A stretch of DNA of 64,000 nt from Nitrosopumilaceae archaeon (GTDB lineage: Archaea; Thermoproteota; Nitrososphaeria; Nitrososphaerales; Nitrosopumilaceae): assembly GCA_965200155.1 (NCBI GenBank), contig CBDATR010000024.1:32001-96000 (forward strand). Reading direction: 5' to 3'. Positions within the stretch are counted from its first letter, which is position 1. Every line of letters begins with the position of its first letter. Both the position numbers and the translations under genes were made by a program. Of the stretch, positions 1 to 64,000 are shown piece after piece. The notes beneath the pieces were generated by a model that was given only the letters and a program-made list of their open reading frames with translations, was not told the DNA's origin and ran no database searches.

Positions 1-44
1 AATTCATGTAGAAAAACAGTGACGCAACGGGGGACTTTGGTAGT

Positions 45-338
45 TTACAGGGATATGGTGCCTATCTCGTCCTTTGATACCCCTTTCCACAAGCCTATCA
101 TGCCCTGTGGCTCTACCGCTTCCACGCGGGTTATGCGCTGTATCTTTATGTGATCTGGATTGTGGGGTGCCCACAACATGGCCATATAGTCTCCTACATC
201 GCCAACCTTGTCGGGCGCCGCATCTACTACTGTACTGGACGCAAACCCAGCGCCTGTCAGGACCGCCAAAGCTTTCTCTCGCAAGTCTCTGCGGCCATGG
301 GTAAACAGGTAGACAGGCTTGCCCTCTTCTATATCCAT
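45..338 (-). CDS. Hypothetical protein (97 aa)
   Basis: ORF 45..398; its 5' end (373-398) overlaps an IS481 terminal repeat, so the ATG at 338 (MDIEEGKPVYL) is the more likely start. Confidence 0.6.
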   Translation of the reverse strand: MDIEEGKPVYLFTHGRRDLREKALAVLTGAGFASSTVVDAAPDKVGDVGDYMAMLWAPHNPDHIKIQRITRVEAVEPQGMIGLWKGVSKDEIGTISL

Positions 339-372
339 AATGTTGTCTGGATTGTGTGGTAAATCAATCTTG

Positions 373-1480
373 TGTATTATACAAAAATTAGGTCGCACTA
401 ATTTTAAGGCCCTTGCAAAGGATTATGATTCATCATTCAACGCGAGTTTCAAGGAAACTTACAGATGAGTAACGGCTCTGCAAGAAAGGAGAGTCAAGCA
501 GGAACATTACAGCAAGTATGAAGGTCTCACAGAGACATATTCAGCGCCTGTATGCAGAGTATCATAATGCCGGTACAATATACACGCACAATCAGAACCA
601 GGCCGTCCAATCCAAAACCTGACTCAGATACAATTGATGTGGTACTGCGCCAGTGCAAGAATGAACCAGCAGGAGTGTTGCAAACAGCAAAGGTACTCCG
701 CATCACCCAAATACAATACAGTGTACAAAATCATGAAAGACCATGATTTGTATGAGTTCACGTCTTCCGGAATCTTATGCACAAATCACATTAACTGTTG
801 CGATCAGTTGTGCGTAAATTTAGACACAGGTGAACTCATACCATGATTTAATGGCACCACCGACACGGAAGGGACGGCGCAAATGGGTTAGTTTTGAGAG
901 AATATATTCAAACGCCATGTGGCACGTGGACTGGCACATCGTGAAGAGCAAAAAATGGGCAGGAATGAAACCTTGTAGTATACCCGGATGATGCCTCACG
1001 ATGCGTTGTTACAGCCAGACTATTCCAGCATGTCACCTCTAAGATCGGTCCTGGCTCTGCATGCTGTAATCAGTATGTTTGGCCACCCTGCCGCCATACA
1101 ATCCGATAGCAGTTCATGCTTTGTAGGCCCAATGACACGTAAAAGAGAGAAACCGAAAAGGTACCTGGAAGCCTACAGTCTTTGAGGTGGCTCTCATTGA
1201 TCTTGGAATCCCCATGATAAACTCAATACCACAGACTAATGGTAAGATGGAGCGGTTCTTCAGGAGTCTTGGGGAAGACATGGAATACTATGGTGGCCTG
1301 TCCAAGTACATCGAGTATTGTAATGAGCGCAGACTGTACTGGTCCCTTGACATCGATAACCTGGAGACTCCGCTCACGGCGTTTCATAACAAAAGAGATA
1401 CATAGTCAATCAGGAAGAGTGACCCAAAAGGGATGGAGCGTGATGCCAATGACTAAGCGACATGATTTTTGTAGAATACA
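373..1480 (+). mobile_element. Decayed IS481-family element (transposase pseudogene) with a nested MITE
   Basis: Imperfect TIRs TGTATTATACAAAAATTAGGTCGC / GCGACATGATTTTTGTAGAATACA; frameshifted rve-type fragments (NAMWHVDWH, PQTNGKMERFFRS) homologous to the copy at 61022-62063. Confidence 0.85.
750..841 (+). mobile_element. 92-bp MITE, copy 1
   Basis: TIR GTATGAGTTCAC...GTGAACTCATAC; TSD CATGATTT. Confidence 0.95.
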
Positions 1481-1532
1481 TCCAGTAACTGCTGAATAAA
1501 GATTAAATTAACAGTATGTGGTTTTGTGCATT

Positions 1533-1826
1533 GTGAGAATATTCACCGTAGGCAGCAAATCTTTTGTGACAAGTTTTCAGCTTGCTGGTGTACCTGGTCG
1601 TATAGCAGAGAACCCGGGTAATGCAATGGATCATATCAAACAACTGGTTGACGACCCCGAGGTGGGCATAGTATTGGTAAGTGATGACATTGCCGAGTCA
1701 GTGGGTGATGATCTGACATATTTGAGGGCTAAAAAGTCTGCATTGGTATTCGCATTGCCCGCAGCAGGCAGCAAAAAAGTTGATGTAGACTATCGCCATA
1801 TGCTGAAAAAGATACTGGGTGTATAG
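1533..1826 (+). CDS. atpF: A/V-type ATP synthase subunit F
   Basis: RIFTVGSKSFVTSFQLAGV...GIVLVSDDIA...YRHMLKKILGV, typical of the ATP-synt_F family; GTG start inferred. Confidence 0.85.
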   Translation: MRIFTVGSKSFVTSFQLAGVPGRIAENPGNAMDHIKQLVDDPEVGIVLVSDDIAESVGDDLTYLRAKKSALVFALPAAGSKKVDVDYRHMLKKILGV

Positions 1827-1828
1827 GT

Positions 1829-2854
1829 ATGAAAGCGGCTAGGGTAGGTGGCCCGTCACAAATATCTGTGCACGAGTCTTCCCGGCCTATTCTGGGACTT
1901 GGTGACATACTAGTACGCATGCACTCATGCGGTATATGTGGCTCGGATATAGAGAAGGTATACGGAGAGTACAGTCAGCCATCCACAAAGTTGGGACACG
2001 AACCCGCAGGGGTGGTGGTGGCTACGGGCAATAACGTAAAAGAGTTTACCGTTGGAGACCGTGTATTCACGCACCATCATGTTCCATGCTACCAGTGTTA
2101 TCTGTGCCGTCATGGTAATGAGACACGCTGTGATGAATACTCAAAATCCAATCTTGTTCCTTGCGGACTGGCCCAGGAGTATGTGGTACCTGCCTGGAAT
2201 GTGGAGCGAGGTGGTGTGATACGACTGCCCGATTCTGTATCATTTGATCAGGCCGCAATGATAGAGCCATTGGCATGTTGTGTGCGATCATGGTCCCGGT
2301 GCCAGTATCAGAAGGGCGACTCAGTAGCCATATTTGGTACAGGTTCCACCGGTATGATGCATGCCATGCTGGCTATGCACTATGGACTGTCTGGTGTATA
2401 CTGCATAGACGTCAACAGGTTCCGTCTTTCCTTTGCCCAAAAGATTGGCGTAAGTGATTGTCTTGTAGCAGATATGACCGTTCCGGACACACTGCACCGG
2501 TGGACAGACGGGCGAGGTGTTGACTTGGCTGTGGTGGCCACGGGAAGCATGGTCGCCTTTCAGTCAGCCATACGCTCGGTGAGGTATGGTGGCACAGTAC
2601 TAATGTTTGGTGTTCCATCAAAAGGCCAAACTGTACAGCTGGATATGGATTATGTATATTCCCGGGAGATTAGAATACATGGTAGCTATGCAGCCTCAGA
2701 CAGGGATACAAACCAGGCACTAAAACTCATACGCGACGGGGATGTGAATGTGGGGCAGCTGATCACGCATAGGTACAACATATCCGAGTCTCAAAAGGCC
2801 TTTGATCATGCAAGATCAGGCAAAGATGCAATAAAGATAATCATAACAGGATAA
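1829..2854 (+). CDS. Zinc-dependent alcohol dehydrogenase (MDR family)
   Basis: CGSD, LGHEPAG, structural Zn CxxCxxCx7C, GxGxxG. Confidence 0.92.
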   Translation: MKAARVGGPSQISVHESSRPILGLGDILVRMHSCGICGSDIEKVYGEYSQPSTKLGHEPAGVVVATGNNVKEFTVGDRVFTHHHVPCYQCYLCRHGNETRCDEYSKSNLVPCGLAQEYVVPAWNVERGGVIRLPDSVSFDQAAMIEPLACCVRSWSRCQYQKGDSVAIFGTGSTGMMHAMLAMHYGLSGVYCIDVNRFRLSFAQKIGVSDCLVADMTVPDTLHRWTDGRGVDLAVVATGSMVAFQSAIRSVRYGGTVLMFGVPSKGQTVQLDMDYVYSREIRIHGSYAASDRDTNQALKLIRDGDVNVGQLITHRYNISESQKAFDHARSGKDAIKIIITG

Positions 2855-2972
2855 TCTATCTCGTGCCTACATTTACGCACAGCAGATGTAGTTGGTACTT
2901 TATGTGTGGTTGGGAAAGACGTGAACTCGCGCTAATGATTTGCGAGATTGATGAATACGTAATTCGTGCGGT

Positions 2973-3064
2973 GTATGAGTTCACGCCTTCCGGAATCTTA
3001 TGCACAAATCACATTAACTGTCGCGATCAGTTGTGCGTAAATTTAGACACAGGTGAACTCATAC
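2973..3064 (+). mobile_element. 92-bp MITE, copy 2
   Basis: TIRs; TSD CGTGCGGT. Confidence 0.95.
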
Positions 3065-3408
3065 CGTGCGGTAGCTGTTTGGGTCGCCTCGTGCATAGAT
3101 TACATCATACTTTCTCCATTGGTCTGTATTTTCCTGATAGTGGTATGCTATTCTGCCCTCACGCGACAATGAGGGTGCCGTAGCATGATTTATGAATTGG
3201 GGCATGAGTTCCGGGGCGTACATGTATGCATGCTTTATGGCGGCCATGAGTCTTTGTGTAGTAAATATTGCATTTGTCACAGAGTCTCCGTCTTGCATGT
3301 CAACGACTTATGGCGTTTACCATAATGTACTGTGGGCGACTTAAACCGTTACCGGAACATGTTTTGCCATATATAGCGCTTATAACATACCATTTTATCT
3401 ACAATCTT

Positions 3409-3912
3409 ATGGGATCTAGGGGTAAGATAATAACTGCATCTGCACTTGCTGGTCTAACCTTGGCATTGGCGCTGGTATTCATAATTAATCTCTCTGACTG
3501 GCTACCACAGGATACGGCCATGGTCATAATAACGGACGACTACAGTAGCCTGCTGGATGAATCACTAAACATACAGAATGCAATTCATGACTCACTGTGG
3601 GATCAATACCAGAGCATGCTAAACGGAACTATTACTACCCAGGAATACTCCGTCATGGCTCAGACCGCCTTAGATCAGACTACTGCCCAGATAAGGACGT
3701 TAGTGACAGCAGGTGCTCCTCCTCAGTGGGCAGAGAGATATAGTCAGGCAATAGAGTCTTTGCGAGCATTCAACAGCATGATCCGTGAGACTGTGGTCCA
3801 TGCAGACATCCTAGAGCGTGGTGACCGCGATGATGACACGGTACAGCGAGTGGCTGACCTACGACAGCGAGTTGCAGAGCATGCGGACTTGGCCGAGATA
3901 TCTAGGCCGTGA
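3409..3912 (+). CDS. Membrane-anchored hypothetical protein
   Basis: MGSRGK followed by a hydrophobic helix and a helical soluble domain; start inferred. Confidence 0.65.
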   Translation: MGSRGKIITASALAGLTLALALVFIINLSDWLPQDTAMVIITDDYSSLLDESLNIQNAIHDSLWDQYQSMLNGTITTQEYSVMAQTALDQTTAQIRTLVTAGAPPQWAERYSQAIESLRAFNSMIRETVVHADILERGDRDDDTVQRVADLRQRVAEHADLAEISRP

Positions 3913-3916
3913 TAAC

Positions 3917-4417
3917 TTGGAATCGAGGTCTCTTGTATCACTGCTAATGTTGCGGCAGGATGATCCCAAAAAGTGTACAGCTATGAGGATGGTAAAATTT
4001 GGACTTGCGCGCCCGGTCCGCCGCATACCCCGGAACTCCATACTATTACATCCGTACAATTCGAGGATGATACTGCCGTCGCATAGCTCCAGTACGTTAT
4101 GCGCCATAGACTGCTCTTGGAAGAAGGCTGTAGACCAGTTTACCACATATCGTGATGGTTATTGTCTTCCGCCACTCTTGGCAGGGAACCCGGTAAACTA
4201 TTCTAGAATGGGCGTGCTTAGTACCGCCGAGGCGGTAGCGGCAGCATTATACATAACGGGCAACCCAGAGGGATCTTATATGATAATGAACAAGTTCCGA
4301 TGGGGTCACACATTCTTGGAACTTAACAAGAATATTTTAGATGAATACTCACAAGCCACTACACAAGAAGACATGCTGGATATATCCTCGTCTTACGGGC
4401 TTGTATCAACTTTATAA
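3917..4417 (+). CDS. tsr3: 16S rRNA aminocarboxypropyltransferase Tsr3 (DUF367)
   Basis: QDDPKKCT, IDCSW, LPPLLAGNPVNY, LSTAEA, FRWGHTFLELN motifs; start inferred. Confidence 0.9.
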   Translation: MESRSLVSLLMLRQDDPKKCTAMRMVKFGLARPVRRIPRNSILLHPYNSRMILPSHSSSTLCAIDCSWKKAVDQFTTYRDGYCLPPLLAGNPVNYSRMGVLSTAEAVAAALYITGNPEGSYMIMNKFRWGHTFLELNKNILDEYSQATTQEDMLDISSSYGLVSTL

Positions 4418-4426
4418 TCTCACATT

Positions 4427-4518
4427 GTATGAGTTCACGTCTTCCGGAATCTTATGCACAAATCACATTAACTGTCACGATCAGTTATGCGTAAATTTAG
4501 ACATAGGTGAACTCATAC
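4427..4518 (+). mobile_element. 92-bp MITE, copy 3
   Basis: TIRs; TSD CTCACATT. Confidence 0.95.
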
Positions 4519-4597
4519 CTCACATTACCAATCCTGTCCACACATTACTATCCGACGTGTGTATTTGTTCTCACACTTTTATGTGCCTGTTTGGGAA

Positions 4598-7072
4598 CTA
4601 TTTCTTGCGCTTCTTATACACCACAGCGGCTATGATTCCGATTATCCCAAGAATTGCTGGTATTATTGCCCAACTCAACATCTGGCCCTCCTCAATAACC
4701 TGGTCAGGCTCTGCTACCTCTACTAGTGGCATTTCCGTGTCCTGAGGCGCCTCGCTTTCCTCAATAACTTGGTCCGGTTGGCTCATGCCAATGACAAAGA
4801 ACTCCCCTGAGTACAAGTCTGGTCTCATCACATCCTCAGACAGCGCAAATATCTTGAAACTGGCTGCACCTGCATCTATGTTTGAGGAGTCTATGCTAAT
4901 TGTATTCTCGCCATCGGATAACGATACCTCTTCGGATATGGCCATGTTTCCCGAGGAGTCTGTCACAAAGTACTTGGCTGACGTCGCATCCTGGACGGTT
5001 AGTCGTATGTCAAACTGTCCTGATACGGTGTCTGGAATATCTATGCTTGTTATCTGTGGCGTACTAACATTCTCAAATACGGACCATCTGTCTGGAGCGA
5101 AGGGATATGCGTCATCCTGGTTCCGCGTTACTGTTATTGTGCGTGCTTCTGGCGAGTATCCTTCCAGAACATATGGTCCATTGCTTATGGCCACGTGTCC
5201 TGTATCTACAATCCATTGCTCGGTAGCGTGATATCTGGAATCTGCATCTGCACTTGTACCCTCTAATGCATCAGGTACTGCGCCAGACTGCGCCAGCCTT
5301 GTAATGTATTCTTGTAGTATTTCCACATCGTTAGGGACAATAACCGACAGCCAGCTGGCCTCTGCACTGGTGGCTGCGGATCGGGAAAATGCGGTCTTTC
5401 CATCTATAACGGCCAATTCCATGGCATAGTATACTTCCCATGGCATATCTATTCCCAGACTGGCCCATGCGGCTATCTCTCCCTCATCAAAGTGCCAATA
5501 ATCTACGTACACCTCTATTGTATCTGAGTCAATCACTCGTACACCCTTGAGCATGTTCGCAAACTGCTCCGCTGTTGGCGTATACTCAGGATCAAATGTA
5601 CGCGATGATTCTCCCTCACGTGTGCCCCATTCTGTGGCAAAGTAGACTGCGTAAAGTATGTCATCCATACTCATGGGTATGCCATGGTGCCAGTTACCAA
5701 AGGTGTAATGAAACGTCACGGCGCTGGTGGCTTCTGCACCATCTCCCACCTCGTACCAAGTCTGCTCTGCGGGATCCCATAGTATGGCATCCGGTGGCAC
5801 TTGTAGTGCATCTCGCGGTCCTGCTGTGCTTATGTCCCAGTCAGCGATAACAGGAATGGTCTCTCCTGAGTAGGGGTGCCTGAATAATGAGGGATCTGAT
5901 AATACCAACCATATTTGTTTACTGTACACATCAGTAAGACCACCCACCGGATTCCAAGATCCTTGGTAAATTTGCTTAACTCCCACATCTAGCTTGCCGT
6001 CTTCCGTACGGGCGTTTATTGGTGTAAATCTGCTGGGTATGCCCGCGCCGAAATCATTTATCACGCCCTCTACTCCCTCGTTCACAACATACAGGTCTAT
6101 GGTACTAGCCAAGAATATGCGAACGCTCTCGTCTGCACCATGCGATAATGCCTCTTTAATTAGTGATACGCGCTCCTCGGCTGATTCAAACTCTGCTGTG
6201 TATATGGCCTGAGTAACATTATCTAGACGCGGATGCTCGTAGTTCCAGAATGCCGGATTATCAAAACCGGGCATATTAGAGTACCATGGGGCATACATCT
6301 GCGATAACCCTGTCGAGTCATATCGCACAAAACCTGTCCGCCCCCATCCTTCCGTGTACAGGTTCCATCTCATATCTGCGGGATCAGATCCATATACTAC
6401 GTTAAACGCCTTGTTGAGATCACCGTAATCTCTGTATACTACAAAACCTGCTTCTTCCAGCTCTATCGCGAGGAGCTCGCCTAGTGACTTGCGCGTGGGA
6501 TCATCACTTCGTATAAACGCCGTAATCTCTACTGGTTCTCCATTTACCACCCATACGCCGTCTTCTATAACTCCGCCCGCCGCTGTCATGGCCGTGTTTA
6601 TCATGGAACGTGCCTGTTCCGGATTGTATCTAAAATTGAAGGACTCAATATCCTCTATTACGGATATGTATTCCGGGTCAAACTGCCCATAATACGCATA
6701 CATGGGTGCCCCGTATCCGTCCATTAGCTCATTTACTACTAGATTACGATCTAGCAAGTAGTTTACGGCAAATCGTATGTCCTTTATGGAGAATGGATTG
6801 AATACGTCCGCCTCCGCAGGATTGAGGAGTATGCTAAAGGAGCCTCCTGTGGATTCGTATACCTTGAGGCCTTCCCTAGACTCTGGATCCGAGATCCTGT
6901 CAGACGGTATACTCCAGTAATACATGTCAATATTACCCTTTTTTACTTCCTCCAAGGCAGTATTCTCGTCTAGATATTGTATGAACCGTATCATGTCAAA
7001 ACCATTCTCTCCATATGCTACTCCGGTACCTAGTATTACTGTGGATAGAGCTAGAATTACATACCCACGCAT
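4598..7072 (-). CDS. ABC transporter substrate-binding protein (family 5, peptide/nickel type) with C-terminal membrane anchor
   Basis: Signal peptide; NPFSIKDIRFAVNYLLDR and NGPYVL motifs; C-terminal TM helix plus KKRKK. Confidence 0.85.
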   Translation of the reverse strand: MRGYVILALSTVILGTGVAYGENGFDMIRFIQYLDENTALEEVKKGNIDMYYWSIPSDRISDPESREGLKVYESTGGSFSILLNPAEADVFNPFSIKDIRFAVNYLLDRNLVVNELMDGYGAPMYAYYGQFDPEYISVIEDIESFNFRYNPEQARSMINTAMTAAGGVIEDGVWVVNGEPVEITAFIRSDDPTRKSLGELLAIELEEAGFVVYRDYGDLNKAFNVVYGSDPADMRWNLYTEGWGRTGFVRYDSTGLSQMYAPWYSNMPGFDNPAFWNYEHPRLDNVTQAIYTAEFESAEERVSLIKEALSHGADESVRIFLASTIDLYVVNEGVEGVINDFGAGIPSRFTPINARTEDGKLDVGVKQIYQGSWNPVGGLTDVYSKQIWLVLSDPSLFRHPYSGETIPVIADWDISTAGPRDALQVPPDAILWDPAEQTWYEVGDGAEATSAVTFHYTFGNWHHGIPMSMDDILYAVYFATEWGTREGESSRTFDPEYTPTAEQFANMLKGVRVIDSDTIEVYVDYWHFDEGEIAAWASLGIDMPWEVYYAMELAVIDGKTAFSRSAATSAEASWLSVIVPNDVEILQEYITRLAQSGAVPDALEGTSADADSRYHATEQWIVDTGHVAISNGPYVLEGYSPEARTITVTRNQDDAYPFAPDRWSVFENVSTPQITSIDIPDTVSGQFDIRLTVQDATSAKYFVTDSSGNMAISEEVSLSDGENTISIDSSNIDAGAASFKIFALSEDVMRPDLYSGEFFVIGMSQPDQVIEESEAPQDTEMPLVEVAEPDQVIEEGQMLSWAIIPAILGIIGIIAAVVYKKRKK

Positions 7073-7115
7073 GTTTTTGAATAATATATGTGCTATAAAA
7101 CTGTCTTGTTTTGTA

Positions 7116-8293
7116 TAGTTTGTTGTATAACTCCAAACAAGTTAGATTAAAAATGTATGTGAGGAACGGTTTGAGTATTTTCGTTCATTCTGTCAGTGAT
7201 TACTAGATTGGATCCAAGCATTAATAGCTGAGATTTTTTAAACAAACTTGATGGTATTCACCGACAATGCCAGGTACGTCCAGCGGAAGGCTATTTGGCT
7301 TTGATCATACGTGGAATTGGAAAGGCTAACCATAACAAGGAGGGTGCTCCCTACCAGTATGCCGTGGGCATGTTACATGACACTGAGAACGGCATTAGGT
7401 ATGAGATACAGGCAGGTATCCGGATTCCTTGCAGGACTACTGGAAGGGCACCAAACCCCGCACTACTCCACAATATACATACGCGGAAAAGATCTTGACA
7501 TAGAAGGGGAATGGTATGATTATCGGTACAGACAAAAAGCTAACTAGAACCATGATTGTTGACTCGGCCGGCCTTGAATCGTGACGAGTGGATTAGGGCC
7601 AAATGGAAAAAGAGGCGCGGATTCATGTGCTCGCGGACTGGGTGAACATATGCATTTACGGTTACCGGCGAGTGGGTTGGGGATACGCGCATGTTAAACA
7701 ATGCAGTACTGGGCTTGTATGCAGAAGAGCCACAACTGTACAGGGGGCACACCCTGGAATTGGAAAGTTCCGGACTCATTGCAACAGTTGCCATCTCTGG
7801 CAGGACCAACAGATAAGCCACTACCCGGAAACGCGCTGACTAACGGTGTGTCCCCCTTACCGAATAATGATGAGAAGCGCACATTTAATCTGGAATTACT
7901 TGCGGATGGCGCATACGCGTCCAGGGGTAACATGAAATTGTGCAGTCATAATCGAATCCGGACAACCATTCCACTTCAGCTAAATTCCACCAAAGGAAAG
8001 GCAACTCATGGGGACTTGCAGTCTTGGAGGAAGTCCGGAATCACCCATTTTCCGCCTTTCTGATGAGGAAAAGGCCAAAAACAAGCAGTACTTGAAGGCG
8101 GCAAAAGGATACAACAGGCGATGGATAATCTAGATAATCAGAGCCGGTTCCCGTTCAAACGATTATTCGGACACGGATTAATGGCGCGGAAATGGGATAA
8201 CATACGAGTACAACGAGTGGGTGGACGCGGTAGCAACGTAGATTACGACATGGGGAACCTGTATTCTGTCAAAGTCAGTTCTGTAACAAACTC
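7116..8293 (+). mobile_element. Decayed IS5-family (IS903-like) element, copy A
   Basis: TIRs AGTTTGTTGTATAACT / AGTTCTGTAACAAACT; frameshifted DDE fragments (YRQVSGFL, PHYSTI, MIVDSAGL, LLADGAY); close paralog at 59715-61014. Confidence 0.8.
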
Positions 8294-8520
8294 TTTGTGG
8301 CGCCTGCCCTTTAATACTCTGGAGATAACGGATCTCCAGTGATATTTCCCGGTGTTTAATATTATGAATCATAGTTCTGCCATTGGTGTCATGTAGCAGC
8401 TAAATGTTTCCCACCGGCATCCACACCCCGTGCTACACCGGTCTTGACGTGTTTTGGCGCTTTCTCCCCTATGTTGATGTGAATCTCTAATACGCGCTCT
8501 TCCGGTCTCGTTTTTTAGTG
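8294..8520 (-). pseudogene. Possible TnpB (IS200/IS605) remnant
   Basis: Minus strand reads LEIHINIGEKAPKHVKTGVARGVDAGGKHLAAT, resembling the RuvC-I GIDLG motif; frameshifted and cut off by the IS5 element. Confidence 0.45.
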
Positions 8521-8595
8521 ATGTGTATCAGATGGGAGTTTGAACTCCGGGGCGATCAAAATGGCCGCAGCAGGCATATACTCTAAATAGGTAAC

Positions 8596-10047
8596 ATGCA
8601 ACGTTCAGGCATGAACATAAGTGTCTCCTCAAGTCCCCAAGGCGCAGATATTCTGTGCTACATGATAAACGAAAATGGCGCCATACCCTACCCTAGTACT
8701 GTTCCCGACTCTGCGCTGCGCCAAATACAAAAAGATCTGGACGGGCGTTTTAATCACACCATACACACGGCAAATCCCGAGGGAGACCCACCCCGTATTC
8801 TCCTGGCAGGGTTGGGACCAAAAGAAAAGATGGACCAGGATACCATAAGACATGTGGCAGGCACCATAGCCAAGAAGGTTGAGGAGATGCGGATACACAG
8901 ATTCGCGATACAATGCCCCGAGGGGTATGATCCTCAAGAATCCGCTGCCCAGATTGTAGAGGGCGCCATGCTAGCCCTGTACAAGTTTGATCAGTACAAG
9001 GCAAAAAAAGCTGATAAGGCGCCAGATATGACCATAGTATCTAAATCCAACATTACCGATGCGGTACGCAGGGCCGAGGCGACCTCCAGTGGCGTGATAT
9101 TGACGCGTGATGTGGCGAACCAACCTCCCAACGAGTGTCCCCCGGAAGGTATGGCATCATATGCAGAACATTTGGCCAGACATGAAAATGTTACATGCAC
9201 CGTGCTGTCTGACGCTGAACTTGTAGAGGGTGGATTTGGCGGAATCATCGCGGTCGGCAAGGGTAGTGCCAACACCCCACGTCTCATCATATTACAATAT
9301 AACGGAGGACAGGGAAATCCCGTCGCATTAGTGGGCAAAGCAGTGACTTTCGACACCGGTGGTATATCGATAAAGCCCGGTGAAAAGATGGACGAAATGA
9401 AATTTGACAAATGCGGTGGCTGCACAGTACTGGGAATAATAGATGCCGCGGCAAGGATGAAACTGCCCGTCAACATAGTGGGCGCAATACCATCGGTGGA
9501 AAATATGCCCGGAGGCGAATCATACAGACCAGGAGACATAATCAAGCTGTACAATGGAAAAACCGCAGAGATACTCAACACCGACGCGGAAGGTAGACTC
9601 ATACTTGCCGATGCATTATCGTATGTGGAACGCAAGTTTGCTCCCCGTGCAATAATAGACTTTGCTACCCTAACGGGCGCATGTATCATAGCCTTAGGAT
9701 GTGATGTTGCAGGGATGGTTTCAAACGATGATGATTTAGTAATCGCGATACAGGGATCCAGCGCACAAACCGCCGAAGGAATATGGCGCCTGCCCCTAGA
9801 CCGGGACTATATGGATATGGTAAAGTCAAAAGTGGCAGACATAAAGAATCTTGGTAGTGGCCGAGCAGCAGGAACCATAGCTGCAGCAGCATTTCTGCGC
9901 AATGCCATAGAAACTACCCCGTGGATGCACTTGGATATAGCGGGTACTGCATGGGTGCAGCCGCCATCCAAGAACAAGCCGTACAATCCACCGGGTGCAA
10001 CAGGTTTTGGTGTGCGCCTCATACTAGACTATCTTTGCAAGCTGTGA
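8596..10047 (+). CDS. pepA: Leucyl aminopeptidase (M17)
   Basis: GKAVTFDTGG, MKFDKCG, NTDAEGRL, DFATLTGA, WMHLDIAG motifs. Confidence 0.96.
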   Translation: MQRSGMNISVSSSPQGADILCYMINENGAIPYPSTVPDSALRQIQKDLDGRFNHTIHTANPEGDPPRILLAGLGPKEKMDQDTIRHVAGTIAKKVEEMRIHRFAIQCPEGYDPQESAAQIVEGAMLALYKFDQYKAKKADKAPDMTIVSKSNITDAVRRAEATSSGVILTRDVANQPPNECPPEGMASYAEHLARHENVTCTVLSDAELVEGGFGGIIAVGKGSANTPRLIILQYNGGQGNPVALVGKAVTFDTGGISIKPGEKMDEMKFDKCGGCTVLGIIDAAARMKLPVNIVGAIPSVENMPGGESYRPGDIIKLYNGKTAEILNTDAEGRLILADALSYVERKFAPRAIIDFATLTGACIIALGCDVAGMVSNDDDLVIAIQGSSAQTAEGIWRLPLDRDYMDMVKSKVADIKNLGSGRAAGTIAAAAFLRNAIETTPWMHLDIAGTAWVQPPSKNKPYNPPGATGFGVRLILDYLCKL

Positions 10048-10133
10048 GTCCACGCATGATACAATTGTCATGATTCTATCGCGTTAGTGGTAATAACTAA
10101 ACATGCTTTGTCATAAATTTTAACACGCCGCAC

Positions 10134-10262
10134 CTAGTAACCGCGGCTATTCCGATCTGGCTTTGATATATTGGGATTTCTGAATCCGTGCTTCTCCATC
10201 ATGTGGTTCAGGAATGCTATATCATTGGGAAATGATGCACCACATACAGAACAGATTGCCAT
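10134..10262 (-). CDS. 42-aa C2H2 zinc-finger microprotein
   Basis: MAICSVCGASFPNDIAFLNHMMEKHGFRNPNISKPDRNSRGY; C-x2-C-x12-H-x4-H; below the ORF-track size cutoff. Confidence 0.7.
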   Translation of the reverse strand: MAICSVCGASFPNDIAFLNHMMEKHGFRNPNISKPDRNSRGY

Positions 10263-10337
10263 ACTACAGGTATGGCATCGCTGTAATATATGGGGAGCTA
10301 TGATCATAAGCCAGTGTCTAATTATAAAAAAAGGCGG

Positions 10338-10955
10338 TTATGCAGCTGATGCCAATCGCTTCTCAACCTCATCCCAGTTTACCACATTCCACCAAGCAGA
10401 TATGTAGTCGGGTCTGCGGTTCTGATACTTGAGGTAGTATGCGTGCTCCCAAACATCACATCCCAACAAGGGCACCAAGCCTTCGGTACGGGGACTGGTC
10501 TGGTTTGGCATGGACTTGTACTCTACACTCTTTGAAGATGGATTGTACACGAGCCATCCCCATCCGCTACCTTGTATTACGGCAGTGGTTGATGAGAACT
10601 TTTCCTTGAACTGTCCAAAGCCTCCGAAAGTCTTGGATATGGCATCGGCCGTGGCGCCACCGGGTTCCCCGCCACCGTTTCCGCTCATCGCGTTCCAGAA
10701 TAGGCGGTGGTTGTCATAGCCTCCACCATTGAAGTTTATGGCACCCCGTTGTTCGGTAGGAACCGAGTCCAGGTTTGCCAGTATATTCAATATGTCCACA
10801 TCCTGTACATTGGCGGGACATTTTTCCAAGGCGGCATTGAGTTTGGTGGTATATGTCTGATGGTGCTTTGTGTGGTGTATCTCCATAGTCCTAGCATCTA
10901 TGTGTGGCTCTAGTGCATCGTATGAGTATGGCACATCAGGTAATGAATATGTCAT
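10338..10955 (-). CDS. sod: Fe/Mn superoxide dismutase
   Basis: YDALEPHI, HHTKHH, GSGWGWL, DVWEHAYY motifs. Confidence 0.97.
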   Translation of the reverse strand: MTYSLPDVPYSYDALEPHIDARTMEIHHTKHHQTYTTKLNAALEKCPANVQDVDILNILANLDSVPTEQRGAINFNGGGYDNHRLFWNAMSGNGGGEPGGATADAISKTFGGFGQFKEKFSSTTAVIQGSGWGWLVYNPSSKSVEYKSMPNQTSPRTEGLVPLLGCDVWEHAYYLKYQNRRPDYISAWWNVVNWDEVEKRLASAA

Positions 10956-11325
10956 GGCACCAAACATTCTGTTAATCCATTTATAGCTTAACAAATAGTC
11001 AAATGGGGACCATTTAGATCATTGTGACATACCCACACATGACACCGGCATGCCTCGGATTAGACCAGAACCATACGAATCCTGTTGTCGCCACGGAACA
11101 GTTGTTAGGTTAGAGGTAGCCACTCCAAGATGGTACCGAACAAATCCAGGGCGTCGCGCTCAGGTCCACCACCAAACCTGATGCTTTAAACATGAATTCT
11201 GGGATGGCGCAAACATGCCTGTTATTTGACAGTGTTTGGAAATCGGCATTTCAGTGCCACGCATAATGGAGTCGCCTCAAAGTTGGAGTAATGCCATTGG
11301 AGGACATAATGTCATCAGTGTAAAC

Positions 11326-12165
11326 CTAAGCCGACCGTGTCACTGCGCATGCAACTTCGATCCATCCACTTCTTTCAGTGGGAAAATGCTGATTGGTTCC
11401 TGTGCGCTTGAGTTCCATACTTTGCATGGTGTGCCGACTCTTCATGCTGCCACCCATTGAGGTAATTTGTGATACTACAGTGTCATAGCCAAACCGATAG
11501 ATATCCATGGGATTGGACACATTCTTCACTATAATATCAAAGACGTTAGTGGCTATGTGAGACCGGGTAGACTCTACCATGTTAGGCGGTACAATGTACT
11601 CCAAGATCACATAATTGCTAGCGCCGTTGCCCAATAATGATATTAGGCCCCATAGCGTGTCAGGCCCCACATAGTATGATATTCCTTCAAATACCATAAC
11701 GGAGGGCTCCTCCTTGGACCAACCGTGAGATATTAGTTGACGTGCAACCTCACCGGTTTTATGTAAATCCATATCTATGAATTCAATGCGATCCGCAACA
11801 TCAGGTACAGAAGCTTGCACAAGTTCCCGCTTCAGGCGCATTTGGTCTTGGTCTACTTCATACACACGGACATCATCTACTTGGGATACCAGCTCCAGTG
11901 ACAGTGAGTCAACCCCACTACCCAATATCACCACCTGCTTGGTGCCGGCATGGATATAACGTAGTATCTCATTTAGGATGCAGTCTTTCCTGTTCTTCAC
12001 CAACTCGCCTAGATGCGGCCACACAGTAGAGCATTTTTGCATGAGCCACGATCCTGCGTTGAGATCCAGCATGGATCTATACTCCAATGCATGCTTACTG
12101 GTATGGACAAGTCCCTCATCAAGCATCACAACAAATGCAGACGTGTCAGATATTTCATACGACAA
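11326..12165 (-). CDS. Class I SAM-dependent methyltransferase (LCM/O-methyltransferase-like)
   Basis: QVVILGSGVDS, YEVD, FEGISYY motifs. Confidence 0.8.
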   Translation of the reverse strand: MSYEISDTSAFVVMLDEGLVHTSKHALEYRSMLDLNAGSWLMQKCSTVWPHLGELVKNRKDCILNEILRYIHAGTKQVVILGSGVDSLSLELVSQVDDVRVYEVDQDQMRLKRELVQASVPDVADRIEFIDMDLHKTGEVARQLISHGWSKEEPSVMVFEGISYYVGPDTLWGLISLLGNGASNYVILEYIVPPNMVESTRSHIATNVFDIIVKNVSNPMDIYRFGYDTVVSQITSMGGSMKSRHTMQSMELKRTGTNQHFPTERSGWIEVACAVTRSA

Positions 12166-12343
12166 TAATACAAAGCATTAATAATTTTATTATATATTTT
12201 TGCAATTGATATTTTGTATGAGTTCACGTGTTTTGATCATTCACTAAGATATAGGTATGAGTTCACGTGTTTTGATCATTCACTAAGATATAGATTGGTA
12301 TGGCAATATTTTACTTAAATACCAAATTTGCAATAAGAATCTA

Positions 12344-13132
12344 ATGAGAAGACGCCGGTCCTATAAGGAATTGGAACTGGAAAATAAACTTCTTCAGGAT
12401 ACCCTTGCGTCTACCGAGAAAGATCTTGCACATTACAAGGAACGTGTGAGAGTATTGGAAGCATATGTGTCCCGCACCACAAAAGAAATACGAAATCTCA
12501 CACAAGATTTCCAAATTATTAGGAATTATGTAAATGAATTGAATGAGAAATTAGAAGAAAAACAGGGGAAAATTGCGGTACTCACAACGCGACTTAAATA
12601 TTATGAGAATGCTCACTCGCCACCATCCCTTCAATCCCTCCAGTACAAGAAGCGAAAACAGGGAGATAATAAGCAACAGAAAGAAGCCAGTACTAAATCA
12701 GCCAAAAAGGCTGGCGCTCAAAAGGGACACAAGGGGGTTTCCCGTTCCCACAACCCCGGCAGAGTAGTGCATCACACCTTTGAGTACACACCAATATGTG
12801 AGTGCGGCAATATGATGACAAAAATTGGTTGGAAACAACGACACATAACGGAATTAATACCAGCCAAAATAGAGGAGACCCTTCATGTGATAGAAATGGC
12901 TGCGTGTGGGTGCGGCAAAAAACAACTGGCCCCAGCAGCGGGCGTCCCAAAGAGTGGTAGTTTTGGGGTTCAATTATGCGGTGCCATCACTGCATTGCGT
13001 GCGGAAAAGATTCCAATAAAACGCATACCTGTAATTTCGAAGGATCTCTTCGGCCTGAATATATCTGTGGGTGCGGTAAACAACATAATTGCCAGTATGA
13101 GTTCACCTGTGTCTAAATTTACGCATAACTGA
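12344..13132 (+). pseudogene. IS66 transposase N-terminal part, truncated by a MITE
   Basis: ENAHSPPS, GAQKGHKG, CECG/CGCG; ends in MITE-encoded MSSPVSKFTHN. Confidence 0.88.
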
Positions 13133-13186
13133 TCGCGACAGTTAATGTGATTTGTACATAAGATTCTGGAAGACGTGAACTCATAC
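13095..13186 (-). mobile_element. 92-bp MITE, copy 4 (no TSD; at the deletion junction)
   Basis: TIRs present; flanks AATTGCCA / TACTAAAC differ. Confidence 0.93.
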
Positions 13187-13551
13187 TACTAAACTGCAAA
13201 AGAAGGTAAAAGGATTGAATAAGGCCATACCAGGCATGTTCGTATTCCTAGAATATGACAGTGTGGAGCCCACCAACAATCCAGCGGAGCAGTGGAACCG
13301 GTTCTGATACGCAGTGGTATTCCGCAAGATTAGTGGCCAGATAAAGGGTGGTGAAAGGGCCATGCGCCGCATGTCCATATGTGTTCAGACATGGAGGGCT
13401 CAGGGCCTTTCTGTAATGAACGAGGTTGCTGCCAGAATGTAATTATAATTAAAAAACTAGGATGTATTCTATCTTATTATATGATCAAAACACGTGAACT
13501 CATATGATATTTTAGGCTCAAAGATAATCTAACGGTACAAGATTAATATCC

Positions 13552-13926
13552 GTGACCAATACAGAAACTGCAATGGTCGAATTTGTACTTGATGAATACA
13601 AACTCATACACGTACGAGACATGATCAGGGTGGATCTGGACGATTTTATCATTATGATGACCGCCACAGAATCAAACATTGCATATTGGGCCGATGGTGT
13701 ACTCTTTGCATGTTTTGCAATGACCGAATCAGAAGCCTTGTCAAAAATGGAGATTGCCGGCGAGACATACATTGAAAAAATAATTATTGCTAAGAAAGAG
13801 ACGTTTACACGTACAATAAAATCTGCCACAAACTTTGAGATACCCGTAGTTAATGTTCAGGATAGCGCCCTATATACAGAACTCATAAACTGGATTAAAA
13901 AACAGCGAATATGGAACCAGGATTGA
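13552..13926 (+). CDS. Hypothetical protein
   Basis: 124-aa ORF overlapping the start of tag; protein-like composition. Confidence 0.7.
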   Translation: MTNTETAMVEFVLDEYKLIHVRDMIRVDLDDFIIMMTATESNIAYWADGVLFACFAMTESEALSKMEIAGETYIEKIIIAKKETFTRTIKSATNFEIPVVNVQDSALYTELINWIKKQRIWNQD

Positions 13927-14471
13927 AACGCAGATGCTCGTGGGCCATAGGCGACGAAATGATCAAATACCACGACACCGAGTGGGGAAAACCGGAACAC
14001 AATGATAATGCACTATATGAGTTTTTGATACTGGAGGGTGCACAGGCAGGACTATCTTGGAGTACCATACTAAAGAAAAGAGAAGGATACAGAAAAGCTT
14101 TTGCAAATTTTGATCCGCACATGGTTGCCACATATACTAACCGCAATGTAGAGACATTACTCCAAAATCCCACCATAGTTAGAAATCGTAGAAAAATAGA
14201 GTCGGCCATTAATAATGCAGTTCAATTTTTACACATACAGAAGGAATATGGGAGCTTTGACAAATTTGTCTGGGAAGTGGTAGGGGAGCGTATTAAGAAC
14301 TCATTTGATGACATGTGTCTTCCTGCATTTACACCAAAATCAAAGCATCTAAGCCAGGTATTAAAGAAACATGGATTTACGTTCGTGGGACCAGTCATTT
14401 GTTATTCATATATGCAGGCAGTAGGCATGGTTAATGATCATGCTGTCTCGTGTGACCTTCACAACACATAA
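13911..14471 (+). CDS. tag: DNA-3-methyladenine glycosylase I
   Basis: RCSWA, YHDTEWG, LEGAQAGLSW, IVRNRRKI, GMVNDH motifs. Confidence 0.95.
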   Translation: MEPGLKRRCSWAIGDEMIKYHDTEWGKPEHNDNALYEFLILEGAQAGLSWSTILKKREGYRKAFANFDPHMVATYTNRNVETLLQNPTIVRNRRKIESAINNAVQFLHIQKEYGSFDKFVWEVVGERIKNSFDDMCLPAFTPKSKHLSQVLKKHGFTFVGPVICYSYMQAVGMVNDHAVSCDLHNT

Positions 14472-14674
14472 CTGGCACGAGTTTACATATGTCTAGATTT
14501 ACAGATCATAAATAATTAGTACAAAATAAGCACATAATTAAGAAGTAAATTTATGCCTCAATTATGTTATGGATTACAAAAATTGCTAGTATTTTAGAAA
14601 ATATCTTAGTCGTAAATAACTTAGTTGTAACAAAAACAGCGAGAGTTTTTATTATCAATGCAATATTGTAATTT

Positions 14675-15175
14675 ATGAATATATCAAAGAAGATGTCACA
14701 GACACTCAACGAACAGGTCTTACTGGAGATCGAGGCGTCCAACAAATATCTAGCTATGGCATGCTGGTGTGAAGTGAATGGTTACGAGGGTGGTGCATCC
14801 TATTTCTACGCCCAATCCGACGAAGAAAGAATGCACCTAATAAAGTTGGTAAAATTCCTTAACAATACAAATGCGCCAGCAGTAATTCCAGCATCATCCA
14901 AACCTAGTGTCGAATTTGGCGGACTTGAAGATGTCTTGAAAGCAGCACTGGCAGGAGAGCAGAAAGTGACCAAGGCAGTGACCAAGGCAGTGGAACTGGC
15001 CAAAGAAAAAACAGAGATTGCCGTAATGGATACATTACTATGGTTTGCCAATGAACAGGTTGAGGAAGAGACAAAATTCGAGGCGCTACTACAAAAATTC
15101 GATACCATAGGCAGGGATCCTATAGCGATAAACGAGATTGATAAAATACTAGCATCCCAAGCTGCACAAGAATAA
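14675..15175 (+). CDS. ftn: Non-heme ferritin
   Basis: LNEQVLLE, YLAMA, QSDEERMH, WFANEQVEEE ferroxidase residues. Confidence 0.92.
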   Translation: MNISKKMSQTLNEQVLLEIEASNKYLAMACWCEVNGYEGGASYFYAQSDEERMHLIKLVKFLNNTNAPAVIPASSKPSVEFGGLEDVLKAALAGEQKVTKAVTKAVELAKEKTEIAVMDTLLWFANEQVEEETKFEALLQKFDTIGRDPIAINEIDKILASQAAQE

Positions 15176-15290
15176 TTTTTTTATTTCTAGTATTATATGC
15201 ATAGTTTAACAGTATGCATATATTTATCTACAAGGTCATGATTACGCGAGTATATGGCATTATTACCGCGTAACAACAGCAACTATTATG

Positions 15291-15382
15291 GTATGAGTTC
15301 ACGTCTTCCGGAATCTTATGCACAAATCACATTAACTGTCGCGATCAGTTATACGTAGATTTAGACACAGGTGAACTCATAC
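15291..15382 (+). mobile_element. 92-bp MITE, copy 5 (no TSD)
   Basis: TIRs; flanks CTATTATG / GTTTTATT differ. Confidence 0.93.
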
Positions 15383-15566
15383 GTTTTATTTTGTCCTTGA
15401 GTTTGGGATCAATGTTGTTCCCGCCCATGTGGGACACAGATAAATCGGCCAGTTCTTCCCTGACTAATGCAAGGGATTCACGAAGCTGCTGGTTTTCCTG
15501 CCTCAATTCACCATAGGTCAGGCGTCTGACCATCATATGCCACTTACAAATTTGGTATTTAAGCAC
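15383..15566 (-). pseudogene. N-terminal remnant of a second, divergent IS66-like transposase
   Basis: MVRRLTYGELRQENQQLRESLA parallels MRRRRSYKELELENKLLQDTLA; shares the upstream CTTAAATACCAAATTTG. Confidence 0.7.
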
Positions 15567-15936
15567 TCGGTCAATATTTAATTAAAACATATCAACTTTC
15601 ACAATCTTCCGGAGAGATCGACCTATTTGAATTGCCTCCCACATTTAGCTGCGCACAATACCATATTGATATGCCAAATTAACCACCCCCTTGGGGGCGC
15701 GTAAATAAGCCTGTGATAATTGTGATATTTTGATCAAATTAGTCGCCCAAAGACTTATGGTGACCGCTATAATACAGATGGCCGGGGTCTCGGATCATGG
15801 CATGCTGTATTGAACCGGACCGGTGCCAAGACGGTCTGAATATTGGAACTACCAACTCCTTTTGATACATCCAACTAAATGGTGTATGAAAAATTCTTTC
15901 CGCAGGATTAAAGATGGGGCTGTGGAAAGACGTAAC

Positions 15937-16602
15937 GTGCAATACTGGATATTTCCCATCCGATCCAGATCCTCGGTACTGCTGACTACGCTGTTTGTGG
16001 TTCTGACTTTGGTGGTAATGTCAGGCGCAACCCAGCAGTTCGACCAGGGTGCGGTGACTGCGGCACAAGATGCCGGTGGCAATCCACAGCTGGACCTGGT
16101 CATACAGCTGATCACCGAATCAGGAGATGTTTGGTACATGCTGGGTCTTGGCATAATTATGATATTACTTCGACGTACACGCCGTATAGGGATCACGCTA
16201 ATGATATTCTTGGTTGTGTCTACCATACTGGCGGGATACATAAAGTGCGGTACAGATAGGGAGCGACCTCAGGAACACTACGACCGGATACAGATTCCTG
16301 TGGAGATCAGTAGAGACACATTCGCGCTCTTCTGCCAGGGCGGCTTTGATGCCTCGTATCCTTCTGGTCACGCACTTAGAACAACAGCAATTGCCATACT
16401 ATTGGCATATGCGCTATCGGAACGATATCCACGCGGCGCATATCTTCTGTTCATATATCCTGCGCTGGTCTCTGCTAGCAGAGTGATGGTATTACAGCAC
16501 TATCCTACTGATGTAATAGGCGGTATAATACTGGGTGTACTACTAACCGGAATACTGGCACAACAAACTAAACTGTATCGTATGTTTGAGTCAAAGTCCT
16601 AG
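15937..16602 (+). CDS. PAP2-family membrane phosphatase
   Basis: K..RERP, SYPSGHA, SRVMVLQHYPTDV motifs; start inferred. Confidence 0.9.
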   Translation: MQYWIFPIRSRSSVLLTTLFVVLTLVVMSGATQQFDQGAVTAAQDAGGNPQLDLVIQLITESGDVWYMLGLGIIMILLRRTRRIGITLMIFLVVSTILAGYIKCGTDRERPQEHYDRIQIPVEISRDTFALFCQGGFDASYPSGHALRTTAIAILLAYALSERYPRGAYLLFIYPALVSASRVMVLQHYPTDVIGGIILGVLLTGILAQQTKLYRMFESKS

Positions 16603-16902
16603 TTTATTGGCCATTGCAGAATCAACCATGACTATTGCATAGTGTTTCTCGTCGTAATGATATGTCCAGTATTTGACATCCCGTGACTCGCCTTTTTTGC
16701 GTAAGCCGTATGAGACCCCAGTGGTGACTGTATATCCTATACGCTGGGCTAGCCTCTTCTCTTTTGGCATGAGTATACGAAAGCCCTTCGACTTGCCCCT
16801 AAACCCCACAGATACCATCTCCGATACCGCATTTTCTGCACTCTTTACATCCTCTATCGTGAACGTCTTGAATATGGGGATGTCTCTGGGATGTGTGGAC
16901 AT
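16591..16902 (-). CDS. Hypothetical protein
   Basis: 103-aa ORF with ATG start. Confidence 0.7.
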   Translation of the reverse strand: MSTHPRDIPIFKTFTIEDVKSAENAVSEMVSVGFRGKSKGFRILMPKEKRLAQRIGYTVTTGVSYGLRKKGESRDVKYWTYHYDEKHYAIVMVDSAMANKLGL

Positions 16903-16948
16903 ATTGCCAAATCATATACCAAGTATAAAAGGAAATATCAAGTATGAC

Positions 16949-17040
16949 GTATGAGTTCACGTCTTCCGGAATCTTGTGCACAAATCACATTAACTGTCGC
17001 GATCAGTTGTGCGTAAATTTAGACACAGATGAACTCATAC
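16949..17040 (+). mobile_element. 92-bp MITE, copy 6
   Basis: TIRs; TSD AGTATGAC. Confidence 0.95.
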
Positions 17041-17289
17041 AGTATGACCGTGCAATTTTACTCACTTTCTGGTTCGATGTCACGCTAATATGGTAATCCT
17101 TGTGCGCTAGGGCGTTTGTGCCCGAATATATACAAATTTGTATACGGTTTAGTGACATGTAAACGGGTACTATATTATAGGTGTATCAATGATGACAGCA
17201 TGTCTCATCAGTCATGGTGGGCTATTCTGCTTGGGTGTAGCCTGTATGCAAATAAAAACTAATTTTTAGCGTTACAGTAAACGTATTAC

Positions 17290-19305
17290 ATGCGATGGTT
17301 ATTTGGAGTGCTGGTAATTCCTCTCTTGGTACTGGCATTTTATGTACCAACAGATAAGGCTCATACGTACTTGGACAGGAGTGTGCCTTTTGTTGGTGCG
17401 GGCATTGAGAATACGGACTTGGATGGCGCCGGTATAGTAGTGGCGGTGATTGATACCGGTATAGACTATTCTCATTTGGATCTGTACGGATTTGGTCCCG
17501 GCAACAAGGTAATTGGCGGCTACAATTTCATAAACCCACTGACACCGCCCATCGATTACAATGGACATGGAACCCAGGTGGCTGGAATAATAGCCGCTGA
17601 TGGCGGTATCCAAGGGGTGGCACCGGCTGTCAGTCTCCTGGCATACAAGGTGTCTGAAGATGGAGAGGGTGTAAGATCCGAGTTGATTGTGGGGGCTATA
17701 GAGATGGCGGTACAAGATGGGGCGGATATAATTAACATAAGCTTGGGCATAAACAAAACCAATACTTCCATCGATGCGGCAGTAAACAGAGCAGTATCCC
17801 AGGGTGTGTTGGTAATTGCCGCTGCAGGTAATGATGGCCCCTCGCCCAGTACCATCGGTAGCCCGGGACACAATCCCATGGCGCTAACAGTTGGCGCCAC
17901 ATATAACAATCTGACATCCAGCCGAATAGCCGTTCTAGATGTGGACGGTGTCCCTTACACGGTCATGCCCATGCTTGATTCCAGTACGCCCAGGGACAGT
18001 ATAGTGGGACCTATTGTCTTTGGGGGATATGGCAGTGAGTCAGACTTGGCTGATCTGGATGCCGTCGGTACCATATTGTTGGTGGAGCGCGGCAGTATCA
18101 TGCCTGATGAACTGCTTTACTTTTCAATAAAAGAGTCCAATGCCGCAGATGCCGGGGCAATGGCTATGATAGTGTATAATAGCGAGGCGGGCATGTTCTT
18201 TGGGGAACTTGTACACAATATGAATAGGCCAGATTATGAACCGCGCATACCCACGGTCTCCATGAGTCGCGCTGATGGTCTGGAGATAAAAGATTCCATA
18301 CAGCCAGACTCCACGGCACGATTGCGATTCTTCCACAGCCCTGATTATCCTGTGCAGTTCAGTTCCAGAGGTCCGGTCTCCCCTTTTTACATTAAGCCGG
18401 ATATAATGGCTCCTGGAGTGTACATAAACACTACATCAACAAATGGATACAGTGTGGTTAGTGGTACCAGCTATGCGGCGCCTCATGTTAGCGGGGCAGC
18501 GGCGCTACTTTTACAGAGATATCCTGACTTGACACCCGAGGATATACGTTCCTTGCTGGCAACTACCGCCGTTGATGTTATTGACATGTCCGGAGATACT
18601 GCAAGTATAGATGATGCCGGATTGGGCAGAATGGATATGAGGGCAGCCCTGTCATCTGGATTGCTAATACGCCCGCATGTCATTATAGATACAGTTACGC
18701 CGAACAGCGACCCTGTTGCTGTCACTTTGGAGTTAGGGCATGCAGAAGAGCGCGGTCCTGTACAAATCGATTATGATATTCCCGGTGTAGATATACGGCA
18801 CCAGGTAGTGGATGATCTCCTCTTACTAGTTATAAATGCACCCGAAGAGGTGGATGGCCGACTGACCATATCGCATGAGGGTGTAGACCACAGCGTCCCG
18901 GTTATAATACGTCAAACAGACGGCACCATATCCACGACACAGGAGAACGGCAGGCTCTCTTTCCAGATAGATTATCCTGAGGATTGGAGTTTTGCCAAGA
19001 TAACTGCCACCGGCAGAAACGGCCAAACATATGTGACATCGGCCATACCCAGCGACACGTCCTATGTGGACATATATCTTAACGACCTGTACTATATACA
19101 GGCTGATATTGTATCTGGACTGGAGAGCTCCGAGGTCTACGATACGGTGCTTGTGAATACAGTATCTGATGATGCGGCACCCCCATCATACAACATACCT
19201 TGGAGGCCCATTGCAGTAGTGGGCTCAGTCGTATCTGTACTTATGATTGCTGGTGTAGTTATGCATCTTGCGTATAGGGGGGCCCGCGGCAGCAATCTCC
19301 GGTGA
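17290..19305 (+). CDS. S8 subtilisin-like serine protease with PA domain, membrane anchored
   Basis: Catalytic triad motifs IDTG, HGTQVAG, GTSYAAPHV; signal peptide; C-terminal TM. Confidence 0.93.
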   Translation: MRWLFGVLVIPLLVLAFYVPTDKAHTYLDRSVPFVGAGIENTDLDGAGIVVAVIDTGIDYSHLDLYGFGPGNKVIGGYNFINPLTPPIDYNGHGTQVAGIIAADGGIQGVAPAVSLLAYKVSEDGEGVRSELIVGAIEMAVQDGADIINISLGINKTNTSIDAAVNRAVSQGVLVIAAAGNDGPSPSTIGSPGHNPMALTVGATYNNLTSSRIAVLDVDGVPYTVMPMLDSSTPRDSIVGPIVFGGYGSESDLADLDAVGTILLVERGSIMPDELLYFSIKESNAADAGAMAMIVYNSEAGMFFGELVHNMNRPDYEPRIPTVSMSRADGLEIKDSIQPDSTARLRFFHSPDYPVQFSSRGPVSPFYIKPDIMAPGVYINTTSTNGYSVVSGTSYAAPHVSGAAALLLQRYPDLTPEDIRSLLATTAVDVIDMSGDTASIDDAGLGRMDMRAALSSGLLIRPHVIIDTVTPNSDPVAVTLELGHAEERGPVQIDYDIPGVDIRHQVVDDLLLLVINAPEEVDGRLTISHEGVDHSVPVIIRQTDGTISTTQENGRLSFQIDYPEDWSFAKITATGRNGQTYVTSAIPSDTSYVDIYLNDLYYIQADIVSGLESSEVYDTVLVNTVSDDAAPPSYNIPWRPIAVVGSVVSVLMIAGVVMHLAYRGARGSNLR

Positions 19306-20898
19306 CGCATCCTTGAACTTTGCAAAATTATTTACAAATTTTTCTGCAAGTCGCTTGGCCTGTTTCTCGTAATCTTGTGTATTTTTCCAAGTATTTTTGG
19401 GATCCAATATGTCATCTGGCACTCCCGGACAGCTCAACGGAACATCTAGGTTAAATATGGAATCTTTGCGGTACTGGACTTTTGTAAGTTCTCCACTAAG
19501 CGCCGCCGCTACCATTGCTCGACTGTATGCTATCTTCACCCTCTCACCGGTTCCGTAGGGCCCGCCGGTCCATCCCGTGTTTATGAGGTATACGTCAGTC
19601 TTGTGCTTTGTTATCTTTTCTGCCAGCATCTCTGCATACATCTGCGGTTTCCTTGGCATGAATGGAGCGCCAAAACATTCCGAAAAGACGGACTTGGGTT
19701 TCTTTATGTTTCTCTCTGTTCCGGCCAGCTTGCTTGTGTATCCTGACATAAAGTGGTACATGGCCCCCTCTCTGGTCAATTTGGATATGGGCGGTAGCAC
19801 ACCCTTGGCATCGGCGGTAAGAAATATCACCACACTGGGATGGACACCCATACTGGGCACTACCGCTCCGGGAATGTGATCTATTGGATACGCCACCCGT
19901 GAATTCTCAGTCAGTGATCTGTCGCTGTAATCGGGTCTCCCGTCCTCGTCTAGTACCACATTCTCCAGTAGAGCTCCATCGCGTATTGCGTTCCAGATCT
20001 GCGGTTCATTCTTGTGGGTCAGGTCAATACACTTTGCATAACAGCCACCTTCGAAATTAAATACATCCTTATCAGACCACCCGTGTTCGTCATCTCCTAT
20101 GAGCATGCGATTAATGTCTGCTGAGAGCGTAGTCTTGCCTGTACCGGACAGTCCGAAGAATAATGCCACGTGATCATCACTATCCGTGTTGGCGGAGCAA
20201 TGCATGGGAAATATTCCTCTCTGTGGTAGCAGAAAGTTCATAACTGAAAATACGGATTTTTTTATCTCCCCTGCATAGTCGGTACCGCCAATCAGTACAA
20301 CCTTGCGACTCATGTCCACTAAAATGAAAGCGTTGGTTCTAGTTCCGTCTATGTCTGGTATAGCCTCATAATCCACAAGGCAGAGAACGGTAAATTCGGG
20401 GGAATGGTTTTCCAGATCTTGCGTGGTGGGCCGTATGAAGAGTCTACTGGCAAACAGGTTCTGCCATGCATGATCATTTATCACGCGAATTGGGATGCGG
20501 CTACTAGGATCAGCTCCTACAAATCCATCAAACACATACAAACTCTTTCCCTCGACAGATTTTTCCATCTTTTCAAAAAGTGCGTCAAATTTGTCCGCAG
20601 GGAATTTATGGTTTATAGAGTTCCAGTTTACTGCATCGCGAGTTAGATCATCGTACACGATAAATCTGTCATCCGGTGACCTTCCTGTATATTCTGTCCG
20701 CACCGCGATGGCACCGGTGGTTGTGCGAACACCATCTCCTGCCTGTATTGCATGCTCTGCCAGTTCCTTTGGACTCAGGTTCCTGAACAGCCTTGCTGCC
20801 CGTATCCCAAACTCTCTCATCTGGTTCAGTAAATTCGAATTTTCTTGCTCTTCACTCATATCCATATCTACCTCGTTTAATGATTCGAGTCCATTCAC
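19225..20898 (-). CDS. pckA: Phosphoenolpyruvate carboxykinase (ATP)
   Basis: TGRSP, MHCSAN, GLSGTGKTTLS, LIGDDEHGW, FEGGCYAK motifs. Confidence 0.97.
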   Translation of the reverse strand: MNGLESLNEVDMDMSEEQENSNLLNQMREFGIRAARLFRNLSPKELAEHAIQAGDGVRTTTGAIAVRTEYTGRSPDDRFIVYDDLTRDAVNWNSINHKFPADKFDALFEKMEKSVEGKSLYVFDGFVGADPSSRIPIRVINDHAWQNLFASRLFIRPTTQDLENHSPEFTVLCLVDYEAIPDIDGTRTNAFILVDMSRKVVLIGGTDYAGEIKKSVFSVMNFLLPQRGIFPMHCSANTDSDDHVALFFGLSGTGKTTLSADINRMLIGDDEHGWSDKDVFNFEGGCYAKCIDLTHKNEPQIWNAIRDGALLENVVLDEDGRPDYSDRSLTENSRVAYPIDHIPGAVVPSMGVHPSVVIFLTADAKGVLPPISKLTREGAMYHFMSGYTSKLAGTERNIKKPKSVFSECFGAPFMPRKPQMYAEMLAEKITKHKTDVYLINTGWTGGPYGTGERVKIAYSRAMVAAALSGELTKVQYRKDSIFNLDVPLSCPGVPDDILDPKNTWKNTQDYEKQAKRLAEKFVNNFAKFKDASPEIAAAGPPIRKMHNYTSNHKYRYD

Positions 20899-21184
20899 AA
20901 TGCCTTATTATCTCTTTGCGGTCAGTCAATGTATTCTGTAATGGGCATTTATTACACAGATAACCATTTTTTCGCAAAGTCTTCGTGACACATACTAGGC
21001 GTATGGACCAGTCTGTGCTCACATTTGTTCATAACGGATTGTAACAGCACACTTGATGGACACATGATCACATGCCGACTACTATTGCAGGTTGGCGATG
21101 GATTACCCTCATACCTGCAGTTATTGATTTTATGTGATTGTACCTCTCCGGATTATTCCCGTCCTTTGCCTGCATGGTATCTTC

Positions 21185-21276
21185 GTATGAGTTCACCTGC
21201 GTCTAAATTTACGCATAACTAATCGCGACAGTTAATGTGATTTGTGCACAATATTCCGGAAGACGTGAACTCATAC
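21185..21276 (-). mobile_element. 92-bp MITE, copy 7
   Basis: TIRs; TSD GTATCTTC. Confidence 0.95.
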
Positions 21277-21642
21277 GTATCTTCTGTCATCCAGATTTAC
21301 CCTACTCCTCTAAACTGAACTTGGGTGCATACGCGAGTTTGTTTATACGCGCTTTTCTGCCGACTTAAAATTGGCATGAATTCTCCTGTGTTTAAATTTG
21401 CGCGCACCTGTTCTCGGCGATTGGTACAATTTTGACATAAAATTCAGGTACGTCAGATGGTCGCAACCTGCATGTCATGGGACGACAACATTGCTGTTCA
21501 AACGCGGTATTGTAAAATCCGTGAACCTGTACGTGTCTGCCATTATATTCTGATATCAAATTTAAATGGTAATTCATGCATCATAAAAATCGGTTAATTC
21601 ATATCATTTGTACGTACATGATGTTTGACATGCTCATAATGC

Positions 21643-21734
21643 GTATGAGTTCACGTCTTCCGGAATATTGTGCACAAATCACATTAACTGTCGCGATCAG
21701 TTATGCGTAAATTTAGACACAGGTGAACTCATAC
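21643..21734 (+). mobile_element. 92-bp MITE, copy 8
   Basis: TIRs; TSD CATAATGC. Confidence 0.95.
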
Positions 21735-21948
21735 CATAATGCTTCTGTTAACCAAGAATTTTTCATACTTATTTATATAGAATACGGTAAAATCCAAAAA
21801 AAAATCTACCATAACCGAAAAATGCGTGAAATTAAACCCAGTGCATACATGAATCACCTCTGATACATATTATCAGAAGTTGGACGCTCCATTATCTGGC
21901 CACTATGTGATAGATTTAACTTAAATTGGTTATATGTGGTTCTAACAC

Positions 21949-22584
21949 ATGCTAAGGGATCTGCCTCTCAAGCTGGAATATCGCAGTGATGTTGATGACA
22001 TACTTCGTGATTTTTTCTATCCTTGCCTCGAGCAATGTAGTTTGTATTACGAATGTATAAACAAGTTCTCGTTAGATATGCTGATGTCGCTGATAGCACA
22101 CTATAAGCATTTTGCTGCTGGTGATGTTGTAATGAAGATAGTCATGGGTTATAGATTGGATATAAAAGATATTAACACACTGGCTAATATTTATTCTGGA
22201 AATATAAGCAACTCCAAGAATGCAGATAACTTGCGTGTGATTTCAAATCTTTTACAGACAGAAACACTACGATTACGTGTCGCCATTACTGATTTACTGG
22301 ATGAAAATAGTGGCTTTGAGCGCACTGGTATAATTGGAGATAGTAATGGGGATTACGTGGTATTTATTAATGCAGGCAAAGAGTTGTTCCATAAAAAATA
22401 TGAGAATTTTGAGATCGTGGATGTGTTTACCTCGTGGTCTGATACAGACCGAGCCAACCTTAAGATGAAAATGTTTGATCAATTATGGAATAATGAACTA
22501 AAGCACGCTCAAGTGTATGATTATGATTATGCCACAAAATACAACATACTAAAATATGATTTGGATTGGGTCATAAACGATTGA
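21949..22584 (+). CDS. Stand-alone PLD-like domain resembling the N-terminus of SF2/restriction-type helicases
   Basis: LKLEYRSDVDDILRDFFYPCL...ENFEIVDVFTSW...FDQLWNN; HxK motif appears degenerate. Confidence 0.6.
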   Translation: MLRDLPLKLEYRSDVDDILRDFFYPCLEQCSLYYECINKFSLDMLMSLIAHYKHFAAGDVVMKIVMGYRLDIKDINTLANIYSGNISNSKNADNLRVISNLLQTETLRLRVAITDLLDENSGFERTGIIGDSNGDYVVFINAGKELFHKKYENFEIVDVFTSWSDTDRANLKMKMFDQLWNNELKHAQVYDYDYATKYNILKYDLDWVIND

Positions 22585-22597
22585 CTACGTTAATTGT

Positions 22598-23001
22598 GTA
22601 TGAGTTCACGTGTTTTGATCATATAATAAGATAGAATACATCCTAGTTTTTTAATTATAATTGCATTCTGGCAGCAACCTCGTTCATTACAGAAAGGCCC
22701 TGAGCCCTCCATGTCCGAACACATATGGACATGCGGCGCATGGCCCTTTCACCACCCTTTATCTGGCCACTAATCTTGCGGAATACCACCGCGTATCGCA
22801 GAGTCTGCTCCGCTGGATTGTTGGTGGGCTCCACACTGTCATATTCTAGGAATACGAACATGCCTGGTATGGCCTTATTCAATCCTTTTGTATGAGTTCA
22901 CCTGTGTCTAAATTTACGCACAACTGATCGCGACAGTTAGTGTGATTTGTGCACAAGATTCCGGAAGACGTTAACTCATACATCCTTTTACCTTCTTTTG
23001 C
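22598..23001 (-). mobile_element. IS66 right-end fragment (inverted)
   Basis: TIR GTATGAGTTCACGTGTTTTGATCATATAATAAG; encodes VEPTNNPAEQTLRYAVVFRKISG. Confidence 0.9.
22890..22981 (-). mobile_element. 92-bp MITE, copy 9, inside the IS66 fragment
   Basis: TIRs; TSD ATCCTTTT. Confidence 0.95.
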
Positions 23002-23250
23002 GTATGAGTTCACGTGTTTTGATCATTCACTAAGATATAGATTGGTATGACAATATTTTGCTTAAATACCAAATTTGTGATAAGAATCTAATGAGAAGAC
23101 GCCTGTCCTATAAGGAATTGGAACTGAAAAATAAGCTTCTTCAGGATACCCTTGCGTCTACCAAGAAAGAACTTGCACATTACAAGGCAGGGGCCATGGG
23201 CCGCCTTGTCCTACGTCTTGCGGCTACCGATAAAGATCTTGCACATTATA
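23002..23250 (+). mobile_element. IS66 left-end fragment
   Basis: Left TIR and MRRRLSYKELELKNKLLQDTLAST, truncated. Confidence 0.88.
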
Positions 23251-23505
23251 CCTTATGCGCATGATTGACAATAACAGCCCATGTTGCTTCAAACTGGGGT
23301 GTATTTTATGGCACACAATCAGTCAAGCATGAACAATGTGAATGGCACCTGCCAGCACTAACGTATGCCGTGATTGCAAATGTCATGTAGTGGGGTGACC
23401 GGATCTTGATGACGTATATCATGAGTGAGCTAAATGGTTACCACAAAACCCATTAATTTAGTGGATTTTCTGATGAGTAATATTCGAATTATAATAACAC
23501 GGAAA

Positions 23506-24272
23506 TTATGGACAGATATTTTTCAAAAATTTCTTGTATCTGGTATGCTTGTGCATAATGTGTAAATTATGCAACCCGGATACTACGAGTAGATCTTCCC
23601 GGAATTCCTCACGACTACCATCATATACCTGACTTAATCTACGATATACCTTTAGCATTCGAATTACATTCTCGATTAATATGCGCCTTTTTGATACATA
23701 TTGGCTGTATTTCCTTTCAGTTTTAGTGAGTGATTCCCTACCCCTGTATGGAATTATGACCTTTGCGCCGGGTAGGAAGTCTTTCATCCCCTGGTATCCT
23801 GCATCTGCTATTACTGTTATCTTATCGGATGGTGGCGTGGTTGATTCTTTTAGGGACTTGCCCCATTTGCCGCCAAGGGGAATATCATTCTTGAATATGC
23901 CATAATCGTGTCTTTTTCCCTCATATACTCCACTTACGTGAATTATCAGTCTTTTCTTGTTTGATGTTATCTGTACGTTATACGTGTGGGTTTTTTGTTT
24001 ACCAGAGTACATGTATGAGTTCACCTGTGTCTAAATTTACGCATAACTGATCGCGACAGTTAATGTGATTTGTGCATAAGATTCCAGAAGACGTGAACTC
24101 ATACGAGTACATTGCCTCCTGATTTTTTTCAGGACGTTGTACGCGTACATGTGTCCCGTCAGTCTTTATCTCCCCTCCGGCTCGACCGGGAACAATTTCC
24201 TTAAAGTCGGGTGTTGACTTGATTTGTGATATTGCTTTTGCAACGGTATCGGCCGTTGGAAGTATCTTGATC
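23506..24272 (-). pseudogene. IS5-family (DDE_Tnp_4-like) transposase, interrupted and truncated by MITEs
   Basis: TDGTHVRVQRP...MYSGKQKTH...HDY...ADAGYQG...RILIEN; removing MITE copy 10 and one TSD restores the frame. Confidence 0.85.
24013..24104 (-). mobile_element. 92-bp MITE, copy 10
   Basis: TIRs; TSD GAGTACAT. Confidence 0.95.
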
Positions 24273-24364
24273 GTATGAGTTCACGTCTTCCGGAATCTTG
24301 TGCACAAATCACATTAACTGTCGCGATCAGTTGTGCGTAAATTTAGACACAGGTGAACTCATAC
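24273..24364 (+). mobile_element. 92-bp MITE, copy 11 (no TSD)
   Basis: TIRs; flanks TCTTGATC / TCAAGATG differ. Confidence 0.93.
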
Positions 24365-24546
24365 TCAAGATGTTTGATCTGGCCTTTGAGGAAGTCCATT
24401 GTATTGCCAAGCATAATCTTGTATCAAAATGCTTTGTTTTAGAAAGTTAATTTATTGTTTAGCTTGCATAACCGCAATTGAGCTAAATGCTTAATTTATT
24501 TGAGATAACAGCAAAACTAAAATACAAAACAAGTTGTACATGTTGT

Positions 24547-24933
24547 ATGAGTACTGAAACAATGAGCATATTAGCTATTGTAAAAGAATTAGCACAAGAG
24601 TTAGAACTGCTTAAGCAAATAGTGAATAAAAATGAGGCCGAAAAATCCACGCCAAAGCGACGTGGAAGACCGCCAAAATCCCAGACTGCTGCCGCCGCTG
24701 ATACTACTGTACCAAAGCGACGTGGAAGACCGCCAAAATCCCAGACTGCTGCCGCCGCTGATACTACTGTACCAAAGCGACGTGGAAGACCGCCAAAATC
24801 CCAGACTGCTGCCGCCGCTGATACTACTGTACCAAAGCGACGTGGAAGACCGCCAAAATCCCAGACTGCTGCCGCCGCTGATACTACTGTACCAAAGCGA
24901 CGTGGAAGACCGCCAAAATCCCAGACTGCGTGA
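24547..24933 (+). CDS. Coiled-coil plus five AT-hook repeat protein
   Basis: N-terminal amphipathic helix followed by 5x PKRRGRPPK; start inferred. Confidence 0.75.
   Translation: MSTETMSILAIVKELAQELELLKQIVNKNEAEKSTPKRRGRPPKSQTAAAADTTVPKRRGRPPKSQTAAAADTTVPKRRGRPPKSQTAAAADTTVPKRRGRPPKSQTAAAADTTVPKRRGRPPKSQTA
24652..24929 (+). repeat. Perfect 60-bp tandem repeat, about 4.6 copies
   Basis: Unit CCAAAGCGACGTGGAAGACCGCCAAAATCCCAGACTGCTGCCGCCGCTGATACTACTGTA. Confidence 0.97.
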
Positions 24934-25093
24934 ATTGTACCTGTAAGATGTGCACTGTTTTTTAGCATAAAGTCATAGACTATGAACATTATGCAAATAG
25001 GTCCACAAAGCGATCACGAAAAAATTCATCCCAACGTGGTTCTTCTAGTATATTTGTACAATCTCTCATACTTACGCGCACACTTGTTGTGTA

Positions 25094-25185
25094 GTATGAG
25101 TTCACGTCTTCCGGAATCTTGTGCACAAATCACATTAACTGTCGCGATCAGTTGTGCGTAAATTTAGACACAGGTGAACTCATAC
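25094..25185 (+). mobile_element. 92-bp MITE, copy 12 (no TSD)
   Basis: TIRs; flanks GTTGTGTA / TTATGATG differ. Confidence 0.93.
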
Positions 25186-25309
25186 TTATGATGTACTGTC
25201 TTGATTACTCTGTTATTCTCTTTACCATAGCCTTTCGTGGTTGGTGCAATCTGAAATAGTCAGCTACTGTACGCCGGATCCTAAACGGACTTACTTTTCG
25301 TACTATTGA
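25186..25309 (-). mobile_element. Left-end remnant of the IS481-like element
   Basis: Reverse complement matches 61022-61137 (TCAATAGTACGAAAAGTAAGTCC...). Confidence 0.85.
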
Positions 25310-25777
25310 GCCAATATTGTCAGATGTTGTGTAGATGACTTTAATATAATCAAAGTCTCTGCTGTACCATGGGTCGTCACCGTGCCTATCCACTCATTGT
25401 ACTTTGCCATCCCCAATTTGATTTCCTGCACTGGAGATTATGCACATAGGTTAGGGAATCCTCGATAGTGATGGACTTTGCGCGTGATCATTTTTAACTT
25501 AGCTATTTTACAAGCCTATTTGCATAATATCCTACGACTGTTATATAAGAATGGATAAAAATTCACAAACTGTATCTTACAGATACGATTTTTATCTATT
25601 TTTATTGAGTTATGCAACAAATTCGTATATCTTCACATGTGTCCAAATTTACGCACGATCAATAGTAGCAGTTTATACAAATACGTGAACTTGTACGTTG
25701 TGTAAGTTCGACTGTGCCTGAATGTATACATCACGATTGGTCTAAATCGAAAGCTGTGAGCTCATACAAAAACTGCA

Positions 25778-25869
25778 GTATGAGTTCACCTGTGTCTAAA
25801 TTTACGCATAACTGATCGCGACAGTTAATGTGATTTGTGCATAAGATTCCGGAAGACGTGAACTCATAC
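25778..25869 (-). mobile_element. 92-bp MITE, copy 13
   Basis: TIRs; TSD AAACTGCA. Confidence 0.95.
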
Positions 25870-26056
25870 AAACTGCATGCATAATCTATGAATTTAATTA
25901 AAAACACAGATGAAAACTCAAAGGTCTGGCGTATATGGAGACTGTTTTGCTTAACCTGGACATGTTGCAGATCACAAGAACGCTACTACTGATGGTGTCC
26001 GAATACTGCCCGCCTACGAATAATCCTAGTACTACAATCTAATCCAGTTCAGATCC

Positions 26057-26148
26057 GTATGAGTTCACCTGTGTCTAAATTTACGCATAACTGATCGCGA
26101 CAGTTAATGTGATTTGTGCATAAGATTCCGGAAGACGTGAACTCATAC
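26057..26148 (-). mobile_element. 92-bp MITE, copy 14
   Basis: TIRs; TSD TCAGATCC. Confidence 0.95.
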
Positions 26149-26244
26149 TCAGATCCTGCATTTGTCCAAAATATAAAATTAAACATAATAACAGAATTAT
26201 TGCGATGGGTGATGATTGCGTGTTGCTAAAACCACTCATAATAA

Positions 26245-26336
26245 GTATGAGTTCACCTGTGTCTAAATTTACGCACAACTGATCGCGACAGTTAATGTGA
26301 TTTGTGCACAAGATTCCGGAAGACGTGAACTCATAC
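26245..26336 (-). mobile_element. 92-bp MITE, copy 15
   Basis: TIRs; TSD CATAATAA. Confidence 0.95.
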
Positions 26337-26411
26337 CATAATAATGCTATTAGTTGTGTAGTAATTTATGCAAATTCCCTACACTATGGATTATACATAT
26401 GGGCATACAAA

Positions 26412-26501
26412 ATATGAGTTCATTACTATCTAAATTTACACACGACTGATCGTAACTATTGGTACGGTTCACGTGTGATTGGCGAATGCGTGAACTCATA
26501 C
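26412..26501 (-). mobile_element. Degenerate older MITE of the same family
   Basis: ATATGAGTTCA...TCTAAATTTACACACGACTGATCG...GTGAACTCATAC, 90 bp. Confidence 0.7.
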
Positions 26502-26811
26502 TAGAAAACAACAAAGTTCAAAACGTTTACACACAGAATCCATTGTGGATTTCCCGATATATTTGGATGTTCTTAACTATGGACAAAGTGCGGATCGGCG
26601 TTTTGTGTGATTTATGACAAACGGGTGGCACGAGTTTCTGTATCTCTCAATCTGGTGCTCAAATTATATTGATGGCCACGATCTGTTGCGCATAAATTTA
26701 GGCATGAATGAACTCTTACATTCTGAAATTACGTGACATTTGTATACAGCTCGTACTCTATCAACTTGTTCTAACTGTGTGATGATATTTACAACACAAT
26801 CATTGATACTC

Positions 26812-26903
26812 GTATGAGTTCACGTCTTCCGGAATCTTATGCACAAATCACATTAACTGTCGCGATCAGTTGTGCGTAAATTTAGACACAGGTGAACTCA
26901 TAC
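26812..26903 (+). mobile_element. 92-bp MITE, copy 16
   Basis: TIRs; TSD TGATACTC. Confidence 0.95.
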
Positions 26904-26935
26904 TGATACTCTACAACAATGCACTTTGTATAGAG

Positions 26936-27046
26936 ATGCATTGCCGTGCGCGGTTATAGTCAAGTCTATGTGTATATGGGATTGGTGCGACGTGTCATGC
27001 CGGTAAGTGAATGCATTGCCGTGCGCGGTTATAGTCAAGTCTATGT
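26936..27046. repeat. Two identical 36-bp direct repeats separated by 39 bp
   Basis: ATGCATTGCCGTGCGCGGTTATAGTCAAGTCTATGT at 26936-26971 and 27011-27046. Confidence 0.9.
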
Positions 27047-27080
27047 ATTTGGGAACTGCGTTATTACTAGCTCCAATAAC

Positions 27081-27493
27081 GTATGAGTTCACGTCTTCCG
27101 GAATCTTATGCACAAATCACATTAACTGTCACGATCAGTTATGCGTAAATTTAGACACAGGTGAACTCATACGAGCGGAAAGCTAAGGAAGGGGAGCAGA
27201 CAAGTACTGGATCCACAAGAAAGGCTGACAGTCAGGCGAGACACAAGGGCGTCTCCCGTAAACGTAACCCCGATAGAATTACGCATCACATGAGGGCGAT
27301 AACCTGGTATGCGACTGCAGTAAAATAATGACAGTAATTGGTATAAAATCGCGATACGTGACGCATTTAATACCGGCCAGGACAGGATATTCGTATGAGT
27401 TCACGTCTTCCGGAATCTTATGCACAAATCACATTAACTAGAACAACCTGTTCCATCAGTTATGTGTAAATTTAGACACAGGTGAACTCACAC
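27081..27493 (+). mobile_element. Composite MITE transposon: copy 17 (27081-27172), 220-bp cargo, 101-bp variant copy 18 (27393-27493)
   Basis: 8-bp TSD CCAATAAC occurs only outside the pair; cargo encodes an IS66-like fragment (RHKGVSRKRNPDRITHH). Confidence 0.9.
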
Positions 27494-27566
27494 CCAATAA
27501 CCGTGCTCCGTGATGGGCACAATATGCTGATGTTAATGTTTTTTAAACCCACCTGAATAGACTTGG

Positions 27567-28259
27567 GTGTTGTCAGAAGCTAATAGTGAAGATGCGCCGG
27601 TATCCCCTGAGGAGTCCGAATCCAGTACCGTGATTCCCAGTGAAGATGAGGCTCTGGAAGATGAAGATGTAGTAGGGGATGATTTGGCATATGATACGGA
27701 TGTGCCCTTGGAGGATAGCTCTGATCCCGATGCAACCGTAACAAAAGAGGTCTCCCCAGAGTTGCGCGAGAGGATAGACACAATGCTGGCAGAAAGGGAC
27801 GCGGAGATAGCCCAAGCCGAGCAAGAGCCTGATGCAAAACCCGAAAAATGGGGAATTGCACACATATTTAGCAGTTTTAACAACACGATTATTCACCTAA
27901 CTGATCTGACTGGAGCGGAGACCATAGCCATTAGTTCCGGCGGTAAGCATTCCAGCGCAGACCGTTATGAATCCTCGCCCTTTGCTGCCATGAAAGCTGC
28001 CAATGCCGTAGTAGACGTTGCCAAATCCCGCGGTTTTACCGGATTTCATATACGCGTGAGAGCAGTCGGAGGCGTAGGATCCAGAGTTCCCGGACCCGGT
28101 GCACAGGCAGCCATTAGGGCGCTTGCGCGCGCAACAACTAATAGAGAAGAAGATGGTACTGAGGGCGGTGCCTTCATGATTGGTAGAATTGACGATGTTA
28201 CCCCCATACCTCATGACACCACCAGAAAGAAAGGTGGCAAGCGGGGACGAAGGGTTTAG
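27567..28259 (+). CDS. rps11: 30S ribosomal protein uS11 with acidic N-terminal extension
   Basis: [53 protein letters not shown]. Confidence 0.96.
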
Positions 28260-28561
28260 TCTAATTTCACGCTGACTTTACAACCTTTTGCATGCAGGTA
28301 GTCCTGCATAAATTTGGCAAACTTGGTGTCAGGTTTATCCCATCTGTACTTGTTTATCATGTCTGCAAACCTGTCCTCTATACCCTGTTGCAGTTGCGGC
28401 TTGAAGGTTACCATAAAGAATGACCATCCAAACTTGTATGAGGGCTCGCTCATCACATATCCGTTATGCGCGGAGAGCAGGGTCTCCATTTGTGATAGAG
28501 CCTTCTTGAACAGCACCACATCGTTGGCATAATCCCTGCTACCTATCTGTAGTGTTACCAT
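28256..28561 (-). CDS. Hypothetical protein
   Basis: [20 protein letters not shown]...; start inferred. Confidence 0.7.
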
Positions 28562-28643
28562 TGTACTAATTTCACCATGCGTAACCGTATGGCGCTTTAT
28601 AAAAACGATGGATGCCGGCACAACTCAAAATCGGCCTCCTGTG

Positions 28644-28997
28644 TCACTTTTGTGAACTGCCAAGCTTCTCTGATAGTGGTAATTTCTTTCCGTCTCGCTC
28701 CACTCTTATGCTAGTCTGCATCCTGACATATATGCCCATGAGACGCAGCAGATAAAGTAACTGCCCACCGTCCACACTGCGTAGTTCCTTAGATGATACC
28801 ATGGCGGCTATTCTGGGAATAGCCTTGGCTGTCCTGTCGGGAAACTGTCTTTCCGCGTTCTCTAGAACTTCCAATCCTCGGTATCCGAGGGCTGACACCA
28901 GTATGTCCCGGGGGGTTTTGGATTCAGGCTTTGCGGCGCGTTGTTGGAGGGCGGCCAATTTTTTGGCCATTATGCGGTCCAAATCATCGTCGCTCAT
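28644..28997 (-). CDS. PDCD5-like dsDNA-binding protein
   Basis: DDLDRIMAKKLAALQ N-terminus; coupled to the rtcB stop. Confidence 0.7.
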   Translation of the reverse strand: MSDDDLDRIMAKKLAALQQRAAKPESKTPRDILVSALGYRGLEVLENAERQFPDRTAKAIPRIAAMVSSKELRSVDGGQLLYLLRLMGIYVRMQTSIRVERDGKKLPLSEKLGSSQK

Positions 28998-30436
28998 CCC
29001 TTTATCACTCCTATGGGAACCAAGCGAGCGACTTTGGTCGCAATGCCCAAATCGTGGGATACTTCCACTACCGAGTCTACATCCTTGTATGCCTGGGGGG
29101 CCTCCTCCACTACGCCGTCACGGGTCATGGACTTTACAAATATGCCCCTTGCATTGAGAGACTGGCGTATCTCAGTGTCGCTATAGTTGCGGCGAGCCTT
29201 TGAGCGTGACATGGTTCTACCCGCACCATGAGCCGTGGAGCCAAAGCTAAGGCTCATTGAATCGTTGCGCCCTAAAAGAATCCAACTTGCAGTACCCATT
29301 GAGCCGGGTATAAGTACCGGCTGCCCTATGTCGCGATATCGTTCCTGAACCTCTGGTCTATTAGCAGGAAAGGCCCGGGTGGCACCCTTGCGGTGCACTA
29401 CCACTTTGCGATCCTCCCCGTCTATTCTGTGGGTCTCAACTTTTGCAATGTTGTGCGCAACATCGTATACCATATCCATTTCAAGATCCGACTCGGACAT
29501 TTGAAATACACGTTCAAATGACTTGCGTGTCCAGTGCGTTATAATCTGGCGATTACTCCAGGCAAAGTTCAGTGCTGCAAACATAGCCTTGCGGTATGAG
29601 TCGCCCTCCTCCGAGTTGTTGGGCACACATGCCAATTCCCTGTCGGGCAGCTGTATATCGTACTTTTTCAGGGCACGCTCAGATACTCTGAGATAGTCGC
29701 TGCATACCTGATGGCCAAAGCCCCGGGAACCACAATGTATCAGAACGGTTATCATGCCTTCCCGTATCCCCATCCTCTCTGCCGCGTCTGCATCATGTAC
29801 TTGGTCCACTTTTTGTATCTCCAAAAAGTGATTCCCAGATCCCAAACTACCTAGTTGTGGGGCGCCGCGCTTTCGGGCCCGATCAGACACCTTGCCCGGA
29901 TCCGCTCCAAGAATCATTCCATTCTCCTCGCAAACATCGGCATCATTCGTGGAACCGTAACCGTGGGATATGGCCCAGTTCACTCCCTGTACCAGTACCT
30001 CGTCCAATTGGGAGCCGGATAACTTGATCGCCCCCTTGGAACCAACACCAGACGGGATGGATGAAAACAAGTCCATTACCATGTCCCTCAGTCTGGGTCT
30101 TAGTGAGGACTCGTCCAAGTTGCTTTTTAGCAGTCGCACCCCGCAGTTTATGTCATAACCGACACCGCCGGGACTTATCATGCCCTCTTCTGCATCCATG
30201 GCGGCAACACCCCCTACAGGAAAACCGTACCCTTCATGCCCGTCCGGCAGTACGACACCGTGGCTCAGTATGCCGGGTATGGATGCTACATTACAGGCCT
30301 GACGCAGAGTACGGTCTTGGGTCATTTTTGATATGAGTGCGTCATTGGCATATACTCTTACGGGCACCTTCATGTTTAGGGCCGGTTCTGCCTCAATGAG
30401 GTACTGTCCTTTCCCGATCTTTTTTGGAGTGTGCAT
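28994..30436 (-). CDS. rtcB: RNA-splicing ligase RtcB
   Basis: LPDGHEGYGFPVG, GYDINCGVR, GSGNHFLE, HCGSRG, HRKGAT, STAHGAGR, EEAPQAYK motifs. Confidence 0.97.
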   Translation of the reverse strand: MHTPKKIGKGQYLIEAEPALNMKVPVRVYANDALISKMTQDRTLRQACNVASIPGILSHGVVLPDGHEGYGFPVGGVAAMDAEEGMISPGGVGYDINCGVRLLKSNLDESSLRPRLRDMVMDLFSSIPSGVGSKGAIKLSGSQLDEVLVQGVNWAISHGYGSTNDADVCEENGMILGADPGKVSDRARKRGAPQLGSLGSGNHFLEIQKVDQVHDADAAERMGIREGMITVLIHCGSRGFGHQVCSDYLRVSERALKKYDIQLPDRELACVPNNSEEGDSYRKAMFAALNFAWSNRQIITHWTRKSFERVFQMSESDLEMDMVYDVAHNIAKVETHRIDGEDRKVVVHRKGATRAFPANRPEVQERYRDIGQPVLIPGSMGTASWILLGRNDSMSLSFGSTAHGAGRTMSRSKARRNYSDTEIRQSLNARGIFVKSMTRDGVVEEAPQAYKDVDSVVEVSHDLGIATKVARLVPIGVIKG

Positions 30437-30613
30437 AAAGGATTCAATCACATTATTCAATTTAAACAAATAGGGCCGCCCTGCATTCGCATCTTGGCTA
30501 ATCTAGGTAATTCATTGTGTAAATTTGGGAATGGATAAGCTTGTACTATACGCGAATCTAACAAGATTCAGGAATGCATGAGGTTTTTTAATCACTGCCG
30601 GGTTCACTGTACA

Positions 30614-31105
30614 GTGGCAACTAGGGCGCAGATTCTAATACCGGTGGCCGTTGCCGCAGTAGTGGTTGGCGTGGTTGGCATATTGTCCATACCAAGTGAT
30701 GCCAAGCTGGAATCTGTAGAGTTTCCGCAGGGGACAATTAAGGTGGATGATCATGTACTTCAAGTACAGATAGCGGACACAGAACCACGGCGGGTACGGG
30801 GATTAATGTTCCAGGAGGAGCTCCCATATGATCAGGGCATGATATTCGTATTTGACTCTCCATATACGTACGGTATGTGGATGCTTAACGTACAGTTTCC
30901 CCTGGATATGATATGGTTTGACGAGAATGGCGCGGTAGTACATATGGAACAGAATGTACAACCTTGCATAACGGCCGTCGAGACTATGGCGTGCCCATCG
31001 GTATCCAGCAATGTTCCTGCCCTGTATGTCCTAGAGGTGAAGGCTGGGTTCATACAAGAGTTTGGTATAACTTTTGATTCGCGTCTATCCCTGATATCAA
31101 TATGA
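30614..31105 (+). CDS. DUF192 protein
   Basis: IADT..RVRGLMFQ, GMIFVF, MWMLNVQFPLDMIW, YVLEV motifs. Confidence 0.88.
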   Translation: MATRAQILIPVAVAAVVVGVVGILSIPSDAKLESVEFPQGTIKVDDHVLQVQIADTEPRRVRGLMFQEELPYDQGMIFVFDSPYTYGMWMLNVQFPLDMIWFDENGAVVHMEQNVQPCITAVETMACPSVSSNVPALYVLEVKAGFIQEFGITFDSRLSLISI

Positions 31106-31381
31106 TAAAATACACTTGACAATGTGACAGGGTTTTTGTCCTATACATGACTTAAAAAATTGCATGGTCTTATGTGCAGTATTCTGCCGGATTATTCACT
31201 CACCTGTGCCCAAATTTGCACACGATGAATCCAAAGATTCATGCATGACTGCTAATCCCACACAATGATGCCGATCCGGGGCAAAGTCAACATTCCTATC
31301 TGCCATGTGCGTGAACTTGAGGCACATTCCGAACAACGATACATAAGCCTCATAATGGTGTATCTGAGATTCGTATCATTG

Positions 31382-31996
31382 ATGAAACGCAATCTGGTTA
31401 TAGTGGTCGCCGGGGTGATAGTAGCCATATCTGCCGTTGTATCTGCGCTTAATACTGTAGAGGATATCATGCCCGCGTCGGATCTGGCCATGTCATATGA
31501 GGCATATGATGTTATGAGAGATGATTTGGGTTTGGCTGGAATTACCATGTCGTCTCAAATCACACTACAGAATGACAGAGCAGTGGAGTACTGCTCATTC
31601 TTTGGTGGTTACGTCCCAGAGTACTGCACGTCTACAGAGATGAAGGATGCCACTGGCGCGTTTGTGGGTAATGTACACATGATGGGTACACCACAAAAGC
31701 CGCAAGTGGCCTTGGGTGTGATACAGTCTGATGGAATAATGTCTCAGAGATCATACATGGTGGCAGTAGCCAGTACGATGATAGATACGCTGGTTTGCAA
31801 ATGCTGGCCGGATCTATTGCCGGGAGGTTTTGAGAATGTGCGCCAGTGGGTGGATACCACAATGTCGCTGCACATTGAGGAAGGAACATCTAGCACTATA
31901 TCGCGCATAGACGGGTTGCCGGTCCCAGTCCTTATGGAGGTAATAACAAATGATGCCGGATATGAGTGGAGGGTACAGGTTGGAACCGTATCATGA
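31382..31996 (+). CDS. Secreted or membrane-anchored hypothetical protein
   Basis: MKRNLVIVVAGVIVA signal-like N-terminus; start uncertain. Confidence 0.65.
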   Translation: MKRNLVIVVAGVIVAISAVVSALNTVEDIMPASDLAMSYEAYDVMRDDLGLAGITMSSQITLQNDRAVEYCSFFGGYVPEYCTSTEMKDATGAFVGNVHMMGTPQKPQVALGVIQSDGIMSQRSYMVAVASTMIDTLVCKCWPDLLPGGFENVRQWVDTTMSLHIEEGTSSTISRIDGLPVPVLMEVITNDAGYEWRVQVGTVS

Positions 31997-32844
31997 CATT
32001 GTGGTATATACTCGCCGCAGCCTCTTCCTTGCTAATAGTCTCGGCACTTGTGGTTATGCTGGATGTGCCATCCGTCCTTTCTTATGGATGGGTGCTTCCG
32101 GGCATAGTGGTACTGGCCATCACTGCTAGCGTTCTGGCGTCTATGGTGGGGCTGGGGGGTGGATTGATAATTGTACCTGTTCTGGTATTTGTGGGGTTGC
32201 CGCCACACGTTGCCGCTGCCAACAGCTTGATGGCTACCATGTCCAATGCCGCGGCCGCGTCTTTGGTATACTCTAAGGCTCGCAAGATAGACCATAGACA
32301 CGCGTTACGTCTGGGTATTATGGCATCTCCAGGAAGTGTGCTGGGCGCCCTGGTAACTACAAACACGGATCATGGCCTGTTTGGTATTCTCCTGGCTCTA
32401 GTACTGGTGATAGCTGCTGTATACATTTTTGTGCAGCCTAGAATGACACATCGGCCCATAGAATCGGACAATATGGTCTTGGTATTGACCGCCGTCGCCA
32501 GTGTTGCGGCGGGTCTGGTGTCCTCATATTTTGGGATTGGTGGCGGCGTAGTATTTGTGCCGTATCTTGTAGTGATAGTTGGCATGAGCATGACGCGCGC
32601 GGCGCCCACCTCCATGTTTGCGCTTTTGATAACATCCGTGGTTGGCATAACCACTCATACTATACTGGGTAATGCGGATATTCTGCTGGCATCACTGCTC
32701 TCGGCCGGAGCATTGGTTGGCGGGATGGGTGGGGCACGCTTGGCGGCGTTGGTGAATGAGCGCTACCTGAGAGGTGGTGCCGCGATTGCCATGGTAACCA
32801 TATCCGGGCAGCTATTATGGGATGCAGTGTATGGTGAATTATGA
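31993..32844 (+). CDS. TauE/SafE sulfite-exporter family permease
   Basis: Two G(L/I)GGG..VP motifs; multiple TM helices. Confidence 0.9.
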   Translation: MTLWYILAAASSLLIVSALVVMLDVPSVLSYGWVLPGIVVLAITASVLASMVGLGGGLIIVPVLVFVGLPPHVAAANSLMATMSNAAAASLVYSKARKIDHRHALRLGIMASPGSVLGALVTTNTDHGLFGILLALVLVIAAVYIFVQPRMTHRPIESDNMVLVLTAVASVAAGLVSSYFGIGGGVVFVPYLVVIVGMSMTRAAPTSMFALLITSVVGITTHTILGNADILLASLLSAGALVGGMGGARLAALVNERYLRGGAAIAMVTISGQLLWDAVYGEL

Positions 32845-34608
32845 GCGGGACTCATCTACACAAAAGATGACCTCGCCGGATCTTGTGGCCGCGCCCGATA
32901 CCATGTAATCTAGTACGTGGACAATTTTATGGTCGTCCGGTTCCCTGCCGGACACTGAGCCGGGTAACACAGCAAATACCCTGACATCAGATTTCATAAC
33001 GTCGCTGAGCTCCTGGTTTATGGTTGTAACAAAGGGTCTTAGTGCTCCCCGGAATACCTCTACATGGGCTCTCTGAGAGCCGGATATCTTTTTGCCCTGT
33101 GGCAGATCCGGGCCCACTATAATTACGGACCCCCCAGCTCCGGCAAACTTGCGTGGATCCTTGGCCCCACCGGGAACAAAGTACTCCAAAGCCTGTTGCG
33201 TAACTAATGCTGGTATATTGATGAACTTGGACACCAGTTGATCCCATTGTTGCCGTTCTAGTCCTGTCAATGAATCTGTCTTTGGCAGGGCTCCGGTCAT
33301 GTGCATGACGCATGCTATCTGTCCCAGTTTTGCAGATGCCGTCTGTAGCCATCTCTGCAACTCTTCACTGTTAGATATGTTGGCTGTATGGGAGTGGAAC
33401 TGCCTCACCGGTTCTGCCAACTCCTCCGGGGTTTTATCTGATATTAGCACTACTACCTTGCCGCCACTACTTAGAATGTGTTCGGCCATGTGCACTGCTC
33501 TGTGGGAGTCCTGTATCGTGGTAGGATCAAACGTTATCACCACGCACTTGTCCTTGTAGGATGGTGTGGATGGCGGTGCAGTAGTCCCTACGTGCGGTCT
33601 TACAGGATAGAATACACGATCGCCGGGTATGACCTTACCATTTACTATATCTGATGTGGTGTCCTCGCACAGACTCAGAATTGTGTGGGCAACCTGCGTC
33701 TGGCTTAGAAACTGCTTGTCGGCTATCATGTGTGAAGTATTGCGCTGAACCTTCTCTGCAATAACCTGTATCTTTTCCAGTAGCCTGGCCAGCTTGTCCT
33801 GCGTTATGGAACTGTCGTTCATGTCGGCAGCCGCGGCGACTATGCCTTTTTCTACAACATCATCACTCTCGCCTAACAGCGGCAACAGCATGCCGCTGGC
33901 CTGTTCCACTTGGTGAGGGGTCATATCTTCAAAACCGCCTACCCTCATGAACTCCGCTGCGGCCTTGGGATATACGGTCTTGTATATACGATCCGAGTGT
34001 ACCGGTCCGGGGTTGGTCGCAATGGATGCAATGCCTCTGTCAACAAGATCCCAAGACATGGCTTCGGCCAGGCGATTCTTGGCTCCCTGTGAGGCAGTAT
34101 ATGGACCGCGGAATCTGTAGGGGCGCTGCTCCAGCGGCCTCTCCTCGGTGAAGAATGTTGATATGGTTATTATCTTGCCCCCTTTCTTCATGGATGCCAA
34201 TCCCGCGACCGAGACCCAGAAGGTGCCGCTCAAATGTATGGCCACAGTTCCCGCGAACTCGTCCATGGGCGCGTTGGGGAAACACGTTACCGGGCCGGAT
34301 ACACCGGCGTTATTAATTATGTAATCTACTGTAATATTCTCCTCTCTTAGTGTATGAAACATGTCATTTATGCCTGATTCATCACTAACATCCACGCCAG
34401 CAAATATCCTTACCTGTGCTCCCTGGGCTGCCATCGTTCTCAGATGTGCGGCAGCTTCCTCGAGGGGTTTCTGACGCCTGCCCAGTATTATGACGCTGGC
34501 CCCCTCCTTGATAAACTCGGTAGCTATGGCTTTTCCAATGCCAGTACCGCTACCTGTCACTAGGGCGGTCTTGCCTTCAAACCTCACGGTATTACTCATA
34601 TCATGCAT
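32839..34608 (-). CDS. Two-domain SDR oxidoreductase
   Basis: TGSGTGIG and NNAGVSGP motifs; second degenerate Rossmann domain. Confidence 0.85.
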   Translation of the reverse strand: MHDMSNTVRFEGKTALVTGSGTGIGKAIATEFIKEGASVIILGRRQKPLEEAAAHLRTMAAQGAQVRIFAGVDVSDESGINDMFHTLREENITVDYIINNAGVSGPVTCFPNAPMDEFAGTVAIHLSGTFWVSVAGLASMKKGGKIITISTFFTEERPLEQRPYRFRGPYTASQGAKNRLAEAMSWDLVDRGIASIATNPGPVHSDRIYKTVYPKAAAEFMRVGGFEDMTPHQVEQASGMLLPLLGESDDVVEKGIVAAAADMNDSSITQDKLARLLEKIQVIAEKVQRNTSHMIADKQFLSQTQVAHTILSLCEDTTSDIVNGKVIPGDRVFYPVRPHVGTTAPPSTPSYKDKCVVITFDPTTIQDSHRAVHMAEHILSSGGKVVVLISDKTPEELAEPVRQFHSHTANISNSEELQRWLQTASAKLGQIACVMHMTGALPKTDSLTGLERQQWDQLVSKFINIPALVTQQALEYFVPGGAKDPRKFAGAGGSVIIVGPDLPQGKKISGSQRAHVEVFRGALRPFVTTINQELSDVMKSDVRVFAVLPGSVSGREPDDHKIVHVLDYMVSGAATRSGEVIFCVDESRS

Positions 34609-34992
34609 TATTTATTTTGTATTCCCTTCCGCATCGTAACCGTTTAGGTCGCGCCGAATTGAGGCGCGTTTTCATGGTACAAAATCCGGTAAGCAATAGC
34701 AAACTGGTAGGGAATGGTCCCGGTTGGTACTAACGTATGCTTTGCTGCCTTGCAGTGTATAGCGACCGCCCTAAGTCTCTTGGTAACAAATCATGCACTT
34801 GTGTCACATAATACACGATTTGTGTGTCACAGACTTGTGGAACTCGTTATGGTGGTATAGGACCGGTGACCTTGACGTACCGGTTCCCTCACCCTGCAGC
34901 AGTTTACAACGGGTCTGCTATAGCCACTGTATCACTCCGGTGCCAACTTGCCACAAAATCCGAATAATTTGGAAGTTTGCATGGGGAGAGCA

Positions 34993-35907
34993 TCAGAAGG
35001 CTTTCCATCCCCGGTCATGCAGTATGTTGCCGTCCACATAGACCCCCATTCCTGTACTGACATATCCTATAGTCATGATAGGCGTACCTGTTCTTTCGGC
35101 TATTCTGTTTACGAGTGGTAGTCGCAAGGGATTCACCGTAAACACTATTTCGTACTCCTCTCCGCCATTATACACCAAGTCACGCCAGTCCAGATCATTC
35201 TTGCTGGCAAAAACCTCGATGCCATCGGCGACCGGCGTACGCTTTATGTTCATCGTGACCCCACTAGAGTTGGCCATGGCATTTAGCGTAGTGGAGAGTC
35301 CGTCACTGGAGTCCATGGATGATGTAAAATGGCGGGCACATGCAAGTCCAAATTCCAGTCGGGGGACAGGCCGCATCACCGCGTCAATACCATTAGCCAC
35401 CGAGTATTTTGTATCATTCAGTGACATGTAAAGTCCTGCGGCGCTTAGTCCAAAGGGTCCGCTGACACATATTACGTCACCATTAACAGCTCCACTGCGC
35501 TTGGGCGTCCGGCCGCATATGCCCAGCAGGCATACAGATACGGAGAACTCCTCCCCCCTGTTGGTATCGCCGCCCCGTATGGCAAAGCCAAATTCTGCCG
35601 CGGCATCGGTCAACCCACTTGATACCTGCACCATATCCGCATCACTGTATGACTCAGGCAGAACCACTGATATGATGGCCCATCTGGGCCGTACGCCCTT
35701 GGACGCAAAATCACTGACGCATGCTACCACGCTCTTTCTCGCTGCGTCACAAAGTGTCATGCCCGGCGGTACATCGGTTCCATACACCAACGTGTCTATC
35801 TTTGCAGCCATGGTTATGCCGTCTGTACTTATGAGTTCTATATCATCTGATTCGGCCTCTATGCCAAAGTCCTTCTGAAACATGCGCACTACTTCATTCT
35901 CGTTCAT
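34993..35907 (-). CDS. thiL: Thiamine-monophosphate kinase
   Basis: SDFASKG, GGDT, MDSSDGL, GGEEYE motifs. Confidence 0.92.
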   Translation of the reverse strand: MNENEVVRMFQKDFGIEAESDDIELISTDGITMAAKIDTLVYGTDVPPGMTLCDAARKSVVACVSDFASKGVRPRWAIISVVLPESYSDADMVQVSSGLTDAAAEFGFAIRGGDTNRGEEFSVSVCLLGICGRTPKRSGAVNGDVICVSGPFGLSAAGLYMSLNDTKYSVANGIDAVMRPVPRLEFGLACARHFTSSMDSSDGLSTTLNAMANSSGVTMNIKRTPVADGIEVFASKNDLDWRDLVYNGGEEYEIVFTVNPLRLPLVNRIAERTGTPIMTIGYVSTGMGVYVDGNILHDRGWKAF

Positions 35908-37162
35908 GATTACTAACCATATCTGATATCCATCTAACAATATACTGGGCTCTGTGCATATCGGGAGCTTCCGCAGACACTCTTATCACATCTTCGGTAT
36001 TAGACTCGCGTACCAGTACCCAGCTACTCTCATCCAGCATACCCCATGTGCCGTCTGAGTCATCGGTCTTGCGCGCGACATCTCTTATGCGTCGACCCAG
36101 ATAGTCTATTGTGCCCGTACCTGCATGTATCTTTGTACGTATTATGGAACTGCTAGTGGTCTCGCGCAATACGGATGGCGCGACACCCTCGGCTATGGTG
36201 AGTGCCGCCAGTCCTGCAGCGAGAATACCATCCCGACACCCGTTGAACGTATGCAGTATGAGCCCACCACTGCTACCCTCGCCACCTGTTCCTGTCTTGG
36301 TCCGAATCATCTCTTCTACCACATTTACCTCTCCCACCGGGGAGCGATACACCTCGCCACCCCGACGTTTCACGTATTCTTCCACCAGCATGCTGGTGTC
36401 CCGGCTCAGCACAAAAGTGTCTTCTCCGCGTCTCATCATGGCGGCTATCCCGAGCGCCAAAGTTGCATCCGGAGGCTGTATGGCGCCATTCATTGCCAGT
36501 ACCAACCGGTCACCGTCCATGTCAAATGCTGCACCCATATCATACTTGTGGGATGCTTGCAATAGTTCTTGCAATCCTCCGGTGGTAGGATCAGGACGTG
36601 TGGGTCCCTGAATCACATCCACGCTGCAACCTATGTCCCGAAGTATGGCAGGCGCCGCATGGGCCGCGGCTCCGCCCCCTGCATCTATCAGTACGGATAC
36701 GGGACGGGATATGCTGCAGACTATCTTACAAACGTCCTGTGCGTATGCGGATACGTGATCTGTACGGGTTCCATATGTGTCGGGAATTACTGCACGGGGC
36801 TCCTCCAATATCTTACTCATCTGGGTTTTTGATATGCCGCGCCCGTTCAAGACAAACTTTAAGCCGTTCCACTGCACCGGATTATGTGATGACGTCACCA
36901 CTATTCCTGCCCCAAACTTTTTTGATTCATAAAAGATCTCCGGGGTAGGGCTTATCTTCATGTCCAATACGTTTATGCCCCGAGACATCAAGGCCGCGGA
37001 GGCAGTTCTGGCAATCATGTCCCCTGACTGTCTTGTATCCCTGCCTAGAACACATTTGTTGTGCGGTATTATTGACGCAAAATTCTGACAAAGTTTCAGT
37101 ACTCTCTGCAACGACAGGTCTTTTCCTGCAACTCCTCTAATACCGGAGATTGTAGCTTTCAC
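35894..37162 (-). CDS. Phosphomannomutase/phosphoglucomutase
   Basis: SGIRG, TSSHNP, FDMDGDR, GEGS, VRESNTE motifs. Confidence 0.9.
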   Translation of the reverse strand: MKATISGIRGVAGKDLSLQRVLKLCQNFASIIPHNKCVLGRDTRQSGDMIARTASAALMSRGINVLDMKISPTPEIFYESKKFGAGIVVTSSHNPVQWNGLKFVLNGRGISKTQMSKILEEPRAVIPDTYGTRTDHVSAYAQDVCKIVCSISRPVSVLIDAGGGAAAHAAPAILRDIGCSVDVIQGPTRPDPTTGGLQELLQASHKYDMGAAFDMDGDRLVLAMNGAIQPPDATLALGIAAMMRRGEDTFVLSRDTSMLVEEYVKRRGGEVYRSPVGEVNVVEEMIRTKTGTGGEGSSGGLILHTFNGCRDGILAAGLAALTIAEGVAPSVLRETTSSSIIRTKIHAGTGTIDYLGRRIRDVARKTDDSDGTWGMLDESSWVLVRESNTEDVIRVSAEAPDMHRAQYIVRWISDMVSNHERE

Positions 37163-37180
37163 CGGTTATGATTCAAAAGG

Positions 37181-37192
37181 CTTTTTATAAAC
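37181..37192 (+). promoter_or_regulatory. Putative TATA box of tRNA-Thr (divergent from the mutase gene)
   Basis: CTTTTTATAAAC about 25 bp upstream of the tRNA, preceded by an A-rich BRE-like CAAAAGG. Confidence 0.5.
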
Positions 37193-37214
37193 TCTGACGG
37201 CCAAACATCCCTGT

Positions 37215-37288
37215 GCCTCGGTAGCTCAGCCCGGTAGAGCGAACGCCTCGTAAGCGTTAGGTCGCGGGTTCAAAGCCCGTTCGAGGCT
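37215..37288 (+). tRNA. tRNA-Thr (CGT), intronless
   Basis: Acceptor GCCTCGG/TCGAGGC; anticodon arm AACGC-CTCGTAA-GCGTT; T arm GCGGG-TTCAAAG-CCCGT. Confidence 0.95.
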
Positions 37289-37706
37289 TCCCTATAATGG
37301 CAGTCCGGATGTGTTATACAAGCCACCGGTTCATGTTTTGGGAATCTCCCAAGGCTGCCTACGGTGTCTCTATATCCATCTCTAACTCATCAAGATCTTT
37401 CCACCACACTGGAATCCCGCCCATCGTTGCTATCCTTAGCTGTAGTGGTTTATAGATTGATCCATGATAGTGAATTCCACTCCTCGTACTCCTCTGGATC
37501 ACCGGGAGTGACTTAAACGGCGGAACCGCAACGATTACTGTCGCTATGACTATGCCGTAAAGTGGAAAAACTGTACGGGTTTGCGCGGACTCCTACAACC
37601 TGAATGCTTTCCTGTGATACACACCATGATGGGGTGGGGATTTAAGCGCGCCCCTGCATGGATTGTACTCTGAAGTATGATCTACCTGCGAATGGTTCTG
37701 GGAAGG

Positions 37707-38942
37707 CTATTTGGAGGGCGCCGCCAAGCCGGACTCGGGATTAGACTTTTGTTCCCTCTTGTAATCCATCTTGAGCCAGAGTGGTGTTACTATGGTGGTA
37801 ACTGCGACCATTACTACTATGGTTGAGTATATGTCTGGTGCCAACACCCCGGCAATAACTCCTTCTGCGGCCACAATTAGGCCCACCTCGCCTCTTGATA
37901 TCATGCCAATTCCCACCCTCATACCTCGGGTACGATTTCGCAGAAAAAGTATGGAGGGGAGACCACATCCAATTAGCTTTGTACCTATGGCCACTAATAT
38001 TATGACCCCACTTAACATCAATATGTTTAGATCCACCGATCTGAGATCCACCCCCGCTCCCACTATCGCAAAGAATAGCGGCGCAAAGAGGAGCGCAACC
38101 TTGTCCATATACAACCTTATCTTGCCAACCATTCTTGCAGTGGAGAGTCCCATACCTATGGCAAATGCGCCTACGATGGGGGAGAGTCCAAGTGTGCCAG
38201 CTATTGCAGCTAAAATGAATAGCGCCGCGGTGGCAAATACCTCGAGGCCCCCTTCTGCCTTCCAGAATCTCTGACTTGCCAGACGTGGCATCAGGAAAGC
38301 CGCGGCTACCAGCATGGCTCCAAAGTATCCTAGGGTAGTCAGTATGGTGAACACTACATCCTCTACCGCCAAGTTGTTTACGTCGCCGCCACCAATGGAC
38401 AGTACAACAGAGAGTACAGCTATGGCAAGTATGTCGTCTACCACGGCTGCGCCTATGATCAACCGTGCCTCCGGAGTCTTTAATTTTCCAAACTCGTTTA
38501 ATACTCGTATTGATATTGCAATACTTGTTGCGGTTAGCGCCGTTGCAACAAGCAGGGCTTGGTATGTATCAAATCCGAATGCCTGTAGTACCAGTAACCC
38601 GATAAAGAAAGGAACTACGACTCCCAACGTACCCACTATAAACGAGGCTTTGCCCCCTTTCAGGAATTCCTTGGGTGTCATTTCCAGACCTGCCATGAAT
38701 AGTATAATCAGAGCCCCTATCTTCCCTATGGCAAGCAGTTCTGGTGTTAGCTGAAGAAGGGGAACACCGTCCATGTCGGTCATGAACATGCCTAGCGCAA
38801 AAGGACTAACCACAATACCTGCTACCAGCTCTCCCAGTACAACAGGCAGGTTAAATCGCAGAAACAGCTCACCCATGAGCTTGGCGGCAAGTAATAGTAT
38901 CCCAACCCCTATTATGGTGGGGACTATCTCTGATCCTGCCAT
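37707..38942 (-). CDS. Cation:proton antiporter (CPA2)
   Basis: LFMAGLE, ATSIAI, AVVDD, RGEVGLI motifs; many TM helices. Confidence 0.92.
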   Translation of the reverse strand: MAGSEIVPTIIGVGILLLAAKLMGELFLRFNLPVVLGELVAGIVVSPFALGMFMTDMDGVPLLQLTPELLAIGKIGALIILFMAGLEMTPKEFLKGGKASFIVGTLGVVVPFFIGLLVLQAFGFDTYQALLVATALTATSIAISIRVLNEFGKLKTPEARLIIGAAVVDDILAIAVLSVVLSIGGGDVNNLAVEDVVFTILTTLGYFGAMLVAAAFLMPRLASQRFWKAEGGLEVFATAALFILAAIAGTLGLSPIVGAFAIGMGLSTARMVGKIRLYMDKVALLFAPLFFAIVGAGVDLRSVDLNILMLSGVIILVAIGTKLIGCGLPSILFLRNRTRGMRVGIGMISRGEVGLIVAAEGVIAGVLAPDIYSTIVVMVAVTTIVTPLWLKMDYKREQKSNPESGLAAPSK

Positions 38943-39028
38943 TATTTAAAAACTAGAGTTCCTATATTTGGTGTTTACTAAAAACGTGCGCGTCACCGTA
39001 TGATCATCCCTGCGCACCCTGTTTTTCC

Positions 39029-39120
39029 GTATGAGTTCACGTCTTCCGGAATCTTGTGCACAAATCACATTAACTGTCGCGATCAGTTGTGCGTAAATTT
39101 AGACACAGGTGAACTTATAC
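39029..39120 (+). mobile_element. 92-bp MITE, copy 19
   Basis: TIRs; TSD GTTTTTCC. Confidence 0.95.
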
Positions 39121-39299
39121 GTTTTTCCTTGTTCTGCGTATACGGCGCCTTAGCAATTACCCCGGCAAACTTGTACCAAGACTTAAACGGTTACTAGTCA
39201 TTACAGACTCGAATCATACTCGCTATATGTGACACAAATCCGGGAAAGGCCAAACTTATGCCCATGCCATTCTTGTTTTTCGTGTAAACGCAGGTGATC

Positions 39300-40316
39300 T
39301 CATACAATCGTCCGAGACTTCACACGTACACCCTTCTTCCCTACAATCTGGCCTATGTTGTCTACCGGGATGCGATATTTTTTGAACGCCGATACTACCG
39401 TATCCTCTTCGTCCGGCGGAACTACAATGCATAACCCTATGCCCATATTGAAGGTCTTGTACATCTCCAGGCTATCCACCCCCTGTTCTTCTATAAGGCG
39501 CATTATTGGAGGAACTGTTGGCAGGGCGGTTATCTCAAAACCGACATCGCGCAGGCGAGTAAGTTTTGTAAATGATCCGCCAGTTATATGCGCCAGTCCG
39601 TGTACATCACTTACCTTCAGTATGTCAAGTACTGGCTTGGCATATATCCTTGTGGGTTCAAGGAGGGCCTCCCCTACTCTGCCCACTCCCCTAACATTGT
39701 CATGTATCGAGTATTTTGGAAAAAGCACCTTGCGTGCAAGAGTGTAACCGTTGGAGTGCAAACCGGTACTGTGGGCACCTAGTATGATATCACCTACGCG
39801 TATGTTATTGCCAAGTATGACGCGGTTCTCGTCCACTAATCCGGTCACGGTTCCTGCCAGATCAAACACAAATTCCTGGCTCCGCCCAAACAAATCCGGA
39901 AGTATGGCCGTCTCTCCTCCCACTATGGGGACTCCCGCTTCCCTGGCTCCATGCGCCAATCCTTGCACTATCTGTGTAAATATGTCCGAGTCGTTGCGGT
40001 TTGCAGCTATATAATCCACAAAGGATACGGGTGTTGCCCCCACGCATATTATGTCATTTACATTCATGGCCATACAGTCGATTCCAACTGTGTCGTACCT
40101 GTTCATGGCTCCGGCTATCATAACCTTGGTTCCAACGCCATCTGTATGAGTAGCTAGGAGTGTGCTTCCGTCTATTCTGACGAGCCCAGCGTAGTGACCA
40201 AATCCGTGAATGGTATCTGTGTCTGAATGAGTGGTCTTGATTACATTGCCTATGGAACTTTGGCTGTCCCTTATGGCAGAAACATCCACTCCAGCTTCCT
40301 TGTACGTATCGACCAT
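39300..40316 (-). CDS. purM: Phosphoribosylformylglycinamidine cyclo-ligase
   Basis: YKEAGVD, TDGVGTK, GGETA, GLHSNGYTL, HITGG, TFNMG motifs. Confidence 0.97.
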   Translation of the reverse strand: MVDTYKEAGVDVSAIRDSQSSIGNVIKTTHSDTDTIHGFGHYAGLVRIDGSTLLATHTDGVGTKVMIAGAMNRYDTVGIDCMAMNVNDIICVGATPVSFVDYIAANRNDSDIFTQIVQGLAHGAREAGVPIVGGETAILPDLFGRSQEFVFDLAGTVTGLVDENRVILGNNIRVGDIILGAHSTGLHSNGYTLARKVLFPKYSIHDNVRGVGRVGEALLEPTRIYAKPVLDILKVSDVHGLAHITGGSFTKLTRLRDVGFEITALPTVPPIMRLIEEQGVDSLEMYKTFNMGIGLCIVVPPDEEDTVVSAFKKYRIPVDNIGQIVGKKGVRVKSRTIV

Positions 40317-40586
40317 GTGAAATGGCTTAATCGTGACAAATAAAAGCTAAACACCGGTGCATATTCGGTCATTTCAAGCGAATCGCAACATCACCACGCG
40401 GCTGCTAGCCATGCATTCTATTAAAAAAGTCATAAAACCCGGGTCCAGCTATTGTTTACAGTGACGTCATCGTACATTCATGCGGTTTGCGGACATGTCC
40501 ATGATTGAAATGAGCCCAGATGCTAGCGGCACCGCATAACACATATCCTGACAAGATTAATTTAAAACCAATATGTCCATATTGAA

Positions 40587-41729
40587 ATGTCCAAGATAGT
40601 TGGAATAATTGGGGGCGGGCAGCTGGGCATGATGCTGACCGAGGCAGCCTTGGATATGCCAGATATATCCCGCGTAATAGTTCTTGATCCTACTGATAAC
40701 TGCCCCGCATCTCAGGCTGGTGCTGATCAGATAAAGGCTGATTTTAAAGACAGAGATGCAATAAGACTCCTGGCAAAAAAGTCCGATGTCATAACATATG
40801 AGATAGAGTCCGGTGACAGTGCGGTACTGGAGTCCCTCAGGAATACTGTGGAAATAAGTCCCTCCCCCAAGTCGTTGGGGATAATACAGGACAAGCTCTC
40901 TCAGAAAGAGTTCCTATCCGCACATGATATCTCGGTGCCGGACTTTCTCTCTGTGGCGTCTCCTGAGGATCTGCAAGACGGGCTGGATAAATTTGGATAC
41001 CCCGCCGTCCTCAAGGCGCGGACCGGTGGATATGATGGACGGGGCAACTACACCATACTGGATAAAAAAGACATACCTTTGGCATTGGAATACTTTGGTA
41101 ATGTGCCCCTGATGCTGGAGCGTTTTGTACCATACGTGATGGAGATATCCGTAGTGGTTGCACGAAGCACTACCGGCCAGACTGCATGCTATGCCCCTGC
41201 GGAGAACATTCACGACTCCGGAATATTACATCAGAGCATTTATCCCGCACGAGTCAATCCAGACATAGCTCAGGAGGCAGAACGTGTGGCACTTAGAACC
41301 ATACAGGTATTGGAGGGTGCTGGTGTGTTTGGCATCGAGATGTTTGTACTGGAGGGTCGTGTCATGATAAACGAGATTGCCCCCAGAGTGCACAACTCCG
41401 GGCATCACACATTACAATCATGTCACACAACACAGTTCCAGCAGCATCTGAGGGCCATACTGGGGATGGAACTGGGTAGCACAAGGTCGCGGGGACCGGC
41501 CATCATGTACAACATACTGGGACCGCCCGGCTACACCGGATCATACAATCCCCCAAAAATCAATCACCCACAAGTACATCTCAAAATGTATGGCAAGCGT
41601 ACATCAAAACCTAGAAGAAAGCTGGGCCATCTTAACATACTGGGCAATACGGACCAGACTATAGATGATATCACGGGCATATTGGAATCCATAAAGGATT
41701 ACGCTACCATATCGCCCAAGACTGTATAG
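40587..41729 (+). CDS. purK: N5-carboxyaminoimidazole ribonucleotide synthase
   Basis: GGGQLGMM, GYDGRGN, NEIAPRVHNSGH, YGK...RKLGH motifs. Confidence 0.96.
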   Translation: MSKIVGIIGGGQLGMMLTEAALDMPDISRVIVLDPTDNCPASQAGADQIKADFKDRDAIRLLAKKSDVITYEIESGDSAVLESLRNTVEISPSPKSLGIIQDKLSQKEFLSAHDISVPDFLSVASPEDLQDGLDKFGYPAVLKARTGGYDGRGNYTILDKKDIPLALEYFGNVPLMLERFVPYVMEISVVVARSTTGQTACYAPAENIHDSGILHQSIYPARVNPDIAQEAERVALRTIQVLEGAGVFGIEMFVLEGRVMINEIAPRVHNSGHHTLQSCHTTQFQQHLRAILGMELGSTRSRGPAIMYNILGPPGYTGSYNPPKINHPQVHLKMYGKRTSKPRRKLGHLNILGNTDQTIDDITGILESIKDYATISPKTV

Positions 41730-41857
41730 CCTGTCAACTATTATTTGGTCGCCCATTAAACACACGATTGAGCGCCACACAATGATGAGTTTTGCCCAAA
41801 ATTGTAACATAAGCTCATACTTCAAGTTTTTATCATGTAACATGTGATTTCTTCATA

Positions 41858-42502
41858 ATGGATGTAGCACAGGCCATGAAAGTACTGGAAGTGACTAACA
41901 GATCCACTCCGGATCAAATCAAGGCTGCATACAGGAGGCTTGTACTAAAGTACCACCCGGACAAGAACCACAATGATGGTGTACAGTTCAAAAAGGTTAC
42001 CGAGGCATATCGGACACTTACGGACGAGCCAACCACTGAAAGTCCCAAGACCACTACAAATACCCGTTCCCACTCCACACAGTCTAGGGCAAAGTGGGGC
42101 GCAGGACCCACTGATCGTCCGCCCGAGGAGGATTGGAGTCGGTACACGCAAGAGTATGAGCAGGACGAGAAATGGTGGAAAAAGTACGAGGAAAAGTTTT
42201 GGAAAGAGTACGAGTATCATGTGAGGGGCGGAAACGAGCGTAGCAAAGCGGATGAACCCGAAGAGCAACCCACTCTAAACGTGATGGTGGATCAGAGTCT
42301 GTGTATAGGGTGTTGCAGCTGCGAGACATTGGCCGCAGACGTATTTGAGATCAATCGTGATGCAAAATCTAACCCAAAGTCCAGAGTCAAGAACGCAAAG
42401 GGGGCCGGGGTGAATCTAATCATGAACGCCGCGGAGACGTGTCCTACAAAGGCCATAGTTGTAGATAATGCCCAGACTGGTCAGCGGTTATACCCCCTTT
42501 AG
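41858..42502 (+). CDS. DnaJ-domain/ferredoxin fusion protein
   Basis: J domain with HPD; C-terminal CIGCCSC...CP. Confidence 0.92.
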   Translation: MDVAQAMKVLEVTNRSTPDQIKAAYRRLVLKYHPDKNHNDGVQFKKVTEAYRTLTDEPTTESPKTTTNTRSHSTQSRAKWGAGPTDRPPEEDWSRYTQEYEQDEKWWKKYEEKFWKEYEYHVRGGNERSKADEPEEQPTLNVMVDQSLCIGCCSCETLAADVFEINRDAKSNPKSRVKNAKGAGVNLIMNAAETCPTKAIVVDNAQTGQRLYPL

Positions 42503-42892
42503 TTTATGCAACATATCTGTGGCATCAAAGTCAAGATCCCTCTTTGGGAATATTGAATGTATTGGACCTGCTCCATCATCTTTGCCCCTGGGTACCAAAT
42601 GTATGTGAACATGGGGTATCTCCTGCCCCGCTTCGGGGCCGTTATGTATGGCCATTAGCGTAGATCCGCCTATGGAGTCAGTTCGCGATATGATTCTGAC
42701 CGCCAATCCAAAAACATCATCCCTCTCCTGATCACTCATCTCCTGTACCCTGCCGCAGTGACGTTTGGGTATGACCAGTGTATGGCCCGGTGCTAGGGGG
42801 AACGCGTCCATAAAGGCCAGTGAATGTTCTGTTTGGGCTATTATGTTTGCAGTGATATCTCCGGATACAATACGGCAGAATATGCAGCTCAT
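42488..42892 (-). CDS. HIT family hydrolase
   Basis: CIFC, GHTLVIPK, HVHIH motifs. Confidence 0.93.
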   Translation of the reverse strand: MSCIFCRIVSGDITANIIAQTEHSLAFMDAFPLAPGHTLVIPKRHCGRVQEMSDQERDDVFGLAVRIISRTDSIGGSTLMAIHNGPEAGQEIPHVHIHLVPRGKDDGAGPIHSIFPKRDLDFDATDMLHKLKGV

Positions 42893-43170
42893 GGTTCCAC
42901 TATGTTTGCCCATGCCAGGCCTTGGCCGTATCTTATGGTTACTACATCGCCAGCTGACGCATTACAGTCGCTGATCTGCTTTGGTATGTTATCGGCAGTA
43001 TCTGCTGCACAAACGCCATCCTCGTTATACAGTATGGTAACTTCCTCATAGATATCCTCTCGAATTAAATTCCAGAACGGAAATACCGCCGTCGCGAGCA
43101 CAATCCCTGCCAAGGCGATTATCCCACCAAATATCAGACCATATTTTCGACCAAAAGACATCTCGTCCAT
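42889..43170 (-). CDS. Small membrane-anchored hypothetical protein
   Basis: One TM helix; stop overlaps the HIT start. Confidence 0.75.
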   Translation of the reverse strand: MDEMSFGRKYGLIFGGIIALAGIVLATAVFPFWNLIREDIYEEVTILYNEDGVCAADTADNIPKQISDCNASAGDVVTIRYGQGLAWANIVEP

Positions 43171-43177
43171 GTCATGA

Positions 43178-43336
43178 TCACCAAGTGCCCCCGCCGGGGT
43201 CGTTGGGGTTCATCTTCTTTTCCGGTACGTTGCCATGGGCTTTGACGCAGTGGCGCTTTAATCTCTCTGGCGTGTGCAGCTCTAGTCCGCATTCCTTGCA
43301 TCGTGTTTGTTCCTTCTTTTTACCAAAGAAACCCAT
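43178..43336 (-). CDS. 52-aa C2H2 zinc-finger microprotein
   Basis: MGFFGKKKEQTRCKECGLELHTPERLKRHCVKAHG...; C-x2-C-x12-H-x4-H; first gene of a co-oriented run. Confidence 0.8.
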   Translation of the reverse strand: MGFFGKKKEQTRCKECGLELHTPERLKRHCVKAHGNVPEKKMNPNDPGGGTW

Positions 43337-43389
43337 GTTGTGTGTAAAACGGGTAATGTATTATAAAGGATACCGAGTTATGTGCCGTC

Positions 43390-44535
43390 ATGGACAAGGT
43401 ATCTGATGTCACTGTTCTTGGCTCTGGAGTCATGGGGCATGGAATAGCCCAGATAGCTGCGGCAGCGGGGTATGAGGTAATTCTTCGGGACATAAAGCAA
43501 GAGTTCCTGGACAAAGCCATGGAAAAGATACGCTGGAGTGTAGCCAAGATGGTCACAAAAAAGAGAATCACCGCCGAAGAGGAATCGGCAATCCTCTCCA
43601 GAATACGTCCCGTGGTTGACATTAATGAGGCTGTGGAGAAGGCGAATTTGGTTATAGAGGTAGTGCCGGAGAACATGGCCATCAAGCGTACCGTATACCA
43701 GGAGCTTGACAGTATGGCTGCCCCGGGCACAATATTTGCGTCCAATACGAGCACACTGCCCATAACGGAGATAGCTGACGTCACTGGCCGAAAGGATATG
43801 GTAATAGGTGTGCATTTCTTTAACCCACCCCAACTAATGAAACTGGTTGAGATAATACCGGGGTCTGTCACATCCCCGTCTACCACCGATTCCATGGTGC
43901 AGTTTGTAAAGAGTTTGGGCAAAACGCCGGTAATATGCCGCAAGGATGTACCGGGATTCATAATAAACAGACTGTTCATACCCATGGTACATGAAGCCCT
44001 CTACTCTATGGAGAGGCAAAAGTGCACAAAAGAGGAGATGGACTCTGTCATGCGCTTTGAGCTAGGCTTTCCCATGGGAATATTTGAGCTGGCTGATTTC
44101 ACTGGAATAGATGTGATACACAAGGCTAGTGAGGAGATGTACAGTCGGGACCAAAAGGTATTGTTACAGCACCACGAAGTGAGACGACTGTTTGAGGCGG
44201 GAAAATTGGGACAAAAGTCCGGTGAGGGATTTTACAAGTATGCGGATGAAAAGTATGAGCGGGTGCCCCTCTCCGAGGAACCGGCTAGCCGTTGTGACCC
44301 CGTTCAAATATTTGCCAACATACTGAATAACGCTGCATGGCTCATAACCAATAATGCCAGTGACAAAGATGAGATAGAAAAGGCTGCTATACTGGGGTTG
44401 GGCCTCAAAAAGCCGCTCTTTGAGACTGCAGAGCGAATAGGCATGGAAAAGATAGTGGCCGAGCTTGACTCGCTGGCAGCCACACACGGCCAGTTTTATG
44501 AACCGGATCCGCTCTTGCGAACTATGGTGAAATAA
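43390..44535 (+). CDS. 3-hydroxyacyl-CoA (3-hydroxybutyryl-CoA) dehydrogenase
   Basis: GSGVMGHG, ASNTS, HFFNP, PGFIINR, PMGIFELAD motifs. Confidence 0.93.
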   Translation: MDKVSDVTVLGSGVMGHGIAQIAAAAGYEVILRDIKQEFLDKAMEKIRWSVAKMVTKKRITAEEESAILSRIRPVVDINEAVEKANLVIEVVPENMAIKRTVYQELDSMAAPGTIFASNTSTLPITEIADVTGRKDMVIGVHFFNPPQLMKLVEIIPGSVTSPSTTDSMVQFVKSLGKTPVICRKDVPGFIINRLFIPMVHEALYSMERQKCTKEEMDSVMRFELGFPMGIFELADFTGIDVIHKASEEMYSRDQKVLLQHHEVRRLFEAGKLGQKSGEGFYKYADEKYERVPLSEEPASRCDPVQIFANILNNAAWLITNNASDKDEIEKAAILGLGLKKPLFETAERIGMEKIVAELDSLAATHGQFYEPDPLLRTMVK

Positions 44536-45028
44536 TCTCCAGTACTCTCTCTACGGCGGCCCGGGGAGAATCTGCACTCTCTATATTGATGCTTTGGCGG
44601 TGATCGAGGTACTGTCCTGCATATTTGTCCGCCATTCCGCCGGTACCCAGTATGGCTACCATGGGTTTTTCGTGCATGTATGCGGCGCACATCTCTGACA
44701 GTGTGCCTACCCCGCCTCCGATTATTATTATGCCTGCGGCGGCATAGACGTTCACAAAATTTCGCATAAACCCCAATCCGGTAGGTACGACCACCTCGGA
44801 GAAATTGTTAGCATGCGCCATGCCGTCCTGGGGTATTATGCCCAGTGTGGTTCCGCCTGACTCCTGCGCACCCCGGGCGGCAGCCTCCATGACGCCACCC
44901 ATCCCGCCGGTAACCAGTATGGCCCCCTTCTGGGCAACAAGTCTTCCGGTCTCATATGCGATGTCCTTGTGTGCCTGCGTGCACCCATTATCGTTGTGGC
45001 CTATAATCAGTATCTGACGTTTGACCAA
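44522..45028 (-). CDS. TIGR00725/LOG-family protein
   Basis: TGGMGGVMEA and GGGVGTLSE motifs. Confidence 0.88.
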   Translation of the reverse strand: MVKRQILIIGHNDNGCTQAHKDIAYETGRLVAQKGAILVTGGMGGVMEAAARGAQESGGTTLGIIPQDGMAHANNFSEVVVPTGLGFMRNFVNVYAAAGIIIIGGGVGTLSEMCAAYMHEKPMVAILGTGGMADKYAGQYLDHRQSINIESADSPRAAVERVLEIISP

Positions 45029-45609
45029 TAATGAGACCCCTGCCTGACCATGAATAATCTTTTCGGCGTATGGGATTCACATGTTTGCAAGACTAATGAC
45101 ATGAGTTTCATGACCACATGTTCAAATCATGCTGCCTGTCGCTGTGTATTGATTCCAGCACATTCATACCAAAAAACATGGTCATATATGTACAAAAATG
45201 GCGTCCTCTAGCGTTGTTTCAGGAGTTCCTCTACCGCTTGGCTAACATTTAGCATACCTCTGCTTTTGGCATATGCCACTAGCATTTCGTACTGGTTATT
45301 GGTGAGACAGAGAGGCATTGAATACTTTGACATACCATACGTTATGCATTCGTGTTAATATCTTTTCCGGAACCATACCGGGTAACAGTCTAAGTCATTC
45401 CGGGGAATCATATATGCATTTGAAGTGCTCTTCCATTCGTGGTCACAAGTTCAGAGACTAGCTTGAACACACCCCCAACGTTATGGTCCGTCAATGGCAC
45501 CATGCTCAGCGGTCTGCATCCCTTGGAGAAATCTTGACTGCCACTTTGGGCAACCACCCAATTCCCGCCTGACACAAGGAGTTAAATCTCCAGAGGCGTA
45601 TGTCTGAAT

Positions 45610-46020
45610 GTGCATCTGTTTGGTAGGAAGCCTGTACACTGTTCTGTATGTGGCGTTCTTCTGAAACACAAGAACAAGCCCAAGAGGGAGTGGGGCGTCA
45701 AGGGATACCTCTGTGGTGATTGTCACGTAACCAAATCAAAAGAGTTCTACGAAGCCAAGGTAGTGCAACCGTGCGTTACGTGTGGGGCCCGGCACAGAAT
45801 AGCTGACATGTGGGAACCCCGGTGGCAGTGGGATATGGACGGCCTGCTTTGTAAGAAATGCTTTGATGAAAAAGAAGACAGTCATACAAACAAAAAGTCA
45901 ACATGCGCGTCATGCGGGGGTCCACTCAAATTCATACGATACAACCCCAAACCCAAATGGAAGATGGATGGACAGCTCTGCCGCAAATGCTGGGATGATA
46001 CAAAGGCCAAGATGGGTTGA
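45610..46020 (+). CDS. Cys-rich (CxxC repeat) zinc-binding hypothetical protein
   Basis: Three repeats of CxxC...W..DG.LCxxC. Confidence 0.75.
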   Translation: MHLFGRKPVHCSVCGVLLKHKNKPKREWGVKGYLCGDCHVTKSKEFYEAKVVQPCVTCGARHRIADMWEPRWQWDMDGLLCKKCFDEKEDSHTNKKSTCASCGGPLKFIRYNPKPKWKMDGQLCRKCWDDTKAKMG

Positions 46021-46182
46021 TTAAATGGCGCGTACAGTCTTTACAATCTTGGGGCGCATCTTTATGAATACCCGAAATCCGCATATGCACTTTATCTCCG
46101 GTAAGCGTACCAGCTCTTCATTGGATGTTATAGTTCCGCACTTTAAGCACGAATAAAATACTGAATTCTCGCTCTCCAACAT
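46021..46182 (-). CDS. rpoP: RNA polymerase subunit Rpo12 (P)
   Basis: YSCLKCG...IKCICGFRVFIKMRPKIVKTVRAI, 53 aa, directly downstream of uS10; not in the ORF track. Confidence 0.88.
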   Translation of the reverse strand: MLESENSVFYSCLKCGTITSNEELVRLPEIKCICGFRVFIKMRPKIVKTVRAI

Positions 46183-46190
46183 TTAATCAC

Positions 46191-46499
46191 CTATATTAGC
46201 AAAAGTTCGATGTAAACATCGTCCGGTATACGAAGTCTCATAAGCTGTCTGATGGTTTTGTCATCGGCATTTATGTCTATGACGCGCCTATGCATGCGCA
46301 TCTCCCATTTCTCATAGGTCTCAGTTCCGTTCCCGCACGGGGACTTGCGAGTAGCCACGTGTAGTCTTTTTACCGGAAGTGGAGTTGGCCCTTTAATGCG
46401 GACGCCAGTCTTGTGCCCTATGCCCATTATATCGGTACAAACACCATCCAATTTTGGTAAGCTAATACTTGTAAGCTTGACTCGAGCAGTCTGGGCCAT
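46191..46499 (-). CDS. rpsJ: 30S ribosomal protein uS10
   Basis: GPTPLP, RKSPCGNG, MRMHRRVIDI motifs. Confidence 0.97.
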   Translation of the reverse strand: MAQTARVKLTSISLPKLDGVCTDIMGIGHKTGVRIKGPTPLPVKRLHVATRKSPCGNGTETYEKWEMRMHRRVIDINADDKTIRQLMRLRIPDDVYIELLLI

Positions 46500-46503
46500 T
46501 ATG

Positions 46504-47814
46504 TTACTTCTTTGAACTCGGGTTGTATTCTTCGACTATCTCTCTCACTACGCCCGCCGCAATGGTTGCTCCCATATCGCGCAGTGCAAACCTGCCCATT
46601 TCTGGGAACTCTTTGAAAGTTTCAAGTGGTGTTGGACGAGTTGGGCGTATCTTTACCATGGCTGAATCGCCAACCTTGAGGAACTTGGGGTTCTCCTCGT
46701 CGACGCCGCCGGTTGCGGGGTTTATCTTTTGCAAGAACTCGGTAATCGTAGCTGCGACCTGGGCTGTGTGGCAGTGCATTACCGGTGTGTAGCCTGGGGC
46801 GATTGCAGTGGGGTGGTGTATTACAATGATCTGGGCCTTAAACTCCCTGACCACTGTGGGTGGGTTTTCGACACCGCCCATTACATCCCCACGAGCAATG
46901 CTCTTTTTGTCTACTCCACGCAGATTAAATCCTATGTTGTCTCCAGCCTGGGCTGATGGCATGGGGGTGTGATGTGTTTCAATGGACTTGATCTCGCCTA
47001 CAGCACCTGATGGCATTACCATGATTTTATCACCAGGCTTCATAATACCTGTCTCTACACGGCCTACTGGAACAGTTCCTGCTCCGGTTATTGTATATAC
47101 ATCCTGAATTGGTACTCGTAGTGGCTTGTCTATAGGCTTGGATATCACCTTGAAGTCATCAAATGCCTGCAAGAGCGTCTTGCCCTTGTACCATGACATA
47201 TTTGATGAAGCCTTCACCAAGTTGTCGCCCTTCCATCCGGATACTGGTATGAATGGAACGTTGTCGACCTTGTAACCTACAGAGCGTACCAATTTCTGGC
47301 CTTTCTGCACTGCAGTCTTGAATCCTTCCTCTTTGTAATCTACTGCGTCCATCTTGTTTATGGCAACAATAAGCTGGCTCACGCCCAATGTCTTGAGCAG
47401 GAATGCATGCTCCCGTGCCTGACCGCCTGGCGCTATGGCCGTATCGGTTTCGCCTTCCTTGGCGGAGAGAACAAGGACCGCGCAGTCTGCTTCGGACGCG
47501 CCTGTAATCATATTTTTAATGAAATCACGGTGTCCCGGTGCATCAATCAGAGTAAAGAAGTACTTGTTCGTTTCAAATTTTTGGAACGCCAAATCTATGG
47601 TAATTCCTCTCTCCCTCTCGTCCTTTATGTTATCCATAACCCACGCGTACTTGAAAGTATCTCCCTTGCCTGTCTTCTCGGACTCTGCCGCGTGTGATGC
47701 AATTGTCCTTTCATCTACCACCCCCAAGTCCATGAGAAAGTGCCCCATTGTCGTGGACTTGCCGTTGTCTATGTGACCTGTTATTATCAGGTTCAGGTGG
47801 TCTTTTTCCGCCAT
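46504..47814 (-). CDS. tuf: Translation elongation factor aEF-1alpha
   Basis: GHIDNGKST, ERERGITID, DAPGH, NKMD, GRFALRD motifs. Confidence 0.98.
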   Translation of the reverse strand: MAEKDHLNLIITGHIDNGKSTTMGHFLMDLGVVDERTIASHAAESEKTGKGDTFKYAWVMDNIKDERERGITIDLAFQKFETNKYFFTLIDAPGHRDFIKNMITGASEADCAVLVLSAKEGETDTAIAPGGQAREHAFLLKTLGVSQLIVAINKMDAVDYKEEGFKTAVQKGQKLVRSVGYKVDNVPFIPVSGWKGDNLVKASSNMSWYKGKTLLQAFDDFKVISKPIDKPLRVPIQDVYTITGAGTVPVGRVETGIMKPGDKIMVMPSGAVGEIKSIETHHTPMPSAQAGDNIGFNLRGVDKKSIARGDVMGGVENPPTVVREFKAQIIVIHHPTAIAPGYTPVMHCHTAQVAATITEFLQKINPATGGVDEENPKFLKVGDSAMVKIRPTRPTPLETFKEFPEMGRFALRDMGATIAAGVVREIVEEYNPSSKK

Positions 47815-48106
47815 ATCAATTGCCACCTTAATTCAGCTTATAAACCTTACAATTTGCGATCGTGATTTCAGCTTGTGGAAGAAATGTAGAATTTATCTGG
47901 AATAAACTACTTTATGGTTGTATTTTTAATACAAATCACTCTTTTTACAGTTAATTTTTGTATTGAACAGAACTTTTGTTTTCATGATCTCTGATAATAA
48001 TTAACATTTTATGAAAGAAGTATTACACAAATTATTCCAAGACAGAAATAATACTGCATTATTTAATGAGGAAGAAATATACCAACGTATATCACTGAGG
48101 TGACGT

Positions 48107-48646
48107 ATGTCAAAAAACTATTGGCATGATCTAGATACTGGCAGCGACATGCCAGAGATAATCAACGTAGTGGTGGAGATTCCCAAAGGATCCATGAACA
48201 AGTACGAGTATGACAAAAAACATAATATGATGAGGCTGGATAGGGTACTATTCTCGCCCTTCCACTATCCTGGCGACTATGGTATAGTGCCACAGACACT
48301 ATCCGAAGATGGGGATCCCCTGGATGCGCTGGTATTGGTTACGAACCCAACATTTCCGGGTATACTAATAGAGGCACGTCCTATCGGACTACTACAGATG
48401 CTGGATGATGGTTTACTTGATGATAAAGTAGTGTGCGTGGCAACGCATGATCCACGGTACCTTCACACCACTGATATCACCAGTATGGAGGATCACTACA
48501 GATCAGAGATTGCGCATTTCTTTCAAGTATACAAGGACCTAGAAGGCAAGAAGGTGGTGATAGAGGGTTGGCAGTCTGCACAAGAGGCCAAAGAAGTGAT
48601 AGTGAGCTCCAGAAAGCGCTACATGAATACCTTGGGAAAAGTATGA
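48107..48646 (+). CDS. ppa: Inorganic pyrophosphatase (family I)
   Basis: EIPKGS, KYEYD, DGDPLD, YKDLEGK motifs. Confidence 0.96.
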   Translation: MSKNYWHDLDTGSDMPEIINVVVEIPKGSMNKYEYDKKHNMMRLDRVLFSPFHYPGDYGIVPQTLSEDGDPLDALVLVTNPTFPGILIEARPIGLLQMLDDGLLDDKVVCVATHDPRYLHTTDITSMEDHYRSEIAHFFQVYKDLEGKKVVIEGWQSAQEAKEVIVSSRKRYMNTLGKV

Positions 48647-48773
48647 TATCACCGGCGACTTAATTCACACACTACCAATTTCAACTATTAGCGTACCGCG
48701 GGGTTGGCAAATACGTGAATTTATACCGGAAAAGTGTTACCCACATATAGGGATCTTCATTACAACATGAATT

Positions 48774-50522
48774 GTGTATACACAGGGGGAATGGAGACTA
48801 GGGGACATACTTGGCGAGGAAAGCTCCGGCGATATAGTGGACAAGCTCAAGCAGTCCTCTACATCTTTTGCAGAACTGAAAAGCACTCTAAGTCCGGATA
48901 TGTCACATGATCAGTTTTTGCACGTATTGAAATGCAAGGAGGAGATAGGCCGCGATGTATCCCGGGTAACAGGACATGTATCCCTCCAGTACGCTGAGAA
49001 TACACAATCCGAGGAGATTGCAGCTATGCGGACCAGCATGAATCAGCTGAGCACGGAGATTGCCAATCGTGCGCTATACTTTGATTTATGGTGGAAGGAT
49101 GCAGTGGATGATGCCAACGCCATGCGTCTGGCGGATTCTGCCGGAGATCTAAAAGAGTATCTTGTACACATGAGACGGCTGGCTAAACATGCGTTAAGTG
49201 AGGCCGAGGAAAAAATAATCAACACACTGGATGTGACAGGCGCCTTTGCCCTGATAAAGCTGTATGACACTATAACGAATGCCTACACCTATGCCATGAA
49301 AGTTGACGGAAAAGACAAAGTCCTGAATCGGGAGGAGCTAACCACGTATGTCCGCAGTCCTGTGGCTGAGTATCGTGAAATGGCGTACAATCTCCTGCTG
49401 AAGAAGTACAGAAACAGCCGTAACGTGCTCGGTGACATATATCATAATGTAGTCCTGAATCATAACAACGAGTTTGTCAAAATGAGGGGGTATGACTCAC
49501 CCATCTCTGTAATGAACGCGGCTAGCAACATAGACGATACTACCGTAAATGCATTACTTTCCGTGTGTAGGGAGGAGGCTACAACATTTCAGCAGTACTT
49601 TGGAAAGAAGGCGTCCCTGCTGGGCATGGATAAACTACGGCGGTATGATTTGTATGCGCCCTTGGAGCAATCCCAGCGCAAATACGAATATGACGTGGCC
49701 GTGCGTCTTGTATTAAACGCGCTGTCCGAGTTTAGCGATGAACTTGGCGGGTATGCAAGAAGGGTATTTGAAGAGGGGCATGTACATTCCACCTTGCAGC
49801 CGGGCAAGATCAGCGGGGCGTTTTGTAGCACCATATCTCCTGATATAACACCCTATGTACTTGTAAATTATACCGGTGAATCCCGGGATGTGTTCACACT
49901 TGCACACGAGTTAGGTCATGCAGTACATAGTGTGGCTGCCGGTACCAAATCCATACTGGTACAGCATGCGCCCCTGCCCTTGGCTGAGACCGCGTCCACT
50001 TTTTCAGAGATGCTCCTGTATGATTTCATGTCCACAGACATGGATGCCGCAGAAGAATCGGCGGTTTTGTCATCTAAGCTGGACGATCTGTATGCAACTA
50101 TCTCTAGGCAGGCATTTTTCACCATGTTTGAGATACAGGCGCATGATCTGCTCTCTGAGGGTGCCACGCCAGGACGCGTATCTGATGCATATCTGGAGAC
50201 ACTACAGGAGCAATTTGGGGATTCTATAAGCCTGTCCGAGGACTTTAAATCCGAATGGCTGGCCATACCTCATTTTTATCACTCTCCGTTCTACTGCTAT
50301 TCCTACTCCTTTGGGAACTTGTTGGCTGCCTCGTTATTCCAGCGATACAAGAAGGAAGGCGCCGGTCTTGCCAAGACATACGTAAGTATACTGGCCGCGG
50401 GCGGTTCACAAAAGCCTGAAAAATTGATGGAAGCCTGCGGTTTTGATATCGGCTCTTCTAATTTTTGGCGAGAGGGATTTGCATATGTTCGCTCACTGGT
50501 GGGGCGCCTCGAATCCCTGTGA
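48774..50522 (+). CDS. pepF: Oligoendopeptidase F (M3B)
   Basis: GK.SGAFC, TLAHELGHAVH, AETASTF, PHFY..FY.YSY motifs. Confidence 0.92.
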   Translation: MYTQGEWRLGDILGEESSGDIVDKLKQSSTSFAELKSTLSPDMSHDQFLHVLKCKEEIGRDVSRVTGHVSLQYAENTQSEEIAAMRTSMNQLSTEIANRALYFDLWWKDAVDDANAMRLADSAGDLKEYLVHMRRLAKHALSEAEEKIINTLDVTGAFALIKLYDTITNAYTYAMKVDGKDKVLNREELTTYVRSPVAEYREMAYNLLLKKYRNSRNVLGDIYHNVVLNHNNEFVKMRGYDSPISVMNAASNIDDTTVNALLSVCREEATTFQQYFGKKASLLGMDKLRRYDLYAPLEQSQRKYEYDVAVRLVLNALSEFSDELGGYARRVFEEGHVHSTLQPGKISGAFCSTISPDITPYVLVNYTGESRDVFTLAHELGHAVHSVAAGTKSILVQHAPLPLAETASTFSEMLLYDFMSTDMDAAEESAVLSSKLDDLYATISRQAFFTMFEIQAHDLLSEGATPGRVSDAYLETLQEQFGDSISLSEDFKSEWLAIPHFYHSPFYCYSYSFGNLLAASLFQRYKKEGAGLAKTYVSILAAGGSQKPEKLMEACGFDIGSSNFWREGFAYVRSLVGRLESL

Positions 50523-50705
50523 TTACAACAAGATATTGTAATGCTGATTTCACCATAAAATTCATGACAAAGTTGACTGATTTTATTTAGATAAATGGGG
50601 CTGGCAACCACGCACTAGTTGCCAGCTTGTTCCCCGATCGGTTTGAATCGATGTCAAGATTTGTATCAAATTGCGCGTATTTATTTTTTTATCCGGTACA
50701 AATTG

Positions 50706-50843
50706 GTAACCGTTTAGGTCGCGTTAAAGATCAACACCTAGGTAGTAAATTCATGGGCATATGTGGAGCAACATGATAGAAAAAGCAAGAATGGACATAT
50801 GTGGTGTTTTGAACAGTTGCCCAGGGGTGATCTAAACGGTTAC
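50706..50843. mobile_element. 138-bp MITE of a second family
   Basis: TIRs GTAACCGTTTAGGTC / GATCTAAACGGTTAC; 9-bp direct repeat TACAAATTG on both sides. Confidence 0.8.
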
Positions 50844-51069
50844 TACAAATTGTGACCATTCAGGTTACCACCGGCATGGCTCTGATCAACTAGGTGGCCA
50901 GAACCTAGGCTAACGTGTTCTAAAACCAAACAGTATGTAGTGGCCCCCGCAAACTCGTACCCAAACTTTTATGACATAAACTGTTATTGCACAAATTCAC
51001 TCATGACTGCAAGACCATTTTGTATGATTGATCTAGAGTCGTTCTTCCCAAAGTGCGCATTATGCATAT

Positions 51070-52815
51070 TTATTTGACTTTCTTTTGCTCCCGGTACAGT
51101 TTTACTATCTGTATTACGTTGGTGGCATCCTGGGGCATCTTGTCGTGACGTATGCGACCGGTAAATTTGGGAAAGCGTAATGCCAACCCTGCACCCTGGT
51201 GAATCACATCCATGGCCGTGGTATGCACCGGACTTATTGTTATCTCTGACGCAGTAACCTCTATGATCACGTCCGGAGCAAACCATACGTCTGCCTTCAT
51301 GCCGCTGTCTATCTGCGCATCGGGCTTTGGTATTATGTGAGCAGACAGAATTTGGTATAACATGTCCAGCATTTCATCGGTGAAACCGGTTCCCACTTTA
51401 CATATGCTTGTGAATATGTCCTGCTCCTCGTCATATGCGGCCAGCAGCAATGTGCCATATATGCCTGTACGCCTGCCCCGGCCGTGAAATGCCCCTATAA
51501 CAACCAAGTCCAGACTCTCCCCGGCCCCGTCCTTATACTCTCGTTTCAGCTTTAGCCACAGACTACCCCTGGATCCCGCTCTATACGGACTATCCGGTAA
51601 CTTGAGCATTAGTCCCTCGCCACCGGCGTTTATGCTGTTCTCCATGCAGTCCATCAACTGGCCCTCGTTTACTATGCGCGTCATGGGTACTAGCCTTGCC
51701 ATCCCTTTTACGATAATATTGTCCTGTAACCATTGGCGTCTGCGGGTATAGGGTGCATCCAGGTATGATGTTCCATCTGCGTATAATATGTCAAAAAAGT
51801 TTATCACTACCGGATAGTCCAGGACCGCCTGCTCTATGCTATGCTTTCGTCGGCGATGCATGAGTTCCTGGAAGGGGAGAAAATCTCCGGTGTCCCGATT
51901 TATTGCCACTGCCTCGGCCTCAAGTATGGCCTCCTTGGCCCGTACTTGGGTTGGTATATTCTCCGCTATGTCCGGGTACTGTCCTGTGATTCGCTCAAGA
52001 CGCCTGGAAAATACCTCTATCTTTTCGCCCATGTGTATTTGTACCCGTTCGCCATCAAGCTTGTACTCTGCAGCGAAATTCTGGGACATCTTTTCCAGGG
52101 CATCCGTTTCGTTGCGTACACGCTCAGCCAGCATGGGGCGAACCGGGCTATACATTTGAATACCAAAAGTCTCAATATTGTTTAATCCGTCTTTCGCGGC
52201 AGTCGCGGCCACTCTTCCCAAATCACTGCATACGTTGTATGCTTCCTCCAGCTTGGTCCTGTTGGATCTCTGGCCAGTGTACGCCTCTGCCAAGGCGTCT
52301 AGTATGGTATTCTCGGCTACGCCCAACCGTAGCGTTCCTAGCAGTATCTTTAGTATGAATTTGGATTCCAGGGGCGTTGCATCGTTGAGCATGCTGGATA
52401 TGTGCTTTATCTTTATGTCTTGGGAGCGGGACCCCTCTATGTGTGCCAGTTTGTATATTGTGTCATATACACGGCTTACACTTATCTCTTGGGTCAGGAA
52501 TGTAGTCTGGGTCTTTGTACTAAGTATGGATGATGCTACGGCGCCCAAGTCCCCCTGCTCCGCATACGCGCCCTCTATACTCTTTAGCGTCGCGCCTGAT
52601 GATTTTGCTATGGCGCGCATGACCATCTTGTCCGCCACTCTTGGCTCTATACCCTCGTAGTCCGGTCTCACCTTGCCCTGCAACAGGTACGTGGTCTGCC
52701 CTACCAGTTCTATTGGTGTCTGCTGGAATAACTCTACCAGATATGCGGTAAGATCCAATCTCTTGGTAGTATGCTCCATCTTCTCCAGATATCCTGCCAG
52801 TACGGAGAATTGCAT
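51070..52815 (-). CDS. lig: ATP-dependent DNA ligase
   Basis: EYKLDGER, EGLMLK, WLKLK, LRFP motifs. Confidence 0.97.
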   Translation of the reverse strand: MQFSVLAGYLEKMEHTTKRLDLTAYLVELFQQTPIELVGQTTYLLQGKVRPDYEGIEPRVADKMVMRAIAKSSGATLKSIEGAYAEQGDLGAVASSILSTKTQTTFLTQEISVSRVYDTIYKLAHIEGSRSQDIKIKHISSMLNDATPLESKFILKILLGTLRLGVAENTILDALAEAYTGQRSNRTKLEEAYNVCSDLGRVAATAAKDGLNNIETFGIQMYSPVRPMLAERVRNETDALEKMSQNFAAEYKLDGERVQIHMGEKIEVFSRRLERITGQYPDIAENIPTQVRAKEAILEAEAVAINRDTGDFLPFQELMHRRRKHSIEQAVLDYPVVINFFDILYADGTSYLDAPYTRRRQWLQDNIIVKGMARLVPMTRIVNEGQLMDCMENSINAGGEGLMLKLPDSPYRAGSRGSLWLKLKREYKDGAGESLDLVVIGAFHGRGRRTGIYGTLLLAAYDEEQDIFTSICKVGTGFTDEMLDMLYQILSAHIIPKPDAQIDSGMKADVWFAPDVIIEVTASEITISPVHTTAMDVIHQGAGLALRFPKFTGRIRHDKMPQDATNVIQIVKLYREQKKVK

Positions 52816-52832
52816 AATCTGGTGTATAATAT

Positions 52833-53309
52833 TCAGATATAACGATATATGGTGGGCTTGTCGTCTTTTGCGTCTGAGACCAATGCAAAGTTGTGTAGTG
52901 GGTACCTCTCTTTGTGTTGTTTCATGTAGCTCCATGCCACATCATGATTCCTGAAACTCGTTCGCAGTCCATCTATGGTTGTCACCTGTCCGTATACATC
53001 GAATATTACTATCCTATAAGATCGCGGTCTGTATCTGGGCTTTGCGCGTAACAGCCACGCCATAGCAAATACAAAGACCGCACCAAGTATCACACTGCTA
53101 ATGGCAACCTTGAGAAAGCTCTGAAATACGCCGGGGACCGTATTCCCAAATACCATGAGTAATACGTTTGGGATTGTACTACCAAATATTACCAGAACCA
53201 CATTGGCAAAGGCTACTGTAGCTACCGCGGTTATCATGTACCCTTTCCATGACCATATGTGGGAAACAGTAGACAAAATGTTGCTCAATAACACATTACG
53301 GTGACTCAT
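52833..53309 (-). CDS. Membrane hypothetical protein
   Basis: TM helices and a soluble tail; co-oriented between fbp and lig. Confidence 0.7.
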   Translation of the reverse strand: MSHRNVLLSNILSTVSHIWSWKGYMITAVATVAFANVVLVIFGSTIPNVLLMVFGNTVPGVFQSFLKVAISSVILGAVFVFAMAWLLRAKPRYRPRSYRIVIFDVYGQVTTIDGLRTSFRNHDVAWSYMKQHKERYPLHNFALVSDAKDDKPTIYRYI

Positions 53310-53310
53310 G

Positions 53311-54441
53311 TCAGTCCGGATCCTCATACTGTTCTTTACGAGTAATCTTGACAGAGTCACGCTCCTGCATCTTGTCCGAGAGACCTTTCATACGCGCCTT
53401 GTACCCTTCGGCATATTCCAGCTCACTGGGAACCAGCGTTGCCGGATGAACAAAGCCCTGGCTACGTATTGCTATTGCCCTTTCAGTAGCTATTCGCCTT
53501 ATTACATCCCAGTCCGGCGTGGAGAACCCATCAAAGGGGCCTGTGAACATGCCATTGTGCATACTAAATACGGCGGCCTCCACTATGGGTATGCAGAAGT
53601 TTATGGTGGCTGCAGAGTTCAGAGTAACGGGCATCAGTGGCATATTGTGACTCCCCCGTGTGTTTCCTGCTACTAGGTGGGGGTTATTGAATACGCTACC
53701 CGCTTCCTCGGTGGCGGGGAATCTCTTTTGTGTCCGGACTATGCATATGGGATCATCCTTGCCCACATATGTCCCCGCTATATTGTGCAGACGATCTGTA
53801 GATGCCGCAAGTATGGGCTCGTCATCTTTTGTGGTCACTGACTCTATTACGTATCGGCCCGGATACATCAGGGCCGCCTCGAGTAGTGGTTTGTCCCCCC
53901 ACAGGTCGAGGGACGCAACCCTGCCCTCCTCTACGTCCATAATGTTGAATCGTACGCCTTCTGCCAGTGAATTATTGACTATAAGACCGGTGTTGCTTAT
54001 TGCATCCACAAATAGTCGGTACATGGGATAATTGAACGCTCCCGGTTCTGTCTTGTCCGCGGCGAACACAACAAACGCCTCGTTTGCCCTTTCCTCGAAT
54101 TCCATCTCCGCGGCTCCGGGCCCCATACCCTTTACGTTTCCAGAGAAGGAGTCGCTGAGCAGATCCTGGCCTGCACCATACAGACCCTGATTCCTGGCCG
54201 CTTGTGTACCTGCCATAAACGCGTCCCATACCAAGCCGTGTATGTCCTGATTATCCGTTCCCTTGGTATGACTCATTATGATATGGACATCATCGCCACA
54301 GTATCCTATGTAGTAATCTAGGAGTATGTCCTTTGAATCCTGTACGGTATCCCGAACAGCATTGAGTAATCTGTCGCTGGGTCTGGTATGGCCACCGATT
54401 CCTCCCACGTCTGCCTTTATGGCCGAGACCGTTATTTTCAT
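53311..54441 (-). CDS. fbp: Fructose-1,6-bisphosphate aldolase/phosphatase (class V)
   Basis: IKADVGG..GH, CGDD, GLYGAGQDLL, DKTEPGAFN, YVGKDDP, RGSH motifs. Confidence 0.96.
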   Translation of the reverse strand: MKITVSAIKADVGGIGGHTRPSDRLLNAVRDTVQDSKDILLDYYIGYCGDDVHIIMSHTKGTDNQDIHGLVWDAFMAGTQAARNQGLYGAGQDLLSDSFSGNVKGMGPGAAEMEFEERANEAFVVFAADKTEPGAFNYPMYRLFVDAISNTGLIVNNSLAEGVRFNIMDVEEGRVASLDLWGDKPLLEAALMYPGRYVIESVTTKDDEPILAASTDRLHNIAGTYVGKDDPICIVRTQKRFPATEEAGSVFNNPHLVAGNTRGSHNMPLMPVTLNSAATINFCIPIVEAAVFSMHNGMFTGPFDGFSTPDWDVIRRIATERAIAIRSQGFVHPATLVPSELEYAEGYKARMKGLSDKMQERDSVKITRKEQYEDPD

Positions 54442-54606
54442 TGTATTGTTTTGCCATATACTTTGATTTATTTGTTGAATTTTGGGACTCTGCTCCGCGT
54501 ATACTGTATGGCTATGCTGGGCATCCCATACCTGCTTGGCGGTTCTCTGATGATGTGGCGAACGCACTTGCCGCGCGTAACATTGTCCGGGATTTATGCC
54601 ATGAAT

Positions 54607-54891
54607 CTAGCGCATCATGTGCTCCACTAGTCCCCGCACAAACCCCTCAAACTCCGAGTCATCAAAGCGTATGGTGGTGTGATTGGCACCGGCTTGCTGT
54701 TTTAAGTGATTGCAAGAATGGTTTGGATCAAAGTAGTATCCGAGACATGAACAGTAACTTGTATCGGGATCCAGCCAGTACTCATCTTCCCGGCCCACCA
54801 CAGTCCACAACCGCCTACCACTGGGCTCAAAGATGTGAAGCTTTACTCTCCTTGGGGCGTCATGGCTCATTGTCATATGGGAATAAGACAT
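54607..54891 (-). CDS. SWIM zinc-finger protein
   Basis: WTVVG...YCSC.G......CNH; start uncertain. Confidence 0.75.
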   Translation of the reverse strand: MSYSHMTMSHDAPRRVKLHIFEPSGRRLWTVVGREDEYWLDPDTSYCSCLGYYFDPNHSCNHLKQQAGANHTTIRFDDSEFEGFVRGLVEHMMR

Positions 54892-54991
54892 TCTAGTAAA
54901 ATTTTGTGTGGCGCATTGCTACATGGGTTCACGCATATGCACTACTGGAATTAGCCCGTACTCAAGAACAAATACGTGACCTGTATTGTTC

Positions 54992-57900
54992 CTATATTTC
55001 GTAGGGCCTGATGGAGTCTCGGGTAGTCTTGTTTGTTCTCATCCATTCTAGCGTATTGATGAAAGCGTCCGCCAACTCCACCGTAGTAAGAACGGGTATG
55101 CCCAGTTCCAGTGCCTTCCGGCGAATCTGGTATTCGTCCTCCAGCATACCCACATACTTTTCCAGCGTACTGGTACTGGGTATGTTTATGATAAAGTCTA
55201 CCTCGCCTTTATACAACAGATCCGCGATATTTGGCTGCCGATCAGGCTCAGATATCTTGTGCACCACCTTGATGGCGCCCAGTTTCTCCTCGAAGAATTC
55301 TGCGGTATGCTCTGTGGCCAGTATGTTGAATCCCATGGGTATGAGTTTGGCTATGCTGGGCAGCAACACTTCCTTATTCCGCAGGCCTCCTGCAGTTACA
55401 AGAACCGTACCATTTGTGGGCAGGTTATACCCCACTGCAATCAACCCTTTTGTGAGCGCGTCATAAAAGCTCTCTCCAAAACATGCAGCCTCGCCGGTTG
55501 AATGCATCTCCACACCTAACGTTAGATCCGCGCCCTCCAGCTGCATAAACGAGAATTGTGGTACCTTTATTCCAAAGTTGTCGAGATGCCGCCATTTCTC
55601 CACGGGAATGTCCGAGAGGGCCTCACCCATTATGGCCTTGGATGCCAGCGTTATCAGGTTCATCCGTATCAGTTTCGACACAAAAGGCATGGAGCGTGAT
55701 GCCCTGACGTTCAATTCTATTACGTATGCAAGATCGTCATGTATCAAAAATTGTAGGTTAAATGGTCCCCGTATGTTAAACGTTCTGGCTATCTTGGTGG
55801 AATACTCGGTTATTGTCTGGATGATCCTGTTACTCAGCCTCCATGGCGGTATGCACATCATTGCATCTCCGGAATGCACGCCAGCACTGTCTATGTGCTC
55901 CACTATGGCACCTATGATGACATTATTCCCGTCTGATATGCCATCTACATCCACCTCCAGCGAGTCCATCATGAACTTGGATATCACAACAGGGTGATCT
56001 GGCGATACGTTGGTTGCTTTCTGGGCGTATGTCTTTAGCTCCTCGGCAGACCAGACCACTTTCATTGCCGCTCCTGAGAGTACGTATGAGGGTCGCACTA
56101 GTACTGGAAATCCTACCTCCTGTGCGAACGCGCGCGCCTCTGTTATCTTGGAGAATGCCTGCCAGGATGGTTGCCGAATGTGAAGCTTGTCCATCTCTGC
56201 ACTAAACTTGGAACGATCTTCTGCGCGATCAATATCTGTGGCCGAGGTGCCCAGTATGCGTATGCCCGCGGCGGCCAATCCCGGAGTGAGGTTGTTGGCT
56301 GTCTGCCCGCCCACGCACGTAATTACTCCCTGGGGGTTCTCAAATTCGGCGATATCTCTTATGCGTTCGTGGGTGAGTTCCTCAAAGTACAGCCTGTTGC
56401 ATATGTCATAATCTGTGGATACCGTCTCCGGATTGCAGTTGACCACCACCGCGGGCGTATTGTTCTGTGCGCGTATACCCCAGACCATATTTACCGTGCC
56501 CCAATCAAACTCCACACTACTGCCTATGCGGTATGGACCGGCACCTACCACTATCACTGCACGCTCCTGCGGCTTTGGGATATCGTGGTCTATTCCGCCA
56601 TATGTCATGTATAGATAGTTCGTGGTAGCGGGCCATTCCGCGGCAAGGGAGTCTATCTGCTTGATGTATGGTTGTATGCCCATGCTTTGGCGCAACTGCC
56701 GTACGTATTCCTGATCCTGGGATATGGCACGTCCTATCTGGGAATCGGAGAATCCAGCCTTTTTGGCCTCCTCCATTAGGGAAGTATCCGGAATGCCCTC
56801 TCTCAGGCGGCCTGACACCTCCACTATGTGGCGGAGCTTCTCGACAAACCATGGGTTTATGGACGATAGTTTGGCTATGCGTTTGGTGTCAAATCCGTGC
56901 ATTATGGCGGCGCACACCAAGAATAGTATGCTATCATCAAAGTGGGTCAGCCTGTACTCTAGGTCCTCTTCGGTATACTTTGCCATATTCTGGCGGTTCA
57001 GCACCAGTCCGTCGGCCCCAATATCCAGCATACGTACCGCCTTTTGTACTGACTCCTCGAACGTATGGCCTATGCCCATCACCTCGCCCACCGACTTCAT
57101 GGTGGGTCCAAGCTTTCGCTCTACCAAGTCAAACTTTGCAAAGTCCCACCGGGGATGCTTGCACACTATATAGTCCAGGGATGGCTCAAAACAGGCCGTC
57201 GTCTTCTTGGTTATGGCATTGCTCATCTCGTGCAGACTGTAGCCAAGGCCTATCTTTGCAGACATGTATGCTAGGGGGTACCCTGTAGCCTTGCTTGCCA
57301 GTGCTGATGAGCGTGAAAGCCTGGGGTTGACCTCTATGGCTACATACTTTTCAGAATCAGGATCCAACGCAAACTGTATGTTACACTCTCCCACTATGCC
57401 TATATGATCCGCCGCCCGGAGGCCCGCGGATCTCAGCATGTGGTACTCCCGGTTGTTGAGTGTCTGGGATGGGGCCACGACTATATTGTCTCCTGTATGC
57501 GCCCTCATGGATAACACATTCTCCATGTTACATACAATTACACCGTTTCCTGTGGCGTCACGCATTATTTCGTACTCAATCTGTTTCCAGTCGCCTATGT
57601 ATTCCTCTATCAGTACCTGGCCTACCATGCTGGCCTTTATGCCTCGTTCCACTATTTCGTGCAGCTCCAATTCGTTGTGGGCTACCCCGCCGCCCTTGCC
57701 GCCCAGTGTATATGCCACTCGTATTATAACCGGGTATCCAAGCGCCTCTGCCACGCGTTTTGCGTCATCAAATCCCGTGACTGTCTCGCTGGGGAGCACT
57801 GGTACGCCACACTGTATCATGGCATCTTTGAATCGTTGTCTGTCTTCGGTCATCTGTATGCCGCTTATCTCTGTCCCCAACACTCTTACACCATATTTCT

Positions 57901-58248
57901 CAAGAATGCCATCCTCGTACAGCTTGACACCGCAGTTAAGGGCGGTCTGGCCCCCGTATGAGAGCATTATGGCATCGGGCCTCTCCTGCTCTATCACTGA
58001 TTCAACGTACTGGGGCGTAACAGGTAACAGATACACCTTGTCCACGAACCGGGTATCTGTTTGGATGGTAGCGATGTTTGGGTTTATCAGTATGCTTCGA
58101 ATTCCATCTTCCTGTATGGCCTTGAGACATTGACTACCGGAGTAGTCGAATTGGCGGCCGCTTAAAGGCGACTTTCGCCGGCTTCTCCGATCTTTATTGC
58201 CCCACTGCCTAATACCAGTATGCTATTCAGTGTATCATCTTTGGGCAG
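54992..58248 (-). CDS. carB: Carbamoyl-phosphate synthase large subunit, split: exon 1 58248-58174, exon 2 58150-54992 (1077 aa if joined)
   Basis: Exon 1 (L/M)PKDDTLNSILVLGSGAIKIGEAGE; exon 2 FDYSGSQCLKA...; two ATP-grasp halves and an MGS domain. Confidence 0.93.
58151..58173 (-). other. Candidate 23-nt BHB-type mRNA intron in carB
   Basis: AGUCGCCUUUAAGCGGCCGCCAA; central helix GGCG/CGCC flanked by AAA and AAU; in-frame stop if unspliced. Confidence 0.8.
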
Positions 58249-59356
58249 TGCTTCCCTCCATCATTTTTTGCAGCTCCGCAAAGACAAACTCGCAGTCATA
58301 CGGACCAGGGGATGCTTCGGGATGAAACTGTACCGCTATGCACGGCTTCTCCTTGTGTCGTATACCTTCTACGGTGTTGTCATCGGTGTTTATGAACCAT
58401 AAGTCAAACTCCGAATCGGCCAGCGAATCGGTGTCTATCGCGTAACCATGATTCTGGCTGGTTACGTATACCTGGCCATCGGCCACATTCAGGCAGGACT
58501 TGTTCTGGCCTCGGTGGCCGTACTTTAGCTTGTATGTCTGTGCCCGTCCAGCCAGGCCAATTATCTGGGCGCCTAGACATATTCCCAACGTTGGGATGCC
58601 ATTATGTATCAGATTTTTGGCGGTGTTTATGGTATCCGGGCAATGTTGTGGATCGCCGGGTCCATTACTCAGTATGACACCAACAGGATCATGTGATAGT
58701 ATTTCCTCAATGGGTGTGTTATATGGCACCCTTACTGCCTTGTATCCCATTTTTACAACATTCCGGAGTATTGCATTCTTGATTCCCGCATCTATGACTA
58801 CAATGCTGCGCCCTTTACCATACTCCACTGCCTTGTCCACCGATACCTTCTCTACCAGCCTCTCCATTCCATATCTGGGCGCCTTATCCAGCTGGCTTTT
58901 GAGCTTCTCAACATCAATGGGATCCTCAGATACCGCCAAGGCAGCCATACGTACCCCGCTAATGCGAAGAGACTTTGTCAGTGAACGGGTATCAATACCG
59001 GATATTCCCGGAATCTTTTGGGAGTGCAACCACTGGTCCAGGGTCATTTCAAGACTCCAGTGACTGGCCGTCTCAGATATGCTTTGTACAACCAGCCCCC
59101 GTACCTGTATGCGGTCAGACTCAAAGTATTCAGTAATCCCGCTCTCGCTTACCTGATCAGGATTGGGAATCCCGTAGTTGCCCACCAGCGGATATGTTAT
59201 GGCCAGTATTTGTCCCCCGTATGAGGGATCAGTTAGTGTCTCTGTATAACCAACCATTCCAGTGTTGAATACGGCCTCGCCAAATACTGTCGTTGGATAC
59301 CCAAAACCCTGGCCCTCAAGCACTGTACCGTCATCCAGTATCATGCAACCGTGCAT
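58235..59356 (-). CDS. carA: Carbamoyl-phosphate synthase small subunit
   Basis: FNTGMVGY, LTDPSY, SNGPGDP, GICLG, SQNHG, QFHPEASPGP motifs. Confidence 0.97.
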   Translation of the reverse strand: MHGCMILDDGTVLEGQGFGYPTTVFGEAVFNTGMVGYTETLTDPSYGGQILAITYPLVGNYGIPNPDQVSESGITEYFESDRIQVRGLVVQSISETASHWSLEMTLDQWLHSQKIPGISGIDTRSLTKSLRISGVRMAALAVSEDPIDVEKLKSQLDKAPRYGMERLVEKVSVDKAVEYGKGRSIVVIDAGIKNAILRNVVKMGYKAVRVPYNTPIEEILSHDPVGVILSNGPGDPQHCPDTINTAKNLIHNGIPTLGICLGAQIIGLAGRAQTYKLKYGHRGQNKSCLNVADGQVYVTSQNHGYAIDTDSLADSEFDLWFINTDDNTVEGIRHKEKPCIAVQFHPEASPGPYDCEFVFAELQKMMEGSTAQR

Positions 59357-59714
59357 ATTCGTGTAAGTGGACTTTTTTGTGGTTATTTTAAACCCTCATG
59401 AAGTACAAGGAACTAGAAATTTAAACGTAACAACCCTTGGCTCACTCCATATTGTGGACGCGTTCATGCATTGGATATTTGGTGAAATGCGCACAATTTG
59501 TTGACAAGATTTGGTCTGTAGTCTGAATTTGTCACTATATTATACCGGAATAGATCTACCGAGAATGTTTCATACACCGCAAGTGTCTGATAATCACGGG
59601 ATTTGACGAAATACTGATTTTGTATCTTGTGCGCCTAGCCGGTATCATGATAGCCTAAAGTGTGTTCTGAGTGCCATATACTGGCATCTTGGCAGATTTC
59701 TATGCGCCAATAAC

Positions 59715-61014
59715 TAGTTTGCTGCATAACTCCAAACAAGTTAGATTAGAAATATGTGAGGAATGGTTTGAGTATTTTCGTTCATTCTGTCAGTGATTAC
59801 TAGATTGGATCCAAGCATTAATAGCTGAGATTTTTTAAACAAACTTGATGGTATTCACCGACAATGCCAAGTACGTCCAGCGGAAGGCTATTTGGCTTTG
59901 ATCATGTATGGGATTGAAAAGGCCAACCATAAAGGAGGGTGCTCCCTGCCAGTATGCAGTGGGCATATTACATGACACTGAGAACGGCATTAGGTATGAG
60001 ATACAGGCAGGTATCCGGATTCCTTGCAGGACTACTGGAAAGGCACCAAACCCCGTACTACTCCACTATACAGACGCGGAAGAGATTGGCATAGACAAGG
60101 GGAATGACATGATTATTGGCACAGACAAAAAGCTGACTAGAACCATGATTGTGGACTCGACCGGCCTTGAATCGTGGTGAGTGGATAAGAGCCAAATGGA
60201 AAAAGAGGCGCGGATTCATCAGTGCTCGCGGACTGGGAGAGCATATGCATTTACGGTTACCGGCGAGTGGGTTGGGGATACGCGCATGTTAAACAATGCA
60301 GTACTGGGCTCGTATGCAGAAGAGCCACAACTGGACAGGGAGCACACCCTGGAATTGGAAAGTTCCGGACCCATTGCAACAGTTGCCATTTCTGGCAGGA
60401 TCAACAGATAAGCCACCACCCGGAAACGCGCTGACTAACGGTGTGTCCCCCTTATCTAATAATGATGAAAAGCGCGCATTTAATCTGGAATTACTTGTGG
60501 ATGACACATACGCATCCAGGGATAACATGAAATTGTGCAGTCATAATCGAATCCGGACAACCATTCCACTTCAGCTAAATTCCACCAAAGGAAAGGCAAC
60601 TCATGGGGACTTGCAGTCTTGGAGGAAGTCCGGAATCGCCCATTTTCCATGTGAGTTCACCTGTGTCTAAATTTACGCACAACTGATCGCGACAGTTAAT
60701 GTGATTTGTGCATAAGATTCCGGAAGACGTGAACTCATACCATTTTCCGCCTTTCTGATGAGGAAAAGGTTGAAAACAAGCAGTACTGGAAGGCGGCAAA
60801 AGGATACAACAGGCGATGGATAATTGAGATGATCAGAGTCGATTCCCGTTCAAACGATTATTCGGGCACGGATTAATGGAGAGGAAATGTGATAACATAG
60901 TACAGGAAATCACAATGAGGGTAGCCAAGTACAACGAGTGGGTGGACGCGGCAGCAACGTAGATCACGACATGGGGAACCTGTATTCTGTCAAAGTCAGT
61001 TATGCAACAAACTC
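59715..61014 (+). mobile_element. Decayed IS5-family (IS903-like) element, copy B, with nested MITE
   Basis: TIRs AGTTTGCTGCATAACT / AGTTATGCAACAAACT; paralog of 7116-8293. Confidence 0.82.
60649..60740 (-). mobile_element. 92-bp MITE, copy 20
   Basis: TSD CATTTTCC; one TIR mutated (ATGTGAGTTCAC); the empty site is seen in copy A near 8046. Confidence 0.95.
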
Positions 61015-61021
61015 CAAATAA

Positions 61022-62063
61022 TCAATAGTACGAAAAGTAAGTCCGCTTAGGATCCGGCGTACAGTAGCTGACTATTTCAGATTGCACAAGCCAGATGGTA
61101 AAGAGAATAACAGAGGAATCAAGACAGTACATCATAAGACAACGCAAAAGAGGCGTTGCCGCCACCAAAATAGCTCAAGACCGGAACATCAGTTCAAGAC
61201 ATGTACGAAGATTGTGAACCAGAGAACGGGAACGACTCGAGTAAAGATGGGCAGGCCTATTATACCAATCACCGCCACCCAGATACGAATGGTAACTGAA
61301 GCATATCACAAGGATCCCGCCGGAGTAGTATGTATTGCAAAGAGGCTTAGACAGAATTACAATATATCATATCGCGCAGTATATCGCATAATGAAAAAGA
61401 ACGGTACGGCAGGATCATCACCTGCAAAGTCAAGAAGACGAAAGTGGGTACGCTATGAGCGTAAATATTCCAATGCAATGTGGCACGTAGACTGGCATGT
61501 CATGAAAGATGAGCGCTTCAAGGGACTGAATCTCATCACATACCTTGATGATGCATCTAGGTGCATCGTCGGAGCGGCACTATTTGAGCATGCAACCTCA
61601 GAGAACGCCGTTCTATTACTGAGACTGGCGATAAAGAGATTCGGCGCCCCTGCATCCATACTATCGGATAACGGCGCGTGTTTCGTAGGACAGAATAGTC
61701 ACAAAAAGGGCAAAAAGAACTGGAAACCCACACTATTCGAGGAAGAACTGCTGGATCAAGACATCATACTAATCAATTCCAGGCCATACCACCCGCAGAC
61801 AAATGGCAAACTGGAGCGCTTCCATAGAACGATTGAGGACGAGGGGACTCTTATTTAAGAGTCCAATGAGATATGGTATTATGACAGTCTCCGGGATTAT
61901 GTGGACTACTACAATGAGAGAAGATTGCACTTCTCACTGGATATAGATAACGGCGAAACGCCGCTTCAGGAATAAAAAGGCGACCCAGACAATTAGGGCA
62001 AATGATGCAAAATGGATGGAGCGGGATACCAATGACTAGCGGACCGACTTTTCATACATTACA
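61022..62063 (+). mobile_element. IS481-family element (transposase disrupted)
   Basis: Ends TCAATAGTACGAAAAGTAAGTCC / GGACCGACTTTTCATACATTACA; 15-bp direct repeat ACAAACTCCAAATAA; WHVDW, LDDASR, LSDNG, HPQTNGKLERFH motifs. Confidence 0.9.
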
Positions 62064-62115
62064 ACAAACTCCAAATAACACAAACTCTATAATGCTTGAG
62101 ATATTTTGTCATGTC

Positions 62116-62460
62116 ATGGAAGAGAAACGTGGGTACATTAGTCGCGCCCTAAGTGGGACAGACAAGATTATACGTGAAAGCGTAGCTGCCGCGGATCATG
62201 TCATAGAGGGGGCCGTAGAAACGGGCCGTCCCGTAGCTGAGGAAGTGGGCAAAATCGGTGATCAAATAGGCAGAGATGTTACTAGCGCCTCCAAGTCCGG
62301 CGCCAAAATGGTAATGAATGGCGTGGGCGGTGTAACCGGATCAGTAAAGGGTAACGATGCAGTTGAAACGCTGGAGCGGCTGGGGTACCTGTGGAAGGAA
62401 GGCCTGATTACGGATCAGGAATTCCAAGATGTGAAACGTAGATTATTGGCGCGGATATGA
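62116..62460 (+). CDS. Hypothetical protein with C-terminal SHOCT-like domain
   Basis: LERLGYLWKEGLITDQEFQDVKRRLL; start inferred. Confidence 0.75.
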   Translation: MEEKRGYISRALSGTDKIIRESVAAADHVIEGAVETGRPVAEEVGKIGDQIGRDVTSASKSGAKMVMNGVGGVTGSVKGNDAVETLERLGYLWKEGLITDQEFQDVKRRLLARI

Positions 62461-62464
62461 TTTT

Positions 62465-62914
62465 ATGGGAAAGTCTAATATCTTCGGCGCTGATGAGCAA
62501 AGAGAGGTAAATCCTAACTGGTTCACCGATAGAGTCTGGATGAAAGTGTTATCTAATAAAATAGGTGCAGACAAGCAAGATGTCTATCATGTTCACTTTC
62601 CGGGTGGCGCACGCACAAAGATTCACAAACACAATGGATCCCAATTACTTATAGTCACAGAAGGACGCGGGAGTCTGGAAATGTACAAGACAGATGGAAC
62701 AGGGGATGCCTTCGACATAGAGAAACTAGAGGATATACCATTGCTCACCGGAGATGTGGTGCATATACCACAAGATACACTGCACACTCATGGCTCAACT
62801 GATGAATCCAAAATTTTCTCCCATATTGCGATAAATAACAGGCCCTGCGGTGTGGGCGAATATGTAACTCAATGGTACGAGTCCACCGGAAACCAGGTTA
62901 CCGCCAGAATATGA
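62465..62914 (+). CDS. Cupin domain protein
   Basis: FPGGARTKIHKH..SQLLIVTEGRG and GDVVHIP....HTHG motifs. Confidence 0.88.
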   Translation: MGKSNIFGADEQREVNPNWFTDRVWMKVLSNKIGADKQDVYHVHFPGGARTKIHKHNGSQLLIVTEGRGSLEMYKTDGTGDAFDIEKLEDIPLLTGDVVHIPQDTLHTHGSTDESKIFSHIAINNRPCGVGEYVTQWYESTGNQVTARI

Positions 62915-63021
62915 TACATGTTATGGCCTTTTTTAACTAATTTTAATAGATTGGATGTATCTGAATCAAAGAATCATATTAAAAACGCGGAAATGTATTT
63001 GATATTTTGTGGTACATTTGG

Positions 63022-63113
63022 GTATGAGTTCACGTCTTCCGGAATCTTGTGCACAAATCACATTAACTGTCGCGATCAGTTGTGCGTAAATTTAGACACA
63101 GGTGAACTCATAC
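63022..63113 (+). mobile_element. 92-bp MITE, copy 21 (no TSD)
   Basis: TIRs; flanks ACATTTGG / AGATATTT differ. Confidence 0.93.
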
Positions 63114-63268
63114 AGATATTTTTCAAAAATTTCTTGTACCTGGTATGCTTGTGCATAATGTGTAAATTATGCAACCCGGATACTACGAGATCTTCCCGGA
63201 ATTCCTCACGACTGCCATCATATACCTGACTTAATTTACGATATACCTTTAGCATTCGAATTACATGC
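63114..63268 (-). pseudogene. 3' fragment of the IS5-family transposase
   Basis: Near-identical to 23514-23669. Confidence 0.88.
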
Positions 63269-64000
63269 GTATGAGTTCACGTGTTTTGATCATTCACTAA
63301 GATATAGATTGGTATGGCAATATTTTACTTAAATACCAAATTTGCAATAAGAATCTAATGAGAAGACGCCGGTCCTATAAGGAATTGGAACTGGAAAATA
63401 AACTTCTTCAGGATACCCTTGCGTCTATCAAGAAAGATATTGAGGATTACAAGAAAGATCTTGCACATTACAAGGAACGTGTGAGAGTATTGGAAGCATA
63501 TATGTCACACACCATAAAAGAAATACGAAATCTCACACAAGATTTCCAAATTATTAGAAATTATGTAAGTGAATTAAAAGAGGAATTAGTAGAAAAAGAC
63601 AGGAAAATTGTGGTACTCACAACGCGACTTAAATATTATGAGAATGCTCACTCGCCACCATCCCTTCAATCCCTCCAGTACAAGAAGCGAAAACAGGAGG
63701 AGCAGAAGCGAAAACAGGGAGATAATAAGCAACAGAAAGAAGCCAGTACGAAATCAGCCAAAAAGGCTGGCGCTCAAAAGGGACACAAGGGGGTTTCCCG
63801 TTCCCACAACCCCGGCAGAGTAGTGCATCACACCTTTGAGTACACACCAATATGTGAGTGCGGCAATATAATGACAAAAATTGGTTGGAAACAACGACAC
63901 ATAACGGAATTAATACCAGCCAAAATAGAGGAGACCCTTCATGTGATAGAAATGGCTGCATGCAAGTGCGGCAAAAAACAACTGGCCCCAGCAGCTGGCG
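63269..64000 (+). mobile_element. IS66-family element running off the window; transposase ORF from 63358
   Basis: Left TIR identical to 12255; ORF appears open to the window end. Confidence 0.9.

What the first reader, a model, noticed from the sequence alone, without database searches (positions are those of the whole stretch)
58130..58200. Candidate tRNA-type (BHB) intron in the mRNA of carB
Seen: on the minus strand the conserved CarB motif IGEAGE|FDYSG is split by 23 nt, AGUCGCCUUUAAGCGGCCGCCAA (58173-58151). The insert adds an in-frame UAA and a frameshift to an otherwise intact 1077-codon gene next to intact carA. The RNA can fold as a 4-bp central helix GGCG/CGCC, a 3-nt AAA bulge and an inner stem GUCGC/GCGGC closed by CUUUAA. 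On the 3' side lies unpaired AAU, and an outer exon-exon helix AUCGGAG/CUCCGGU is possible. Established: the archaeal splicing endonuclease EndA cuts after the second nucleotide of each bulge. Applying that rule (GGCG-AA|A and CGCC-AA|U) yields GGC GAA UUC GAC = G-E-F-D, an exact repair. Archaeal mRNA introns are known from very few genes (cbf5 is the classic case). Inference: pyrimidine/arginine biosynthesis here depends on EndA/RtcB splicing, possibly a regulatory switch in an ammonia oxidiser. The outer side is a relaxed bulge-helix-loop rather than a strict BHB. I cannot verify whether this has been reported.
Basis: partly seen in the sequence, partly recalled or inferred. Interest (0 to 1): 0.93.

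Follow-up and report, generated by a model that had tools for sequence, protein, structure and literature searches.

The report
Spliced tRNA-type intron inside carB mRNA
A 23-base structured insert that breaks the essential carB gene of an ammonia-oxidising archaeon is cut out of the messenger RNA, making it only the second coding-region intron of this type found in archaea, and it is shared by most of this globally abundant group.

Summary
On the minus strand, 58173-58151 is a 23-nt insert between codons 25 and 26 of the genome's only carB. It adds an in-frame TAA and a frameshift.

It is a real intron.
- RNA evidence: contigs from 3 of 3 metatranscriptome runs laid lack exactly these 23 bases, with no other difference over 901 nt. 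A likely DNA run keeps them.
- Conservation: same-site inserts of 17-52 nt occur in 58 of 151 sampled genomes of the order.
- Every one blocks translation: 76 of 76 distinct versions shift the frame or carry a stop.
- Structure: the fold is bulge-helix-bulge-like. Four of five inner-stem pairs show compensatory changes. One central-helix pair covaries between an exon synonymous site and the intron.
- Machinery: the genome has two EndA-type subunits and RtcB.
- Evolution: intronless Nitrosopumilus-type genes are nested among intron-bearing ones, which points to precise losses.

Ten literature searches found no report. A 2020 paper names cbf5 as the only earlier mRNA case, besides the Haloferax 5'-UTR case it reports.

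The enzyme identity is inferred. A regulatory role is unsupported.

The parts
58174..58248 (-). carB exon 1: 25 codons from a CTG at 58248-58246 to the GAA at 58176-58174
   Evidence: The frame is open from 58260. It holds no ATG, GTG or TTG. CTG stands at the position where relatives have ATG or TTG, with GGAGG upstream.
58151..58173 (-). 23-nt intron. The cut positions can be slid by up to 2 nt without changing the product, because of the flanking A runs.
   Evidence: exactly 23 letters are left out at 58151 in the RNA contigs of X1, X2 and X3, and are present in X5; in-frame TAA and a frameshift.
54992..58150 (-). carB exon 2: 1052 codons plus stop
   Evidence: translation P0001. (TIGR01369, 1345.5 bits, profile positions 25-1051).
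58176..58179 (-). Central helix, 5' strand (GGCG). It lies in exon 1: the Gly codon plus the first base of the Glu codon.
   Evidence: It pairs with 58153-58156. In three relatives the exon C>U change is matched by an intron G>A change.
58173..58175 (-). 5' three-nucleotide bulge (AAA) holding the 5' splice site
   Evidence: AAA in 57, AGA in 16, AAU in 2 and AGU in 1 of 76 distinct sequences.
58157..58172 (-). Inner hairpin of the intron: 5-bp stem (GUCGC/GCGGC) and 6-nt loop
   Evidence: 4 of 5 pairs show changes on both sides.
58153..58156 (-). Central helix, 3' strand (CGCC), within the intron
58150..58152 (-). 3' bulge or loop (AAU) holding the 3' splice site. It is not closed by an adjacent helix.
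   Evidence: AAU 46, AGU 21, AUU 9 of 76. for the two possible outer pairings.
58185..58190 (-). Possible outer exon-exon helix, 5' strand (UCGGAG)
   Evidence: 100% of cells paired, with only one-sided changes; the Gly codon here is GGA in 73 of 76 intron-bearing genes, against 1 of 12 intronless genes of the same order.
58137..58142 (-). Possible outer exon-exon helix, 3' strand (CUCCGG)
   Evidence: Ser codon TCC or TCT in 74 of 76; Tyr TAC in 73 of 76.
58235..59356 (-). carA (small subunit), intact. It overlaps the start of carB by 14 nt.
   Evidence: TIGR01368, 428.3 bits.
28994..30469 (-). rtcB (RNA 3'-phosphate ligase), the expected exon-joining enzyme. It lies in the same window.
   Evidence: PF01139, 582.2 bits, at C24:60997-62301. 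(491-aa ORF).

Best explanation
The 23 nt at 58173-58151 are a tRNA-type (bulge-helix-bulge-like) intron in the carB pre-mRNA.

Proposed mechanism:
- The transcript folds so that four exon bases (GGCG) pair with the last four structured intron bases (CGCC).
- A 3-nt bulge and a small intron hairpin lie on one side of this helix. An unpaired A-A-U lies on the other.
- The two-subunit splicing endonuclease (EndA) cuts after the second nucleotide following the central helix on each strand.
- RtcB joins the exons. This restores the G-E | F-D junction and a 1077-codon reading frame.

Shown: the insert is in the DNA, it is absent from RNA-derived contigs, the structure is conserved with covariation, and the enzymes are encoded.

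Inferred: EndA and RtcB are the enzymes that act, the exact cut positions, and that splicing is constitutive.

The intron is old. It is shared by the Nitrosopumilaceae-like and Nitrososphaeraceae-like families and has been lost precisely several times.
For: (1) RNA.
- Of 4 RNA runs found, 3 were laid. Each gave one contig of 3.4-4.4 kb, with 23 letters left out at 58151 and 0 other differences over 901 nt.
- The near-identical DNA-like run X5 has no gap.

(2) Same site in relatives.
- 23 of 30 carB loci from 40 relatives have the insert.
- 22 of 30 named Nitrososphaerota loci have it. None of 49 assessable loci from other archaea and bacteria has it.
- All 10 genomes of the window's genus have it.
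- The covariance model R1 gave intron-sized hits in 58 of 151 genomes of the order. In the class sample it gave such a hit in 1 of 64 genomes outside the order.

(3) Removal is obligatory.
- 76 of 76 distinct inserts (17-52 nt) have a frameshifting length (44), an in-frame stop (63), or both.

(4) Structure.
- On 31 MAFFT-aligned sequences, 95.9% of cells are paired, against 25.6-51.6% when the partner is slid. There are 24 double-change cells, reached by 0 of 500 shuffles.
- On 76 model-aligned sequences there are 117 double-change cells and 4 of 5 inner pairs covary. Central pair C-G becomes U-A in 3 sequences through a synonymous exon change.

(5) Exon synonymous sites are frozen only where the intron is present. 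All 39 distinct sequences found by protein search, not by the model, keep GGA and GGC at the two Gly codons.

(6) Machinery.
- Two PF02778+PF01974 proteins of 185 and 195 aa.
- One RtcB.
- Three intron-containing tRNAs found by ARAGORN.

(7) There is a single carB.
Against: - All RNA runs come from one study, and they are assembled contigs, not reads. They show that the spliced form exists. They do not show its share, its ends or its strand.
- The RNA sample's own DNA was not examined. An intronless allele in that population is therefore not formally excluded.
- The strict hBHBh' motif is not met on the 3' side.
- In 17 of 76 sequences the outermost central pair is a G·A mismatch.
- Outer-helix support rests on invariance and wobble changes only, within codon constraints.
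- Alignment A3 was fitted to the model's structure and half of its rows were retrieved with that model, which favours the structure and the flanks.
- The related genomes are not independent.
- No enzymology was possible. EndA and RtcB are assigned from the known pathway only.
Confidence: 0.88

Rival explanations
1. The 23 nt are removed from the RNA, but not by EndA and RtcB. Another endonuclease and ligase, or a small self-cleaving element, would do it.
For: The enzyme identity was not tested. The 3' side departs from the strict motif.
Against: - The conserved core is exactly what EndA recognises: a 4-bp helix, a 3-nt bulge, and cuts at symmetric positions.
- The intron is 17-52 nt long with a variable loop, too small for group I or II introns.
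- No Rfam family matches 57900-58400 at E up to 1.
- The two-subunit EndA type is the one reported to accept relaxed motifs (abstract of PMC5829648 in the listing).
Confidence: 0.05
2. The RNA-run contigs come from an intronless DNA allele or strain, either as contaminating DNA or as its transcripts. The window's own copy would then not be spliced.
For: - Intronless carB genes exist in related genera, and some genera are mixed.
- The RNA and DNA runs come from different studies.
- The tool warns that DNA can be present in RNA libraries.
Against: - All three RNA contigs match the window with 0 other differences over 901 nt.
- All 10 genomes of the genus carry the insert.
- If collinear, the RNA contigs would end 22-57 nt upstream of the carA start, and one would end at the carB stop. 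This is my arithmetic on table 8, and the tool says contigs cannot prove ends. The DNA-like contig is longer.
- This rival would leave 76 of 76 disrupted genes with covarying stems unexplained.
Confidence: 0.04
3. carB is a pseudogene, or the insert is an assembly or sequencing artefact.
For: Read literally, the gene has a stop and a frameshift after codon 25. The genome is an 87.6%-complete MAG.
Against: - Exon 2 is open for 1052 codons with a full-length profile match.
- The insert is present in the independent DNA-like run at depth 82.
- It is present in 58 of 151 genomes at the same site.
- No second carB was found.
Confidence: 0.01
4. The ribosome bypasses or recodes the insert (translational hopping) and no RNA splicing is needed.
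For: A short hairpin with an in-frame stop resembles known bypass cassettes (recalled, not tested).
Against: - The RNA itself lacks the 23 nt.
- Insert lengths vary from 17 to 52 nt, with no matching take-off and landing codons.
Confidence: 0.01

Closest known systems
cbf5 pre-mRNA intron of Crenarchaeota (Watanabe 2002; Yokobori 2009, PMC2738675: abstract in the listing, passages)
   Same: - A short intron inside a protein-coding sequence.
- A BHB motif, often relaxed.
- A lineage with a two-subunit EndA.
- Patchy distribution explained by gain and precise loss.
   Different: - A different gene: a biosynthetic enzyme rather than an RNA-modification enzyme.
- A different lineage: mesophilic ammonia oxidisers. 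That paper scored Cenarchaeum and Nitrosopumilus as having no cbf5 intron, and cbf5 is uninterrupted in this genome.
- The carB intron sits 25 codons into the gene and is 17-52 nt long.
BHB intron in the 5' UTR of Haloferax volcanii HVO_1309 mRNA (Schwarz 2020, PMC7714728: passages read)
   Same: An EndA substrate in an mRNA. That paper says that, besides its own case, only cbf5 had been reported.
   Different: That intron lies in an untranslated leader, so the reading frame does not depend on it. Here the protein cannot be made without splicing.
Archaeal tRNA introns (canonical and non-canonical positions)
   Same: The same core geometry and, by inference, the same enzymes. This genome has at least 3 intron-containing tRNAs.
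   Different: The host is an mRNA. The exon half of the central helix is constrained by codons, so covariation runs through synonymous sites.
HAC1/XBP1 unconventional mRNA splicing in eukaryotes (recalled; mentioned in passages of PMC13149111)
   Same: A protein endonuclease cuts two small stem-loops in an mRNA and a ligase rejoins it, changing the reading frame. In animals the ligase is RtcB (abstract of PMC8718801 in the listing).
   Different: The endonuclease there is IRE1 and the event is a regulated stress switch. No regulation is shown here.

Membership tests
Archaeal BHB (tRNA-type) intron | Four-base-pair central helix between the two splice sites | tested here: met
- Pairs 2-4 are standard pairs in 76 of 76 distinct sequences.
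- The outermost pair is G-C or G-U in 59 of 76 and G·A in 17.
- There is one compensatory C-G to U-A change, seen in 3 sequences.
Archaeal BHB (tRNA-type) intron | Three-nucleotide bulge with the 5' splice site, followed by an intron helix | tested here: met
   a 3-nt A-R-A or A-R-U bulge in 76 of 76; the inner helix is 95.5% paired and 4 of 5 pairs covary.
Archaeal BHB (tRNA-type) intron | Second three-nucleotide bulge closed by an adjacent outer helix (strict hBHBh') | tested here: not met
   Unpaired A-N-U follows the central helix, but the nearest conserved exon-exon helix is 5 and 8 nt away. The alternative GAA/UUC pairing leaves a 2-nt bulge. This is a relaxed form, as is described for cbf5 (abstract recalled).
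Archaeal BHB (tRNA-type) intron | Excision at symmetric positions in the two bulges, followed by exon ligation | tested here: met
   exactly 23 nt are missing from the RNA contigs. This fits cuts after the second nucleotide past the helix on both strands. The exact bonds are ambiguous by up to 2 nt.
Archaeal BHB (tRNA-type) intron | Splicing endonuclease and RtcB ligase encoded | tested here: met
   two EndA paralogues, each with PF02778 and PF01974. RtcB. That one paralogue is catalytic and the other structural is my reading of the sequences by eye.
Archaeal BHB (tRNA-type) intron | Cleavage by EndA shown biochemically; circular intron product | not testable with these tools
   This needs in vitro cleavage and small or circular RNA sequencing.
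Group I / group II self-splicing intron | Catalytic RNA core of hundreds of nucleotides | tested here: not met
   Inserts are 17-52 nt. No Rfam match.
Pseudogene | Loss of constraint on the coding sequence, with disruptions at varied positions | tested here: not met
   The single disruption is always at the same codon boundary. Exon 2 is intact. The structure is conserved.

The most novel reading that the evidence does not exclude
There are two bolder readings.

(a) The intron is kept because it does work. Splicing of carB by the tRNA-splicing machinery would tie carbamoyl-phosphate supply (arginine and pyrimidines) to the cell's RNA-processing capacity. This would be an archaeal counterpart of HAC1/XBP1-type control. 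The weak CTG start codon found in the same genes would reinforce it.

(b) The 5' end of carB is a recurrent landing site for BHB introns. This is hinted at by an unrelated 22-nt BHB-like insert 8 codons upstream in one Aenigmatarchaeota genome. It would imply an active insertion mechanism, such as reverse splicing followed by reverse transcription.
Probability: 0.12. Interest if true: 0.92.

Novelty: new member of a known kind. Interest (0 to 1): 0.8.

Why it matters
- **Few precedents.** Introns of this type inside archaeal protein-coding sequences were known from one gene, cbf5, in thermophilic Crenarchaeota. A 2020 study states this (PMC7714728, passage seen).
- **What is new here.** A second case lies in a central biosynthetic gene, with direct RNA evidence. 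It is spread through ammonia-oxidising archaea, which are among the most abundant microbes in oceans and soils (recalled).
- **Dependence on splicing.** In these organisms arginine and pyrimidine synthesis depends on the tRNA-splicing enzymes.
- **A natural series for study.** The 76 or more variants, together with intronless sister lineages, allow study of EndA specificity and of intron gain and loss.
- **Annotation.** By inference, gene callers will truncate carB or flag it as a pseudogene in these genomes, which can mislead metabolic reconstructions.
- **A search recipe.** A conserved same-site insert with a covarying stem and frozen synonymous sites can be used to look for more such introns.

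Tried and rejected
- **Other copies of the element.** Model R1 at E up to 10 found only the carB site in the window's genome.
- **Genome-wide scan for other BHB-like inserts whose removal repairs a reading frame.**
  - The first script timed out.
  - The vectorised version gave 440,136 structural hits and 9,144 candidates, with 49 under stricter limits.
  - carB was recovered as the positive control.
  - The rest looked like gene-boundary or off-frame artefacts by eye, for example an Sm-like gene next to metK.
  - The scan is crude and does not show that other mRNA introns are absent.
- **Rfam.** No match.
- **Outer helix.** Two alternative pairings both fit 100% and cannot be separated.
- **RNA contigs.** No unspliced contig appeared in the RNA runs. 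Contigs drop rare variants, so this says nothing about splicing efficiency. No silent control stretch could be laid, because the cap is one call.
- **Aenigmatarchaeota insert.** It was not found in the 4 other carB-bearing genomes among 41 sampled from that order, so it has no comparative support.
- **Literature.**
  - All 10 searches found no paper linking carB or carbamoyl-phosphate synthase with a BHB intron.
  - PMC1643844 is not held.
  - Subscription papers and supplementary files were not seen and could hold a mention.
  - Passages read in PMC12397907, PMC13149111, PMC3082918, PMC4839502, PMC7819960 and PMC4295551 do not mention such an intron.
- **Tree.** The tree is a quick tree on 248 columns. 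25 of its 67 inner branches are unsupported, and its outgroup is not one side of a branch. It supports 'several changes' (at least 3) and no more. I labelled L051 as intron-bearing although exon 1 is cut off there.
- **Rows dropped before counts.**
  - Duplicates L006, L008, L012, L043 and L049, and the partial L051, from the 39-sequence set.
  - L111 was not assessable.
  - L028, L059 and L063 lack the regex motif but are intronless by eye. They were left out of the codon table.

Full report
**What is in the sequence**

On the minus strand, carA (59356-58235) is followed by carB. The carB frame is open from 58260. It reads through the conserved N-terminal Gly-rich motif to the G-E-A-G-E codons ending at 58174. 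It is then interrupted by 23 nt (58173-58151) before the F-D-Y-S-G codons at 58150. Read through, the insert gives TAA at 58164-58162 and shifts the frame.

Downstream, 1052 codons are open to the stop at 54992. They match the CarB equivalog TIGR01369 from profile position 25 to the end. The whole genome (87.6% complete, 51 contigs) has no second carB. The next best match is a 26%-identical ATP-grasp protein. The genome encodes archaeal AmoA, so the organism is an ammonia oxidiser. Named relatives place it among the Nitrosopumilaceae.

**The fold**

The minimum-energy and centroid folds of 58200-58125 give the following elements:
- a 4-bp helix between exon bases GGCG (58179-58176) and intron bases CGCC (58156-58153);
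- a 3-nt AAA bulge;
- a 5-bp intron hairpin with a 6-nt loop.

On its own this fold is unremarkable (z -1.84; 11 of 200 shuffles fold as well).

**RNA evidence**

Eight public runs hold the stretch. Four are metatranscriptomes from one study (X1-X4). Four are of unrecorded type from another study (X5-X8), with 100% of the words in three of them. I laid X1, X2, X3 and X5 on 57700-58600.
- Each RNA run gave one contig (3936, 3399 and 4361 nt; depths 15.8, 21.3 and 23.8). Each lacks exactly 23 letters at 58151 and shows no other difference over 901 nt.
- The X5 contig (depth 82.4) is near-identical and may be the window's source. It has no gap.
- These are assembled contigs from a single study. 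They show that an exactly spliced form exists and dominates the assembly. They do not show the ratio of forms or the transcript ends.
- By my arithmetic on table 8, and if collinear, the RNA contigs would end 22-57 nt upstream of the carA start, and one would end at the carB stop. This is a weak hint of operon-length transcripts, which the tool warns contigs cannot prove.

**Comparative evidence**

A protein search with exon 2 found carB in 40 of 41 genomes.
- Of the 30 loci fetched, 23 carry an insert at the same codon boundary and 7 do not.
- All 10 genomes of the window's genus carry it.

A scan of named genomes gave 80 loci.
- 22 of 30 loci named Nitrososphaerota carry the insert. These include Nitrosotenuis, Nitrosarchaeum, Cenarchaeum, some Nitrosopelagicus, Nitrososphaeraceae, Nitrosocosmicus and TH1177.
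- None of 49 assessable loci from other archaea and bacteria carries it.

A covariance model (R1) separates two kinds of hit. Intron-sized hits span 59-90 nt and score at least 57 bits. Hits of 42 nt scoring 26-39 bits are intronless exon flanks.
- Order sample: 58 of 151 genomes have the intron. By family this is 16 of 24 in the window's family (including the window), 9 of 9 in f4, 20 of 23 in f15, 7 of 24 in f10, 2 of 4 in f13, and 1 of 1 in each of f2, f3, f8 and f11.
- Class sample: 55 of 151 genomes have it, or 54 without the unpublished G268. Only 1 of 64 genomes outside the order has it (G203).
- One genus is mixed. Of its 33 genomes, 9 have the intron, 10 have only intronless flank hits, and 14 gave no hit.

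On a quick CarB tree the state needs at least 4 changes, of which 3 are forced by well-supported branches. The Nitrosopumilus-type intronless genes are nested inside intron-bearing ones. Intronless genes show a clean G-E | F-D junction, so the losses were precise.

**The insert must be removed everywhere**

Among 76 distinct sequences the inserts are 17-52 nt long. 44 have a length that shifts the frame, 63 have an in-frame stop, and 76 of 76 have at least one of the two.

**Structure is under selection**

On the MAFFT alignment of 31 short-intron sequences:
- 95.9% of cells form pairs, against 25.6-51.6% when the 3' partner is slid;
- 24 cells have changes on both sides, reached by 0 of 500 shuffles;
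- 4 of 5 inner-stem pairs covary.

On 76 distinct model-aligned sequences:
- 96.5% of cells are paired;
- 117 cells have changes on both sides, reached by 0 of 500 shuffles;
- the central pair C-G becomes U-A in three sequences, through a synonymous GGC to GGU change in the exon matched by G to A in the intron.

That alignment is fitted to the model and many of its rows were retrieved with the model, so it leans towards the structure. The MAFFT result does not have that bias.

Exon synonymous sites are fixed only in intron-bearing genes:

| Codon | Intron-bearing (of 76) | Intronless, same order (of 12) | Other archaea (of 25) |
|---|---|---|---|
| Gly at -5 is GGA | 73 | 1 | 3 |
| Gly at -2 is GGC | 72 (the other 4 are GGU) | 1 | 2 |
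| Ser at +4 is UCC or UCU | 74 | 9 | 9 |
| Tyr at +3 is UAC | 73 | 4 | 19 |

All 39 distinct sequences found by protein search alone keep GGA and GGC at the two Gly codons.

The 3' side is relaxed. A-N-U follows the central helix with no adjacent helix. Two exon-exon pairings (UCGGAG/CUCCGG, or GAA/UUC) are both fully compatible and cannot be told apart.

**Machinery**

- The genome has two splicing-endonuclease paralogues of 185 and 195 aa. Each carries the N-terminal and catalytic-type Pfam domains. This is the make-up of the two-subunit enzyme, which is reported to accept relaxed motifs (abstract of PMC5829648 seen).
- There is one RtcB, inside this window at 28994-30469.
- ARAGORN finds 3 intron-containing tRNAs among the 29 tRNAs it detects.
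- cbf5, the classical intron host, is uninterrupted here.

**Mechanism and rivals**

The best reading is EndA cleavage after the second nucleotide beyond the central helix on each strand, followed by RtcB ligation. This gives a phase-0 junction and a 1077-codon CarB.

Removal at the RNA level is observed. The enzymes and the exact bonds are inferred.

The rivals are another nuclease, an intronless allele in the RNA sample, a pseudogene or artefact, and ribosomal bypass. Each is contradicted by at least one direct result and together they get about 0.1.

Nothing supports a regulatory switch. The loop is short and variable, and no known RNA family matches.

**Comparison and novelty**

The closest known case is the cbf5 intron of Crenarchaeota. 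It shares the relaxed BHB motif, the two-subunit EndA and the gain-and-loss pattern. The Haloferax HVO_1309 intron lies in a 5' UTR. A 2020 paper states that, besides its own case, only cbf5 had been reported (passage).

Ten full-text searches found no paper joining carB or carbamoyl-phosphate synthase with a BHB intron. I recall none either. Subscription journals and supplements were not visible.

I therefore rate this a new member of a known kind: a second coding-sequence host gene, in a different and ecologically dominant lineage, with RNA and covariation support.

Noticed in passing
window 58246-58248 (minus strand); loci L003-L062: carB appears to start at CTG.
- No ATG, GTG or TTG is in frame between the upstream stop and the conserved N-terminus.
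- CTG sits exactly where relatives have ATG or TTG, 6-9 nt after a GGAGG-like motif.
- The same holds in 24 of 53 distinct loci. All 24 are intron-bearing and Nitrosopumilaceae-like, and 20 of the 24 have no alternative in-frame start.
- Two Nitrososphaeraceae-like loci (L050, L053) have ATT there.
   Followed up: partly
L080:547-568 (= L156, genome G284, an Aenigmatarchaeota MAG): This is a different 22-nt insert in carB, 8 codons upstream of the site studied here, between the G-S-G-A and I-K-I-G codons.
- It folds into the same architecture: a 4-bp exon-intron helix, an AAA bulge and a 5-bp hairpin.
- The same cutting rule would restore the consensus residues.
- It was not found in the 4 other carB-bearing genomes among 41 sampled from its order.
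- There is no RNA evidence for it.
   Followed up: partly
L116 (G203:C32:4839-4903): One genome from a different order of the class carries a same-site 23-nt, GC-rich intron (69.9 bits). The other 63 genomes sampled outside the order gave no intron-sized hit. This could be ancestry or transfer of carB.
   Followed up: no
genera g14, g4 and g36: Presence and absence of the intron vary within single genera.
- g14: 9 genomes with the intron, 10 with only intronless flank hits, and 14 with no hit, out of 33.
- This suggests recent, repeated precise loss, or replacement by recombination.
   Followed up: partly
window 58235-58248: The end of carA and the proposed CTG start of carB overlap by 14 nt, so the two may be translationally coupled.
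   Followed up: no
window 28994-30469 (minus strand): The RNA ligase gene rtcB lies about 28 kb from the intron, on the same strand and in the same window.
   Followed up: no
window 58153-58160: The junction of the inner stem and the central helix makes a GCGGCCGC palindrome (a NotI site). It follows from the two helices and is not seen in most relatives. I see no sign of engineering.
   Followed up: no
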